Shown here piece after piece: positions 1-64,000 of a stretch of DNA of 64,000 nt. Both the position numbers and the translations under genes were made by a program. The notes below the pieces were generated by a model that was not told the DNA's origin, did no database searches, and saw only the letters and a program-made list of their open reading frames with translations. Within the stretch, counting starts at the first letter, position 1. Each line of letters begins with the position of its first letter. Source of the stretch: Octopus vulgaris (lineage: Eukaryota); assembly GCA_951406725.2 (NCBI GenBank), contig OX597822.1, forward strand, positions 33,728,001 through 33,792,000, given 5' to 3'.

Positions 1-601
1 CAGACGGACATACACATTCAGACGCTCTCTCTCTCTCTCTCTCTGAAACACACACATACAAGTATATACAAGTATGCGAATGTGTACACAACGTTTAGAA
101 TTATGTAACTGGATTACATTCGTCTGCGTGAAGAAGAGAGATAGAATGACAAAGAGATACAAAGAGGGTTTAATGTAAGAAAGATAATCAACTGTATATA
201 AACAAATATGGATAAAATAAAAGGCCTGTATATTAACGAAAGAATGGTTTGCACAGAAATTCATACATACCTACATACAAACACACACTCATACAGACCT
301 TGTCACATCAAAGTGACATGCGATGAAAAAATTACCGGTTAGTTTGTAAGTCTTTCATTGCGATTGACAGCTACAGGTGTTAACTTAAGGCGGAAAAAGT
401 TTCTGTCACCCATATATGTTCATAGAAATGAAATGATTGCCTAACTTGGATTACAGACCTTCACAGAATATGCAATCATCGTTAAGTATTATTTCGTGAT
501 GTATTATGTGAAATTCCTTCACTAATACGTCCTATTATGTGCGTGGATGTTTGTGCGTGTACATCTATCTATGTGTATGTATATAGCTAGCTAGCAAGCT
601 A

Positions 602-636
602 AATAGATAGATAGATAGGTACATAGATAGATAGAC

Positions 637-693
<57 letters not shown>

Positions 694-746
694 TAAAGAG
701 ATAGATAGACAGATAAACAGATAGATAGACAGACAGATAGATGGAC

Positions 747-794
<48 letters not shown>
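602..794. repeat. (GATA)n/(GACA)n microsatellite
   Basis: Direct reading; source of the YLSI-type ORFs. Confidence 0.95.
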
Positions 795-798
795 GTAT

Positions 799-1180
799 AG
801 GCGAAGGCATAGCTGTGTGGTAAGAAGCTTCCCAACCATGTGGTTCCGGGTTCAGTCCCACTGCGTGGCACCTTGGGCAAGTGTCTTCTCCTATAGCATC
901 GGACCGACCAAAGCCTTGTGAGTGGAATTGGTAGACGGAAACTGAAAGAAGCCGAGACTACAGTATGAATTTGTGTGTGTCTGTATTTGTCCCCCACCAT
1001 CACTTGACAGCCGATGTTGGTGTGTTTACGTCTACGTAACTTAACGGCTCGTTAAAAGAGACCGATAGAATAAGTACGAGGCTTACAATGAATAAGTCCT
1101 GGGGTCGATTTGTTCGACTAAAAGACTATGCTCCAGCATGGCCGCAATCAAATGACTGAAACGAACAAAAGAGAAAAGAG
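799..1180 (+). mobile_element. SINE family A (tRNA head, CORE-like domain, AAAAGAG tail)
   Basis: A/B-box-like GCTGTGTGGTAAG and GGTTCAGTCCC, CORE-like CCTTGGGCAAGTGTCTTC, same body as at least 11 other copies in the window. Confidence 0.85.
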
Positions 1181-1778
1181 TATATGTATGGGCAGAGAGA
1201 TTGAGAGAGAGAGAGTGTGTGTTTTATTCACGCTGAAAAGCACTTCACAAGCCGTTGCTCCAAGCTTTATTGCTTGAATCGCGATTTCGTGAAAATCGAA
1301 GTGACGATTTCTGAAAAATTCAATAGTTAACTCTGCGTGCGTGCATATGTGTGTGTGTGTGTGCGCGCGCATGCGTGCGTGTGTGTGTACGATGGAATTT
1401 CTCGTCGAAGACGCCGTCTGGGTGTTGAAATTTTGCCAAAAAACCAGCACAAATGATTTGTTTATAGTGATCAAGTGTATGTGTTGAACATATTTGGACT
1501 CTTTTCATTAAAACCACATCGCCTGTATGGCGGCACAAGCGTGCTGCCACACATCGGATGTCGAAATGATGGCAGAGCAACGTAAAATGAAGTATTTTGC
1601 TGAAAAACACAGCGTACTTCCCAGTTCGAGTTTCAAACCCACGACCTACTGATCGTGTTTTTACAACACCCTAACCACTAGGCCACGTGTCTCCAATCTA
1701 CACACATGCACATACACAAACACACACACATGCTCAAACACAGATATACATACATACATACATACATACATACATACA

Positions 1779-1809
<31 letters not shown>

Positions 1810-1829
1810 TTGTGTGTGAGTGTGTGTGT

Positions 1830-2335
1830 TTTCTGTTTTCAGTCCTTTAAATTCTTCCTCTGAAGAAGGAGCTGGTTTCTAACAAAGAAACGAAGCTCTC
1901 TCTCTCTCTCCCTCTCTTTGGAATGCAGATAAAGAAAACATGGTCACATTTTAAACATGAGAAAAGTCTTGCATAGTTTTATTGCTCTGCTTACAGATTG
2001 TATTTGTAAAGTGCGAATCAGTTGGTTGATTTCTTTTCCTGAAAATCCAAGCTTACCCAGACTGACATATAAGTATTTACTTGTAAAACCAAATGCTCAA
2101 ATTATCATTGGTATGAATGCAAATTTGTAATCCGAATGTAAAACCTGGAAGTTTCAAAGCAGTTGTCCTTAGTTATCTTCTTTATCTTTGATTTTCAAAG
2201 AGATATTCACATCGACATAACAGCTGACCTCTATGACGGTACATACTTTTTATTGTCTGTCCCAAAGAACAATATCCGGCCTGTTATGCTTACACTTGAC
2301 AGATGTTTTAATGGGAATGTTCCACCAGAATTCCT
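1830..2335 (-). pseudogene. 3' fragment of an R2-group (R4/NeSL-like) non-LTR retrotransposon, restriction-like endonuclease domain
   Basis: Minus strand reads FWWNIPIKTSVKCKHNRPDIVLWDRQ*KVCTVIEVSC (RPD...E RLE motif) with stops. Confidence 0.7.
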
Positions 2336-2655
2336 GTATGTATGTATGTATGTATGTATGTATGTATGTATGCATGTATGTATGTATGATTGTATGTATG
2401 TATGTATGTATGTATGTATGATTGTATGTATGTATGTATGTATGTAAGTATGTATGTATGTATGATTGTATGTATGTATGTATGTATGTATGTATGTATG
2501 TATGTATGTATGTATGTATGTATGATTGTATGTATGTATGTATGTAAGTATGTATGTATGTATGTATGTATGTATGATTGTATGTATGTATGTTGTATGA
2601 ATTTTCGTATGTATGTATGTATGTATGCATTTTTGTATGTATGTATGTATGTATG
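2335..2655. repeat. (TGTA)n microsatellite with TGAT interruptions
   Basis: Direct reading. Confidence 0.95.
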
Positions 2656-2781
2656 AAAGATTAAGAAAGTTTACTTCTCAATTATTATGTCCACAGTGCA
2701 AGGGGTCTTGGAGAACACTTTATTATCAGTACGTTACTCTTTTCAAACCAATTAGAATATCTTATTTCCTTCAGATTCCCC

Positions 2782-3387
2782 ATGGCAGATAAAATGCTAA
2801 CACAAGAAATGAAAAGAAATGCAGTCATCGTTACCCTGCACGCGGAAGACTCCAAAATATTTTATAGACAACGTTGAGATGGAAATGGAAAACTCTGGCG
2901 GAAATTATCCAACTTTATCAACGAAAAGAAAAACAATTTGAAATGTTTGGATACTATAAGGACCCGCAATTCATCCAACTGGTTTAAAACATTATCAATG
3001 ATATTCTGGAAAATCAATAAGTGCCATTGCCAAAGATTTCTGGTGCTGGAGTGGTCTATCGGAACTGTGGTGTACGAAGACATTCGATACAAGTCATATG
3101 TACTGAGAAGAGGTCAATTTATATCTTTACGATCATGTAACACAACTTGTGGTCTCCAAACGTTGTGTCCACCAAACTCACCAGATTTAAATCTCATCGA
3201 CTACTACGTTTGGAGTGCTGTTGAAAGGGAGACTAATCTATATCTTCATAATAATATGTATTCACTACAGGCTACTATTGTCCTGGTGACATCCGAAATT
3301 AATTAGGACCATTTAGTACAGGTATGTCAACGATTCCGGTCTCATATTTAAGCAGTCGTCGAAACTGGAGACAGATTCATTGAATAA
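2782..3387 (+). pseudogene. Internally deleted Tc1/mariner-superfamily transposase relic (possibly maT/DD37D-like)
   Basis: PPNSPDLNLIDYYVWSAVE motif in ORF 2938-3306, C-terminal GDRFIE*, N-terminal MADKMLTQEMKRNAVIV. Confidence 0.7.
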
Positions 3388-3733
3388 CTTCATAAGGAAA
3401 CTTATCGAGAATGTGTGCGTAAAAACATTCTTATTAAAACACATTTGTTTTTTTTCTATATTAGATTTTATTTAATTACGAAATATGTATTGGTACATAT
3501 CATACGATACCTCTCATACGATGTATATATAGAGATAGATAGATAGCTAGATAGATAGACAGACAGACAGACAGAAAGACAGACAGACAGACAGACAGAC
3601 AGGTAGGTAGGTAGGTAGGTAGGTAGGTAGACAAACAGGCAGGTAGATAGATAAATAGATAGTTAGTTAGAGAGAGAGAGAGAGAAAGAAAGAAAGAAAG
3701 ATAGACAGACAGACAGACAGACAGATAGACAGG

Positions 3734-3800
<67 letters not shown>

Positions 3801-4021
3801 GCAGACAGACAAACAGACATGGATATGTCCAAAATTAAATTGAAATTTCAAAACTGCGCCAATTAGCCGGCGCAACGTTGCTCGTGACTGCAGTGTTGAG
3901 TAGAGGTGGCGCTGTTTTTCATTCTAATACCCAAATCACGCGACGTCAGTTAGTCATTGTTGTATACGTACTAGAGTGAATGCGTGTTTAGGGCACTGAG
4001 CGATTTGTTATAACTTCAGAA

Positions 4022-4490
4022 ATGAAGGATTTGAAAGAGCGATTGTTTATATGAAATTCTGTCTGAAACTTGGATATAGATTTACGAAGATTTTTCTAAT
4101 GCTGCAACTGGTCTATAGGGAAAACTGTCCACTATGTCGTTTGTTGTACTCGCTTTTCTAATCGGCAAGAACATGTACTGAAGATTATCCCAAATTTGGA
4201 CGTGCTTCCAGAAGAACAGATGATGACCATATTGCAAGACTGCGTTTATCGATACGTGAAAATCGTTACCTAACTGTCCGAGAAATTTGTGAAGAAATAG
4301 ACATCTGTAAAAGTTTGGACAACGCATTATTCGAAAGAAGCATTGAAGTTGAGTCGCTTTGCTGCAAAACTTGTACCGCATCTATTGACGAATGAACAAA
4401 AGGAGAATTAAATTACTGTTAATCGGTAGCTCTTTGATTAATTAAACGCTGATGAAAACTTTCTGAAAATTCTCATGAAATATGACGATG
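4022..4490 (+). pseudogene. Highly degenerate mariner transposase N-terminal half
   Basis: Fragments KFCLKLG, AAKLVPHLLTNEQK (WVPHxL-like) and DENFLK across frameshifts. Confidence 0.55.
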
Positions 4491-4612
4491 TTGCAAAATA
4501 AAATTGTAGTCGATTGGACCATCGCCATCGATACCAAATGAATGTGAGATGTCTTTTTTCAATTAGAAGGACATATTTCAACAGACGATCAACTACTTGG
4601 TTATTCTGAATC

Positions 4613-5027
4613 ATTTGAGAGAGAGGGAAAGAGAAAGAGAAAGAGAGAGAGACAGTTAGACAGAGAGGCGGTGCGAATAAAGAAACTTTGCACGAACAAT
4701 GCTTAGATACTGCTGCACTACAACGCAGCTGGTTATGAGGACACCACTCCCGTGAGGTTTTTGGCAAAGCTCGAGGCGACTCTCGAACCACAGTGACCAT
4801 CGACCCTCAAGAGTTGACCTCAACAGATTATTTTTGCTCTCAGAGTCAAGAGCTACCTTGAAAGGTTGGCGAATTCAGACAATAAAAGTGATCGGAGAAA
4901 TTTTTCTATGAGCACTGTACATTGCTCCTATAAACACGCTCCAAAACTGGAAAATGGTTGGGTGCGGATTATCAACACCGAATGAAATGTTGTGAAGGAA
5001 GCAAGCTCGTTTTTCTTTTAGATAGAC

Positions 5028-5088
<61 letters not shown>

Positions 5089-5365
5089 GGTAAAGACCCC
5101 CTTCGGTCATGAATGACAATGGGATTGCACCTAGAAAGTTACCCTCCTAGACACAAGTTCCGGGCAAGGTTGTTTATGGAAGACCAGCAGTCGCCCATGC
5201 ATACCAGCCTCCCCTCTCCACGCCACCAGTGTTATCCAAGGGAAAGACAAAGGTCGATACAGCTTGGCACCAGTGACGTCGCAACTCATTTCTACAGCTG
5301 AGTGAACTGGAGCAACGTGAAATAAAGTGCCTTGCTCAAGAACACAACACGCAGCCCCGTCCGGG

Positions 5366-5430
<65 letters not shown>

Positions 5431-5448
5431 AAATGGAAATATATATGG

Positions 5449-5522
<74 letters not shown>

Positions 5523-5550
5523 AAATGGAAAAATATATGGAAATATATAT

Positions 5551-5629
<79 letters not shown>

Positions 5630-5788
5630 CATGTATATATATATACATGTATATACACATATAGACGTAACCAGCTGCGTTGTAGTACAGCAGTATCTAA
5701 GAATTTTTCGTACAAAGTTTCTTTCTTCGCACAGCCTCTCTGTCTTATTGTCTGTCTGTCTGTCTCTCTCACTCTCTCCCTTCAAATT
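4613..5788. repeat. ~120-bp inverted duplication (4613-4735 / 5668-5788)
   Basis: GACAGAGAGGCGGTGCGAATAAAGAAACTTTGCACG...CAACGCAGCTGGTTA recurs as a near-identical reverse complement. Confidence 0.85.
5085..5367 (-). mobile_element. SINE family D (CORE-like central domain), inserted in (TA)n
   Basis: Central domain TTGAGCAAGGCACTTTATTTCACGTTGCTCCAG; tail also seen at 51765-51890 and 62790-62860. Confidence 0.7.
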
Positions 5789-5955
5789 TAATTAAATTCT
5801 ATGTCTTTGTGCAGCTGAAGATTCCTCTACATTTTAAATTTGATGTAATGAAATGATTGCATTGTTCAATTAAATGGAGTCGCATGAAACGATCGTACTA
5901 CATTACCACTGGATATCCTTGTTGCTTATTTTGATATATATATCTATATCTATTT

Positions 5956-6010
<55 letters not shown>

Positions 6011-6126
6011 TATATACATTTATATATATATATGTCTATATACATGTATATATATACATATATATGCATATATATATATATATACACACATATATATATA
6101 TATACATATATATGCATATATGTGCG

Positions 6127-6157
<31 letters not shown>

Positions 6158-6612
6158 TACATGCATACATACATACAATACATACATACAATACATACAT
6201 ACAATACATACATACATACATACATGCATACATAGATACATACATACATACATACATACATACATGACTGGTTAGCAAACGCCGGACGCATGCCACTGAG
6301 AAAGTCTTGTAGACTGAAATCATGTCATCTGGCAGTTCTAGCACTCGTAACAGATAATTCTTGTCAGCTGCGATATACGTCTACACTGTTATGCATCATG
6401 CGTCTATGTGAGAGGAACTCTCAAGGCTTATGTCACAGTATTCAACGTTCTAACATTACATCCATGTTAAGTTGGATATAAAGATTGCATTTTGGTACTA
6501 ATACTGCTTCTGTCGCTAATAATAATATATAGGCACGTACATTCATATACGTTCACATACACACACATTTCTCTCACTCACTCACTCTCTCACTCTCTCT
6601 CTCCCTCCCCCC

Positions 6613-6678
<66 letters not shown>

Positions 6679-6785
6679 GCGTGTGTGTACAAATATAAGA
6701 TAGTCAGACAGGCAGATAGGAGCGGGTGGGAAGGACGATAGTCAGTCACTCGGGTAGGGCGATGGGCGGATACAGAGTCAGACAA

Positions 6786-6873
<88 letters not shown>

Positions 6874-6875
6874 AG

Positions 6876-6934
<59 letters not shown>

Positions 6935-7057
6935 CTGACAGATAAATACATACATACATGCATACATAGACAAACAGACAAATAACAGACAGACGGACGG
7001 ACGGACAGGCAGACAGACAGGCAGACAGATAGCTAGCTAGCTAGCTAGCTAGCTAGC

Positions 7058-7143
<86 letters not shown>

Positions 7144-7465
7144 TTTTTTTCCATACTTCAGTAAATTGGAACAGGTGGCCCGTCGTTCCGAAGTTTGCAG
7201 AAGTTTTTTTTTTTTTTTGCTATAAATTCTTCCATTAAAAACTGTTAATAACGCACTTTTTATCTTCAAACGGTTTGAAAACACGCCCGTTTATGCCAAA
7301 ACACAGCAATAACAACAGTAACAATAACAATAACTAATGTTCATGGTTTGGGCACAAGTCCAGAAAATTTGAGAGGAGGGGTTAGTCGATTGCGTCGACC
7401 ACAGGACTTGAATAATAGTTTATTATCGCAACACGAAAAGGATTAAAGATAAAGCCGACCTCAAT

Positions 7466-7533
<68 letters not shown>

Positions 7534-8773
7534 TTTGGTTGTCAACTAAGTTCCCGCCGTTTTTTAAATTTAATTAAAATTTTTTGAAAGGTTTAATAAA
7601 AAAATAACAACTAATTAATCAATAATGAATTCACCCTTGTTGTTTACAACTTTTTCCCAACATTCAACAAGATTTTCAATACCACGTTGGTAGAAATCAC
7701 CCAATTTCGACTCGAAAAATTGATTCAACCAAGCTCTCGATTCTGCATCCGCGCATAGCATTTGAAAGAGATCGAAAGAGGTGGAAATCCGTTGGTGCCA
7801 AATCAGGAGAGTACGGTAGGTGTAGCAGCACTTCCCAGCCATGCGTTTGAATAGCTTCCTTGGTCATATGAGGGCCGATGTTGTCGTACAGCAGAACTCC
7901 ATGCTGCTGATTAGGGCTTTTCTCTTGAATAGCCATGTTGAGTCGTTCTATCTGTTGAGCATAGAGTTCTGCGTTGACCGTTTGGTTCCGTTCAAGCAAT
8001 TCGAAATAGATAATCCCTTCCCAGTCCCACCATACATACAACATCGTTTTACACGGATGAAGATTTTGTTTCACGCGTGGTGTCGCTTGTTTACTGGGGC
8101 TGAGCCATTCATTACGCTGCGTCATATTGATGTAGAGTCACTATTTTTTGTCGCCAGTAACGATTCGGTAAAGAAATCATTGCTTGTGTCCATGAGTTGA
8201 GCGATGACGAGCAAGCAAACCAGTGGAGATTGTGGGTCGCTGATTTTTGTTGTTGTCACTTAAAGCATGCGGAACCCATGCTCCATACTTCTGAACCTTT
8301 CCCATCGAGTGAAGATGCTTCTCTATAGCACTGTGGGAGCGTTCCCTTTTCTCTCCCAGTTCCTTTGTCGTTTGACGAGAATTTTCGTGCAAAAGTTGGT
8401 TTAGTCGGTCTTCATCGAACTCAACTGGGCAGCCTGAACGAGGTGCGTGTTTGAGGTCAAAATTTCCAGTTTTGAACTTGGCATACCAATCACGAGCGGT
8501 TCTTTCAGTTATGGCACCCTCTCCATACACAGCACAAATGTCGCGAGCAGCTTTTGTGGCCTTAGAACCTTGATTAAAAGCAAAACGAAGGAGGTGTCGA
8601 AAATGCTCCTTTTTTTTAAATTTGACATTCCATTTTAATGATTTGAAAATAAACAAAAATAAACTAAAATTAACTAGAAAAAAATAGATTCCAAAAGTAT
8701 TTAAAAATAGAATTCTTGAAAAAAATAGATTCCAAAATTTAAAAAAACGGCGGTAACTTAGTTGCCAACCCAA
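7534..8773 (-). mobile_element. Full-length mariner (DD34D) transposon, 1240 bp, ~30-bp TIRs, TA target inside a microsatellite
   Basis: TIRs TTTGGTTGTCAACTAAGTTCCCGCCGTTTT / AAAACGGCGGTAACTTAGTTGCCAACCCAA, each flanked by TA. Confidence 0.92.
7615..8633 (-). pseudogene. Frameshifted mariner transposase
   Basis: HTH region (EHFRHLL...AARDICAVYG...PRSGCP), WVPHAL and YSPDLAPTD motifs split over three ORFs. Confidence 0.92.
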
Positions 8774-8775
8774 TA

Positions 8776-8811
<36 letters not shown>

Positions 8812-8844
8812 TGTATGTATGTATGTATGTATGTATGTATGTAT

Positions 8845-9118
8845 GAGTTCGATTCCCGGCGATGCGTTGTGTCCTTGAGCAAGACACTTTATTTCACGTT
8901 GCTCCAGTCCACTCAGCTGGCAAAAATGAGTTGTACCTGTATTTCAAAGGGCCGGCCTTGTCACACTATTTGTCACGCTGAATCTCCCTGAGAACTCCGT
9001 TAGGGGTACACGTGTCTGTGGATTGCTCAGTCACTTGCACGTTAATTCCACGAGCAAGCTGTTCCGTTGATCGTATCAGCTGGGAACCTCGTCATCGTAA
9101 CCGACGGAGTGCTCCTAA
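8845..9118 (+). mobile_element. SINE family E (same CORE-like domain as family D, different tail)
   Basis: B-box GAGTTCGATTCC then TGTGTCCTTGAGCAAGACACTTTATTTCACGTTGCTCCAG; tail recurs at 15615-15722 and 63837-64000 (minus). Confidence 0.7.
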
Positions 9119-9775
9119 AATGTATGTATGTATGTATGTATGTATGTAAGTATGTATGTATGTATGTATATCATCCAAATGTACGGAAAACAAAGGAGAA
9201 AGACAGGTGAGGGAACAAGCCCTCTTCGACAGATATTTTATAACTGCTATATTAGTTTTTATTTTCATTTCTTATTTTTAAATTTTTTAAAAATAAATTT
9301 ATTGACGTTCACACTTACAAACACAAACATTTATCGATTAGTTCAGTTTGTTTTAGGATCTCAAGCTTTTAATATGTAACTTTTAGATTTTTCTTCAAAA
9401 TATTACCAAAATATGAATTTTTATAAATTTGTTATTGGTTTTGAGTTTGAATCGAAACAATTGTAGGGATTATTAATATTTATATTTATATTATAATTAT
9501 AATATAATGTTAATAAATTAACATATGCCTATTTCAACTTTCCATTTTCCTTTTATTGAGTTGTATATTGTATATATACCCCTTTGTATTGTAGAAAATT
9601 TTCTACTATATTGGGTATTAAACTAGTTAAACCAGTGAAAACTGGATGTTTCCATTCCTATAAGAGAAGAGCAGATCCTTTATTGAGATAAACCCCTTCC
9701 ACACTGCCCTTATTCTCTTTGAGCTTTCAGCATCCATATCTCGGCACATATTGAATTTTACATATATTATATACA

Positions 9776-9984
9776 CTCTTTTACTCTTATACTTGTTTCA
9801 GTCATTTGACTGTGGCCATGGTGGAGCACCGCCTTTAGTCGAGCAAATCGACCCCAGGACTTATTCTTTGTAAGCTTAGTATTTATTCTATCAGTCTGTT
9901 TTGCCGAACCGCTAAGTTACGGGGACGTAAACACACCAGCATCGGTTGTCAAACAATATTGTGGGGGACAAACATAGACACACA

Positions 9985-10069
<85 letters not shown>

Positions 10070-10256
10070 ACACACACATATGTACATACATACGACGGAC
10101 TTCTTTCAGTTTCTGTCAACCAAATCCACTCACAAGGCTTTGGTCGGCCCGATGCTATAGTAGAAGACACTTGCCCAAGGTGCCACGCAGTAGGACTGAA
10201 CCCGGAACCATATGGTTGGTAAGCAAGCTACTCACCACGCAGCCACTCCTACGCCT
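9776..10256 (-). mobile_element. SINE family A with internal (CA)n
   Basis: Reverse complement of the family A consensus. Confidence 0.88.
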
Positions 10257-10311
10257 ATATATATATGTGTGTGTGTGTGTATGTGTATATATATATATAC
10301 ATATATATAGG

Positions 10312-10344
<33 letters not shown>

Positions 10345-10346
10345 GC

Positions 10347-10384
<38 letters not shown>

Positions 10385-10489
10385 GCGTGTGTGTGTGTGT
10401 GTGTGTATGTATATATATATATTTATATATATATATATATATATGTATCTGTATGCATATGTATGTATGTATGCTATAGTACACCGCTA

Positions 10490-11070
10490 ATCACAATGCG
10501 GTTCCAATTCTCTTTTAATTGCACCATTCTCTTCCATTCTGACCCAAATCGCTTAAATAAATCGTCTCTTCGCATGGATCTTTCGTAATTCTATCATAAC
10601 CCTGCATGGCCTTTTCCATGGCCCTTTGCATCATAGTCAATCGCTGTTCTATCCTCTTCGATGTTGCCTATGTCTCACTTGCATGTAAGAGCGCAAGTAC
10701 GACGGTGCTAATGAAGACTCTGTCTATCTTGTAAGCACATCCTTTATTGAGACAAACGCCTTCCACACTGCCCTTATTCTCTTCGAGACTTCAGCATCCA
10801 TATCTCGGCACGTATTCTGTTTACGCTAAGCAGACCTACTCATTTACCTGCTTGATTTCATCTCTTCCCACCACCATTCTGACTGCATATATCTTGTTTA
10901 TATGGATTTGGATTTTCATTTTCAGGCCTACTACTAAGCTATGGGTGTCCAGCTCCGTCAGCATCATCTGCACCTGGTCTGTGGTTTTAGCGATGAGTAC
11001 CATGTCATCTGCGAATCAGAGGTGTGTGTGTATTAGTTGATCGCCATTGATGTTCACGTCTGCTCACCAT
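10490..11070 (-). pseudogene. RTE-clade LINE reverse transcriptase fragment
   Basis: Minus strand HL*FADDMVLIAKTTDQVQMMLTELD...VGLKM. Confidence 0.6.
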
Positions 11071-11414
11071 GTATGTATGTATGTATGTATGTATGTATGT
11101 ATGTATGTATGTATGTATGTATGTATGTATGTATGTATGTATGTATGTACGTACGTACGTACGTATGTATGTATGTATGTATGTATGTATGTATGTATGT
11201 ATGTATGTATGTAGTTAGATAGGTAGATATGCATGCAGGCATGCATACATTTATGTGTGTATATACGTGTGTATATATATAAGTGTGTATATATGCACAT
11301 ATACACATACTATGAGTATATATATCATATATATACATATATATATATTGATACATATACTCATACATACATATATATATACATATATATATAACACACA
11401 CACACACACATATA

Positions 11415-11803
11415 TCTTTATATATAAAAGTGAAGTTGTGTGAGTGTCTGTCTCCTACGATTTAGATTCCTAACTACTCCCACATTTTGCGGTACAGTTT
11501 AACCAAAACCGGGTATCTTATAGTCGTCATTCATATCGAGCCCTTCTGGGTATTAGCGCGCGTCTACAATGAGTCTACGATTTAAAAAAAAAATTACCAT
11601 CATTTTTTCCCCATTTTAATGCATTTTTTCGCTATTATATAAGGGAAGTAACTCTCTAAAAATGTCTACGAGTCAACGATTTAAAAAAAAATTTACCATC
11701 ATTTTTTTTCCATTTTTAATGCATTTTTTGGCTATAACTCTCTAAAAATGCTTATATAGTTATTTCCCTTACAAACCCGAGCAACGCCGGGCGATACTGC
11801 TAG
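11415..11803 (+). mobile_element. Non-autonomous Helitron
   Basis: A|TCTTTATATATAAAA start, subterminal hairpin CCCGAGCAACGCCGGG, CTAG|T end; internal ~100-bp duplication. Confidence 0.85.
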
Positions 11804-12017
11804 TACTGTATATCTTATCCTTTGATTTATATAATATTTTGTATCCCTTTGATGTTCTCATTTGTAAAATGAATAAATAATCTAACATTATAATATCTAT
11901 AAGTTGATGAACAAACTAAATTTGTTTCTCCATTTTCTTATTTATATATATATATATATATATGTAATCAACCGGATCTATTTTTAGTGCTAGAGTAGAC
12001 CAAATGGTGGTCACTCT

Positions 12018-12071
<54 letters not shown>

Positions 12072-12327
12072 TTTATATATATGGTGACATGATACACACA
12101 GCACACACAAACACACAGACATTGTGTAAGTGTGTGCGTGTGCAGGTGTGTGTATGTGTGTGCGTGTGTGTGTGTGTGTGTATGTATGTCTGTGTGTGCG
12201 CGTGTGTGTGTGTGTATGTGTGTATTGGTATATATATACCGCTTTTGATATCTGACAGTGATTGGTTCCCGCTCTCAAAAACCGCTCTCTCGTAAAATAC
12301 TCAAACATACACAGAGGACATTTATGC

Positions 12328-12387
<60 letters not shown>

Positions 12388-12582
12388 ATATATATCAGAC
12401 ATATTGCTGTTGTTGTTTTTGTTGCTATTGTTGTTGTCGTTGTTGCGGTTTAAGCCAATCCGTTTCGAGCAGGTGTCTTGTAAGAGTTATGTAGTAGCCT
12501 CATTACTCAATGTACCCTGACAGAGTTGAGGGCGGAGGGAGGGTTGACTGCTATTTCTAGTAGTTCCAGCGACCGTATTGGT

Positions 12583-12910
12583 CATCGGTTCTCAAAGTTT
12601 GTGCTACCGCTAGCCAGTGGGCGTTGAGATGGGCCAGGTGGGCGCTGGAGCTTAAGGGGCCGAGTGGGGGCAGGTAGAGGCGTTGGGAGGAAGGCAGTGT
12701 ATTGAGGGTCGCTATGAAATTGTTATATTTTTTACTGTATTATATACAAGATATATAACATTCTATTAAATATCAAATGATTCATAGTATATATAAATTA
12801 GTAAAATATAAAATACTTATTTATACATAAAAATAGTGGTGTGGGCGGTGAGGGTATTGTGTGGTCATGAGTGTGGAGGGGTGATGGCCCAAAATGTTTG
12901 AGAACCTCTC
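12583..12910. mobile_element. Degenerate hAT-like MITE
   Basis: Termini CATCGGTTCTCAAA ... TTTGAGAACCTCTC. Confidence 0.4.
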
Positions 12911-13212
12911 GACTGCTTGCTGGGTCTGTTGTACTGGTTATGAGGTTTTACGCGGGTTCAGTTTTCATGAAGGAACGACAGGTGGCCAGGCTGCTTTTCT
13001 TTTCTTTTCGTGTTTTCTTTGTATTACGTGCGTTTGTTCGAAAAGCAAAAAGGAAAGATAAAAATAAACGTCAATTCAGGCACACGCACACACAGACCGA
13101 CATAGACACGCGCGCGCAAACACACACGCACACACACATGCTCGTGACCTCGTGTGTACCGTTGGCGATTTTTTTTCCTCTGTCTTCCCTTCTCTGGATC
13201 TTTCCTTCTCCT

Positions 13213-13252
13213 ATGTTTCCGACGAAGAGCTCCGCTCGAAACGTTAAACCAT
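13213..13252 (+). ncRNA. Minimal type I hammerhead ribozyme (PLE type), core variant CCGACGA
   Basis: GTTT-CCGACGA-A-GAGC(TCC)GCTC-GAAA-CGTT-AAAC: stem I GTTT/AAAC, stem II GAGC/GCTC, palindromic AACGTT stem III. Confidence 0.65.
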
Positions 13253-13585
13253 CCTTCTTTCCTTCTTTCCTGAGCGTCCAATAATACTATATTTGTTCCA
13301 CGTTCTCGCGTTGTTGTGTTTTTTTTGTGCTTTCTTGTTTGGATTAACTATATATATTTATATAGATATATATATTAATAAATAAAAATAAAAAATATGC
13401 ATATATATAAACATATATGTACGTACCTACCTCTACATGTACATATACACGCATATATGAGTACAGGACACCAAAAAGTCGTCGAAAACAATGAGAAACG
13501 AAAACATAGACACAAACCAAAGGAACTGGACATTTTTTTAAACAACAAAAAAATAGAGTACAGGACAATTAACACAAAGAAAAAT

Positions 13586-13646
13586 CCCCTTCTTCAGTCG
13601 CTATGGTTTCATCTACTCTACGTTTCGAAGGTGAAAGCGAGACGTA
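13586..13646 (-). ncRNA. Putative non-circularly permuted hammerhead ribozyme
   Basis: Minus strand TACGTC-TCGCT-ttca-CCTTC-GAAACGTA-16 nt-AGCGA-CTGAAGA-AGGGG; all three stems can form around an intact core. Confidence 0.65.
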
Positions 13647-14420
13647 TCTTCGACAAGAAACTTTCCTTCCTGCGAAAAGCAAATCAATTAAAATTCTGAG
13701 ATCTTTTCGCAGAGGGGTAAAAAATGGTAACAAAAACAGGACAGTAACGACAGTACAAATTATAAACAGTAAAAGACAGGACAAGGAAAAACAAGATAAG
13801 AAGGGCTGTTAACGCCGAACGAAAAAAAGTATTGCGAACGCGGATTTTTTTGTGAACGACGAGCGGAGCAAAAAGAATTGTCGTCCATACCTCGAGAGGG
13901 TAAGGGTAGAAAGACAGTAGCGGAAGTCTCGTCGCGGGTCAACGACGGGAGGGGGGGGGAGGAGCAAGAGAAAGGGAGAGAAGAAGGGGAATGGTTGTGA
14001 GGAAACCATGAAGAATGAAGAGGGTAAGAGAGAGAGAGTGAAGAATGAGAGAGAGGAAGAGACAAGTTAAGTAGAGGAAAAGGAAATCAAAGAATGAAGG
14101 CTGAGAAAGGGATGGGACAGAAAGGTTAAGAGTGCGCATCAAAGTTAATATCAAGAACAAAACTTAATATAAAGAACAATCTTACTTAAAAAGGGATGCG
14201 TGCGTTTCGTCATATAATATATTAATAAATAAAAATAAAAAATATGCATATATATAAACATATATGTACGTACCTACCTCTACATGTACATATATACGCA
14301 TATATGAGTACAGGACGCCAAAAAGTCGTCGAACACAATGAGAAACGAAAACATAGACACAAACCAAAGGAACTGGACATTTTTTTAAACAACAAAAAAT
14401 AGAGTACAGGACAATTATAA

Positions 14421-14504
<84 letters not shown>

Positions 14505-14563
14505 GAGAGGAGAAATAGCTATAACTATACACACACACACATATATATATATTTATGTATGTA

Positions 14564-14630
<67 letters not shown>

Positions 14631-14792
14631 GTTTATACAAACATACATATGCACGCACACACGCATGTACGGGTGAGTGGGCAAACGAAAGAAAGAGGCA
14701 TTCAATACATTTAGGTCTTTTATTATGAGTGTGTGTGTGTATGTGCATGTATATATGGGTGTTTATATATGTGTGAGTGTATATATAGATAT

Positions 14793-14836
<44 letters not shown>

Positions 14837-14838
14837 CT

Positions 14839-14869
<31 letters not shown>

Positions 14870-15142
14870 CATACATACATACATATATACATGCATACAT
14901 GTCTATACATACATGCATGCATGCATATGATGCGTACATAAGGTGTGTATACATTTCCTGTCGTACACAAATGGCTATTTTAAATTTGATGCTGTTTCAA
15001 ATGCATACACCGTGCTTTGTCTCCACCCCACCAAGCTTTCATAATATCAGTGAAAGTTGTATTGTCTGTTTCCTATAAATCGAACAACCAATGTCGTATA
15101 AGCAAGTGACAATAGGCTGCATAGCACTGACAAGTTTGAATA

Positions 15143-15557
15143 AAGGCGCAGGAGTGGCTGTGTGGTAAGTAGCTTGCTAAACAACCCCATGGTTCCGGGT
15201 TCAGTCCCACTGCGTGGCATCTTGGGCAAGTGTCTTCTGCTATAGCCCCGGGCCGACCAATGCCTTGTGAGTGGATTTGGTAGACGGAAACTGAAAGAAG
15301 CCTGTCGTGTATATGTATATATATATATATGTGTGTGTGTGTTTGTGTGTCTGTGTTTGTCCCCCTAGCATTGCTTGACAACCGATGCTGGTGTGTTTAC
15401 GTCCCCGTCACCTAGCGGTTCGGCAAAAGAGACTGATAGAATAAGTACTGGGCTTACAAAGAATAAGTCCCGGGGTCGATTTGCTCGACTAAAGGCGGTG
15501 CTCCAGCATGGCCGTAGTCAAATGACTGTAACAAGTAAAAGAGTAAAAGAGTAAAGA
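15143..15557 (+). mobile_element. SINE family A
   Basis: Near-consensus copy with (TA)n(TG)n slot and AAAAGAGT tail. Confidence 0.88.
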
Positions 15558-16226
15558 GTGTCAGTTTGTTCTAGTGACTCACTGCAGCGACATTGTTCTC
15601 TCTCCAATATGCTATGACGACGAAGGTTCCGGTTGATCCGATCAATGGAGCAGCCTGCTCGGAAAATTAATGAGCCAGTGGCTGAGCACTCCACAGACAC
15701 GCGTACCCTTAACGTAGTTCTCAAGAAGGAATTCTAGTCGTGTTTTGATTAGGGTGTACATAAAAGAAGAAACGCCGTGCAAATATATATATATACTCAT
15801 ACCGGTGCAAAAAGAGAAAAGGCACACACATATAAGATATAAATGAACACACATATAAAAAAAATAGTAGTGTATATATGTGTGTATGCAAAACATACGT
15901 ATATACGCAGATACACACGTTCCTATTAAACGATACATGTTAGTGGTAACATATGGTAAATAAACACAAAATAATAAATATGCACACACTGATGACATAT
16001 AAGATCCATACTCAGATATGCACACATAGTTGTAGACATGTAGGACACCAAGAAGTACTATATGTGCATACATGTTTGCATATATCAGCAGTAAAATATT
16101 TTTAATTACCAGGTATAGCGACAAGTAACATAAACCAGTAGTAGTTAGAATGGGTATGTTGAGGGGGTTTAAATGGACATATTGTGCAAATAAAATAAAA
16201 TACAAAAAATTATAGGTACATTATAT

Positions 16227-16624
16227 ACTCTTTTTGACTCTTTTACTCTTTGACTTGTTTCAGTCATTTGACGGCGGCCATGCTGGAGCACCGCCTTTAG
16301 TTGAGCAAATCGACACCAGGACTTATTCTCTTGTAAGTCTAGTACTTATACTATCGGTCTATTTTGCTGAACCACTAACTTAAGGGGACATAAACACACC
16401 AGCATCCGTTGTCAAGCGATGTTGGGGGGGACAAAAACAGACACACAAACATATACATATATATGACGGGCTTCTTTCAGTTTCCGCCAACCAAATCCAC
16501 TCACAAGGCTTTGGTCGGCTCGAGGCTATAGTAGAAGACATTTGCCCAAGGTGCCACGCAGTGGGACTGAACCCAGAACCATGTGGTTGGTAAGCAAGCT
16601 ACTTACACACAGCCACTCCTACGT
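16227..16624 (-). mobile_element. SINE family A
   Basis: Reverse-complement copy. Confidence 0.85.
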
Positions 16625-17947
16625 CTCACATATACTTCACATATACTAAGGAAAGATATAATTTTTTTCAAAAAAACCCAGACATATTGAGAGAAAAGGA
16701 GGTGTAGGGAGAGATAGATAAAGTGTTAGCCCTGTATATGGTGGGTCATGCAATTGTTAGAAGGAAATTTCAAATAAAAAAAATTCCAAGATAGTATAAG
16801 ATATAGTGATGTAAACGGGGTGTGATGAGTAATCGTATTCCATAGAAAAAGATAATATTTAGAAATATTTTTCAAAAACACCAAAAAAACTAATCTAAGC
16901 AAAGTAGGGTGAAGAATTATTTAAGATTGATAAATAGGAATTTGGTCATGTGTTTACATAAGCACACTTTTTCATCCCTAGTATTAACAAAATTTCCATT
17001 CATTCTCATTATGCTATAGCTTTCTTCCAAACACAAGCTACAAAAAATTATTATTATTTCTGATAGGATTTTCCAAGAAATTGAGAAATCAGTATTTTTT
17101 CTTTTGAGGTGCAAAATGTTTTTTTAGATAGACCTGTGCTATTCTCTTTTCTAGGGTCCCTAAAAGAAGATCGGTGATTATAAATTCTCGATTTAAGTGA
17201 AGTTTTCGTGCAACCCTCGTATATGTATTTAGAGGAATCCTGAGTAATAATAGTTATTTGGTATACAACTTCTTTCATTTTGCAATTTCTATCTACTTCA
17301 CAGGCATTTGGGTCCCTACAATTACAATTTGAATTAGGGGGTAGTACTATGGTGTTATGTCTATATTTATTAGTGATAATGGAGCTTTGGTTATTATCAT
17401 TATAGTAGTTGTTAATTATAGGATTATTGGAGGTACTAGATACATTGATCGTAGTTTTTTTATATTTTAGAATAGATCCAGTTTCTTGTTAAAAGAAGAG
17501 ATTATCCTAAAGTGATTTGGGGAGACTGAAAATCCAAGTCTTATTTTTTCATTGTTAAATATTTTAGCATATTTAGGGTTTTTGAAGTTTTTATTAATTA
17601 TCATTCTAATGGATCTAATAAAGTTAGATTTTAGATGTTTGACGAAAGGAATTATGATCCAAGTAGTGTTAATGCTGTTTTCTTTATTGGAATGATGGGT
17701 TGTGTTTGGTGGGGTCAGCTATTCTCACACAAGGTATTGGTTTATTTGTTGCTATTCTATCCCCATCTATATTGAGTTCTATGGTTACGTGCATTATTGA
17801 AGGGATTAGGTGAGTTTAGATTTTTCTGTTTATTGGTTTAATATTACTATTTTTATCTATAAGTATACAATTTTGGTGTTTGTTGTCAGTATTCTTGGGT
17901 TTATTAATATTAATAATACTGTGGTTAGTAAGGTGGGAATTGCTAAA

Positions 17948-18028
<81 letters not shown>

Positions 18029-18031
<3 letters not shown>

Positions 18032-18293
18032 TAGTATATTTTTTATATCGTGCTTTCACTTCACTACCGAGCGCAGCTCTGTGTGCCTTGGGTATGTGCT
18101 GTGATTTGTTGTGATGCTCTGATGGTTATTGTATGGAAAGTGTTCTGCGTAAGATGTGTGCAATGCCTAGTAGTGCAATTTTCTGTATGTTATATGTGTT
18201 TGTAAGTCCTGGTGTTTTTGTTATGTATTTGTCTGAATAATTTTTTATCATGCCTAATGCACCTATTATCATAGGAATTGTTTCTGTTTTTAG
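18029..18293 (-). mobile_element. 5'-truncated R4/Dong-like LINE, family 3, flanked by (TAA)n
   Basis: LKTETIPMIIGALGMIK...IQKIALLGIAHILRRTLSIQ* plus 3' UTR; (ATT)n at 17948-18028 and 18294-18375. Confidence 0.8.
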
Positions 18294-18294
18294 A

Positions 18295-18375
<81 letters not shown>

Positions 18376-18377
<2 letters not shown>

Positions 18378-19482
18378 TATGTTTGACTTTTGCTTTATAT
18401 TTGTACAAGTTGGCTCCAAGTCTCACCCAGAGACCTCAAGAGACAACAGGTTGGAAGTTCACGTTGTTGTTATGCCTAGTGTGTCATATATTTGGGTTTT
18501 TTGGTGTTGTACTAGTGAATGTCTAATAAAAAAAATTCTTTGTTTTAAACCTTGAGATTACATAGAAAGTATTTTGCGTAGGATATGAGCAGTTCCCATG
18601 AGCACTATCTTTTGAATTTCTGTCATTTTGGGGTTTCCTGGTATCTGAGTTAGGTAGTAATCAGCTCCTTTCGCTATCATTCCCAGGGCACCTATGACAA
18701 CAGGTATTGTTTGTCTTCAGGTTCCACATTTTGCTGATTTTTATTTCAAGATCTTTATATTTGCTCAGTTTTTGGTAGGTCTTGACAGATACGTTTATAT
18801 CGATTGGGACAGTCATATCAATGAGGAGGCATGTTCTTTGTCTGAAGTCTTTCAATATGATGTCTGGCCTATTTGCATCTATCTTTCTGTCAGTTTGAAT
18901 GGTGAATCTCCAGAGGAGTGAGATGTGGTAATTTTCAAGCACTGGAGGTGGTTTGTGTTCCCACCAGTTTTTTTCGTGTTGAGGCACTCTGTAGGCGCTA
19001 GAAGACTGCACTTGGAGACAACATGATCAATGGTTTCATTTTGTTGTTGACATACACGACATGTTGGGCTACTGCCGTTCTTTAATATGTTGGCCTGGTA
19101 GTTTCTTGTTGGTAGGCATTGATCTTGAGCTGCTATGATAAACCCCTCTGTTACAGATTTTAAGCCAGAGGCCATTAGCCATTGATGGGTCAGGGCTTTG
19201 TCAACATCTGCATTATTCGGTCTCTTTGGGTATTTGCCATAGAGAGGTTTTTCTTGCCATTTATCATTCAGAATATCTAAGGCAGCAGTTTTAGCACGGG
19301 TTTTCATGCGCTTAGCTTTTTCTGTGCTTGTTTCTTGTATGTCTATCTCTAATTCCGAAATTTGTTGTATTCGGAATTCACTTAGATATTCCTTTGCCTG
19401 TTTTGTTACTGAGTATGATGCTTTCTTGTTTTCCTGTTTTGAGACAAGTTTTAACATCCAGTCCTAAGAGTTTTTTAACATC
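18376..19482 (-). mobile_element. 5'-truncated R4/Dong-like LINE, family 1, flanked by (TAA)n
   Basis: CCHC knuckle CRVCQQQNETIDHVVSKC, RPDIIL, KLSKYKDL; same family as 57857-58620. Confidence 0.88.
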
Positions 19483-19512
19483 CAGTCCTCCTCCTCCTCC
19501 TCCTCTTCCTCC

Positions 19513-19545
<33 letters not shown>

Positions 19546-20937
19546 TTTTTCTTTAGTAAAGTTATGGTTATGGTGCTCGTATTGATTAAGTTTATTAGTA
19601 TGTTTACTATAGATGTGACTTTCGTGTTTTTTGCTAAAGATATGTTGATGACTATTATTGATGGTTTTTTTATACGATTATTGGAATGTACTAATTCATC
19701 AGGTGACTTAGGTTCACTAATATTTATCTACGTTATTCATTTCATGATAAAGTTTGGTATTATTAATATTGATGCTGACGTTTTTATTATACTTAATTTC
19801 ATATTTATATCCTGCCATTTTAAGTGCTAGGTTATAGTAGTCTTTATGTTTGTTAAATATTTCTTCATTAGATGATAAGAGAGTAATTCTTCTCTCTATG
19901 CCAGGTTTTCTATATGGATGGTTACTTTGTGCGTTTATGTATGTGATAGTGTTGTTAGGTTTATGGTAAGGCTGGGGGGTGGAAGTATTGAGATTGAAGT
20001 TAATGTCTAGGAAGTTTACAGAGTTGTTAACTTTTTCAATGGCAATGGAGAGTCCTTGGTTTTTAAAAAAATTGTGTAGTCTTTATTTCTAGAGTTCAAG
20101 TTTTCTGTTGAAGGTACTTCTAACTAAGAATAGAGTATCGTCCCGGTAAAGTCCACCTTCTATTTCAGGGAATTCTTCTTTAAGTTGTAGGTAAATACCG
20201 ACTAAATCGGTTATCTGTGTGGAGTCTTGCGCGCCCATGGGTACATCGAAACAGTCTGGTGCATCTTTCCCTATTCAATATTTACCTTCATGAAATATTA
20301 TATCTTTCTAGCTTCAACTATTATTTTTATTTCTTTCATTGATAATTTAGTCCTATTCTTGGCGAAGATAAGTGCCTTATTAAGTTAATGGATTGGTAAT
20401 AGTTGTCTATGTCCAGTTGAATGAATTTAGAGTTTTTCTTATCTTGTAGATTAGTGAACCAGTTAATTGCATCTAATATTTTTTACCACAGGTGGAGTTT
20501 TATTTTGGATTTCAATAATTTTAGGTATTTGTCTATGTAATTTAGCTAAGGTTTCCGATGTCAGATTCACAAGGGCAGATGAGCCTTACATTTGGATCAG
20601 TATGAAATTTAGGTTTGTGGTCTTTTAGGCTAATTCTAGGTCTAGATGGTTCATAAAATTCAGTTATGTCGTCAATTCGGTATGCACTCATTATTTCTTT
20701 GGCTTTAATATTAACAGATTTTAGAACATCTTTATTTATAATCTTATATTTCATTGTAATTTCTTTGTGTAGGAGGTTATGGTATAGATCTACATCTACG
20801 TTGTATAGATTTCCGGTTTTATCGGACTGTACTATTACACCTTTTAATTTTCGAAGTTCATTAACTTTATGCTTCAAATAACGAAGGTGATTATTCCTGA
20901 GGACTTTTTTCGTAAACATAATATTTCTAAGTAGATT

Positions 20938-20974
<37 letters not shown>

Positions 20975-21125
20975 CACACACATATATATGTGCGCACATG
21001 CGTGGTTGTGTATATATGTATATGTATATATATATGTGTGTGTGTGTGCGTGTGTATATATTTATATATATATATATGTGTATATATATATGTGTGTATA
21101 TACAATATATATACATGTATGTATG

Positions 21126-21179
<54 letters not shown>

Positions 21180-21186
<7 letters not shown>

Positions 21187-21910
21187 GGAGAATTCGCAAA
21201 AAAACAAAACACGAAAACAGGTGGTGTAGACAACAAACAGATGTATTAGTTTAACGCTCGGGAAGTGAAAAAGTAACGTTTCGAGCCTACGCTCTTCCAC
21301 AGAAAGGAACCCAGAAAGAAACAAGGAAAGAAAATAAAGAATGTGTAGTGGCTAGCGATCTATCATGGTGAAATATAATATAAATAATATATATATATAT
21401 GCTTTCACACACACACACACACGCACACACACATGCATACATTGGTACAGGACGTCACCGACAGTAAACACCATGAAATACGAAGACAAATGAGGGCAAT
21501 ACGCAAACAACGAGAGAAAAAATGGAAAACACGACAAGTAACATACAGAACGACCCTTTATCAGTTGTCAGCTCTCTATCTACTCCTCACTTCGAGCATA
21601 TGTGTATATGTATGTATGTATGTATGTTTTCGTTTGGTTTCCTTGCATGTCTCCACTGTCCTGTTTTGCTTCCGACTTCGACCCTCCATAAATCCAAATT
21701 TTTATTTTGGTACTTATGGAAACAACTGTCTTCGAAGACTCATATTGTCGTTCAGTGTTGGAAATGATGAGTAGATAGACAGCCGGCGACTGATGAAGGG
21801 TCGTTCTTTATGTTACTTGTCCTGTTTTCCATTTGTTTCTCTCGTTGTTTGCGTATCGAACTCATTTGTTTTCGTATTTTATCTAGTCTACTGTCGATGA
21901 CGTCCTGTAC
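21180..21910. mobile_element. Penelope-like pseudo-LTR fragments with a 140-bp inverted repeat (21445-21585 / 21769-21910) and hammerhead-like motifs
   Basis: Reverse-complement match; degenerate type I core CTGTGGA-A-GAGC(GTAG)GCTC-GAAACGTT at 21275-21306 minus; permuted cores. Confidence 0.6.
21740..21800 (+). ncRNA. Second, partly degenerate copy of the permuted hammerhead motif
   Basis: TCATA-TTGTCG-ttca-GTGTTG-GAAATGA-16 nt-CGGCGA-CTGATGA-AGGG; stems I and III pair, stem II closing pair broken. Confidence 0.55.
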
Positions 21911-21921
21911 TTATACGTGCT

Positions 21922-21978
<57 letters not shown>

Positions 21979-22009
21979 GTATATATATATATACATATAC
22001 ATATACATA

Positions 22010-22053
<44 letters not shown>

Positions 22054-22246
22054 CATATATGTATTCATATACACACATATACATATATATATGCGTGTAT
22101 GTGCATGTATATATATATGTGTGTGTGTATGTGTGTGTATATATATATGTATGTGTATGTATGTATGTATGTATATATATATATATGTATATATATATGT
22201 GTGTATGTATGTATGTATATATATGTGTGTGTATGTATATGTGTAT

Positions 22247-22294
<48 letters not shown>

Positions 22295-22295
<1 letters not shown>

Positions 22296-23097
22296 TAGCA
22301 GCATAGCCCGGCGTTGCCCGGGTATGTAACAGCCCCTAGTAGGCAACGACTAATCCCAATCTAGTCCCTTCCCTCTAGGGAACGAAGGCGCATGTGTAGG
22401 TTGCAATGTCTTCTCTTCACTCCCAAATAACTATCAAACAGCTATCGATAATTCAACCCAACCAATTCCTACCAGGAAGAAATTACATTCGAGACTTTAC
22501 CCTCTTCACCGCCACTTCTGCTAATAGCTGCTGCAGCCGCAAGTTATTCTAATACTTTTTTTTGTTTAACTTTCTTTATAACTACCACCCCAAACGTTTT
22601 ACCTTAAATTTTTGACGTACCCTAAGGGTCCTCGGACGCTACTTGCAAACTCTTGGTTTATTATAAACCGCTTATGTCGTGTGCATCAAAAAACCTTTTC
22701 CATTCGTTTGTTCAGTTTGGTCACTTTTGACTTTTTCGTTGTTGTCACTCACATTGCTGCCCGCTTTTTTGCCGTTTTTGTACATTTTTATACATTTTGG
22801 GATACTTACCCCACGTGTTCCGAGAGTTAAAAAGGTTGAGTTGCGTCCCCTAGACAGTCTGTAGAAAATGTGATGCATATAAAAAACTTAGATTCTCGAC
22901 CCATGTCGAATTTATCGACTTATTTTCAGAACTGGGGGAACTTTTCAAAATTTTCGCTGCGTTAGTTTTGAATTATGACATTGGGCTATGTGTGTGTCAA
23001 GTTTCATCAGAATCGGTTGAAAGCCGTGGTCAGGGTGAGGGTACAACCTGACAGACACACACACACACACACAGACAAACTGCCGTTTATATATAGA
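22295..23097 (-). mobile_element. Non-autonomous Helitron
   Basis: Minus strand A|TCTATATATAAACGGCA ... hairpin CCCGGGCAACGCCGGG ... CTAG|T. Confidence 0.85.
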
Positions 23098-24005
23098 TAT
23101 ATATATATATATATATGCGCGCATGTGTGTGTATACGTGTGTGTATGTTTGTCACCCCCACTGCTGAACAATTGGTATAGGTTTGTTTACGTCCCCACAA
23201 CGTAAACGGTTCAGCAAAAGAAAAGGATAGAATAGCTGTCAGACTTTAGGGGAAAAAATAAACATATGTACGGGTGTGAATATTTTTTTTTTGTTGCTAA
23301 AACTTCTTTAATGCGTGCTGTAGCCTGGCCACAGTCCAGTGACTGAAACAAGTAAAAGATCAGAGAGGTTTTGCACTAAGATGTTGCCAATGGTTGATAA
23401 AATTTTATTACCCTTAGTGGACAATAAAAAATTATTGGGAATTAATCTTTTAAAGTGACGTATAAAACCATGATAACGATCAAATATTGAAAGCATGCCA
23501 TCCTTTTCTTATGCAATAACATTTGTACGAAGGATTTGTTTGTCATTGAAAAATTTCTTCAATGTCTTATATTATGTTTCCGGTTGTTCAGTAAATTACA
23601 ATTCGTTCTTAATCTCTTGATTTGTATTGATACTCGAGCCGTCAATTAATGACGGAGATACTGTTGAAAAAAGTGTCTGATGAAAGTTGCCAATGGATGT
23701 AAATAAAAAAAATGCCAAAATAACAGGAAAATAAGTAAATTATATTTATCACTCCCCAAACATTGTACAGGTTTGATTACTTTTAGTAGTTGCAATACGT
23801 TGTAGTCAATAATTCATTTGTTATTCTACATCATGTTATTTTCCGCAATAAATGCTCAACCTAATTTCACAAATGTATTCAAAACTACCGAAATATATGC
23901 ATATTGATACACGGGTTCACGATTACATATATTTTCTGTAGGGTTTTGAAGGGACAACAGGCTTAGTTTATGAAAAACATGCGCATTTAAGACATATTTA
24001 ACACA

Positions 24006-24396
24006 TCTATATATATAAAGCTGAAGTTGTCTGTGTGTGGCAGGCTTGGTAGCCTTCAACTAACACTATCTCCCCCGAGACCCTGCGGCGCAAATTGACC
24101 AAAATTGATAGTATGATAGAAGAAGGCTTGCTCTTCCTTCCGTAGAAGAAAAAATTCAAATCGGACCATGTTAATACCAAAAATTATTTACATTAAAAAG
24201 GTGCTTTTTTTTCTATGAAAATCCCTATTTTTTACGATTTTTTTACTGCTGTGTCGCCATTTTTCGGTGTATTTCAACCAAAGAAATGTTCACTTAAAGA
24301 GAATAACAAGCTACATGATGCAAACTTTTTACTTTTCAAAAATTCCAATTCTAAAGGGTCGAAACAAACCCGAGCAACACCAGGCGGTACTGCTAG
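24006..24396 (+). mobile_element. Non-autonomous Helitron (termini shared with 11415-11803, different interior)
   Basis: A|TCTATATATATAAAGCTGAAGTTGT ... ACAAACCCGAGCAACACCAGGCGGTACTGCTAG|T. Confidence 0.82.
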
Positions 24397-24917
24397 TTCT
24401 GTACAAAAGCTACAAATGTACATAGGAATTACAAATCATATTCACAGCAAAAGTTCCTGAAGAGCAATATTTCAATATTTTTTTGTACAGACATGAAGCG
24501 GAACGAACACACCTTGGCCTTTAGAATTTTCAGTCTGTAATTTCATATCAGTTCTGATTTTTGTTCTGTTTAAATCAAAGAATTCATGAATTCTGTGTAA
24601 TAAGTAAATAGTCTAAAGTTGAACACATGATACCACTCATTAAGTAATTAGGTAATAGCGGAATGTAATGGAATATATGAAGTAAAATAATTAATAGTGG
24701 AATAAGTGTAAACATAATACAAATACGTATAGCGTATTAAATATATATTGATGAGACATAGGTTGTTGTATATTGATTAGATTTATCAATGAGAAGAAAG
24801 AAAAAAATAATGTGATCATCAGAATTTATGAATATAAAAACATTAGCAGAGCATTCTAAAATGAGCTATCGAATATAGAAAATAAATAGAATGGACTCCA
24901 ACCCGAATAATTTAGAG

Positions 24918-25226
24918 TAGTGGTTCTCAATATAAGGGGTTTTTTTTTGGGCGGGGGAGGTCCATAATTTAGAGTAGTGGTTCTCAATATAAGGTTTTTG
25001 GGGGGTCCACGCAACAAAATAGTATTTTAAGGGCTCCTGAAAAAAATTTACTTTAAATGCAAGGAACTGTTTGGATTTTTACATAGTTCAACCTACAAAA
25101 GTTAATGTGAAAACAAAACAGGAATTTTGAAAGAAATATCTTTAAATATCGAATGGCTAAGGGGGTCCACCAGAATAAAATAGTAATCAAAGGAGTTCAT
25201 AGGTAAAAATTGGTTGTGAACCCCTG
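24918..25226. mobile_element. hAT (Charlie-like) MITE
   Basis: TAGTGGTTCTCAA ... TTGTGAACCCCTG termini; 8-bp TSD ATTTAGAG/ATTAAGAG; left end locally duplicated at ~24965-24995. Confidence 0.6.
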
Positions 25227-26550
25227 ATTAAGAGTTCGTATCGAATGATTTAGAAAGTGAAACCATATAAAATGGCACAAATTCAACAACTTCAAATGGT
25301 TAAGCTTTCCTCGTAAAACAAAGTATATATACAAACACACGTAGTGTATTATATGTACTAACAGCGCCCAAAGGCCAATAATAAAACCTCCTTATCGTGC
25401 AGTGTGATTTCATCTGTTGTTTTTAAGTCATAGCAAAGGTCAAAAGCTTGTTAGGCATTTCATCGATTTTAGCTGAAACTAAACTATTCATAAGCATCAA
25501 ATATTTATATCAATTACGGTAGGATAACATGGCGGTGAAATTTTATTTCGTAGAAAATAATTCAAGATTCTTTCCGGTAATGTGGGACTTCCGTATTTAG
25601 CAATAAGCTTTGAAATTGTAAATGATGCACTAAGCAGCCATTTCTCCGCATTGAAAAGTCACAGCTCCGGTAAAACTGACACGTGATTAGAATATCGCAT
25701 GAAGGAATCGCAAGATGGATTTTTATAATCAATCCAACTAACGCGAGACCTAAACGTAGAACATGGTATTTGGATGGATGATATCCATAGTTTCAGTTAG
25801 TCACACTTGATAAACCAACCGTAAAGTGTAATCACAGTAGCTTCCGATAGGACCCTATGGAGGAGGTGTCTGAGAATTTTACTCCCACGGCCTTCCAGGA
25901 GAAGACAGATGGACGGATGGATTCTTGTCCTAAACATCTCTTGTACCAACCTTTCCGAATTTAGTTTTTAAATCTCGAAGTTACTTTGTATTCTTATTGA
26001 CGTTAAGTCTTTGATTATTCTCAAAGATTTTATTCCTTCATTAGTAAACATTTCGCAAATTGCACACAGGTAATTCTTGGCGAAAGATTCACGAAATGAC
26101 ACCATTAATTAACAGAATATTATCGATATTTTCTTCTTTCATTAGTCATTTCTACGCGTTAAAAATGAAGAGTAACTGAAAAATATCGAAAATGTAATAT
26201 TTCGTATTTATTTACAGAAAAATAAATGACTTTTTTAACAGTCAAAATAGTATTAATAGGAAAGAATAATTTTTAAAAAGAGTAGCAAATAAAGTTGAAG
26301 CAATAAAACAAAACATTAATATGTTTTGCTTCCAATTTAATAAATATTATTAATTCAAAACATGGGTTAGATTAAAATTAAACAAATCGTAAACATTAGA
26401 TCTTGACACATCATCAATCATATTTTCAGCTCTCTGGTAACACAACGTCCAGTTCACATACTGTTTTTTCTTTCTTTTTTTTTTTTTTTTGAAATATGTT
26501 TTAACATATAAGTATTGCACCTGGTTTAAATATTTTATTTCATCATAAAT

Positions 26551-26718
26551 AAGCAGAGGTGTGGCTGTGTGGTAAGAAGCTTGTTACCCAATCAGAAGGT
26601 TCCGGGTTCAGTCTCACTGAGAGGAACCTTGAGAAAAGTGTCTTCTACTATCGCCTTGGGCTAGGCTAACCAGTGGATTTGTTAGACGGAAGCTGAAAGA
26701 AGCTCACGGCATTTATGC

Positions 26719-26771
<53 letters not shown>

Positions 26772-26990
26772 CGTGTCATTGTTTCTGTGTTTGTCCCCAT
26801 CACCGCTTGACAACCGGTGTTGGTGTGTTTATGTCCCCGTTACTTAACAGTTCAACAAAAGGGACCGATAAAATAAGTACCTGGCTTTAGAAAAAATAAA
26901 CCACGGGGTCGATTTATGTAACTAAAATTTCTTCAAGACGGTGCCCCAGCATGGCCGCAGTCTAATGACTGAAACAAGTAAAAAATAAAA
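26551..26990 (+). mobile_element. SINE family A, diverged, internal (TG)n
   Basis: Head, CORE-like and tail segments recognisable. Confidence 0.75.
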
Positions 26991-27202
26991 AATATTAAAG
27001 AAGGAAGCATGAAATCTCTAAACGCCCAGCACTCAATTTCCTTGTAAAATCCGAGTTGAAGTGCTGCTACCCAGATTAAGGACCAATGTCGTAGACAAAC
27101 CTACCAGTTTATCAGAAGGAGAATTGTCTTTCAAGAGACAGAAGAATCTTTCTAATAAATATGCAAACAAAAGAACAAACAGATAAATAAATAAATAATC
27201 CA

Positions 27203-28231
27203 TTCTACGACAGGCATAAGGCCTGAAAATTTGGGGAAAGGGGTTAATCAGTTACATCGACCCCATCTTTGACTTGTTATTTTTTTTGTTATCTGCGGTT
27301 TTTGAACTCAGAATGTAAAGATCCGGAAGAAATACCTATTTCTTTACTACCCACAAGGGGCCAAACAAGGCCAAACAGAGGGGACAAACAAGGACAGACA
27401 AACGGACTAAGTCGATTACATCGACCCCAGTGCGTAACTGGTACTTACTTGATCGACCCCGAAAGGATGAAAGGCAAAGTCGACCTCGGCGGAATTTGAA
27501 CTCAGAACGTAACTGCAGACGAAATACTGGAAAGCATTTCGCCCGGCACGCTAACGTTTCTGCAATCACGCCGGAAGAAATACCGCAATGCATTTTGTAC
27601 GGCACGGTAACGATTTTGCCAGCTCGGTAGCTTAATCATCCATTCTACTAAAGGCAAAAGCCTGTCATTTTGGGGCTAAGGGCTAGTCGATTACATCAAC
27701 CCAAGTTCTCAACTAGTATTTATTTTAAGGCGGCGAGCTGGCAGAAAATTTAGCACGCCGGGAGAAATGCTTAGCAGTATTTCGTCTGCCGCTACGTTCT
27801 GAGTTCAAATTCTGCCGAGGTCGACTTTGCTTTCATTCTTTCGGGGTCGATAAATTAAGTACCAGTTGCCTACTGGGGTCAGTCTAATTTACTGGCCCTC
27901 TCCCGCCAAAAATTCGAGCCTTGTGCCTAGAGTAGAAAAGAATAACAGTGGGAGAAAAGACTTTCATCCTTTCGGGGTCGATTAAATGAGTACCAGTTAC
28001 GCACTGGGGTCGATATAATCGACTTAATCCGCTTGTCAGTCTTTGTTTGTCCTCTCTGTGTTTAGCCCCTTGTGTGTAGTAAAGAAATAGGTATGTATTT
28101 TATCGACACTGAAAGGATGAACGACAAAGTCGACCTTGGCTGAATTTGAACTCAGAACGTAAAGCGTTGTAAGAAATACCGCAATGTATATTTTTTTTTT
28201 ACGGCGTTCTAACGATTCTGCCAGTTCGCCA
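27203..28231. mobile_element. Cluster of SINE family B copies in both orientations
   Basis: Repeated GAGTTCAAATTCCGCCGAGGTCGACTTTGCCTTTCATCCTTTCGGGGTCGAT...AAGTACCAG units. Confidence 0.8.
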
Positions 28232-29084
28232 ATAAAAATGATAAGACGTTGGATATATTGGAAAACGGACAAACACATCACAATCTGTTACAGATGCAAG
28301 TCAGAATCCCTGTGTTGTTTTCTTTGTGTTTGAGAAAATGTCAAAAATATACAGACATGCCTTGCGGACAGATATATTTACATTGGATTCAAGGTATTTT
28401 CAAAACATTAAAATGAATATTTCTTCCCACTCAACCGACCAATGAATGAAAGATGGTTCAGAAGAGTGACGAGGAAGTGAGGAAGTGCTCTTGGCATATT
28501 TCATACTTCAAAGAGAAAAAAATAGCTTTTTGCTTTTGTTGTTTGATATTTTCACTAAGTTCTTTGGAACTTTGGAACAAGAAAATGGATTCGATTATAG
28601 GAAAGCACCCCTGAAAGTTTCGCATCCATGAAAAAAGTCAGACACATATCGATATTGCTTCACCTTAGGGAAAAAAAGAAAAAGAAAAATTTTAGAAAAT
28701 GGCGGCATCATAAGCAGAGAGCTTCAAGGTTCAGCTGCATCAGAAACATAAATAGCAAGATATTCCCACACATAATTCTCCATTGTTACGAAACATTTTG
28801 CCACAACCGTCGTTGATTCGATGCTGACTTATTTGACAATAGATGTGTTAACGTTTCTCTTGCACTTTCCCTTGCTTCTCTCTCTCTCTCCCTCTTCAAG
28901 TGTGTGAGCATATTTTTCTTTATGCATATGAGGAGAGGGATAGTGTATGTGTAAATTGTGTTCACTGGTAGTTCCATAAACAGGAAGAAGAAGGAAATCT
29001 GGGTGTATTTCTAAGATTGCAAAGAGCAAACCTTGTTCCCGTGAAGAAAGAACCTCTCTGTAATGTGGGAAAGAAACCCAGAAA

Positions 29085-29500
29085 TATGCGCAGTCATGGT
29101 TGTATTAAGACACTAGCTTTGCAAATACGCGGTTTCGGGTACAGTTCTACTGGGTGGCACTTTGGGGCAAATGTTTTCTACAGTAGTCCCGGGCCGCCTA
29201 ATGCCTTGTAAGTAGATTTGGTTGAAGGAAACTGTTCGGAAACCCGAAACATGTGTGCGCGCGCGTGTGTGTGTGCGTGCGTGCGTGTGTTTTGTGCTTG
29301 TGTATCTCACTCTTCCCCGGTTGACAACCATTGTTATTCTGTTTACGTCTTCATAACCTAGCAGTTCAGCAAAAGAAACCGATAGAATAAGTGCCAGGTT
29401 TTAAAATAAGTACTATGATCGATTTGTGCGACTAAACCCATCAAGGCTGTGCAGCAGCATGGCCGCAGTCCAGTGACTGAAACAAGTAAACGATTAGAGA
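29085..29500 (+). mobile_element. SINE family A, diverged
   Basis: Degenerate head and conserved tail CAGCATGGCCGCAGTC...GAAACAAGTAAA. Confidence 0.7.
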
Positions 29501-29946
29501 TATTTATCTTCGCTTGAGCCGAATTAATGTATTCGGCTAATGGCCTCTATCTTTGTTAGAATTCGTAACATAGCATTCGTAAAGTCAAGTGTTTTTTCGC
29601 CTCTTGCTTGATTCAATTCCAGATAAAATAAATTGCTTGTAAATGACAGAAACAGTTCGGGATGTTCGACATTGATTAAAAGAAAACATTATATATACTC
29701 TTTACTCTTTTACTTGTTTTAGTCATTTGACTGCGGCCATGCTGAAACACAGCCTTTAGTCGAGCAAATCAAACCCAGGACTTATTCTTTGTAAGCCTAG
29801 TACTTATTCTATCGGCCTCTTTTGCTGAACCGCTAAGTTACGGGGAGGTAAACACACCAGCATCGGCTCTCAAGCGATGTTGGAGGGACAAACATAGACA
29901 CGCAAACATATATACACACATATACATACATACATACATACATACA

Positions 29947-30018
<72 letters not shown>

Positions 30019-30182
30019 AATATGTATATATATATATACACGACGGGCTTTTTTCAGTTTCCGTCTACCAAATCCATTCACAAGGCTTTGGTCGGCCCAA
30101 GGCTATAGTAGAAGTAGTTGAAGACTCTTGTCCAAGGTGCCACGTAGTGGGACTGAACCTGGAACCATGTGGTTGGTAAGGA

Positions 30183-30238
<56 letters not shown>

Positions 30239-30640
30239 TTAGAGACAAAACCACTATTATGCAAATCAAACAAAGAAAGACTTAATCCAATACATAAAAA
30301 ATTTTATATAAATTAAATAAAATTAAGTTATCCACTACAATTGTTTCTTGTCACTTCTAAGGATATTCATCCCGAACTGTTTCTGTCATTTACAAGCAAT
30401 TTATTTTATCTGGAATTGAATCAAACAAGAGGCGAAAAAACATTGGACTTTACGAATGCTATGTTACGAATTCTAACAAAGATAGAGGCGATTAGCCGAA
30501 TACATTAATTCGGCACAAGCGAAGATAAATATCTCTAATCGTTTACTTGTTTCAGTCACTGGACTTTGGCCATACTGGTGTACACCCTTGATGGGTTTAG
30601 TCGCACAAATCGATCATAGTACTTATTTTAAAACCTGGCA
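29392..30640. repeat. ~273-bp inverted duplication (29392-29664 / 30368-30640)
   Basis: Near-identical reverse complement including SINE tail and unique flank. Confidence 0.92.
29697..30182 (-). mobile_element. SINE family A with internal (TACA)n(TA)n
   Basis: Reverse-complement copy, head truncated by (TA)n. Confidence 0.85.
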
Positions 30641-30829
30641 TATAATTAATATTATATAATATTTTACTATAAAATTGGATTCAATCCTAAATCTGATTTT
30701 TCCCTGTAAATTTGGATTTATTCCCTAATATTTATTATTATTATATATATATATATATATAAGTCTATTCTTGAATGATTAAGTAATCAATCGATTAGTT
30801 AGTAGGTTAAATAACTAACCAATTGACAA

Positions 30830-32340
30830 ATGTTTAAGAAGTGAATCTAAATCCGTGCTTTTACTTATTGTTGGTGCAATGATCCTCCCGAGATACACTA
30901 ATATCTGTTTCAAGACACGGGTTCCTGTCAAGAATCTTACAAACCGAATACAAAAACGAAATATCCCGTTTTTGAATTTATCTGATTTAGATAAAAGAAT
31001 AATGAAATTATGGCGGAAGTAATTTTTTGAGCCACTTGCAAAATACACAATGTTATTAGAAGATCGCCGGCCTCAGTGCTATGACAATGCTGTGGTGGTA
31101 ACTGGTTATAAGAATGGTGTTCAACAGAGAATTAAAGAAAGAAATTGCAAAGCTATTTTTGTAAACTGCGATAATCATTTTCTCAATTTCGTTGGAGCGC
31201 CTCCTACTACGATGATCTATATTGATAGCAACTTTTTTGCTAGAATTCTGTCATTTTATTTCTTCTTTTCCTGTTCAAGTCTTCTTTAGCAAAAGCTGGA
31301 AAATACCAGATCAATAGTTATCAAATCTAGATGAGGTTCCAGAACGGAGACTATGACGCCAGTTTATAGTTTTTTGTTCTGTTATATTACAGTAGAACTA
31401 TTACAAAACATGGTTGGAGAAAAAATTCAAACTGTTTTATATAAAAGATAATGCAAAGCAGGGGACTAAATCAGATTTTTAATTTCAGCTTTTAGTTTTG
31501 CATGGATCCTAGGGAATGAAAGTTCTTGTTCTGTTTGACCGTTTTCTAAATCGACTTCAAGATCTCACTATGAACTTTAATGATACAGTTTGTGTTTTTA
31601 AAAGAGTTTTTTCTTCTTTTTTTTTCACGATTATTTTTTAAGCAATCAAGAATCATTGATCGGGGAATCATATGAAGCTGGATTAAAGCTATGTGATGAA
31701 TGAGAAAGAAGAAACAAACTAGAATACAGCGAAAAGAAGAGATAAAGACAATACTGAAAGAAATTATCGAATATCTCTATAATGAAACTGAAGAAAAATT
31801 TGTCTGTTTCTATGACTCAGATACAAAATTTGAATATTTTGTTTTTTTATACACTAGAGGGTTAATTTTGGACTCAAATAAATGTAACAGTATTCATAAT
31901 GTATCGTATTTGGTAACGTATAAAGCGACATTTCCCCACCAGAAAATGTCTCAAAAACATCACCTCTTGAAGTTGAACTTATAATATTACATGCTTGTTT
32001 CCTGAATATACGCTACTGAAATTATGCTGCATCAAATATGCCCGTGCAGATTTTATGCTATTAAATATGGTAAACATCTTTAAAATGTCGCAGCCTTGGA
32101 CAGTTTTATAGCACTGATATAGACTGGACAGATTTGTGCTTTATGAAGAAATCTTGGAATTCTTCATAAAGAACAAAGATTGCTTCAGTTGCTTCTGAAA
32201 AGTCACCCAAACATTTGGATTTCTAAGATTGAACAACTTCTCAAGATTCTTGTGTGGTATGAAAATGATAATACTTTATCCAAATTAGCTATTTTGATTG
32301 TATACAACCAGTAGTCACTTGCGAGCGAAAATGGCTGGGT
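30830..32340 (+). pseudogene. Degenerate hAT transposase (ZMYM1/PRKRIR-like type)
   Basis: QCYDNAVVVTGYKNGVQQRIKERNCKAIFVNCDNHFLNFVG (CxxH motif); VTCER near 32315 resembles the hAT dimerisation domain. Confidence 0.65.
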
Positions 32341-32949
32341 AACGCACCATGCTTTCACTAATTGTTTCAAATATCTATGTAGTCGCTACAGACATAGATA
32401 CATCCACAGGCCTTTCACCGTTTGACACAGAGGAACATCCAAGATGTGAGAGGTGGAGAGGAAGAGATAGAAAGCGATAAACAGACAGAGTGAGTAACAG
32501 TTACAGACAATTTGACTGGCTTTCGAACAGTTTCCTGACTTTATCAGAAAAATTAATGGAATTATGTGGTATTTATGCTTATACTAAGAGTTATTAATGT
32601 AAAATACTTTAAAACGAAGGCTTTTATATGAATTGTTGTTTCTGTTGTCGGTGGTTAGTCCTAGGTCAGACCTTTTCGAATTCATCTATGATCTTAATGA
32701 TGTCGACTGTGATCATTCCGGCTGTGATCATTCCGATTAGTTATTAAATTCTAAGAATAGCATATTTACAACTACACTTCCCAATGTCTCCTATTTTTTA
32801 AGATAGTATACTGTGTTATGAAGTAGACATGGCTATTACTTTTATGAGATCGAGCGCCAACGTAAAGGTTTTCTCATAGGTTTGTCAAAGAGTTCATTTT
32901 AGTTGTATTCATTTACGTCTACTTAGCAATAACAGTGGGAGAGAAAGAC

Positions 32950-33515
32950 AGCGAGCTGGCAGAGACGTTAGCACGCCGGGCGAAATGCTTAGCAGTAATT
33001 CGTCTGCGGCTACGTTCTGAGTTCAAATTCCGCCGAGATCGACTTTGCCTTTCATCCTTTCGAGGTCGATAAATTAAATACCAGTTACGCACTGGAGTCG
33101 ATGTAATCGATATAATACCTTTGTCTGTCCTTGTTTATCCTCTCTGTGTTTAGCCCCTTGTGGGTAGTAAAGAAATAGGTATTTCATCTGTCTTTACGTT
33201 CTTAGTTCAAATTCCACCGAGGTCGACTTTGCATTTCATCCTTTCGGGGTCGATTAAATAAGTACCAGTTACGCACTGGAGTCGATATAATCGACTTAAT
33301 CCGTTTGTCTGTCCTTGTTTGTCCCCTATGTGTGTAGTAAAGAAATAGGTATTTCGTCCGCCGTTACGTTGTGAGTTCAAATTCCGCCGAGGTCGACTTT
33401 GCCTTTCATCCTTTCGTGATCGATAAATTAAGTAGCAGTTGCGCCTTGGGGTCAATCTAATCGACTGGCCTTTCCCGCCAAAATTTCAAGCCTTGTGCCT
33501 AGAGTAAAAAAGGAA
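32950..33515 (+). mobile_element. SINE family B trimer
   Basis: One head followed by three ~170-185-bp body units and the GCCTTGTGCCTAGAGTA tail. Confidence 0.82.
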
Positions 33516-34304
33516 TAACAGTGGGGGAGAAGCATCAATATAATTTACTATTTTTCTTTTTATAATCTTAGGTGAGTAACACAATCCATCTAGTGATATA
33601 ATGTACTTTAAAAAGGAAATAATAATTCACTGAGTCTAATTCAGGATCGGATTAAGGCCAGTTGTTGCTCTAGGCCCAGCCTCACAATGGCATCCTGCTC
33701 GATCCTTTCTTTGTCAAACTGACGAGACGTTAAGATATAATAAATACTCTAAATGTAAAATAATAGATTTAAAATATAGTTTTCTTTTAAAGTAAACCCC
33801 GGGCTAGACCTCACAACTGTAACAAAAATAACTGGTGTCATTTTTAATACTATTTAACCCTAAATAGTAGCAAACAGTGTCTATAAAATAATTCGCTTGT
33901 TCGTTCGCCCATTCTACTTTAGTTAGTTAGAAACGTTGGTATGGAGTGAGAGGTGGAGTAAAAGTGAGATAGAGAGGAGGGAAGGAATGTGAGTAGAGAA
34001 GAAAGAAGAGAGTAGTATAATAGTACACTAAGGCCAAATGCATCACGTGGTTAGTTGAAGAGAGAGGCGAAGAGCGAGAGAAAAAGACGGTGAGTGAAAA
34101 GTGGGAGAGAGAAGTGTTAATGACATGCTGTAGGGTGGGAGGGAAAAGTGACGAGAAATAGAAAAATGTTAAAGACATGAAGACGTTTAAAAAGTTTATT
34201 GAAGAGGTAGGGAGAAAGAGAGAAATATAAAGAAATTAGCAGAGGGGAATTTTAAAATCCTACAATATATTGTTGTGACTGGAAGTGAAATAACTTACCA
34301 AAAT

Positions 34305-34772
34305 ATGCGTAGGAGTGGCTGTGTGGTAAGTAGCTTGATTACCAACCACATGGTTCCAGGTTCAGTTCCACTGCGTGGCACCTTGAGCAAGTGTCTTCTA
34401 CTATAGCCTCGGGCCGACCAAAGCCTTGTGCGTGGATTTGGTAGACGGAAACTGAAAGAAGCCCGTCGTATATATGTATATATATATATATATCTTTCTT
34501 TCTTTCTTTTATATATATATAATATATGTATGTGTGTGTGTTTATGTTTGTGTGTCTGTGTTTGTCTCCCCACCAAACATCGCTTGACAACCGATGCTGG
34601 TGTGTTTACGTCCCCGTCCCGTACCTTAGCGGTTCGGCAAAAGAGACCGATAGAATAAGTACTAGGCTTTCAAAAGAATAAGTCCCCGGGTCGATTTGCT
34701 CGACTAAAAGCGGTGCTCCAGCATGGCCGCAGTCAAATGACTGAAACAAGTAAAAGAGTAAAAGAGAGTAAA
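34305..34772 (+). mobile_element. SINE family A
   Basis: Near-consensus copy. Confidence 0.88.
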
Positions 34773-35135
34773 ATAAAAATCATCCTTTTTTTCTTAAATG
34801 ACTTCTCTTAATCTTTTTCGCTCTGTGGAATTTCCACAGGTCCCGCTAGTATGTAAATTATTTACATAAAACTAGAGCAACAGAAAAAAAAATGTAAATT
34901 TTCCCACACTTTTTGTTCATTTGTTAAGAAATTTTAATTTATCATTTGAATCGTTGTAAATCCTGAACCAGAAGTAAAGCAAACTCTACGTGAGTGATAT
35001 CATCTCTTGATGTTCTAACCACGTTCTTAAATCGTTCAACGGTTAATCCGGTCCTCGTCGTTTCCAAGTATTTCTTTCTTCGGGAAGAAATGCCGGTGGC
35101 CTGGCTTTGGTTAGCATGGATTTTAGTTTGCTTAC

Positions 35136-35317
35136 TTGCTAGGAAGTGACCCACGCACTGTGGTCTTGAAGACAACCTCTGCGACATATGTGAAAGGCGA
35201 TGCGCAGAAACAGGGAACAAAACTGCTTGACCTGTGTCTTCATAATCAGTCTGTGTAGCATTGCCCTCCTTCTGGCATCTTTTAACAAGATGCTATCTTG
35301 ATACGTTATAACTAATT
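35136..35317 (-). other. Candidate spliced exon (non-repetitive island)
   Basis: Polypyrimidine acceptor TTTTACCCTCTTTCTCATGTTCCAG| and donor AA|GTAAGC; no recognisable protein. Confidence 0.3.
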
Positions 35318-35574
35318 CTGGAACATGAGAAAGAGGGTAAAAAAAAAATATCCTCGTACTTAACTGTGACTTTACGTATCGTTCTCGGAAGGATAATACA
35401 TCTAGCTTCGTTGAGATTTAAACGCAGAGCGCAAAGATCCAGAACGAACGTTGCAAGACAGTCTATCCGACGCTTTAAAGGCTCTGCCAGTTTGTTGCAT
35501 TTTGTGTGTGTGTGTCTGTATGTGTGTATGTGCGTGTGCGCGCGCGTGTGTAGATAGATAGATAGGTATGCATA

Positions 35575-35575
35575 C

Positions 35576-35670
<95 letters not shown>

Positions 35671-35707
35671 CCTATCTATCTATCTATCTAACTGCCTTTC
35701 TATCTAA

Positions 35708-35754
<47 letters not shown>

Positions 35755-35783
35755 CCTATCTATCTATCTATCTATCGATCTAC

Positions 35784-35820
<37 letters not shown>

Positions 35821-35838
35821 GATCTATCTATCTATCTA
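35575..35838. repeat. (CTAT)n microsatellite
   Basis: Direct reading. Confidence 0.95.
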
Positions 35839-36432
35839 TGCTTATATGTATATGTGTCTGCCTATGGTGTCTGAATGTGTACATGTGCGATTGGGCGTTT
35901 GCGTTTGTTTCTCCCCGCAACCTATTTTAATTTCAAATATTTTAACAATCGATATTAGAATGTTCCCGTCCCCTTATCTTAGGGGTTTAGCAAAAATGTA
36001 GATCGATAGATTAGTTACCAGATTTGGAAAAAAAAGTAGTAGGTCGACTTCAACGAGTAACTCTTTCAAGGTGATACCCCAGTTTGGCCGCAGTGAAATG
36101 ACTGAATCCAGTAAAAGATAAGAATATTTCTAGCTAGTTCAGGTTCTCTTGTTAACATAAAGGTGTCTGATATACAAGTGAATATCTGTTCCATCAATGA
36201 TGTAAAGATCGTTGATGATGTTACCTGACAGGATGATTCATCCTCAATGAAATATATCGTTAATCTTCTTACAGATCGATCGTATCTGTATATTTTCCCC
36301 TTTTACTACGCGGGCACCTTAGCAACCATTTCATAATTGCATTGGATAGAAAATCAAAACGAACAGGTGTCGCATTATTCAGATCTTTGGCCACTCGAAA
36401 TAAGCTTTTATTCATGTTATTATTAATTCGTG

Positions 36433-36735
36433 TAGAGGCACATGGCCTAGTGGTTAGAGCAGCAGACTCGCAGTCGAGTGATCGCGAGTTCGAATCTCAG
36501 ACGGAGTGATGTGTGCGTTTATGAGCGAAACACCTAAGCTCTACGTAGCTCCGGCAGAAGGTAATGGCGAACTTCTGCTGACTCTTTCGCCAAAACCTTC
36601 TCTCACTCTTTCCTCATGCATCTTGTAGCTCACCTGCGACGGACCGGCGTCCCGTCCAAGTGGGGAACCTATACACCAAGGAGACCGGGAAACCTACCCT
36701 TATGAGCCAGGCGTGGCACGAGAAGGCACAAACAT
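36433..36735 (+). mobile_element. tRNA-derived SINE, family C head with a different (V-domain-like) tail
   Basis: A box TGGCCTAGTGG, B box GTTCGAATC, tail CCTGCGACGGACCGGCGTCCCGTCCA. Confidence 0.7.
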
Positions 36736-36750
36736 TATTAATGCGTATCT

Positions 36751-37760
36751 AAGGCGACGAGCTGTCAGAAACGTTAGCACGCCGGGCGAAATGCGTAGCC
36801 GTATTTCGTCTGCCGTTACGTTCTGAGTTCAAATTCCGCCGGGGTCGACTTTGCCCCTTTCGGGGTCGATATATTAAGTAGCAGTTACGCACTGCAGTCG
36901 ATATAATCGACTTAATCCGTTTGTCTGTCCTTGTTTGTCCTATCTATGTTTAGCCCCTTGTGGGTAGTAAAGAAATAGGTATTTCGTCTGCCGCTACATA
37001 TATTAAGTACCAGTTACGCACTGGTGTTGATGTAATCGACTTAATCTGTTTTTCTGTCATTGTTTGTCCTTCTCTCTGTGTTTAGCCCCTTGTGGGTAGT
37101 AAAGAAATAGAAATAGGTATTTCGTTTGTCTTTACGTTCTGAGTTCAAATTCCGCCGAAGTCGACTTTGCCTTTCATCCTTTCGGAGTCTATAAATAAAG
37201 TACCACGAGATCGACTTTGCCTTTCATCCTTTCGGCGTTGATAAATTAAATACCGGTTGTGTACTGGAGTCGATCTAATAGACTGGCCCCCGGATCTTTT
37301 CGGTTTGAACGGCAGTTTTTTCTAGCGGTGTCATATGAAATTGTCATCCATAATTATGACCCTAGTATCGATCTATTGCATTTCAATCTGTTTTAGGGTT
37401 AGTTAGGGTTAGGGGTGGGGGGAAGGGTATCTTTTTTTCTTCAGAAATGTAAATAAACCCAATCTGTTTCTTAGACGAGGGACATATTCATACGGCACAG
37501 AATGTTTTCACCTAAATAGAGGTCATTGATTGGTTGAAATTGCAGAAATTGAAGAAAAAATACAACAAATATCTTACAAACTATAGAATTTTCTCAATAA
37601 AGCCAAAAGAAAAAGATGTTTTATAAACACATTCTACCAGTATACGAAGTTTAAAAGTGTTTAGTTACGTGGAAATTATTTTAAAAAACTGCCGTTCAAA
37701 CCGAAAAGATCCTGGCCCCACTTCCCCCAAATTTTGGGCCTTGCGCCTAGAGTAGAAAAG
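36751..37760 (+). mobile_element. SINE family B multimer interrupted by a MITE
   Basis: Repeated body units; tail resumes at 37713 after the MITE. Confidence 0.8.
37292..37712. mobile_element. MITE with ~28-bp TIRs and internal TTAGGG repeats (Merlin-like)
   Basis: GGATCTTTTCGGTTTGAACGGCAGTTTT ... AAAACTGCCGTTCAAACCGAAAAGATCC; TSD TGGCCCCC/TGGCCCCA. Confidence 0.9.
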
Positions 37761-38290
37761 AAAATATTTTAGCGTTTTTTGATTTTGGGACTAAACACAT
37801 TTATGTTCCTGGGTAACACTCCTTTTTGAGTTTGAGTAGTACACTATTGCATTCTAAATTACTTACTCTCATTATTCCAGATCACATAATTTTGTGCGAT
37901 CTTGCACCACACGTGATTCTGAATAACACGTTTGTGCTTCGGACTACGCACTAATGTCTTTCTGAACACATTTCATGCTACATATTCAGTGATTTGTGAA
38001 TATATTGATTGGATGGTTAATTGATTGAACAGGATAACCCTCCCTCTCTCTCGCAATGACTTCCGTTTACATTATTATCTCATTATTATTCCGGTGACCT
38101 GTTCACAAATCTTTATGCATCTATCTGTTTTTGTTGTTATTGCTTTTGTTGTGTTAATGACTAGTTGAAGTGATACGAAAGGCAACGAAGTAATTAGATA
38201 TTATTGCCAGGAGCAAGGCACCGGCAGACTCCTAAAATCTGGTTAGGCGGCGCGACACGATTTCTTTGTCTTTAACGTGGGATTACACGT

Positions 38291-38325
<35 letters not shown>

Positions 38326-38710
38326 TGGGGGAAATGCAATTGAATAAAACAGCCTCAAGACCTGATTAGTTTTGATATCTGTTTAATCGATATTGAATGG
38401 ATGTAAGACAAAAATTGACACTTTGTTGTTGAGAATAAATATAAAAGCACCAGGGAATGTTATTTAGATGTGTGACCTGCCTCGAGGTAAAGTTATGTCT
38501 TGTCTTGTCCACGCCATGAAACTTATGTTAAAGAAGTCGAGTGACTGCATAGAGACCTCGTTAGATTATTAAGTAGTTGAGATTATTAAGAATTGGCGAA
38601 AGAAAAGTTTACTAATCAGATTGTTGTCGCTGTTCTTTTGATAAAAGACATACAAACTTTGGTCATTTCGACTTCTTTTGTATATCTAACAACTACATCG
38701 TCCAATGTAT

Positions 38711-38922
38711 ACTCTTTTACTCTCTTTTACTTGTTTCAGTCATTTGACTGCGGCCATGCTGGAGCACCGCCTTTAATCGAGCAACTCGACCCCGGGACTT
38801 ATTCTTTGTAAGACCAGTACTTATTCTATCGGTCTCTTTTGCCGAACCGCTAAGTTACGGGGACGTAAACACACCAGCATCGGTTGTCACGCAATGCTAG
38901 GGGGACAAACACAGACACACAA

Positions 38923-38989
<67 letters not shown>

Positions 38990-39150
38990 TACGACAGGCT
39001 TCTTTCAGTTTCCGTCTACCAAATCCACTCACAAGGCATTGGTCGGCCCGGGGCTATAGCAGAAGACACTTGCCCAAGGTGCCACGCAGTGGGACCGAAC
39101 CCGGAACCATGTGGTTGGTAGACAAGCTACTTACCACACAGCCACTCCTT
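38711..39150 (-). mobile_element. SINE family A with internal (TA)n
   Basis: Near-consensus reverse-complement copy. Confidence 0.88.
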
Positions 39151-40827
39151 CTTATCTTAAAATGGTAGCACGCTACTTGAAGGAATTTGGTTGCTATTTC
39201 TAGCAGAACGAGAGACCACTCAGAGCAAAGTGACAACAGAAATTCTTTGCGGTCGGTCTCTCCATTAGTCATAAATATTCACAATTCATTTCATATAAGT
39301 CACCTAATGAATGCTGCTGTTGTGATAACTGCTTCACTGTAGAGAGATAAGCTAACACTGAATCAAGAACATAAGCTCGTTTTCGATTTTTTTTTTTTTG
39401 TGTGATTGAAGCTATTTCTTTTCTCCTACGTCACTATTGACCTTGATTGAATATTGCAAGTTCAATTGTTTTCTCCCTTCCATAAGAAGCCAATACGACA
39501 GCTTAGCTAATCGACTGATACTTCTGTTCATGAAAAGGTCAATTCAATTGTATCAGACTTAGGTGGGTTAAAATATTGATTTCTAACTTAGACAGACGCA
39601 ACAGCACAAATTTATTCAAGAGGAGAACAAGTCTATTTGACTACCATACCTTTTACCAAGGGCATTTGCAAATTACGTGAAAATCGTAAAGCTGAATCTG
39701 CGAATTGGTCTCTGCTTATCCAGACTCAACGTTATAGAAGACCAGCGCTTTAAAATCCTTCCCATTATTTATAAATAATAATAAAAATTATTTGTTTATT
39801 ACTATGTTTTCCTTGCCTTTCATCCTTTTGGGGTCGATAAAATAAGTACTAGTCGAGGACTGGGGATCGATGTCATCGGCTATATCCCCATCCCCCAAAG
39901 TTGCTGGATTTTTACCACAATTTGAAACCAATGTATCATGTTTAAAAGAATAACAATACTGACACACTTACGAACGGGTATACACATACACACATTTGTT
40001 AAGGGCATAGGATGGTTTGTGTTTCTTTTACTTTCTCCATTTCTGTGAAAAGAAATGGTGAAATGCTGCATAAAATTGAACACATACAGAGTGATTCTGG
40101 AAGCTTCCGTTTGTATTTTGAATTAACACGGCAGTACTTAACACTTCATGATTTCAAATGACAAATACCAAACAGACAATTGTATTGAAATTACTCTTAA
40201 CAGTTCAATGAATAAAAAAAATAATGATGTTCAGACGTAGTTGTATTTTTTAATTTATTTCTAATTTATTTCTAATTATGTGATAAAATTCTTCGATAAA
40301 TAAAACTTGAGAATGGATAAAATTTGTAAAACTAGTTGATCCGACGCCACATTGTTGCTTCCATTATCGATTACGAGTGATTGTATTTGTTTTTTTCTTT
40401 TTCTTTCCTTGTTTCTTAATCCGCATTGTTTTTATGTACGATCATTGAGTAACTCAAACTATGTGAAAGTTATTATCGAAATATATGAAAGTGACTAAGC
40501 TTGGATAATTGAAGAATATCAAAGGTGAATTATAAAACCTAATTGCGGATGAATCAAGCGATTGTTACGCCGATTAGTATCAATTAAAAAAAAAACAGAA
40601 AAGCAAGATAGCTTAGGTGAAAGCAAAGATTATTATTGTACGTACACTAAACATACTGCAAGTTCAAGTAAAAAAATATATAATGTTCATATGCGGATTA
40701 ATATGAGATTCATACATGTGCAACATAAGTACGATGCCGTACTACTTACTGACAATATAGTAATCTCATGTAAAATATCTTCTGCTACGCGATATAAATT
40801 TGAACTTTGTGCATGGCTCAAAGCCCG

Positions 40828-41364
40828 TACATCCTCTGCGAATTTGTTCAGATACCATTCACAAAATTGAACTCTCTGATCAGGATCATCTTCACTGAGG
40901 GCTTGAATTAATGTTGGAACGTAACTTTTCCAATGAGCTCGTTTCAACATCCGATGACCACTCGATTTTGGGATTCCTATCTCACGACTCACTTGTCTTA
41001 CGGATTTCTTTGGGGTTCGGAAAAGGGTTTCCATTAATTGGTTGTATCTATTGGGGCTGGTGGATGTTCGTGGTCCTCCAGAGCATTACTGACTAACGTT
41101 CTGAAGTGTTCCGTATGCTTCAAATTTATCTCTGATGCGAGCAATAGTACGTCTTGTTGGTGGTGTCTTCTGAAACTGTCTGTTAAATTGTCTTTGCACT
41201 TCCGTGACATTTTCATGCTTCCAGTAGCACTTTAATATAATTTTTTTTCCTCAAACGTTAGTTGTGCATTTGCCATTGTGAAGGGTTGGTTGCGTCTGAA
41301 ATAAAAAAAACAATATATTAGTAATCGTCTGTCAAGAGTGAGTACATCTTTTTGGGACACCCTG
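40828..41364 (-). mobile_element. Truncated Tc1/mariner-superfamily element (DUF4817-type HTH transposase N-terminus)
   Basis: TA|CAGGGTGTCCCAAAAAGATGTACTCAC terminus; MANAQLTFEEK...QRQF...PTRRTIARIRDKFE...TPKKSVRQVSREIGIPKSS...DPDQRVQFCEW across frameshifts. Confidence 0.75.
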
Positions 41365-41375
41365 TATATATAAAA

Positions 41376-41436
<61 letters not shown>

Positions 41437-42246
41437 TATATACACACATATATATAAACACATACGCAGGCGCACACATACACACACGCACACACACATA
41501 CATATGTATATGCACGCACACATTATTACGATGCGATGGACTTTCTATTACCTATATTTATTTCAAGATACTATTTTGGGTTCTGTCTCGTCAACAGCAT
41601 ACACCTCTTGGGATGCATTCCATCCCCGCTTTGTTCGCTGTCTTAATATGTCTTAATAATTCTAAGTATTATTTCATTAGTATTGTTTTCACTGTAGAAT
41701 AACTGCCATAAGGCAATTTATATTAACTATTAGTCAAATTCAAGCAAGATAGTTTGGTGTTGCATATTTGGACATCTCTGTTAATAAAGATATGTGCGCC
41801 AATATTAAATACATATTTAAGACATACACAGTAAATGACTACGGCCATTTAATCAGTGACATCCCAGGAAAGAATCAGTGAAGCTGGCCTCATATTTGTT
41901 TGGTACACCGTGGACAGCAATGTACCACAAATGGTAATTTTAGCAGGATTTGCTTTCCATAGTTCATTCTATCTTGCCGGTATATATTTTATATCTATCT
42001 GTTACATGATTTGAATATTGAAGCAATGATCATAGAATAGTTTTATTGATGGTGAGACTATCAATAAGTGGAAAGGACAATAAAAGTAATGTTTGGAGAT
42101 GACAAAAAGAGAACACTCAATTGCAAAGTGGTCACCCCCAACCAGGGGATAAAAGTCACCAGTAAGAAACTCCAACGTTAGAGGAGAGAAACCGAAAGAA
42201 AAACAATAAAAGAGCCAAGCAGCGGTGTACAGACAGAGACAGCAGA

Positions 42247-42932
42247 GTGGGGGCAATGGCCCAGTGGTTAGGGCAGCGGATGCGCGGTCGTAAGAACGCG
42301 GTTTCAATTCCCAGACCGGGCTTAGGTGTTTTTGAGCAAAAACACCTAAGCTCCACGAGGCTCCGGTGGGAGTGGGGGTGAACCCCGCTGTACTCTTTCA
42401 CCACAACTTTCTCTCACTTTTTCTTCCTACTTCTGCCACAAAGCAGAGGAACCATGGTGTAACCCACTGTGGTGTAGTAAACTTTCAGACCCTAGTCTAG
42501 ATTGCGAATCCTCTGTACCCCAGGATGGTTCAGCTCTCCACCCGTTAAAAGCCACCGTTTACGGAATGAGGATAACAACGTAGCTTTCGCGCCGTGCAAC
42601 CGCTAGTCTATCGCGTGTGGTGGGTGGATCTTCAAGTTGCCACACGCATTCTTAGTAGCATAGAGTAGACTTGAATCAGAGATTATTCTTTGTGGCTAAT
42701 GGCGCGAGTCCTGATTGGAAGAAGAAGAAGAAGAAGAAGAAGAAGAAGAAGAAGAAGAAGAAGAAGAAGAAGAAGAAGAAGAAGAAGAAGAAGAAGAAGA
42801 AGAAGAAGAAGAAGAAGAAGAAGAAGAAGAAGAAGAAGAAGAAGAAGAAGAAAAAGAAGAAGAAAAAGAAGACGAAGAAGAAGAAGAAGAAGAAGAAGAA
42901 GAAGAAGAAGAAGAAGAAGAAGAAGAAGAAGA
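42247..42932 (+). mobile_element. SINE family C with long (GAA)n tail
   Basis: tRNA head TGGCCCAGTGG...GGTTTCAATTCC, ~470-bp body, (GAA)n 42718-42932; second copy at 55941-56458. Confidence 0.8.
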
Positions 42933-43451
42933 AACGCAGTAAATATCATAGAAGATCGTTCGTGAGGAGACATACAATCTTCCCGAAGAAAAATCTGGTG
43001 CGAAGAGAAGGAGTTTAGTCGTTATGTTCAGTGGCTGGAAGAAATTCAGATTAATTATTTTGCCTGCATTATACCCAGTGATAACATTGCAACTGTAATT
43101 CAAAATCTTCTGGACGGAAAAACACCCGAAAGAGACTTGATCGTTGGATACTGGTAAAAGAAGTTAGCCTTCTACCGATTGATGAGATGATGTCGCAAGG
43201 AACATCCTGAGATTAAAGAGGTAAGAACCCACTGTGTGGTAGAGAAAGTAAACACTCATAATATCAAAGAGTACTGATGAAAGCGTCAATAAAGTGCGAA
43301 AATAATAGACAAGACATAGTGACTTGGGAGAGAGAAGAGAAACTATGTTCAGTGGTGTAAAAATTAGTTGCCGAGTGGATGTCAACCTAAAGTGAAAGAC
43401 CAGCGGAAAGGAAGACACCTAGGCTGTCCTACTGAGAGATTAACAGCCAGT

Positions 43452-43850
43452 CTATTTCTTTACTGCCCACAAGGAGCTACACACAGAGGGGACAAATACG
43501 GACAGGCAAACGGATTAAGTCGATTATATCGTCCCCAGTGCGTAACTGGTACTTATTTAATCGACCCTGAAAGGATGAAAGGCAAAGTCGACCGCGGCGG
43601 AATTTGAACTCAGAACGTAGCGGCAGACGAAATACCTATTTCTTTACTACCCGCAAGGAGCTAAACACAGAAGGGACAAACAAGGACAGACAAACGGATT
43701 AAGTCGATTACATCGACCCCAGTGCGCAACTGGTACTTAATTTATCGACCCCGAAAGGATGAAAGGCAAAGTCAACCTCGGTGGAATTTGAATTCAGAAA
43801 TATGGCTACGTATTTCGCCCGGCGTGCTAACGATTCTGCCAGCTCACCAC
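43452..43850 (-). mobile_element. SINE family B dimer
   Basis: Two reverse-complement body units plus head. Confidence 0.8.
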
Positions 43851-43989
43851 CTTCAATCTGGACAACAATTTCAGTCACTCTATCTGGACTACAAGTTCAG
43901 ATTTATACACATAATTATTGCTGTACTTGGATATGTAACAATTATTGGGTGTGTAGTGAGGGTAGAGTCTTCAGGTATTTTCTCCATAC

Positions 43990-44400
43990 GGTCCTATTAG
44001 AAGCAACCGTCATTAGACTTCAAACTGAGGTTACCACCTCGTTCTTGATCTACCCCTAGGTTTCCTGCAGGTTGGCCCGCCTTGAAGAATCCGTTTTGTG
44101 ATTCTTCATACGACATTCTAATCACATGTCCGTAGAACCGGCGCTGTGACCTCCCATTGCAGAGAAATAATGGCTCGACCTGGAACGACTCCCCGATGTC
44201 CAAGCTACGCACTCTATCGAGTAACGTTACTCCAGAAATCCTTCGCAGGAACACCACAGCGGCCGCTTGTATTCACAGTCGTACTCTTTTGATCATTACT
44301 CATTATTAATGACTATATTTGAGGATAGGCACAACCAAATTGAAGATAATGAGTTTGGCTTTTTTCCCAACTTCTCCAAGCCGTTGAATACCGTACTTGC
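43990..44400 (-). pseudogene. RTE-like LINE C-terminal fragment
   Basis: FLRRISGVTLLDRVRS...RFYGHVIRM. Confidence 0.6.
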
Positions 44401-44689
44401 TAAAAGTTAGAGTTTTACCTTTTAATCTGTCTGGCGAAGTGAGTAACATTAAAATAGTACCAGTGATATACAGGTGTATCAACTATTTCGACTTTGGACA
44501 AAATTGTTCTCTCCTTCACAAATATCTGGTTTCGAAGCATAGTAAGTAATCAATAATATCTTGTTTCTGGTACTGCATCAGCAACAGGCATAAACAGCAA
44601 TGAAAATAAACACGTTTTTCTTTGAAACGGGTGGGGGTAAATAATATGTTCACAGAGATAAATTTGAAATAATAGAAGAAGGGTAGAAG

Positions 44690-45540
44690 TGGTGGCAGTG
44701 TTGGGGGTCGCGGTGACGGTGCTGTTGCTAGTGGGTGAGTAGTGATGCTGGAGGTTATGATGATGGTGATGGTTGTGGTGGTAATGGTTACAAGAAGCGG
44801 TAGTGGTCGTGGTGGTTGTGGTGGAGGTGGTGGTGGTGGTGGTGGTACTGAGATAAGGATTGTGGCGATGATGGCTGTGGAGGCGTCAGGGGTACTAAAG
44901 GTGCGAAGAAAGGTAGCGGTGGTGGTGATGACAGTGGTAGTGGTGTTAGTAGCATCAATCGCTGTGGTAGCAGTATTGAGGTGTTGGTAATAATAAAGAT
45001 AAAAAAGGTACAAATAGTGGTCATGCTGGTGATGGTGGTGGTGATAATGGTGATAGCGCTGATGACGTTGGTGTCAGAAATCGTGGAGGTGGTGGTGGTG
45101 GTGGTCATGATGGTGATGGCGCTGATGATGTTGGTGTCAGAAATCGTGGAGGTGGTGGTGGTGGTGGTGGCGATGGTGGTGGTGGTGATGGCGCTGATGA
45201 TGCTGGTGTCAGAAATCGTGATGGTGGAGGTGGTGGTGGCGGCGGTGGTGGTGGTGGTGGTGGTCATGATGGTGATGGCGCTGATGATGTTGGTGTCAGA
45301 AATCGTGGTGGTGGTGTAGTGGTGATGATGATGGTGGTGGTTGTCATAGTGGTAGTGGCGGAGATGACTGTGCTGGTAGTGATCGTAGGTGTACTAGTGG
45401 CGGGGCAGCGAAGGTAGTAATGATGACAGTGGTGTTAGTACCAGTGGTGCTGGTGGCGGTAGTGTTACTGTTTGTTGTTGTTGCTGTTGTTGTAGGTGGT
45501 GGTGGTGATGGTGGTGGTGGTGGTGGTGGTGGTTGCGTAG
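44690..45540. repeat. (GGT/GAT) low-complexity tract containing a ~60-bp minisatellite (45040-45320)
   Basis: Four copies of GATGGCGCTGATGATGTTGGTGTCAGAAATCGTG with variable (GGT)n spacers. Confidence 0.8.
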
Positions 45541-45992
45541 GAGAAGGCAGCGATGGCAGTGACGAAAACAAGTTTTTCGTTAATTGGGCACATGCAAGAA
45601 AAGAAGAAGAAAAAGATAAGGAAAAAAAGAAGAAAAAGAAGGGTAAGGAAGATATATATCGGAGGTAGATGGTGTGAAGAACATCTCCATATGGAGAGAG
45701 TATACAGAGAAAAACCCAACACACACATACACACACACACATGCATACACACACATACAGGCATATACGTGCGTGTGTGTGTGAATGAGAAAGGCCAAGA
45801 CTATATAAAAACCAGTGACGTCAGCAAATGTGTGGAGAAACATCAGGAACAATTTCATGAACAAAATAAGACAAGAAGTATTTTATAACGATTCTATAAA
45901 GGAATAAATGCTACACACACATTCACACACACACACACACACACACAGATGTAAGGATGTGTATATCTACCTGGCTACATGTGTACGTGTGT

Positions 45993-46028
<36 letters not shown>

Positions 46029-46129
46029 GTGTGCATGGAGATAGATACAAAGACAGACAGACAGGCAGGCTGACGGCCACATAGATAGAAAGATAGATAT
46101 ACTTTCATATGTACAAGTATTCATACATA

Positions 46130-46221
46130 CAGACATTGACAGACTGGTAGACGGACAGACAGACTGACAGACAGGCAGACAGACAGACAGATAGATAGGT
46201 GGATAGATAAATTAGATAGAT

Positions 46222-46277
<56 letters not shown>

Positions 46278-46328
46278 TAGACAGATAGACAGACATACAG
46301 ACAGACAGACAGATATATATATATATAT

Positions 46329-46409
<81 letters not shown>

Positions 46410-46429
46410 AAGACAGATATATAGATAGA

Positions 46430-46469
<40 letters not shown>

Positions 46470-46492
46470 TAGATAGATAGAGAGACAGATAT

Positions 46493-46558
<66 letters not shown>

Positions 46559-46563
46559 GGATG

Positions 46564-46628
<65 letters not shown>

Positions 46629-46893
46629 GTTCGTACATACATGCATACATGCATACATACAGAAAATGCAATTCCCTTGGTTGAGTGGCTTTGAAATAAG
46701 GATCATGGCTGGGAGAAATGCCAAAAACTGCGTGGCTCTTGTATATACGGTTCTTATGAGAATATGGACGCGGTCAAGATGCATTTCGCATCTATCGCCA
46801 ATGTCTTTGACATTGTAAGGTCACCATCAGAAAGAAGGAGGTGGAAGTTTTTAAGAGGAATACGAAGAGAAAGAAGAGTAGGGGGAGGTCGAA

Positions 46894-46961
<68 letters not shown>

Positions 46962-47147
46962 AAGGCTACAAAAGCTGAAGGACAAAAAGCCAAAAATGAA
47001 CAAAGCGGGAGAAGGAAATTGGAAATCAAGAAGAATGGAGCAAAGAAAGAAAAAGGGAGAATATATATATATATTCCACTATATATAGGTATGTATGTAT
47101 GTATGTATGTACATAGATATGTATATGCATATATATATGGATGTATC

Positions 47148-47194
<47 letters not shown>

Positions 47195-47285
47195 GTATAT
47201 ATACGTATATGTATGTATATGTATGTATATGTGTGTGTATATATATATATATATACACATACATATATATATATATATGCATATG

Positions 47286-47337
<52 letters not shown>

Positions 47338-47399
47338 TATGCATATGTACATATATATATATATATATATATGCACATATATATGCATATGTATTTATG

Positions 47400-47434
<35 letters not shown>

Positions 47435-47630
47435 TGGCATGTATGTATATGTATATTTTATATAAATACAAATATTTTTATATCATATACACTTATATTC
47501 ATCTATATATGTGTGTATGTGTGTTTGTGTGTGTGTTTATATATATATAATATAGTATAGATATATGTTTATATATATAATATAGTATAGACATATGTTT
47601 ATATATATACATGATATATATATATGTGTG
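46130..47630. repeat. Compound microsatellite field: (GATA/GACA)n, (TAG)n 46893-46960, (TA)n
   Basis: Direct reading. Confidence 0.9.
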
Positions 47631-48115
47631 TGTGTGCGCGTTTATATGTATGATATGATATACATATATAACGAAAAGTGAAAGAAAATAGAATATGAAT
47701 AAAAGGAAGGAAAAACAAATAATAATAATATTGAAATAAATGAAAGAGAAAAAGAAAAAGAACGGCGAGAGGAAAACAAAGAAGGAAAAGAAGAATGTAT
47801 GAAGCAAAGACCAACGATGGAAGGTATCGAAGTAGGAAAGACATCAGGAATGAATGAAGAGACATCGAAAGGTGAAGTAGAGTGAAAGATGGAAAGAGGA
47901 AAGAGTAGAAGTGCTGACATGTAATAAACAGCCAAAATAAAACGACTGCAGCACTGACGAAATCACTACGAAAACCCTCTCTGTGTTAGGAGTTCAGCCT
48001 GTTAGAAATAGCAGCCAAATCTTTCTTTCAATGTATCAAGTGAAATGTCTTGAATAACGGACATATTGAATTACGTAAGGGCTGCGTGTGTGATTGAATG
48101 TGTGTGTGTGAGTGT

Positions 48116-48164
<49 letters not shown>

Positions 48165-48221
48165 TGTTTGTGTGTGTGTGTGGGGGGGGTAAATGTTTTC
48201 TTTTATTGTATTTTTTTTACA

Positions 48222-48590
48222 TTTATTTCAGACATTAGACTGCGGCCATGCTGGGGCTGCACCTTTAAAGAATTTTAGTCCAGCACTCAATTTTTTAAAG
48301 CCTGGTACTTATTCTAGCGGTCGCTTTACGGGAACGCAAACACACCAAGACCGGCTCTCAAGCGGTGGTTGGGGACGATTACACATACACACACACACAT
48401 AATATAATATATATTAAAATATATACGACGGGCTTCTTTCAGTTTTCGTCTATCAAATACAGTTATCAGGCTTTTGCTGGCTCGAGTCAATAGTAGAAGA
48501 CACTTGCTCAAAGTGCCAAGCAGTGGGACTGAACCACTGCTTGGAACCCAGAGCCACGAGGCTGGGAAGCAAATTTCTTACCACAATACT
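48222..48590 (-). mobile_element. SINE family A, diverged
   Basis: Recognisable tail, CORE-like and head segments. Confidence 0.65.
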
Positions 48591-48698
48591 TTACTTTTAT
48601 TCCCTTTCAGGTACATCTTGGAGATTTCATGGAATGCATTGTCAGTGATGTTTCTGAGGTCTCCTACTTACTGCACCAGTAAGTCCAAGCCTATATAA

Positions 48699-48775
48699 AC
48701 AGGGGTTGGACAAAATAATGGAAACACCTAGCATCAGAGCATCATAATTTTGAAATATCTATAAAACCGTCAAAT
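48699..48775 (+). mobile_element. Isolated Tc1-like terminal inverted repeat fragment
   Basis: CAGGGGTTGGACAAAATAATGGAAACACC, typical Tc1 TIR start; no partner seen. Confidence 0.4.
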
Positions 48776-50012
48776 GTTGTCAAACAGGGTGACATCCTTG
48801 TCCCAACTCTCTTTTCTTTGTTCTTTGCTGCTTTTGTTAAGGTTAGCTCATGCTTTTGTTAAGGTTACTCATGCTTTTGTTAAGGTTAGCTCGCTCGAAA
48901 TATATGTCAGGTATCGATCTTCTAGTCACCTCTTTAATCTGCGCCGATTTGCTGCCAATTCAAAAGTTTTCCAGTCTCTTGTTCGTGACCTTCGTTATGC
49001 AGATGACTGTGACTTAGTCACTTATGCAGTGAATGACATGCAAATACTTATGAATTGTATTTCTGCTTCTTGCAAAGCTTTTAGACTCAGCATTAGCCAG
49101 TACAAAACTGTTGTAATGTTCCAGCCTGCACCAGGAAATACATATGGAGAGCCTGCTATCCTGGTTGAAGGAACAATTCTGAAAATGGTAGACAAGTTTG
49201 TCTACCTGGGCAGCACACTCAGCCGTTCTTGCTCCCTGGATGATGAAATATCTTTCAGGCTGCAGAGAGCAAATGATTCCTTCCGGTCTATTCAGTCTCG
49301 TGTCTGGTCCCAGCATGGCTTCACAAAGCAAACAAAATTGCTGTGTACCGTGCATGTGTACTGACATCGCTCCTTTACTCAGGTGAGACATGGACCCTTT
49401 ACAAGCGTCATGTAAGGGTCCTTGAATGCTTTCATCAGAGATGTCTCAGACACCTTCTGAAGGTTGACTGGAACTTTAAAACTCCAGAGATACAGCTCCC
49501 GAGGACAGCTGATATCTTGAGTACTGAGGCGATGGTGCACAAGCACCGATTACGTTGGACTGGATACCTTATAAGAATGAAGAATAGCGAGATCCATAAG
49601 CAGATGCTATATGGGGAACTTATGAATGGAAAGATACCCCGGCAGAAACCAAGGCTGCAATTTAAAGACTGCGTCAAGTCCTCATTTAAGTCCTGTGATA
49701 TGCAGGACACTGACTGGGAGAACAATGCCTGTCATCGCCACAGATGGAGGAAGCAGTTAAGGAGGGGATCGACACTTTTGAGAGAGCACTATCCAGCATG
49801 AAGAACTTAAGCGAGCTGCGCGAAAGCGCACAGCTCGTATAGTGAATGGGGAAAGCTTGGTCTGCAATGTTTGCAGTCGTGTATGCTTGTCAAGAGCAGG
49901 GCTCATTAGCCACCAACGGAGCCGCAAATGCAAAATATAAGTTAGTCCTAGAGCGCACAATGTGCCTGAAGGTCGGCAATGGTCTTCCTCGGTCACTAGT
50001 GGACGGCCATCA
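48775..50012 (+). pseudogene. 5'-truncated RTE (BovB-like) LINE
   Basis: VKQGDILVPTLF, YADDCDL, FVYLGSTLS, LLYSGETW, RLRWTGYL, terminal C2H2 finger CNVCSRVCLSRAGLISH; frameshifted; 22-bp triplication at ~48830-48892. Confidence 0.88.
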
Positions 50013-50033
50013 CATATATATGTATGTAATATA

Positions 50034-50069
<36 letters not shown>

Positions 50070-50102
50070 TGTATGTATGTATGTATGTATGTATGTATGT
50101 AT

Positions 50103-50522
50103 ATAGCAGTGTCGTAAGAAGCCTGCTTTCCAGTCACATGGTTGCGGGTTCAGTCCCACTGAGTGGAACCTTAGGTAAGTGTCTTTTACTAAAGCCACGT
50201 GTCGACCCAAGCCTTGTTGAGTGTATTTGGTAGACAGAAACTTAAAGAAGCTCGTTGTATATGTTTGTATATATTTGTGTGTGTGTTTTTCTTTGTATGT
50301 GCGTGTACGCGTGTATGTGTGTGCCTGTGGTTGTTCTCCCCTCCCCCCACTAGAGCCATCACTTGACAACTGATGCTGGTGTTTATGTTGCCGTAACTTA
50401 GGGGTTCGGCACAAGAGCCATAAAAGGAAGTACTAGGCTTACAAAGAATAAGACCTTGGGTCGATTTCTTTGACTAAAGCCGATTACGGCATTGCTCCAG
50501 CACGGCCGCAGTCAAATAAAAG
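50103..50522 (+). mobile_element. SINE family A, diverged
   Basis: Recognisable head, body and tail. Confidence 0.7.
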
Positions 50523-50524
50523 AA

Positions 50525-50604
<80 letters not shown>

Positions 50605-50608
<4 letters not shown>

Positions 50609-51690
50609 GCCTCCCTTTACGTAAAAGAGTAGCGGTCCATAAAGAACAAATAAATCTCCCAGAATACCGGCAAATTCCACTAAGTAGCCACATAGACTCA
50701 TGTGCTAAAGACAAAAATCCCAAATTTTACATATTCCCCTTCTACCTATGTAAAGACGGAATCACCACACAAGAGAGAATTAACAAGGAGAATCTTTTAT
50801 TGAAAAATTCAAAACGCATCTTAATATGCAAACTCCTCGTTGATCATACTTGTTTTTTCTACCTCATTCTTCATGGATGGACTAATACAAATATATAAGG
50901 ATATCATGCAGTCATCACTTCAAGCTAAAACTTATATTCTTTATTTATCATTATTATTTTTGTTATTATTATGATTATTATTTTTATTTTTATTATATAT
51001 GACATAACAATCTGAAATGCAATTATAAATTGGTTTATGTAAATTTATATAATTAGAAAACAATATAAATAAAGTGTTAAAATCTGAATATTAAGTTAGC
51101 AAACAATTATATAAAAAAAGATAATGCAAATGAAGCTAAAATGATAATTTTATAATTTAAGGTTTATTAACACCCTTTATTACAAAAAATTGATAGCCCC
51201 AATTGAAGAGCTTAAAACCCACAGAGTTATCTCCTCTTACTCACAGTAACTGAATGACTACTTCCTGTTTTGACATTCATTTAACAGACATCCTAAATTA
51301 AATTAAACAGCACATGGATTTAATCACATTGATCTCAATCCTCCAAGGTAATTTTCCCAAGGACTATCATTGAACTCGAGATACACAAAGACTTTACAAT
51401 GTATCGGTGTACCTATTTTTTAATTTTTGTATATATTTATTATTTTTGCAAAAAACAATGTAATTTTCTTTTTTCCCCCTCCTCAATCCTAATTTTTTTT
51501 TCTTTTCACCTTACAATTCTTGAAAAGTTATATTGAGACGAAAACTGATTTGAATTAATATATATATATATTGTTAATGTTTCAAAATTTTCCATACACC
51601 CATTTTCATTAAAATTTACCTTCAATTTAGCATTCTGCCTTTTTATAATTTTTCCTTGCCTATCATTTCTACACGTGCGGTCAACACAAC
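50605..51690 (+). mobile_element. Penelope-like element 3' fragment (GIY-YIG C-terminus plus AT-rich tail)
   Basis: LRKRVAVHKEQIN...LSSHIDSC...FYIFPFY...ERINKE resembles the R..H/H..C/E pattern of PLE GIY-YIG domains. Confidence 0.5.
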
Positions 51691-51702
51691 CCCACCATTT
51701 AT

Positions 51703-51765
<63 letters not shown>

Positions 51766-52529
51766 AAAGATCCGCTTCGGTCATGAATGACCATTGGATT
51801 GCACCTAGAAAGTTCTCCGAGACACAAGTCTGTGCCAGGTTGTCTTTGAAAGACCAGCAGTCACCCATGCATGCCAGCCTTCACACAAGAGGAATCGATG
51901 TTAGATGTGTCGAAACAATTGTTGTGATTAATAATGTATTCTCGTATATTCCATCCTCTGTCTTTCGTTTGTTATTTACCTAACGATCATCTGAAAGTAA
52001 CCGTGCTTTACCAGTAAGCTAACAGGTGTAAACCATTCGTTTTATTATCCATATATATATATATATATATGAGATGGGCTTCCACACTTTCCGTCTACCA
52101 AATTCACTTCCAAGGCGCTAGTCGTCTTGGAGCTATTGTAGAAGTCCTTGCCCAAGGTGCCGCGCAGGAGGACCGACCTCGGAATCACGTGGTTTTGAAA
52201 CGAACTTCTTAACCACACAGCGATGCCCGTAATAACTGTATATCATTCATAAAATAGGGAAACTGTATTAACATTTACTGGCGTGTAGAGTGAGCTTGTG
52301 AGTTAGTCCTGGGTATAACATTAAACTACATCCAACGGTGAGGCTCCAGCATGGGAGTTGTGGGGAGTGTGGAATCAACCCTTAATTATCATTACTCCCA
52401 GGGTCATTCTGACCCAGAACGGTGCTACTCGTCGTCAAGTTCCCATTTATGAGTTAACTAAGTTTTTGTAAAGGTAAATTGAGCTCCTTAGCATTTAAGA
52501 GAAGAAAACTCCAAAATTAACAATTTTTT

Positions 52530-52720
52530 CTATAGGCACAAGGCCTGAAATTTTGGAGGAGGGAGATAATTGATTACATCGATCCCAGTGTTTTTCTGGC
52601 ACTTAATTTATCGACCCCGAAAGGATGAAAGGCAAAGTCGAACTCGGCAAAATTTGAACTCAAATCATGAAGACGGACGAAATATCGCTAAGCATTTATT
52701 TTCCGGTGTGCTAACAAAAA
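52530..52720 (-). mobile_element. SINE family B monomer
   Basis: CGACCCCGAAAGGATGAAAGGCAAAGTCGA. Confidence 0.7.
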
Positions 52721-55001
52721 TTAATAACCTCTTCCAACATCCCCCCAGCCACTACGGAAGAGTACAGCTGATGAAACTAACAGGAGTTATGTTCAATGAC
52801 ATAGATTCATACAATGGAGGCAAGTATCTCATACTTGTGCATATTCTGCCGCAGGTAAAGATAACGAGAAATGATAAGAGGAAGCTAGAAGACAAACATT
52901 TATTAACGAAGTGCATTGAAGTGTTGAGACGGATACAGTGTTAAATAACATCTTATATCAGTTTGATATTTTAACTGAAGCGCAACAGTTGCAGCAGAAA
53001 TTTTCAGTGAATCACAACAAATGAGAACATGGTATATTAGAATAAATGGCGACATTTCGTAGTGTAATTATGAAGTAATAATGTAGCATGACTGTGTGTC
53101 TTATTATACACATGTGTGTCTGGTAACATTATGTGAGTAAATGTGAAAATATCTTTTTTGTTACATTGTATATGTTTACGCGACAAACACTGTATAAACG
53201 CTATGTGTCTTTGAGAACCTTCATAAGAGATGTTTGCTGCTTTATTTTATCGTTCGTTTACTTACTTTTTAATGACCAACGAAACAATTTTCAGGTTAAT
53301 GTCTTGGAAATGTAAGTTGATATAAGTTAATAGATTGTTCATAAGGGAAAACTCTATTATATTACTAATGTAGCTTCGCTTGTCTCATATACATGTTGCT
53401 TCCTGTTTTGTTGTTGCTGCAAGCTATTCTTGGTTGTAGCTGCCTCGGCTTCGTAGCAAAGGAGGTGATGGCGGCTCCTCTCGGCGTAGCATTTTTCTAT
53501 CGCCTCGCGTAACGTCTATCTCGACTACTTGACATGAACTGAAGGAACTAGATCCCCTTTCTCTCTTTTTGTAATAATACCCACATCAAAAAAAGCAATT
53601 TATATAATAAGGAAAGACCAGATAGACACCGTTGATTGGCCGAATTAGACTAACAAAATTTTCTTTTTTATTGTCGTGGTAGTTGAATAACAAATTATAA
53701 AGAACATTCTTCCATTTTTCAATGGAAATTTAGCAGACCCTCTAAATCATGCTGAGAGTCTTAGTCAGTGAGCCACAAGTTCTGATCTCGAAACTGGCCA
53801 GAATTCCTGTTACAATACAATGTGTCATTACAAAGAGTGTCCCTACCTTGTGCCGTCTTAATGCATGAGCAAACTGGCTGGTCTAGGAACCCGATCCTGA
53901 CCTATGTATGTTGTAGCTTGCTGTTATTAAATACGATAGGGCCCAGCGCATTAATTTGCCGGGAAGTCTATAATACTGCTTAGATGATCCCACTCTTAAC
54001 CCAGGATGTTTAAATTCATAGAGCAAAAATATGGAAAAGATTGATGTTTAGTAAGGACATTGTAAGCATCTTATGTCCCAGGAGAATCTGAATACAGATG
54101 TATAGAGAATGTGTGACGGACTGATATATGATATGTATAACTGAGAAGAATCGCTATGTTGTGTGTGCATACTCTTGAGCTGATGCATTCACCAAGTGGC
54201 ATATATAAGTAAGCCAATGTCTTAGTGAGAATGAATATAGATTAGTAGAAAGCCATTTGAGTTTTCACACTCTTTTTAATGAAAGTAACCGAGTAAAAGT
54301 ATGATATTCTCAACTTATAGTAAAATAGGAATATTTCTAGTGTTATGTAATGTTACTGAGTGCCTATAAACAAAGTGAGAAGCCAAGTAAACTTGGCAAT
54401 ATGCTTATGTATGGTTGATAACTGCTAAGCAAAAATGGCGGGTTGTGTTAGCAGCTTTCATAAGATAAGCATTTAGCGAATGAATAGCAAGAACTGCAAA
54501 ACTTATACATTTAGTACGTGATATATCCGAGATCTCAAAGAAAGGAGGACAATGCTATTATAACTGTTATTTGATTAACATGTGATAGAGTCGATGTTAA
54601 TAATTCGAGTTTAAAAGTAAAACAAATTTGGGAATAATCGCTGATATATGAATGTAGAATGAGCATATAGGGCGGTACGCTTGTAAGTGTGTTGCTGTAA
54701 AGTTGCTCTGACCTATAAATGCATTATGAGAAACCCAGAAGTATATTACAGTATTAGAAGTGTCTTAAGAAAGCAACAGATCTCATGCAAACGATCAAGG
54801 GGCAAAAGCCTGATTGAACTGCAAGATTCATCAATGAGCTGAAAGAAAAAGATGGTCAGTCAGCAAAATAAAATATTATGTAAACATGTATCAGATGTGT
54901 TTGAGAGTTGCATGGTACTGTTCTGGTGCAAATGAGATTTATGAGATGTCCACACTAGCTGCATGTTCCGGAAGAGAGCATGGTTGGAGTTTTAGTACAA
55001 A

Positions 55002-55380
55002 CTAGCACTATGACCCGGCAACGCTGGGTCATAGTGCTAGTGCATGCATATACAGCTGCGTGCGTGCGCACATACACGCGAGTACTGTCCAAATCTCCAA
55101 CCAATCCCATACAGCTAGCTGGCATTCAATTGCCGTATCAAGTTTCGGGTATTTTGATTGGGTTTTGGATAGAAAATTCACAAAAAAGTCACTTCTATTG
55201 ATTTATAAAGTGGCTTTGCGGGGTGACTGGGTAAATGTAAAGATGTGCACGACCACCCTTGGACAGTTTTGAATGACCATAGAAAGTGGGAGCCCTCTAA
55301 CTGAAAAATTGTGGATTTGTATAAAGGACACGCACACACACACACACGCACACACATATATTTTGCCGTTTATATATAGA
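55002..55380 (-). mobile_element. Non-autonomous Helitron with an extended terminal palindrome
   Basis: 5' end TCTATATATAAACGGCA shared with 22295-23097; 3' ACTAGCACTATGACCC-GGCAACGCT-GGGTCATAGTGCTAGT. Confidence 0.78.
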
Positions 55381-55940
55381 GAAATATGTCTGAAGAACGG
55401 TAAAATGAAAAGCAAAAAACGATATTTAGTATTTTGCGAGGTTTATACACGAGCCACTACGTGTTCTATTGACATGAATTAAGTTATAGACTAAGGGTAA
55501 AAACTGTTGACTGCGGAAAGCCAGGAGCTGCGACATGTATGAGCTTGTATAATTGTCAATGAGTATGCAGATATGTGCTAAAAAGGAAACAAAATCCACT
55601 TGAGACGGGGAAAAGAGTGCAATATACTGGGTGACAAACTAGGAAACCTAACTATGAACTCTTTTAAGAAGACAAAACAATTTTCGGGTAAATGTCTTGG
55701 AAATGAAGTTCATGAAAGCTAATAGATTGTTCATTAAGAAAAATTGATGTCCATTTTCTGTTAACTTGCATGTCTTGTATATTGGTTTCAAATTTTAGCA
55801 CAAGGCAAGCAGTTTCGGGGGAGGGGTAAGTTGATTATATTGACCCCACTGTTTCACTAGTCCTTATTTTATTGACCCTGAAAGAATGAAAGGCTTCCTT
55901 CGGCGGAAGCTTATCTTGTATATTACTTGCTGGTTGATGC

Positions 55941-56458
55941 TCTTCTTCTTCTTCTTCTTCTTCTTCTTCTTCTTCTTCTTCTTCTTCTTCTTCTTCTTCT
56001 TCTTCTAATCAGGAATCACACCATTAGTTACAAAGAATAATCTCTAATTCGAGCTTACTCTAAGCTACTAAGAATGCCTGTGGCAACTTGAAAATCCATC
56101 CACTACGGGTACGAAAGCTATGTTGTTATCCTCATTCCATAAACGGTGGCTTTTAATGGGTGGAGAGCTGAATCATCCTAGGGTAGAGAGGATTCGCAAT
56201 CTAGACTAGGGTCTGAAAGCTTACCACACCATAGTGTGTTACACCATGGTTCCTTGGCTTTGTGGCAGAAGTAGGAAGAAAGAGTGAGAGAAAACTGTGG
56301 TGAAAGTGTACAGCGGGGCTTACCCCCACCCGCCGGTGCCTCGTTGAGCTTAGGTATTTTTGTTCAATAAACACTCACAATGCCTGGTCGGGGAAGCGAA
56401 ACCGCGTTCTTACGACTGCGAGTCCGCTGCCCTAACCACTAGGCCATTATGCCTCCAC
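55941..56458 (-). mobile_element. SINE family C with (GAA)n tail
   Basis: Reverse complement of 42247-42932; approximate TSD CTGGTTG(A/T)TG. Confidence 0.8.
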
Positions 56459-56507
56459 TGGTTGTTGTTGTTGCAAGCTATTCTCGTTAGTTGTTGCTGT
56501 GATCGGC

Positions 56508-57150
56508 ATTACGTTCTGAGTTAAAATATCACCAAAGTCGGCTTTGCTTTGTATCCTATCGGGGTTCGATATAAATAAGAACCAGTGGAGCACTGGGATC
56601 GATGTAATCGATTTAGCAATCCCCTCAAAATTGCTGGCCTTGAGTCAATGTTAGAAAGGCTTATAACCATCTACAGGCAGCAAGCTAGCAGAATCGTTAG
56701 TACGCCGGGCGAAATGCTTAGCGGTATTTCGTCTGCCGGTACGTTCTGAGTTCAAATTCCGCCGAGGTCAACTTTGCCTTTCATCCTTTTCGGGTCGATT
56801 AAATAAGTACCAGTTACACACTGGGGTCGATATAATCGACATAATCCGTTTGTCTGTCCTTGTCTGTCTTCTCTGTGTTTAGCCCCTCGTGGGCAGTAAA
56901 GAAATAGGTATTTCGTCTGCCGCTACGTTCTGAGTTCAAATTCCGCCGAGGTCAACTTTGCCTTTCATCCTTTTGGGGTCGATTAAATAAGTACCAGTTA
57001 CACACTGGGGTCGATATAATCCGTTTGTTTGTCCTTGTCTGTCCTCTCTGTGTTTAGCCCCTTGTGGGTAGTAAAGAAATTGGCATTTCTTCCGGCTTTA
57101 CATTCTGAGTTCAAATACCGTTGAGGTCAAGTTGGCCTTTCATATTTTCG
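56508..57150 (+). mobile_element. SINE family B monomer fragment plus multimer
   Basis: Tandem ~184-bp units starting near 56726, 56910 and 57084. Confidence 0.8.
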
Positions 57151-57597
57151 GTTCTAATAAATTAAACTGAATCATTGCTTTCCCGAATATTTATCAGACA
57201 TAGGATACAAATCGTGAATATTTGAATTTTCTATTGTCCGTATTATATTTAGCCTGATCCAATCCCATCGTTACTTTTCCGGATCTATACACCGATATAT
57301 GAACAGTTTCCACCTTTTCTTTTCCTCTTCCTTCTACTCTTTCATCATCTTTCTTTTTCACTTACCCCCAACTCTGAGTTGTTATTTGATGTTATTCTTT
57401 TTATAAGAAGCATTAAATATCAAATTCTTCGCATTCACCCGGTATTGCACGTTATGCTGGTTTCGTTTTTCGTTTTTTATTTTTTCGGGTTAATACTCGT
57501 ATTATATATATCTATTATTCGTTCGTTTTGACCTTTGACGTGATACAGCAATATATTGAATCAAATGTACTGTTGGCGGATATCACCTTGGTAAATA

Positions 57598-57856
<259 letters not shown>

Positions 57857-57857
<1 letters not shown>

Positions 57858-58620
57858 GCAGTAGCCCAACATGTCGTGTATGTCAACAACAAAATGAAAC
57901 CATTGAACATGTTGTCTCCAAGTGCAGTCTTCTAGCGCCTACAGAGTATCTCAACAGGCATGATAGAGCTGCACAATATATTCACTGGGTAATTTGCAAA
58001 AACCTGGATTTGCCCCATGAAAAAAACTGGTGGGAACACAAACACCTCCAGTGCTTGAAAATGACCACATCTCACTCTTCTGGAACTTCACCATTCAAAC
58101 TGACAGAAAGATAGATACAAATAGGCCAGACATATTGAAATACTTCAGACAAAGAACATGCCTCCTCATTGATATGACTGTCCCAATCGATATAAACGTA
58201 TCTGTCAAGACCTACCAAAAACTGAGCAAATATAAAGATCTTGAAATAGAAATCAGCAAAATGTGGAACCTAGAGACTAAAACAATACCTGTTGTCATAG
58301 GTGCCCTGGGAATGATAGCGAAAGGGGCTGATTGCTACCTAACTCAGATACCAGGAAACCTCAAAATGGCAGAAATTCAAAAGATAGTGCTCATGGGAAC
58401 TGCTCATATCCTACGCAAAATACTTTCTATGTAATCTCAAGGTTTAAAACAAAGAATTTTTTTTATTAGACATTCACTAGAACAACACAAAAAAAAAAAC
58501 AACAAATATATGGCACGCTAGGCATAACAACAACGTGAACTTCCAACCTGTTGTCTCTTGAGGTCTCTGGGTGAGACTTGGAGCCAACTTGTACAAATAT
58601 AAAGCAAAAGTCAAACATAG
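57857..58620 (+). mobile_element. 5'-truncated R4/Dong-like LINE, family 1
   Basis: GSSPTCRVCQQQNETIEHVVSKC, RPD, IPVVIGALG...AHILRKILSM* (stop 58434), 3' UTR then (TAA)n. Confidence 0.88.
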
Positions 58621-58635
58621 AATAATAATAATAAT

Positions 58636-58696
<61 letters not shown>

Positions 58697-59884
58697 GTAG
58701 TCCAGTACAGTTTTAACATCATTAACTGGAACCTTACGGAACTCCAACGCTTGGACAGGAAGACAAGAAAGTTACTGACATCCAGGAGCATGCACCACCC
58801 TAAGGCAGATGTAGACCGCTTGTACCTACCTAGAAGCAGCGGGGGGAGAGGAATGATGCAATTGGAGCTGTGCTATAAGACCTCTACTGTAGGAATGAAC
58901 AGGTACCTATCTAGTACAAAAGACTGGATGATGCGACTTGTGTGTGAACACGAATGCAGCAAAAAGCTGCATTCTATTGTCAAGGAAGCTTATAAGTTCG
59001 AAAGGGAACTAGGCATTAACCTTGAATCAGGTGAAGAGCCAGAAACCACTGCTACCAAGCAAGCAAAGCGAATCAGGCAGACTGCAAAAAAGAATGGGCA
59101 GAATCAAATTGAGAGGCGGTGGAGCCAGAAGCCCCTGCATGGACAATACATTCTCCGAAGCCAAAATGCTGATGTAGACCAAGCAACAACCCATCAGTGG
59201 CTGAAGAGTTCTGGATTGAAAGCAGAGACTGAAGGCTTCATAATGGCAGCACAAGATCAAAGCTTGTTTACCAGAAATTACCAGGCTAACGTTCTCCGAA
59301 ACGGTACTGACCCTAAATGCAGATTCTGTGACACATTTGACGAAACAATAGACCATCTCGTTTCGGGATGTCCTGTGCTGACACCAAACGAATACAAAAA
59401 TCGCCACGATAGGGTAGGACAGTATATACATTGGAAGATATGTAAACACTACAAATCCGACACTCCTGCTAACTGGTATGAACACCATCCTCAGCCAGTT
59501 GTTGAAGGTAAAGATGTCACCATCCTCTGGGATTTTCCAGTCAACACTGACAGAACGATCAAGGCTAATCGACCAGACATAATTGTTAAAGACAGGGAAG
59601 AAAATACCTGCAGACTAATAGAAGTAAGCGTCCCCACTGATAAAAATGTATCTGTCAAGGAATTTGACAAACTTAGTAAATATAAGGACCTGGAAATCGA
59701 AATACAGAGGATGTGGAATCTTAAAACAAAAACTGTTCCTGTTATTGTAGGTGCCCTAGGTATGATAAAAAAGGGATGTCAGAAACACCTAGACAATATC
59801 CCTGGAAAACCATGTCTCAAGGAAATCCAAAAGATTGTGCTAACAAGTACTGCCCACATCCTTAGAAAAACCCTATCAATGTAA
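58697..59884 (+). CDS. C-terminal ~395 aa of an R4-clade retrotransposon ORF (RT thumb, CCHC knuckle, PD-(D/E)xK endonuclease); no native start
   Basis: RLYLPRSSGGRG, KPLHGQY, CRFCDTFDETIDHLVSGC, RHD, RPDIIV...LIEVSVP...KLSKY; the ORF's first 42 codons are UTR/(TAA)n read-through. Confidence 0.85.
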   Translation, partial: VVQYSFNIINWNLTELQRLDRKTRKLLTSRSMHHPKADVDRLYLPRSSGGRGMMQLELCYKTSTVGMNRYLSSTKDWMMRLVCEHECSKKLHSIVKEAYKFERELGINLESGEEPETTATKQAKRIRQTAKKNGQNQIERRWSQKPLHGQYILRSQNADVDQATTHQWLKSSGLKAETEGFIMAAQDQSLFTRNYQANVLRNGTDPKCRFCDTFDETIDHLVSGCPVLTPNEYKNRHDRVGQYIHWKICKHYKSDTPANWYEHHPQPVVEGKDVTILWDFPVNTDRTIKANRPDIIVKDREENTCRLIEVSVPTDKNVSVKEFDKLSKYKDLEIEIQRMWNLKTKTVPVIVGALGMIKKGCQKHLDNIPGKPCLKEIQKIVLTSTAHILRKTLSM

Positions 59885-60038
59885 ATGTTTGTGTTTGTAT
59901 TACATGGAGATATTTCTCTACTTCCCCTCCCCAAGCTTTCAGCTATATTTCAACAACTCTTAACCTTCACTTGCCCTAGGGCGCTGGGTGTGCCCCGGCA
60001 GGTGATTGCATCAAACATGCAGATTAAAAGTAAATGAC

Positions 60039-60039
<1 letters not shown>
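58697..60039 (+). mobile_element. 5'-truncated R4/Dong-like LINE, family 2, (TAA)n on both sides
   Basis: Uninterrupted ORF, structured 3' UTR, (TAA)n at 58621-58696 and 60040-60072. Confidence 0.9.
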
Positions 60040-60072
<33 letters not shown>

Positions 60073-60618
60073 GTTGCTATAAGAGGCACAAGACCTGAAA
60101 TTTTGGGTGAGGTGACTAGGTAATCACATCGATCCCTGTGTTCAAATGGTGCCTATTTTAATGTGTCAGTATACATGCATACACAGTATTTTTAAATGAC
60201 AGGCATTCATGGATGCTACGTCAATGTTCTTCTATAGTCGATGCCGTTAAAAACTGGCAACAGTTGGTCTACACAGCTGTCGTGAAAAACTGAAGCTAAC
60301 AGCACAGCCACAAATAAAAATAGGTTATCGACAGAATCATTCCAGCGTGACATCATTCCTGTAATTCTTTTCGTTGCGACAATGCAAAATCTGCATGACA
60401 CAATCTGCAAAGGATATCAACCTCCATGTGTTTTGTCGATGATGCTAAAGCTATATTCAACTAATATCGCTTTCAAATTTTGGCTCAGGGCCAGCAAATT
60501 TCGAGGAGGTTATTAGTCGATTACATCGACTCCCAGTGTTCAAATGGTATTTATTTTACCGACCACAAAAGGATGAAATATCTAAGTAATATTTTCGTGC
60601 CAAAAATTTCGCGAGAAG

Positions 60619-61048
60619 GGATCTTTTCGGTTTGAACGGCAGTTTTTCCTAGCGGTGTCATATGAAATTGTCACCCATAGTTATGACCCTAGTATCAATC
60701 TATTTCATTTCAATCTGTTTTAGGGTTAGGGTTAGGGTTAGGGCTAGGGTTAGGGAGGGGAAGGGTATCTTTTTTTCTTCACAAATGTAAATAAACCCAA
60801 TCTGTTTCTTAAACGAGGGACATAATCATACGGCACAGAATGTTATTTTTTACCTCAATGGACGTCATTGATTGGTTGAAATTGCAGAAATTGAAGAAAA
60901 AACAAATATCTTACAAACTATAGAATTTTCTCAATAAAGCCAAGAGAAAAAGATGTTTTATAAACACATTCTACCAGTATACGAAGTTTAAAATTTTTTA
61001 GTTACCTAGAAATTATATTAAAAACTGCCGTTCAAACCGAAAAGATCC
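60619..61048. mobile_element. MITE with ~28-bp TIRs and internal (TTAGGG)n, second copy
   Basis: Same TIRs as 37292-37712; perfect 8-bp TSD GCGAGAAG. Confidence 0.92.
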
Positions 61049-61476
61049 GCGAGAAGAGTGTCACGGGATCCAGTAATGAACTTTGATCAGAAAATGTTCA
61101 TATTTTATAGATAATCGACGGAGCATTGGTTACCAAGGAATATGGATAACAATGGGTTGTCTATCTCCGTTAATGAAGATAGACGAGATTGTTGCATGCT
61201 TGGGTAAAGTTAAGGCGGTCAAAGAAACACTTAAGTGGACGCCGGAAGATTTCAAAATCAACGTTGTTCGCTTTGAGTATGGTCGTATCATAATGCTTTT
61301 AAAGTGTCAGTGCAAGTACGAACATTTTGAAAGCTAGACAGGACACTTGAAGAAATACACAACTTGTATATCAAGACGAGGGAATACTAACTCTCACTGA
61401 TAACATTTACATGAAAATTGACATTGGTGGGTTTTATATTACAAGGTAGCAAAGCCTAAGGTCGGTTCAAGAGCCC

Positions 61477-61835
61477 GCCGAGCGAAATGCTTAGCGGTAT
61501 TTCGTCTGCCACTACGTTCTGAGTTCAAATTCTGCCAAGGTCGACTTTGCCTTTCATCCTTTCGGGTTCGATTAAATAAGCACCAGTTACGCATTGGGAT
61601 CGATATAATCGACTTAATCCGTTTGTCTGTCCTTGTTTGTCCTCTCTGTGTTTAGCTCCTTGTGGGTAGTAAAGAAATTGGTATTTCGTCTGTCGTTACG
61701 TTCTGAGTTCAAATTCCGCCGAGTTCGAGTTTGCCTTTCATCCTTTCTGAGTCAATAAATCAAGTACCAGTTACGCACTGGAGTCGATATAATCGACTTA
61801 ATCCGTTTGTCTGTCCTTGTTTGTCTTCTCTGTGT
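61477..61835 (+). mobile_element. SINE family B dimer
   Basis: Two body units. Confidence 0.78.
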
Positions 61836-61844
61836 AACGTGTGT

Positions 61845-61882
<38 letters not shown>

Positions 61883-62044
61883 TTGTGTGATTGTGTGTGT
61901 GTGTGTGTGTGTGTGTGATTGTGTGATTGTGTGTGTGTGTGTGATTGTGTGCGTGTGTGTGTGTGAGTGAGTGTACAGGTACAAACAGTGAGTGCACAGA
62001 TACAAACAGACACATACACAACACACGAATGTACACGTACATAT

Positions 62045-62237
62045 TCTTTTATTTGTTTCAACCATTTGACTGTGGCCATGCTGGATCACCGCCTTTAGTC
62101 GCACAAATCGATCCTAGGACTTATTCTTTGTAAGCCTGTACTTATTCTATCGGTCTCTTTTGCCGAACCACTATGTTACGGGGACGTAAACACACTAACA
62201 TCGGTTATCAAGCGATGATGGGGAACAAACACGCACA

Positions 62238-62318
<81 letters not shown>

Positions 62319-62480
62319 GACGGGCTTCTTTCAGTTTTCATCTACCAAATCCACTCACAAGGCTTTAGTCAGCCCGGGCTATAGAAGAAGACACTTACCC
62401 AAGGTGCCTCGCAGTGGGACTGAACCTTGAATAATGTAGTTGGTAAGCAAGCTACTTACCACACAGCCACGCCTGTGCCT
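62045..62480 (-). mobile_element. SINE family A with internal (CA)n(TA)n
   Basis: Reverse-complement copy. Confidence 0.85.
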
Positions 62481-62731
62481 ATATATATGTATATATAACG
62501 TATCTTATTTCGGTTGAGTCAGTCACTTGCTACTCGGAGTTTCATTTATAGGTACGCAAGATCTTCAGACAAGTTATGACGTAACTTGTTCGAGACTGAC
62601 TTGACCGAAACAAAATGTACTATTAATCTCTGCTACTGGCCTTGTGCCAAATTTTGAAGCGATTATTAATCTATACTATGATACTGAGTACTCTTTTATC
62701 TGACGGTTAACATTAAACACACGCACGCACG

Positions 62732-62773
<42 letters not shown>

Positions 62774-62899
62774 TATATCTTCCATAAACAATCTTGCCCG
62801 GACTTGTGCCTCGGAGGGTAACTTTCTAGGTGCAATCCCATGGTCATTCTTGACCGAAGGAGGTCATCCTACATATATATATATATGTATGTATGTATG

Positions 62900-62940
<41 letters not shown>

Positions 62941-63150
62941 GCATACATACATACATACATACATACATACATACATACATACATACATACATACTCATTT
63001 ATACACACACACACACATATTTGGTTGTAAGACAAAGTCGTCCATATTTTTCCATTTTATTTTAATCCTTTCAAATGTTATTTGAATATTGACACGAAAA
63101 GTGTTTTTATCGTATTGTTTTATGCTCTCTCTCTCTCTCTCTCTCCCCCC

Positions 63151-63294
<144 letters not shown>

Positions 63295-63836
63295 TTGAAC
63301 CCCTATAGTTTCTCTACAACTTTTGCTCATCGTTTCTGATATTTGAATAAATTTTGCCATTCTTCAAATATATGAAGATCGAGTACCAAGTAGAAAAAAG
63401 TGAATGAATTTATCTGGCAATCTAACTTATGAAGAGACAAGGCGAATGTGGGAGGAATTAAGTGATTATTTTTCATTGGAATAGTTTAGAACAATGAGTT
63501 TAGAACAATGAGAATGTTGAGATCGATGTGATTAATGTTCCTGTTAAAACAAATTTGAGTGAGTGATTGGTTGAATGATTGATTGACTGGTAAATATGTA
63601 ATTAAATTTTCGAATAAATTACCTTAAGTCGAGCTGCCAGGCTATCAGATCGGGACATAGAGGTCAAATCTTGTCAGCACTCGTGTTTCGTTTGATTGAC
63701 GTCGAAAAACAGAAGAGAGTTCTGTTATAAGAGAGTGTTAGAAATAACAGTATAACACGAGAGCAAAAACGAGCAAGAACTTAAAAGAAATCGCTGGAGG
63801 AGGAGACAAAGAACACAGTGTAAGTATTAAGGAGGA

Positions 63837-64000
63837 AGCACTCCGTCGGTTACGACGACGAGGGTTCCGGTTGATCCGATCAACGGAACAGCCTGCTCGT
63901 GAAATTAATGTGTGAGTGGCTGAACACTCCACATACACGTGTACCCTTAACGTAGTTCTCGGGGATATTCAGCGTGACACAGAGAGTGACAAGGCCGGCC
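63837..64000 (-). mobile_element. SINE family E tail, cut by the window edge
   Basis: Reverse complement of 8950-9115. Confidence 0.7.

Follow-up and report, generated by a model that had tools for sequence, protein, structure and literature searches.

Does the 64-kb stretch of octopus DNA analysed here (the window, animal DNA with abundant microsatellites) encode a self-cleaving RNA of the hammerhead class, how is that RNA wired, and what kind of element carries it? An earlier note had singled out 21740-21800 (+), 21553-21598 (-) and 13586-13646 (-), whose letters stand in the genome exactly as it gave them, and had read them as copies of a permuted hammerhead. The permutation holds, the order being cut site (S), GAAA (G) and CUGANGA (C). 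The wiring proposed there does not: the 5' strand of stem II lies upstream, and the setting of the motif in a putative Penelope-like tail had been overlooked. We consider it likely, judging from the sequence, that the motif in the copies called A and B1 is a self-cleaving hammerhead with a split core, and that the element whose 3' tail carries it is Penelope-like, probably of Naiad type.

Eckert 2023 (PMC10085705) lists six possible block orders and assumes that CUGANGA and its adjacent pairs are inseparable and that no long insertion next to CUGANGA is possible. In the available text of that paper, two non-circularly permuted hammerheads are described, SGC (HRIMA-1) and CSG, both of which cleave in vitro. 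SGC was found almost only in metatranscriptomes and CSG only in metagenomes (two sequences), while the genomes of known organisms contained neither, one GCS candidate being the exception for the non-circular forms. Tandem duplication is discussed there as a source of circular permutation. Core insertions in the available part of Perreault 2011 (PMC3088659) amount to only 1-2 nt, and a 2026 bioRxiv preprint on retrozymes (10.64898/2026.07.22.740005), as far as its accessible part goes, searched with type I models only. In the full-text literature covered (subscription journals lay largely outside the search) we found no SGC or CSG hammerhead in animals or Naiads and no helix between A9 and G10.1, and the term type-SGC appeared in one paper only.

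Predicted layout of the intact copy

Copy A is encoded on the reverse strand and has the following parts.

13586-13717 (-): copy A, predicted intact split-core hammerhead
13717-13713/13590-13586 (-): helix X, 5 bp
13712-13670 (-): hairpin H, 10 bp, directly behind the 5' strand of X
13669-13665/13631-13627 (-): stem II, directly behind H, starting with G10.1-C11.1
13661-13657/13610-13606 (-): interaction helix Ib/Ia, 5 bp
13646-13642/13623-13619 (-): stem III
13640-13636/13602-13598 (-): stem I
13597-13591 (-): core CUGANGA
13641 (-): end of the GUC after which the cut is predicted

Read from 5' to 3', X5' is followed by hairpin H, the 5' strand of stem II, Ib, the 3' strand of stem III with UH, the 3' strand of stem I, a linker of 4-5 nt, the 3' strand of stem II, GAAA, the 5' strand of stem III, Ia, the 5' strand of stem I, CUGANGA and finally X3', with the three blocks in SGC order. 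Each of the six helices is perfect in A, where 35 of 35 pairs are Watson-Crick; stems I, II and III contribute five each, with A15.1-U16.1 and G10.1-C11.1 in place, and CUGANGA, GAAA and UH are intact in both A and B1. Stem II forms without a mismatch between its upstream 5' strand and the five bases that precede GAAA. Ib/Ia joins the stretch behind stem II 5' to the one in front of stem I 5', where the interaction helix of Eckert 2023 has its place. No unpaired base is left at the junctions A9/X, X/H and H/G10.1, and A9-X, X-H, H-G10.1 and C11.1-G12 would be the four strands of a perfect four-way junction. The predicted RNA is 125-132 nt long and pseudoknotted.

Much of this lay outside the earlier reading, in which X, H and the helix between stems I and II were missed. 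In B1 the RNA begins about 60 nt further upstream, at 21679, and the partner of stem II is found at 21720-21724. The linkers, described there as kept, also vary: the one between stems I and II has 4 nt in A versus 5 nt in B1, in register, position 21753 within it differs among copies, and the long one, given as a constant 16 nt, has 16 in A and 15 in B once the fifth pair of stem III is counted. The cut position proposed there, after the AUA at 21744, agrees with the predicted layout.

By its S-G-C order the RNA falls outside the canonical types I-III, which have the circular C-G-S order and a nested three-way junction. It resembles the SGC ribozymes of Eckert 2023 in block order, short stem I-II linker, interaction helix (5 bp in A, 6 bp in B1) and intact core. 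Unlike them, it has an interrupted block C, a stem II 5' strand upstream of the cut site and not within 1-2 nt after CUGANGA (where a weak 4-pair alternative is formally possible), and two helices, X and H, between A9 and G10.1. As its letters read, this RNA would be a new variant of the hammerhead class, outside types I-III and not strictly type SGC.

The after-core alternative is the stem II of the earlier note, formed with the G-run that follows the core. It would make the motif a plain type-SGC ribozyme with an extra A after A9, the upstream strand, X and H serving as an off-state or regulatory fold. A stem I-II linker of 4-5 nt and an extra base after A9 are both known from published SGC examples (PMC10085705, available text), the pairing, with 4 pairs of which 2 are G.U, can formally be drawn in A and in the majority letters of family B, and one chelicerate Naiad tail resembles a true SGC. 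We nevertheless hold this to be unlikely: in either family all 5 pairs of the upstream stem II are Watson-Crick, three of them changed on both sides between the families, and the stacking energy of this stem in A is -8.7 versus -4.1 kcal/mol for the after-core pairing, whose strand is also claimed by X (-11.5 kcal/mol). B1 can offer only three G.U pairs and a mismatch after its core, and in the eight non-cephalopod split-core tails seen in the available part of the published Naiad set, the after-core bases give no G10.1 stem with the strand before GAAA.

Chance expectation and folding

A short S-G-C descriptor (core, GAAA and stems I and III of at least 4 bp each) had 115 matches in 3146 dinucleotide shuffles, i.e., 0.037 expected per window. 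The full-layout descriptor had none in the same number of shuffles, and its single match in the window is copy A; B1 fails it in its strict form. When the S-G-C part was held fixed and the 114 nt upstream were shuffled, a layout of the quality of A was never obtained in 200,000 trials, and loose thresholds were passed in 3,124 of 200,000. Among the 150 of 331 Rfam matches listed for the whole window there were only microsatellites, and focused scans of both ribozyme places gave no hammerhead match even at E 10. To our knowledge, the Rfam hammerhead models cover only nested circular permutations. Mere chance complementarity in a decayed repeat, for which the failure of B1 and the Rfam result might speak, is already largely refuted by the two shuffle tests and by the majority letters that restore lost pairs (see below), and we give it next to no credence. 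Two degenerate-pattern scans of metagenome contigs had 0 matches.

Fold predictions for A and for B1 each contain helices X and H. They dominate the nested-only ensemble of A, with probabilities of 0.70-1.0 (0.70-0.98 for X), and the after-core stem II has a probability of 0.00, its strand being occupied by X. Stems I, II and III reach 0.03-0.26 in the same ensemble, but they cross each other as a pseudoknot, and nested-only folding cannot judge such helices. The overall folding z-scores are only -0.8 and -1.1.

Decayed copies and the letters of family B

The second region contains a copy, B1, in which every part of the layout can be placed.

21679-21803 (+): B1, whole split-core hammerhead (predicted), decayed
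21679-21685 (+): helix X 5' strand, pairing with 21797-21803 (7 of 7 Watson-Crick)
21686-21719 (+): hairpin H, of which the genome copy forms 7 of 8 outer pairs and 5 of 6 inner ones
21720-21724 (+): stem II 5' strand; the G10.1 position, 21720, is A in the genome copy
21726-21731 (+): interaction helix strand Ib, pairing with 21777-21782 (6 of 6)
21739-21750 (+): block S, i.e., stem III 3' strand, AUA and stem I 3' strand
21742-21744 (+): AUA triplet, predicted cut after 21744; stem I 3' strand at 21745-21750
21756-21768 (+): block G, with stem II 3' at 21756-21760, GAAA at 21761-21764 and stem III 5' to 21768
21777-21782 (+): interaction helix strand Ia
21784-21803 (+): split block C, with stem I 5' at 21784-21789, CUGAUGA at 21790-21796 and X3' at 21797-21803

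B1 keeps X, Ib/Ia and most of H, has two G.U pairs in stem I and has lost G10.1-C11.1 and one pair of stem III, i.e., the genome copy itself does not have the complete stems of the hammerhead class. In the neighbouring inverted copy, B2, both G8 and A15.1 are lost and everything 5' of block G is missing. The earlier note had described both copies in 21553-21800 as decayed, and rightly so; they are probably dead, A being a candidate live copy. A further helix, 21775-21782/21804-21811, was considered and dropped: despite 7 of 8 pairs it reaches only -2.0 kcal/mol, and 21726-21731 is the better partner of 21777-21782.

We compared 21430-21915 with 4 of the 24 public runs listed, three of contigs and one of RNA. 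Family B is high-copy, with 4,861-5,288 contigs matched per run in three runs. Its majority letters are per-position and unphased, were taken from the 40 of 177 differences listed, and derive from contigs selected by 80% likeness to B1. In run X3 they are G at 21720 (93% of depth) and C at 21760 (90%), which restores G10.1-C11.1. Those at 21722 (93%) and 21758 (94%) complete stem II, those at 21786 (98%) and 21788 (99%) repair stem I, and the one at 21768 (85%) repairs stem III. For B2, the majority letter at 21559 (89% of depth) restores G8, and that at 21574, in Ia, reaches 98%. With the majority letters, stems II, III and I are fully paired (5, 5 and 6 pairs) and X keeps 7 pairs, one of them G.U.

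Counted by eye, A and the B majority differ by 10 two-sided changes (three each in stems I, II and III, one in X) without a broken pair in any of these four helices, and H and Ib/Ia keep their pairing with unrelated sequence. This bears out two claims made earlier, that the families differ by compensatory stem changes and that the structure is under selection; when the family letters were put to the use proposed there, they did restore stems and core. Loose ends of the matched sequences point to subfamilies of B in which the core is followed by other letters, with no partner strand for these in view. At position 21713, the letter that closes one pair of H is in the minority (20-43%) in the three contig runs and in the majority (63%) only in the RNA run.

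The RNA run has 665 reads of 12.9 million on the B region, from both strands, none of them 99% alike, and 82% of them continue into other sequence. They are passive transcription of the copies and uninformative on cleavage; no pile-up of read ends was found over 21430-21915, ordinary RNA-seq not being built to show such cuts. A real fold that does not cut, for instance a hammerhead-derived scaffold for the reverse transcriptase of the element in which the junction has disabled catalysis, would agree with that result, and the literature searched holds no cleavage assay of a natural hammerhead with helices between A9 and G10.1. Such a scaffold seems to us rather unlikely, given how poorly RNA-seq of this kind is suited to showing cuts and given that, in the available Naiad tails, CUGANGA, GAAA, A15.1-U16.1, G10.1-C11.1 and UH are retained from ctenophore to cephalopod with the helices free to vary.

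Anatomy of the carrier elements

The copies sit in the following repeat units.

21600-21920 (+): 5'-truncated retroelement tail with B1, ending in (TA)n; boundaries approximate
21445-21598 (-): copy B2, inverted arm, further truncated, blocks G and C only
13366-14211 (-): unit carrying copy A, 846 bp, without recognisable reading frame
14212-14417 (-): the 3' end of the A unit repeated in tandem, truncated on its 5' side, pseudo-LTR-like, 206 bp, 97.6% identical to 13366-13571

B1 and B2 belong to homologous inverted arms (21761-21910 versus 21593-21445, 87% identity over 150 nt) that both run outward into microsatellites, and B1 matches copy A at 80% across 55 nt. The 846-bp unit has a pyrimidine-rich 5' part and sits behind a near-identical pseudo-LTR. 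It is a candidate non-autonomous or deleted Penelope-like element and, with its intact predicted ribozyme, might be a young non-autonomous one. The tandem copy begins downstream of the ribozyme and lacks the motif. Penelope-like elements are described in the available text of Craig 2021 (PMC8557442) as having truncated arms in inverted orientation, partial tandem copies and (TA)n targets. The window copies have all three, i.e., 5'-truncated tandem and inverted copies forming pseudo-LTRs and ends in TA-rich (A and B1) or TG/TA-rich (B2) microsatellite, so that their anatomy fits this group, although the (TA)n bias, typical of Naiads, is a weak test here because the window itself is so rich in microsatellites.

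With the Naiads (PMC8557442, available text) the copies share the (TA)n targets, the inverted truncated arm, the partial tandem and the predicted ribozyme layout; unlike them, they have no reading frame. A Naiad-type frame (N-terminal GIY-YIG, CxC, DKA and RT) is absent beside the copies, which, being truncated, need none. A motif scan of the window found no Naiad frame, Pfam found no PLE domain in the frames neighbouring the copies, and the two families had no sequence match to the octopus Naiad tails in the available part of the published set. The copies are probably of Naiad type. One neighbouring frame was considered as a Naiad and dropped, having its endonuclease at the C terminus and a DKT motif (Hydra-like).

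Around the ribozyme of both families, a 7-nt motif recurs at 21658, 21819 and 21902 (+) and at 13782, 13742, 13566, 13469, 14412, 14316 and 21453 (-), which is 10 of its 14 matches in the window; similar motifs occur in the Morbakka 2 Naiad tail (available part of the set), and the repeat is possibly a protein-binding signal. On the strand opposite to the A unit and about 120 nt past its end, 13215-13250 (+) resembles a minimal type I hammerhead of the dimer type whose core carries the change U4C. Elsewhere in the window, 58562-59884 (+) is an open frame of a non-LTR retroelement (440 codons) with a weak zf-RVT match.

The tandem and inverted arrangement bears on one more explanation, that blocks from two or three copies assemble a conventional hammerhead in trans, as the small dimeric hammerheads of Penelope-like elements do. 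Dimer cleavage by small hammerheads is known, and insertions of these elements are indeed tandem or inverted (PMC8557442, available text). All six helices are nevertheless provided by a single copy, stem III is not palindromic, and the tandem copy beside A is devoid of the motif, which makes cutting in trans very unlikely.

Predicted hammerhead forms in published Naiad tails

Naiads are reported to be without canonical hammerheads, and eight of them, among which an octopus and a squid family, were flagged as "HHR_half_core" with no structure given (Craig 2021, PMC8557442, available text). We surveyed File S5 of that paper in its accessible part by eye, using four spellings of CUGANGA and 24 record headers. 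The tails were unaligned and the survey yields no statistic. Motifs broken by line ends are missed (e.g., Hpol), and names follow the next header in the file, those of Morbakka 1, the crustacean, Pristionchus, Ascaris and the chelicerates being assigned by position only.

The split-core layout was recognised in 11 of the 54 consensus tails, from ctenophore to octopus and with unrelated helix sequences (Bfor, 3_Chem, Amil, Aacu, Anas, 1_Movir, 2_Movir, one crustacean, Obim, Ovul and Esco). Three of them are cephalopod, and with three Acropora and two Octopus tails as near-duplicates the 11 count as about 8 independent cases. Helix lengths, in bp, are as follows.

Beroe (Bfor): X 9, H 8, II 6, Ib/Ia 15, III 7, I only 2-3
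Clytia 3 (3_Chem): X 8, H 8, II 4, Ib/Ia 8, III 5, I 5
Three Acropora: X 8, H 6, II 6, Ib/Ia 10, III at least 9, I 6; one stem I mismatch in Aacu
Morbakka 1: X 5, H 8, II 6, Ib/Ia 8-9, III 4, I 5
Morbakka 2: X 5, H 9, II 5, Ib/Ia 8, III 6, I 4
Crustacean (EuTe or Ppla): X 5, H 8, II 6, Ib/Ia 5, III 10, I 5
Two Octopus (Obim, Ovul): II 6, III 5, I 6, Ib/Ia 5, X weak
Euprymna (Esco): stem II decayed

Seven nematode tails are, by eye, clean type-CSG hammerheads with an interaction helix (a Pristionchus, three Nippostrongylus, Haemonchus, Heligmosomoides and the record before Lpol, taken as Ascaris). One or two chelicerate tails have the SGC form, one with a 3-bp stem II and the other with a doubtful one. 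A CUGACGA core is common to four tails of the Darwinula type; neither these nor 2_Skow, which also has a core, could be fitted by eye to one of the three forms. In the part of the file covered, the last 600 nt had no core in 1_Chem, 2_Chem, 4_Chem, Sdum, Omin, Adux, Tama and the record before CGi, and the bivalve records had no 3'-tail core match, motifs split over lines being undetectable there. The remaining tails likewise had no core in the part covered. In place of a hammerhead core, the Clytia tails Naiad-1_Chem and Naiad-2_Chem have other conserved motifs in common, which look structured.

In the split-core, SGC and CSG forms seen in these Naiads, S, G, Ia, core, II 5' and Ib follow one another in the same circular order, so that tandem pseudo-LTRs would offer a simple route between them.

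Proposed mechanism and significance

In the split-core hammerhead that we favour, X would stack on H and stem II on the G.A pairs of the core, so that A9 and G10.1 would lie side by side as they do at a nick. Ib/Ia would tie stem I to stem II, as the corresponding helix does in type-SGC ribozymes. The core would be complete, and the RNA active, only after X3' had been transcribed, and it would then cut after UH, at 21744 in B1 and 13641 in A. The products would be held together by about 20 bp (X, II, Ib/Ia and III), for which a nicked complex or re-ligation is predicted. Its role may be to trim transcripts of the element that read through or run in tandem, cutting them at a fixed place that lies 175-275 nt before the 3' end of the element, as has been proposed for the canonical hammerheads of other Penelope-like elements (PMC8557442, available text).

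The motif resembles the canonical type I hammerheads in the pseudo-LTRs of Penelope/Poseidon, Neptune, Nematis and Hydra elements in lying near the 3' end of the element, and it shares with those of Penelope-like elements and animal non-LTR retrozymes the presumed role of cutting tandem transcripts. The type I ribozymes of both are nested, of CGS order and 50-100 nt long, whereas the window RNA is pseudoknotted and its products are predicted to stay paired.

We lean, with less assurance than for the motif itself, towards a broader reading in which a seventh natural hammerhead wiring, with a four-way junction opening the core, would be the working self-cleaving RNA of one branch of the Naiads, from ctenophores to cephalopods, with CSG in nematodes and SGC in chelicerates. 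Three permutants would thus coexist in one lineage, interconverted through tandem pseudo-LTRs, and the ribozyme would never have been lost. If this is true, the stated limit on hammerheads (six orders, block C indivisible) is broken, and non-circularly permuted hammerheads would for the first time be known from animal genomes and from a retroelement whose biology is known. The CSG class would grow from two metagenomic sequences by at least seven. Copy A is a ready 140-nt test construct, and the high-copy families provide thousands of natural variants for covariation. The broader reading would also answer the published puzzle of how Naiads, dominant in many invertebrate genomes, were said to thrive without hammerheads.
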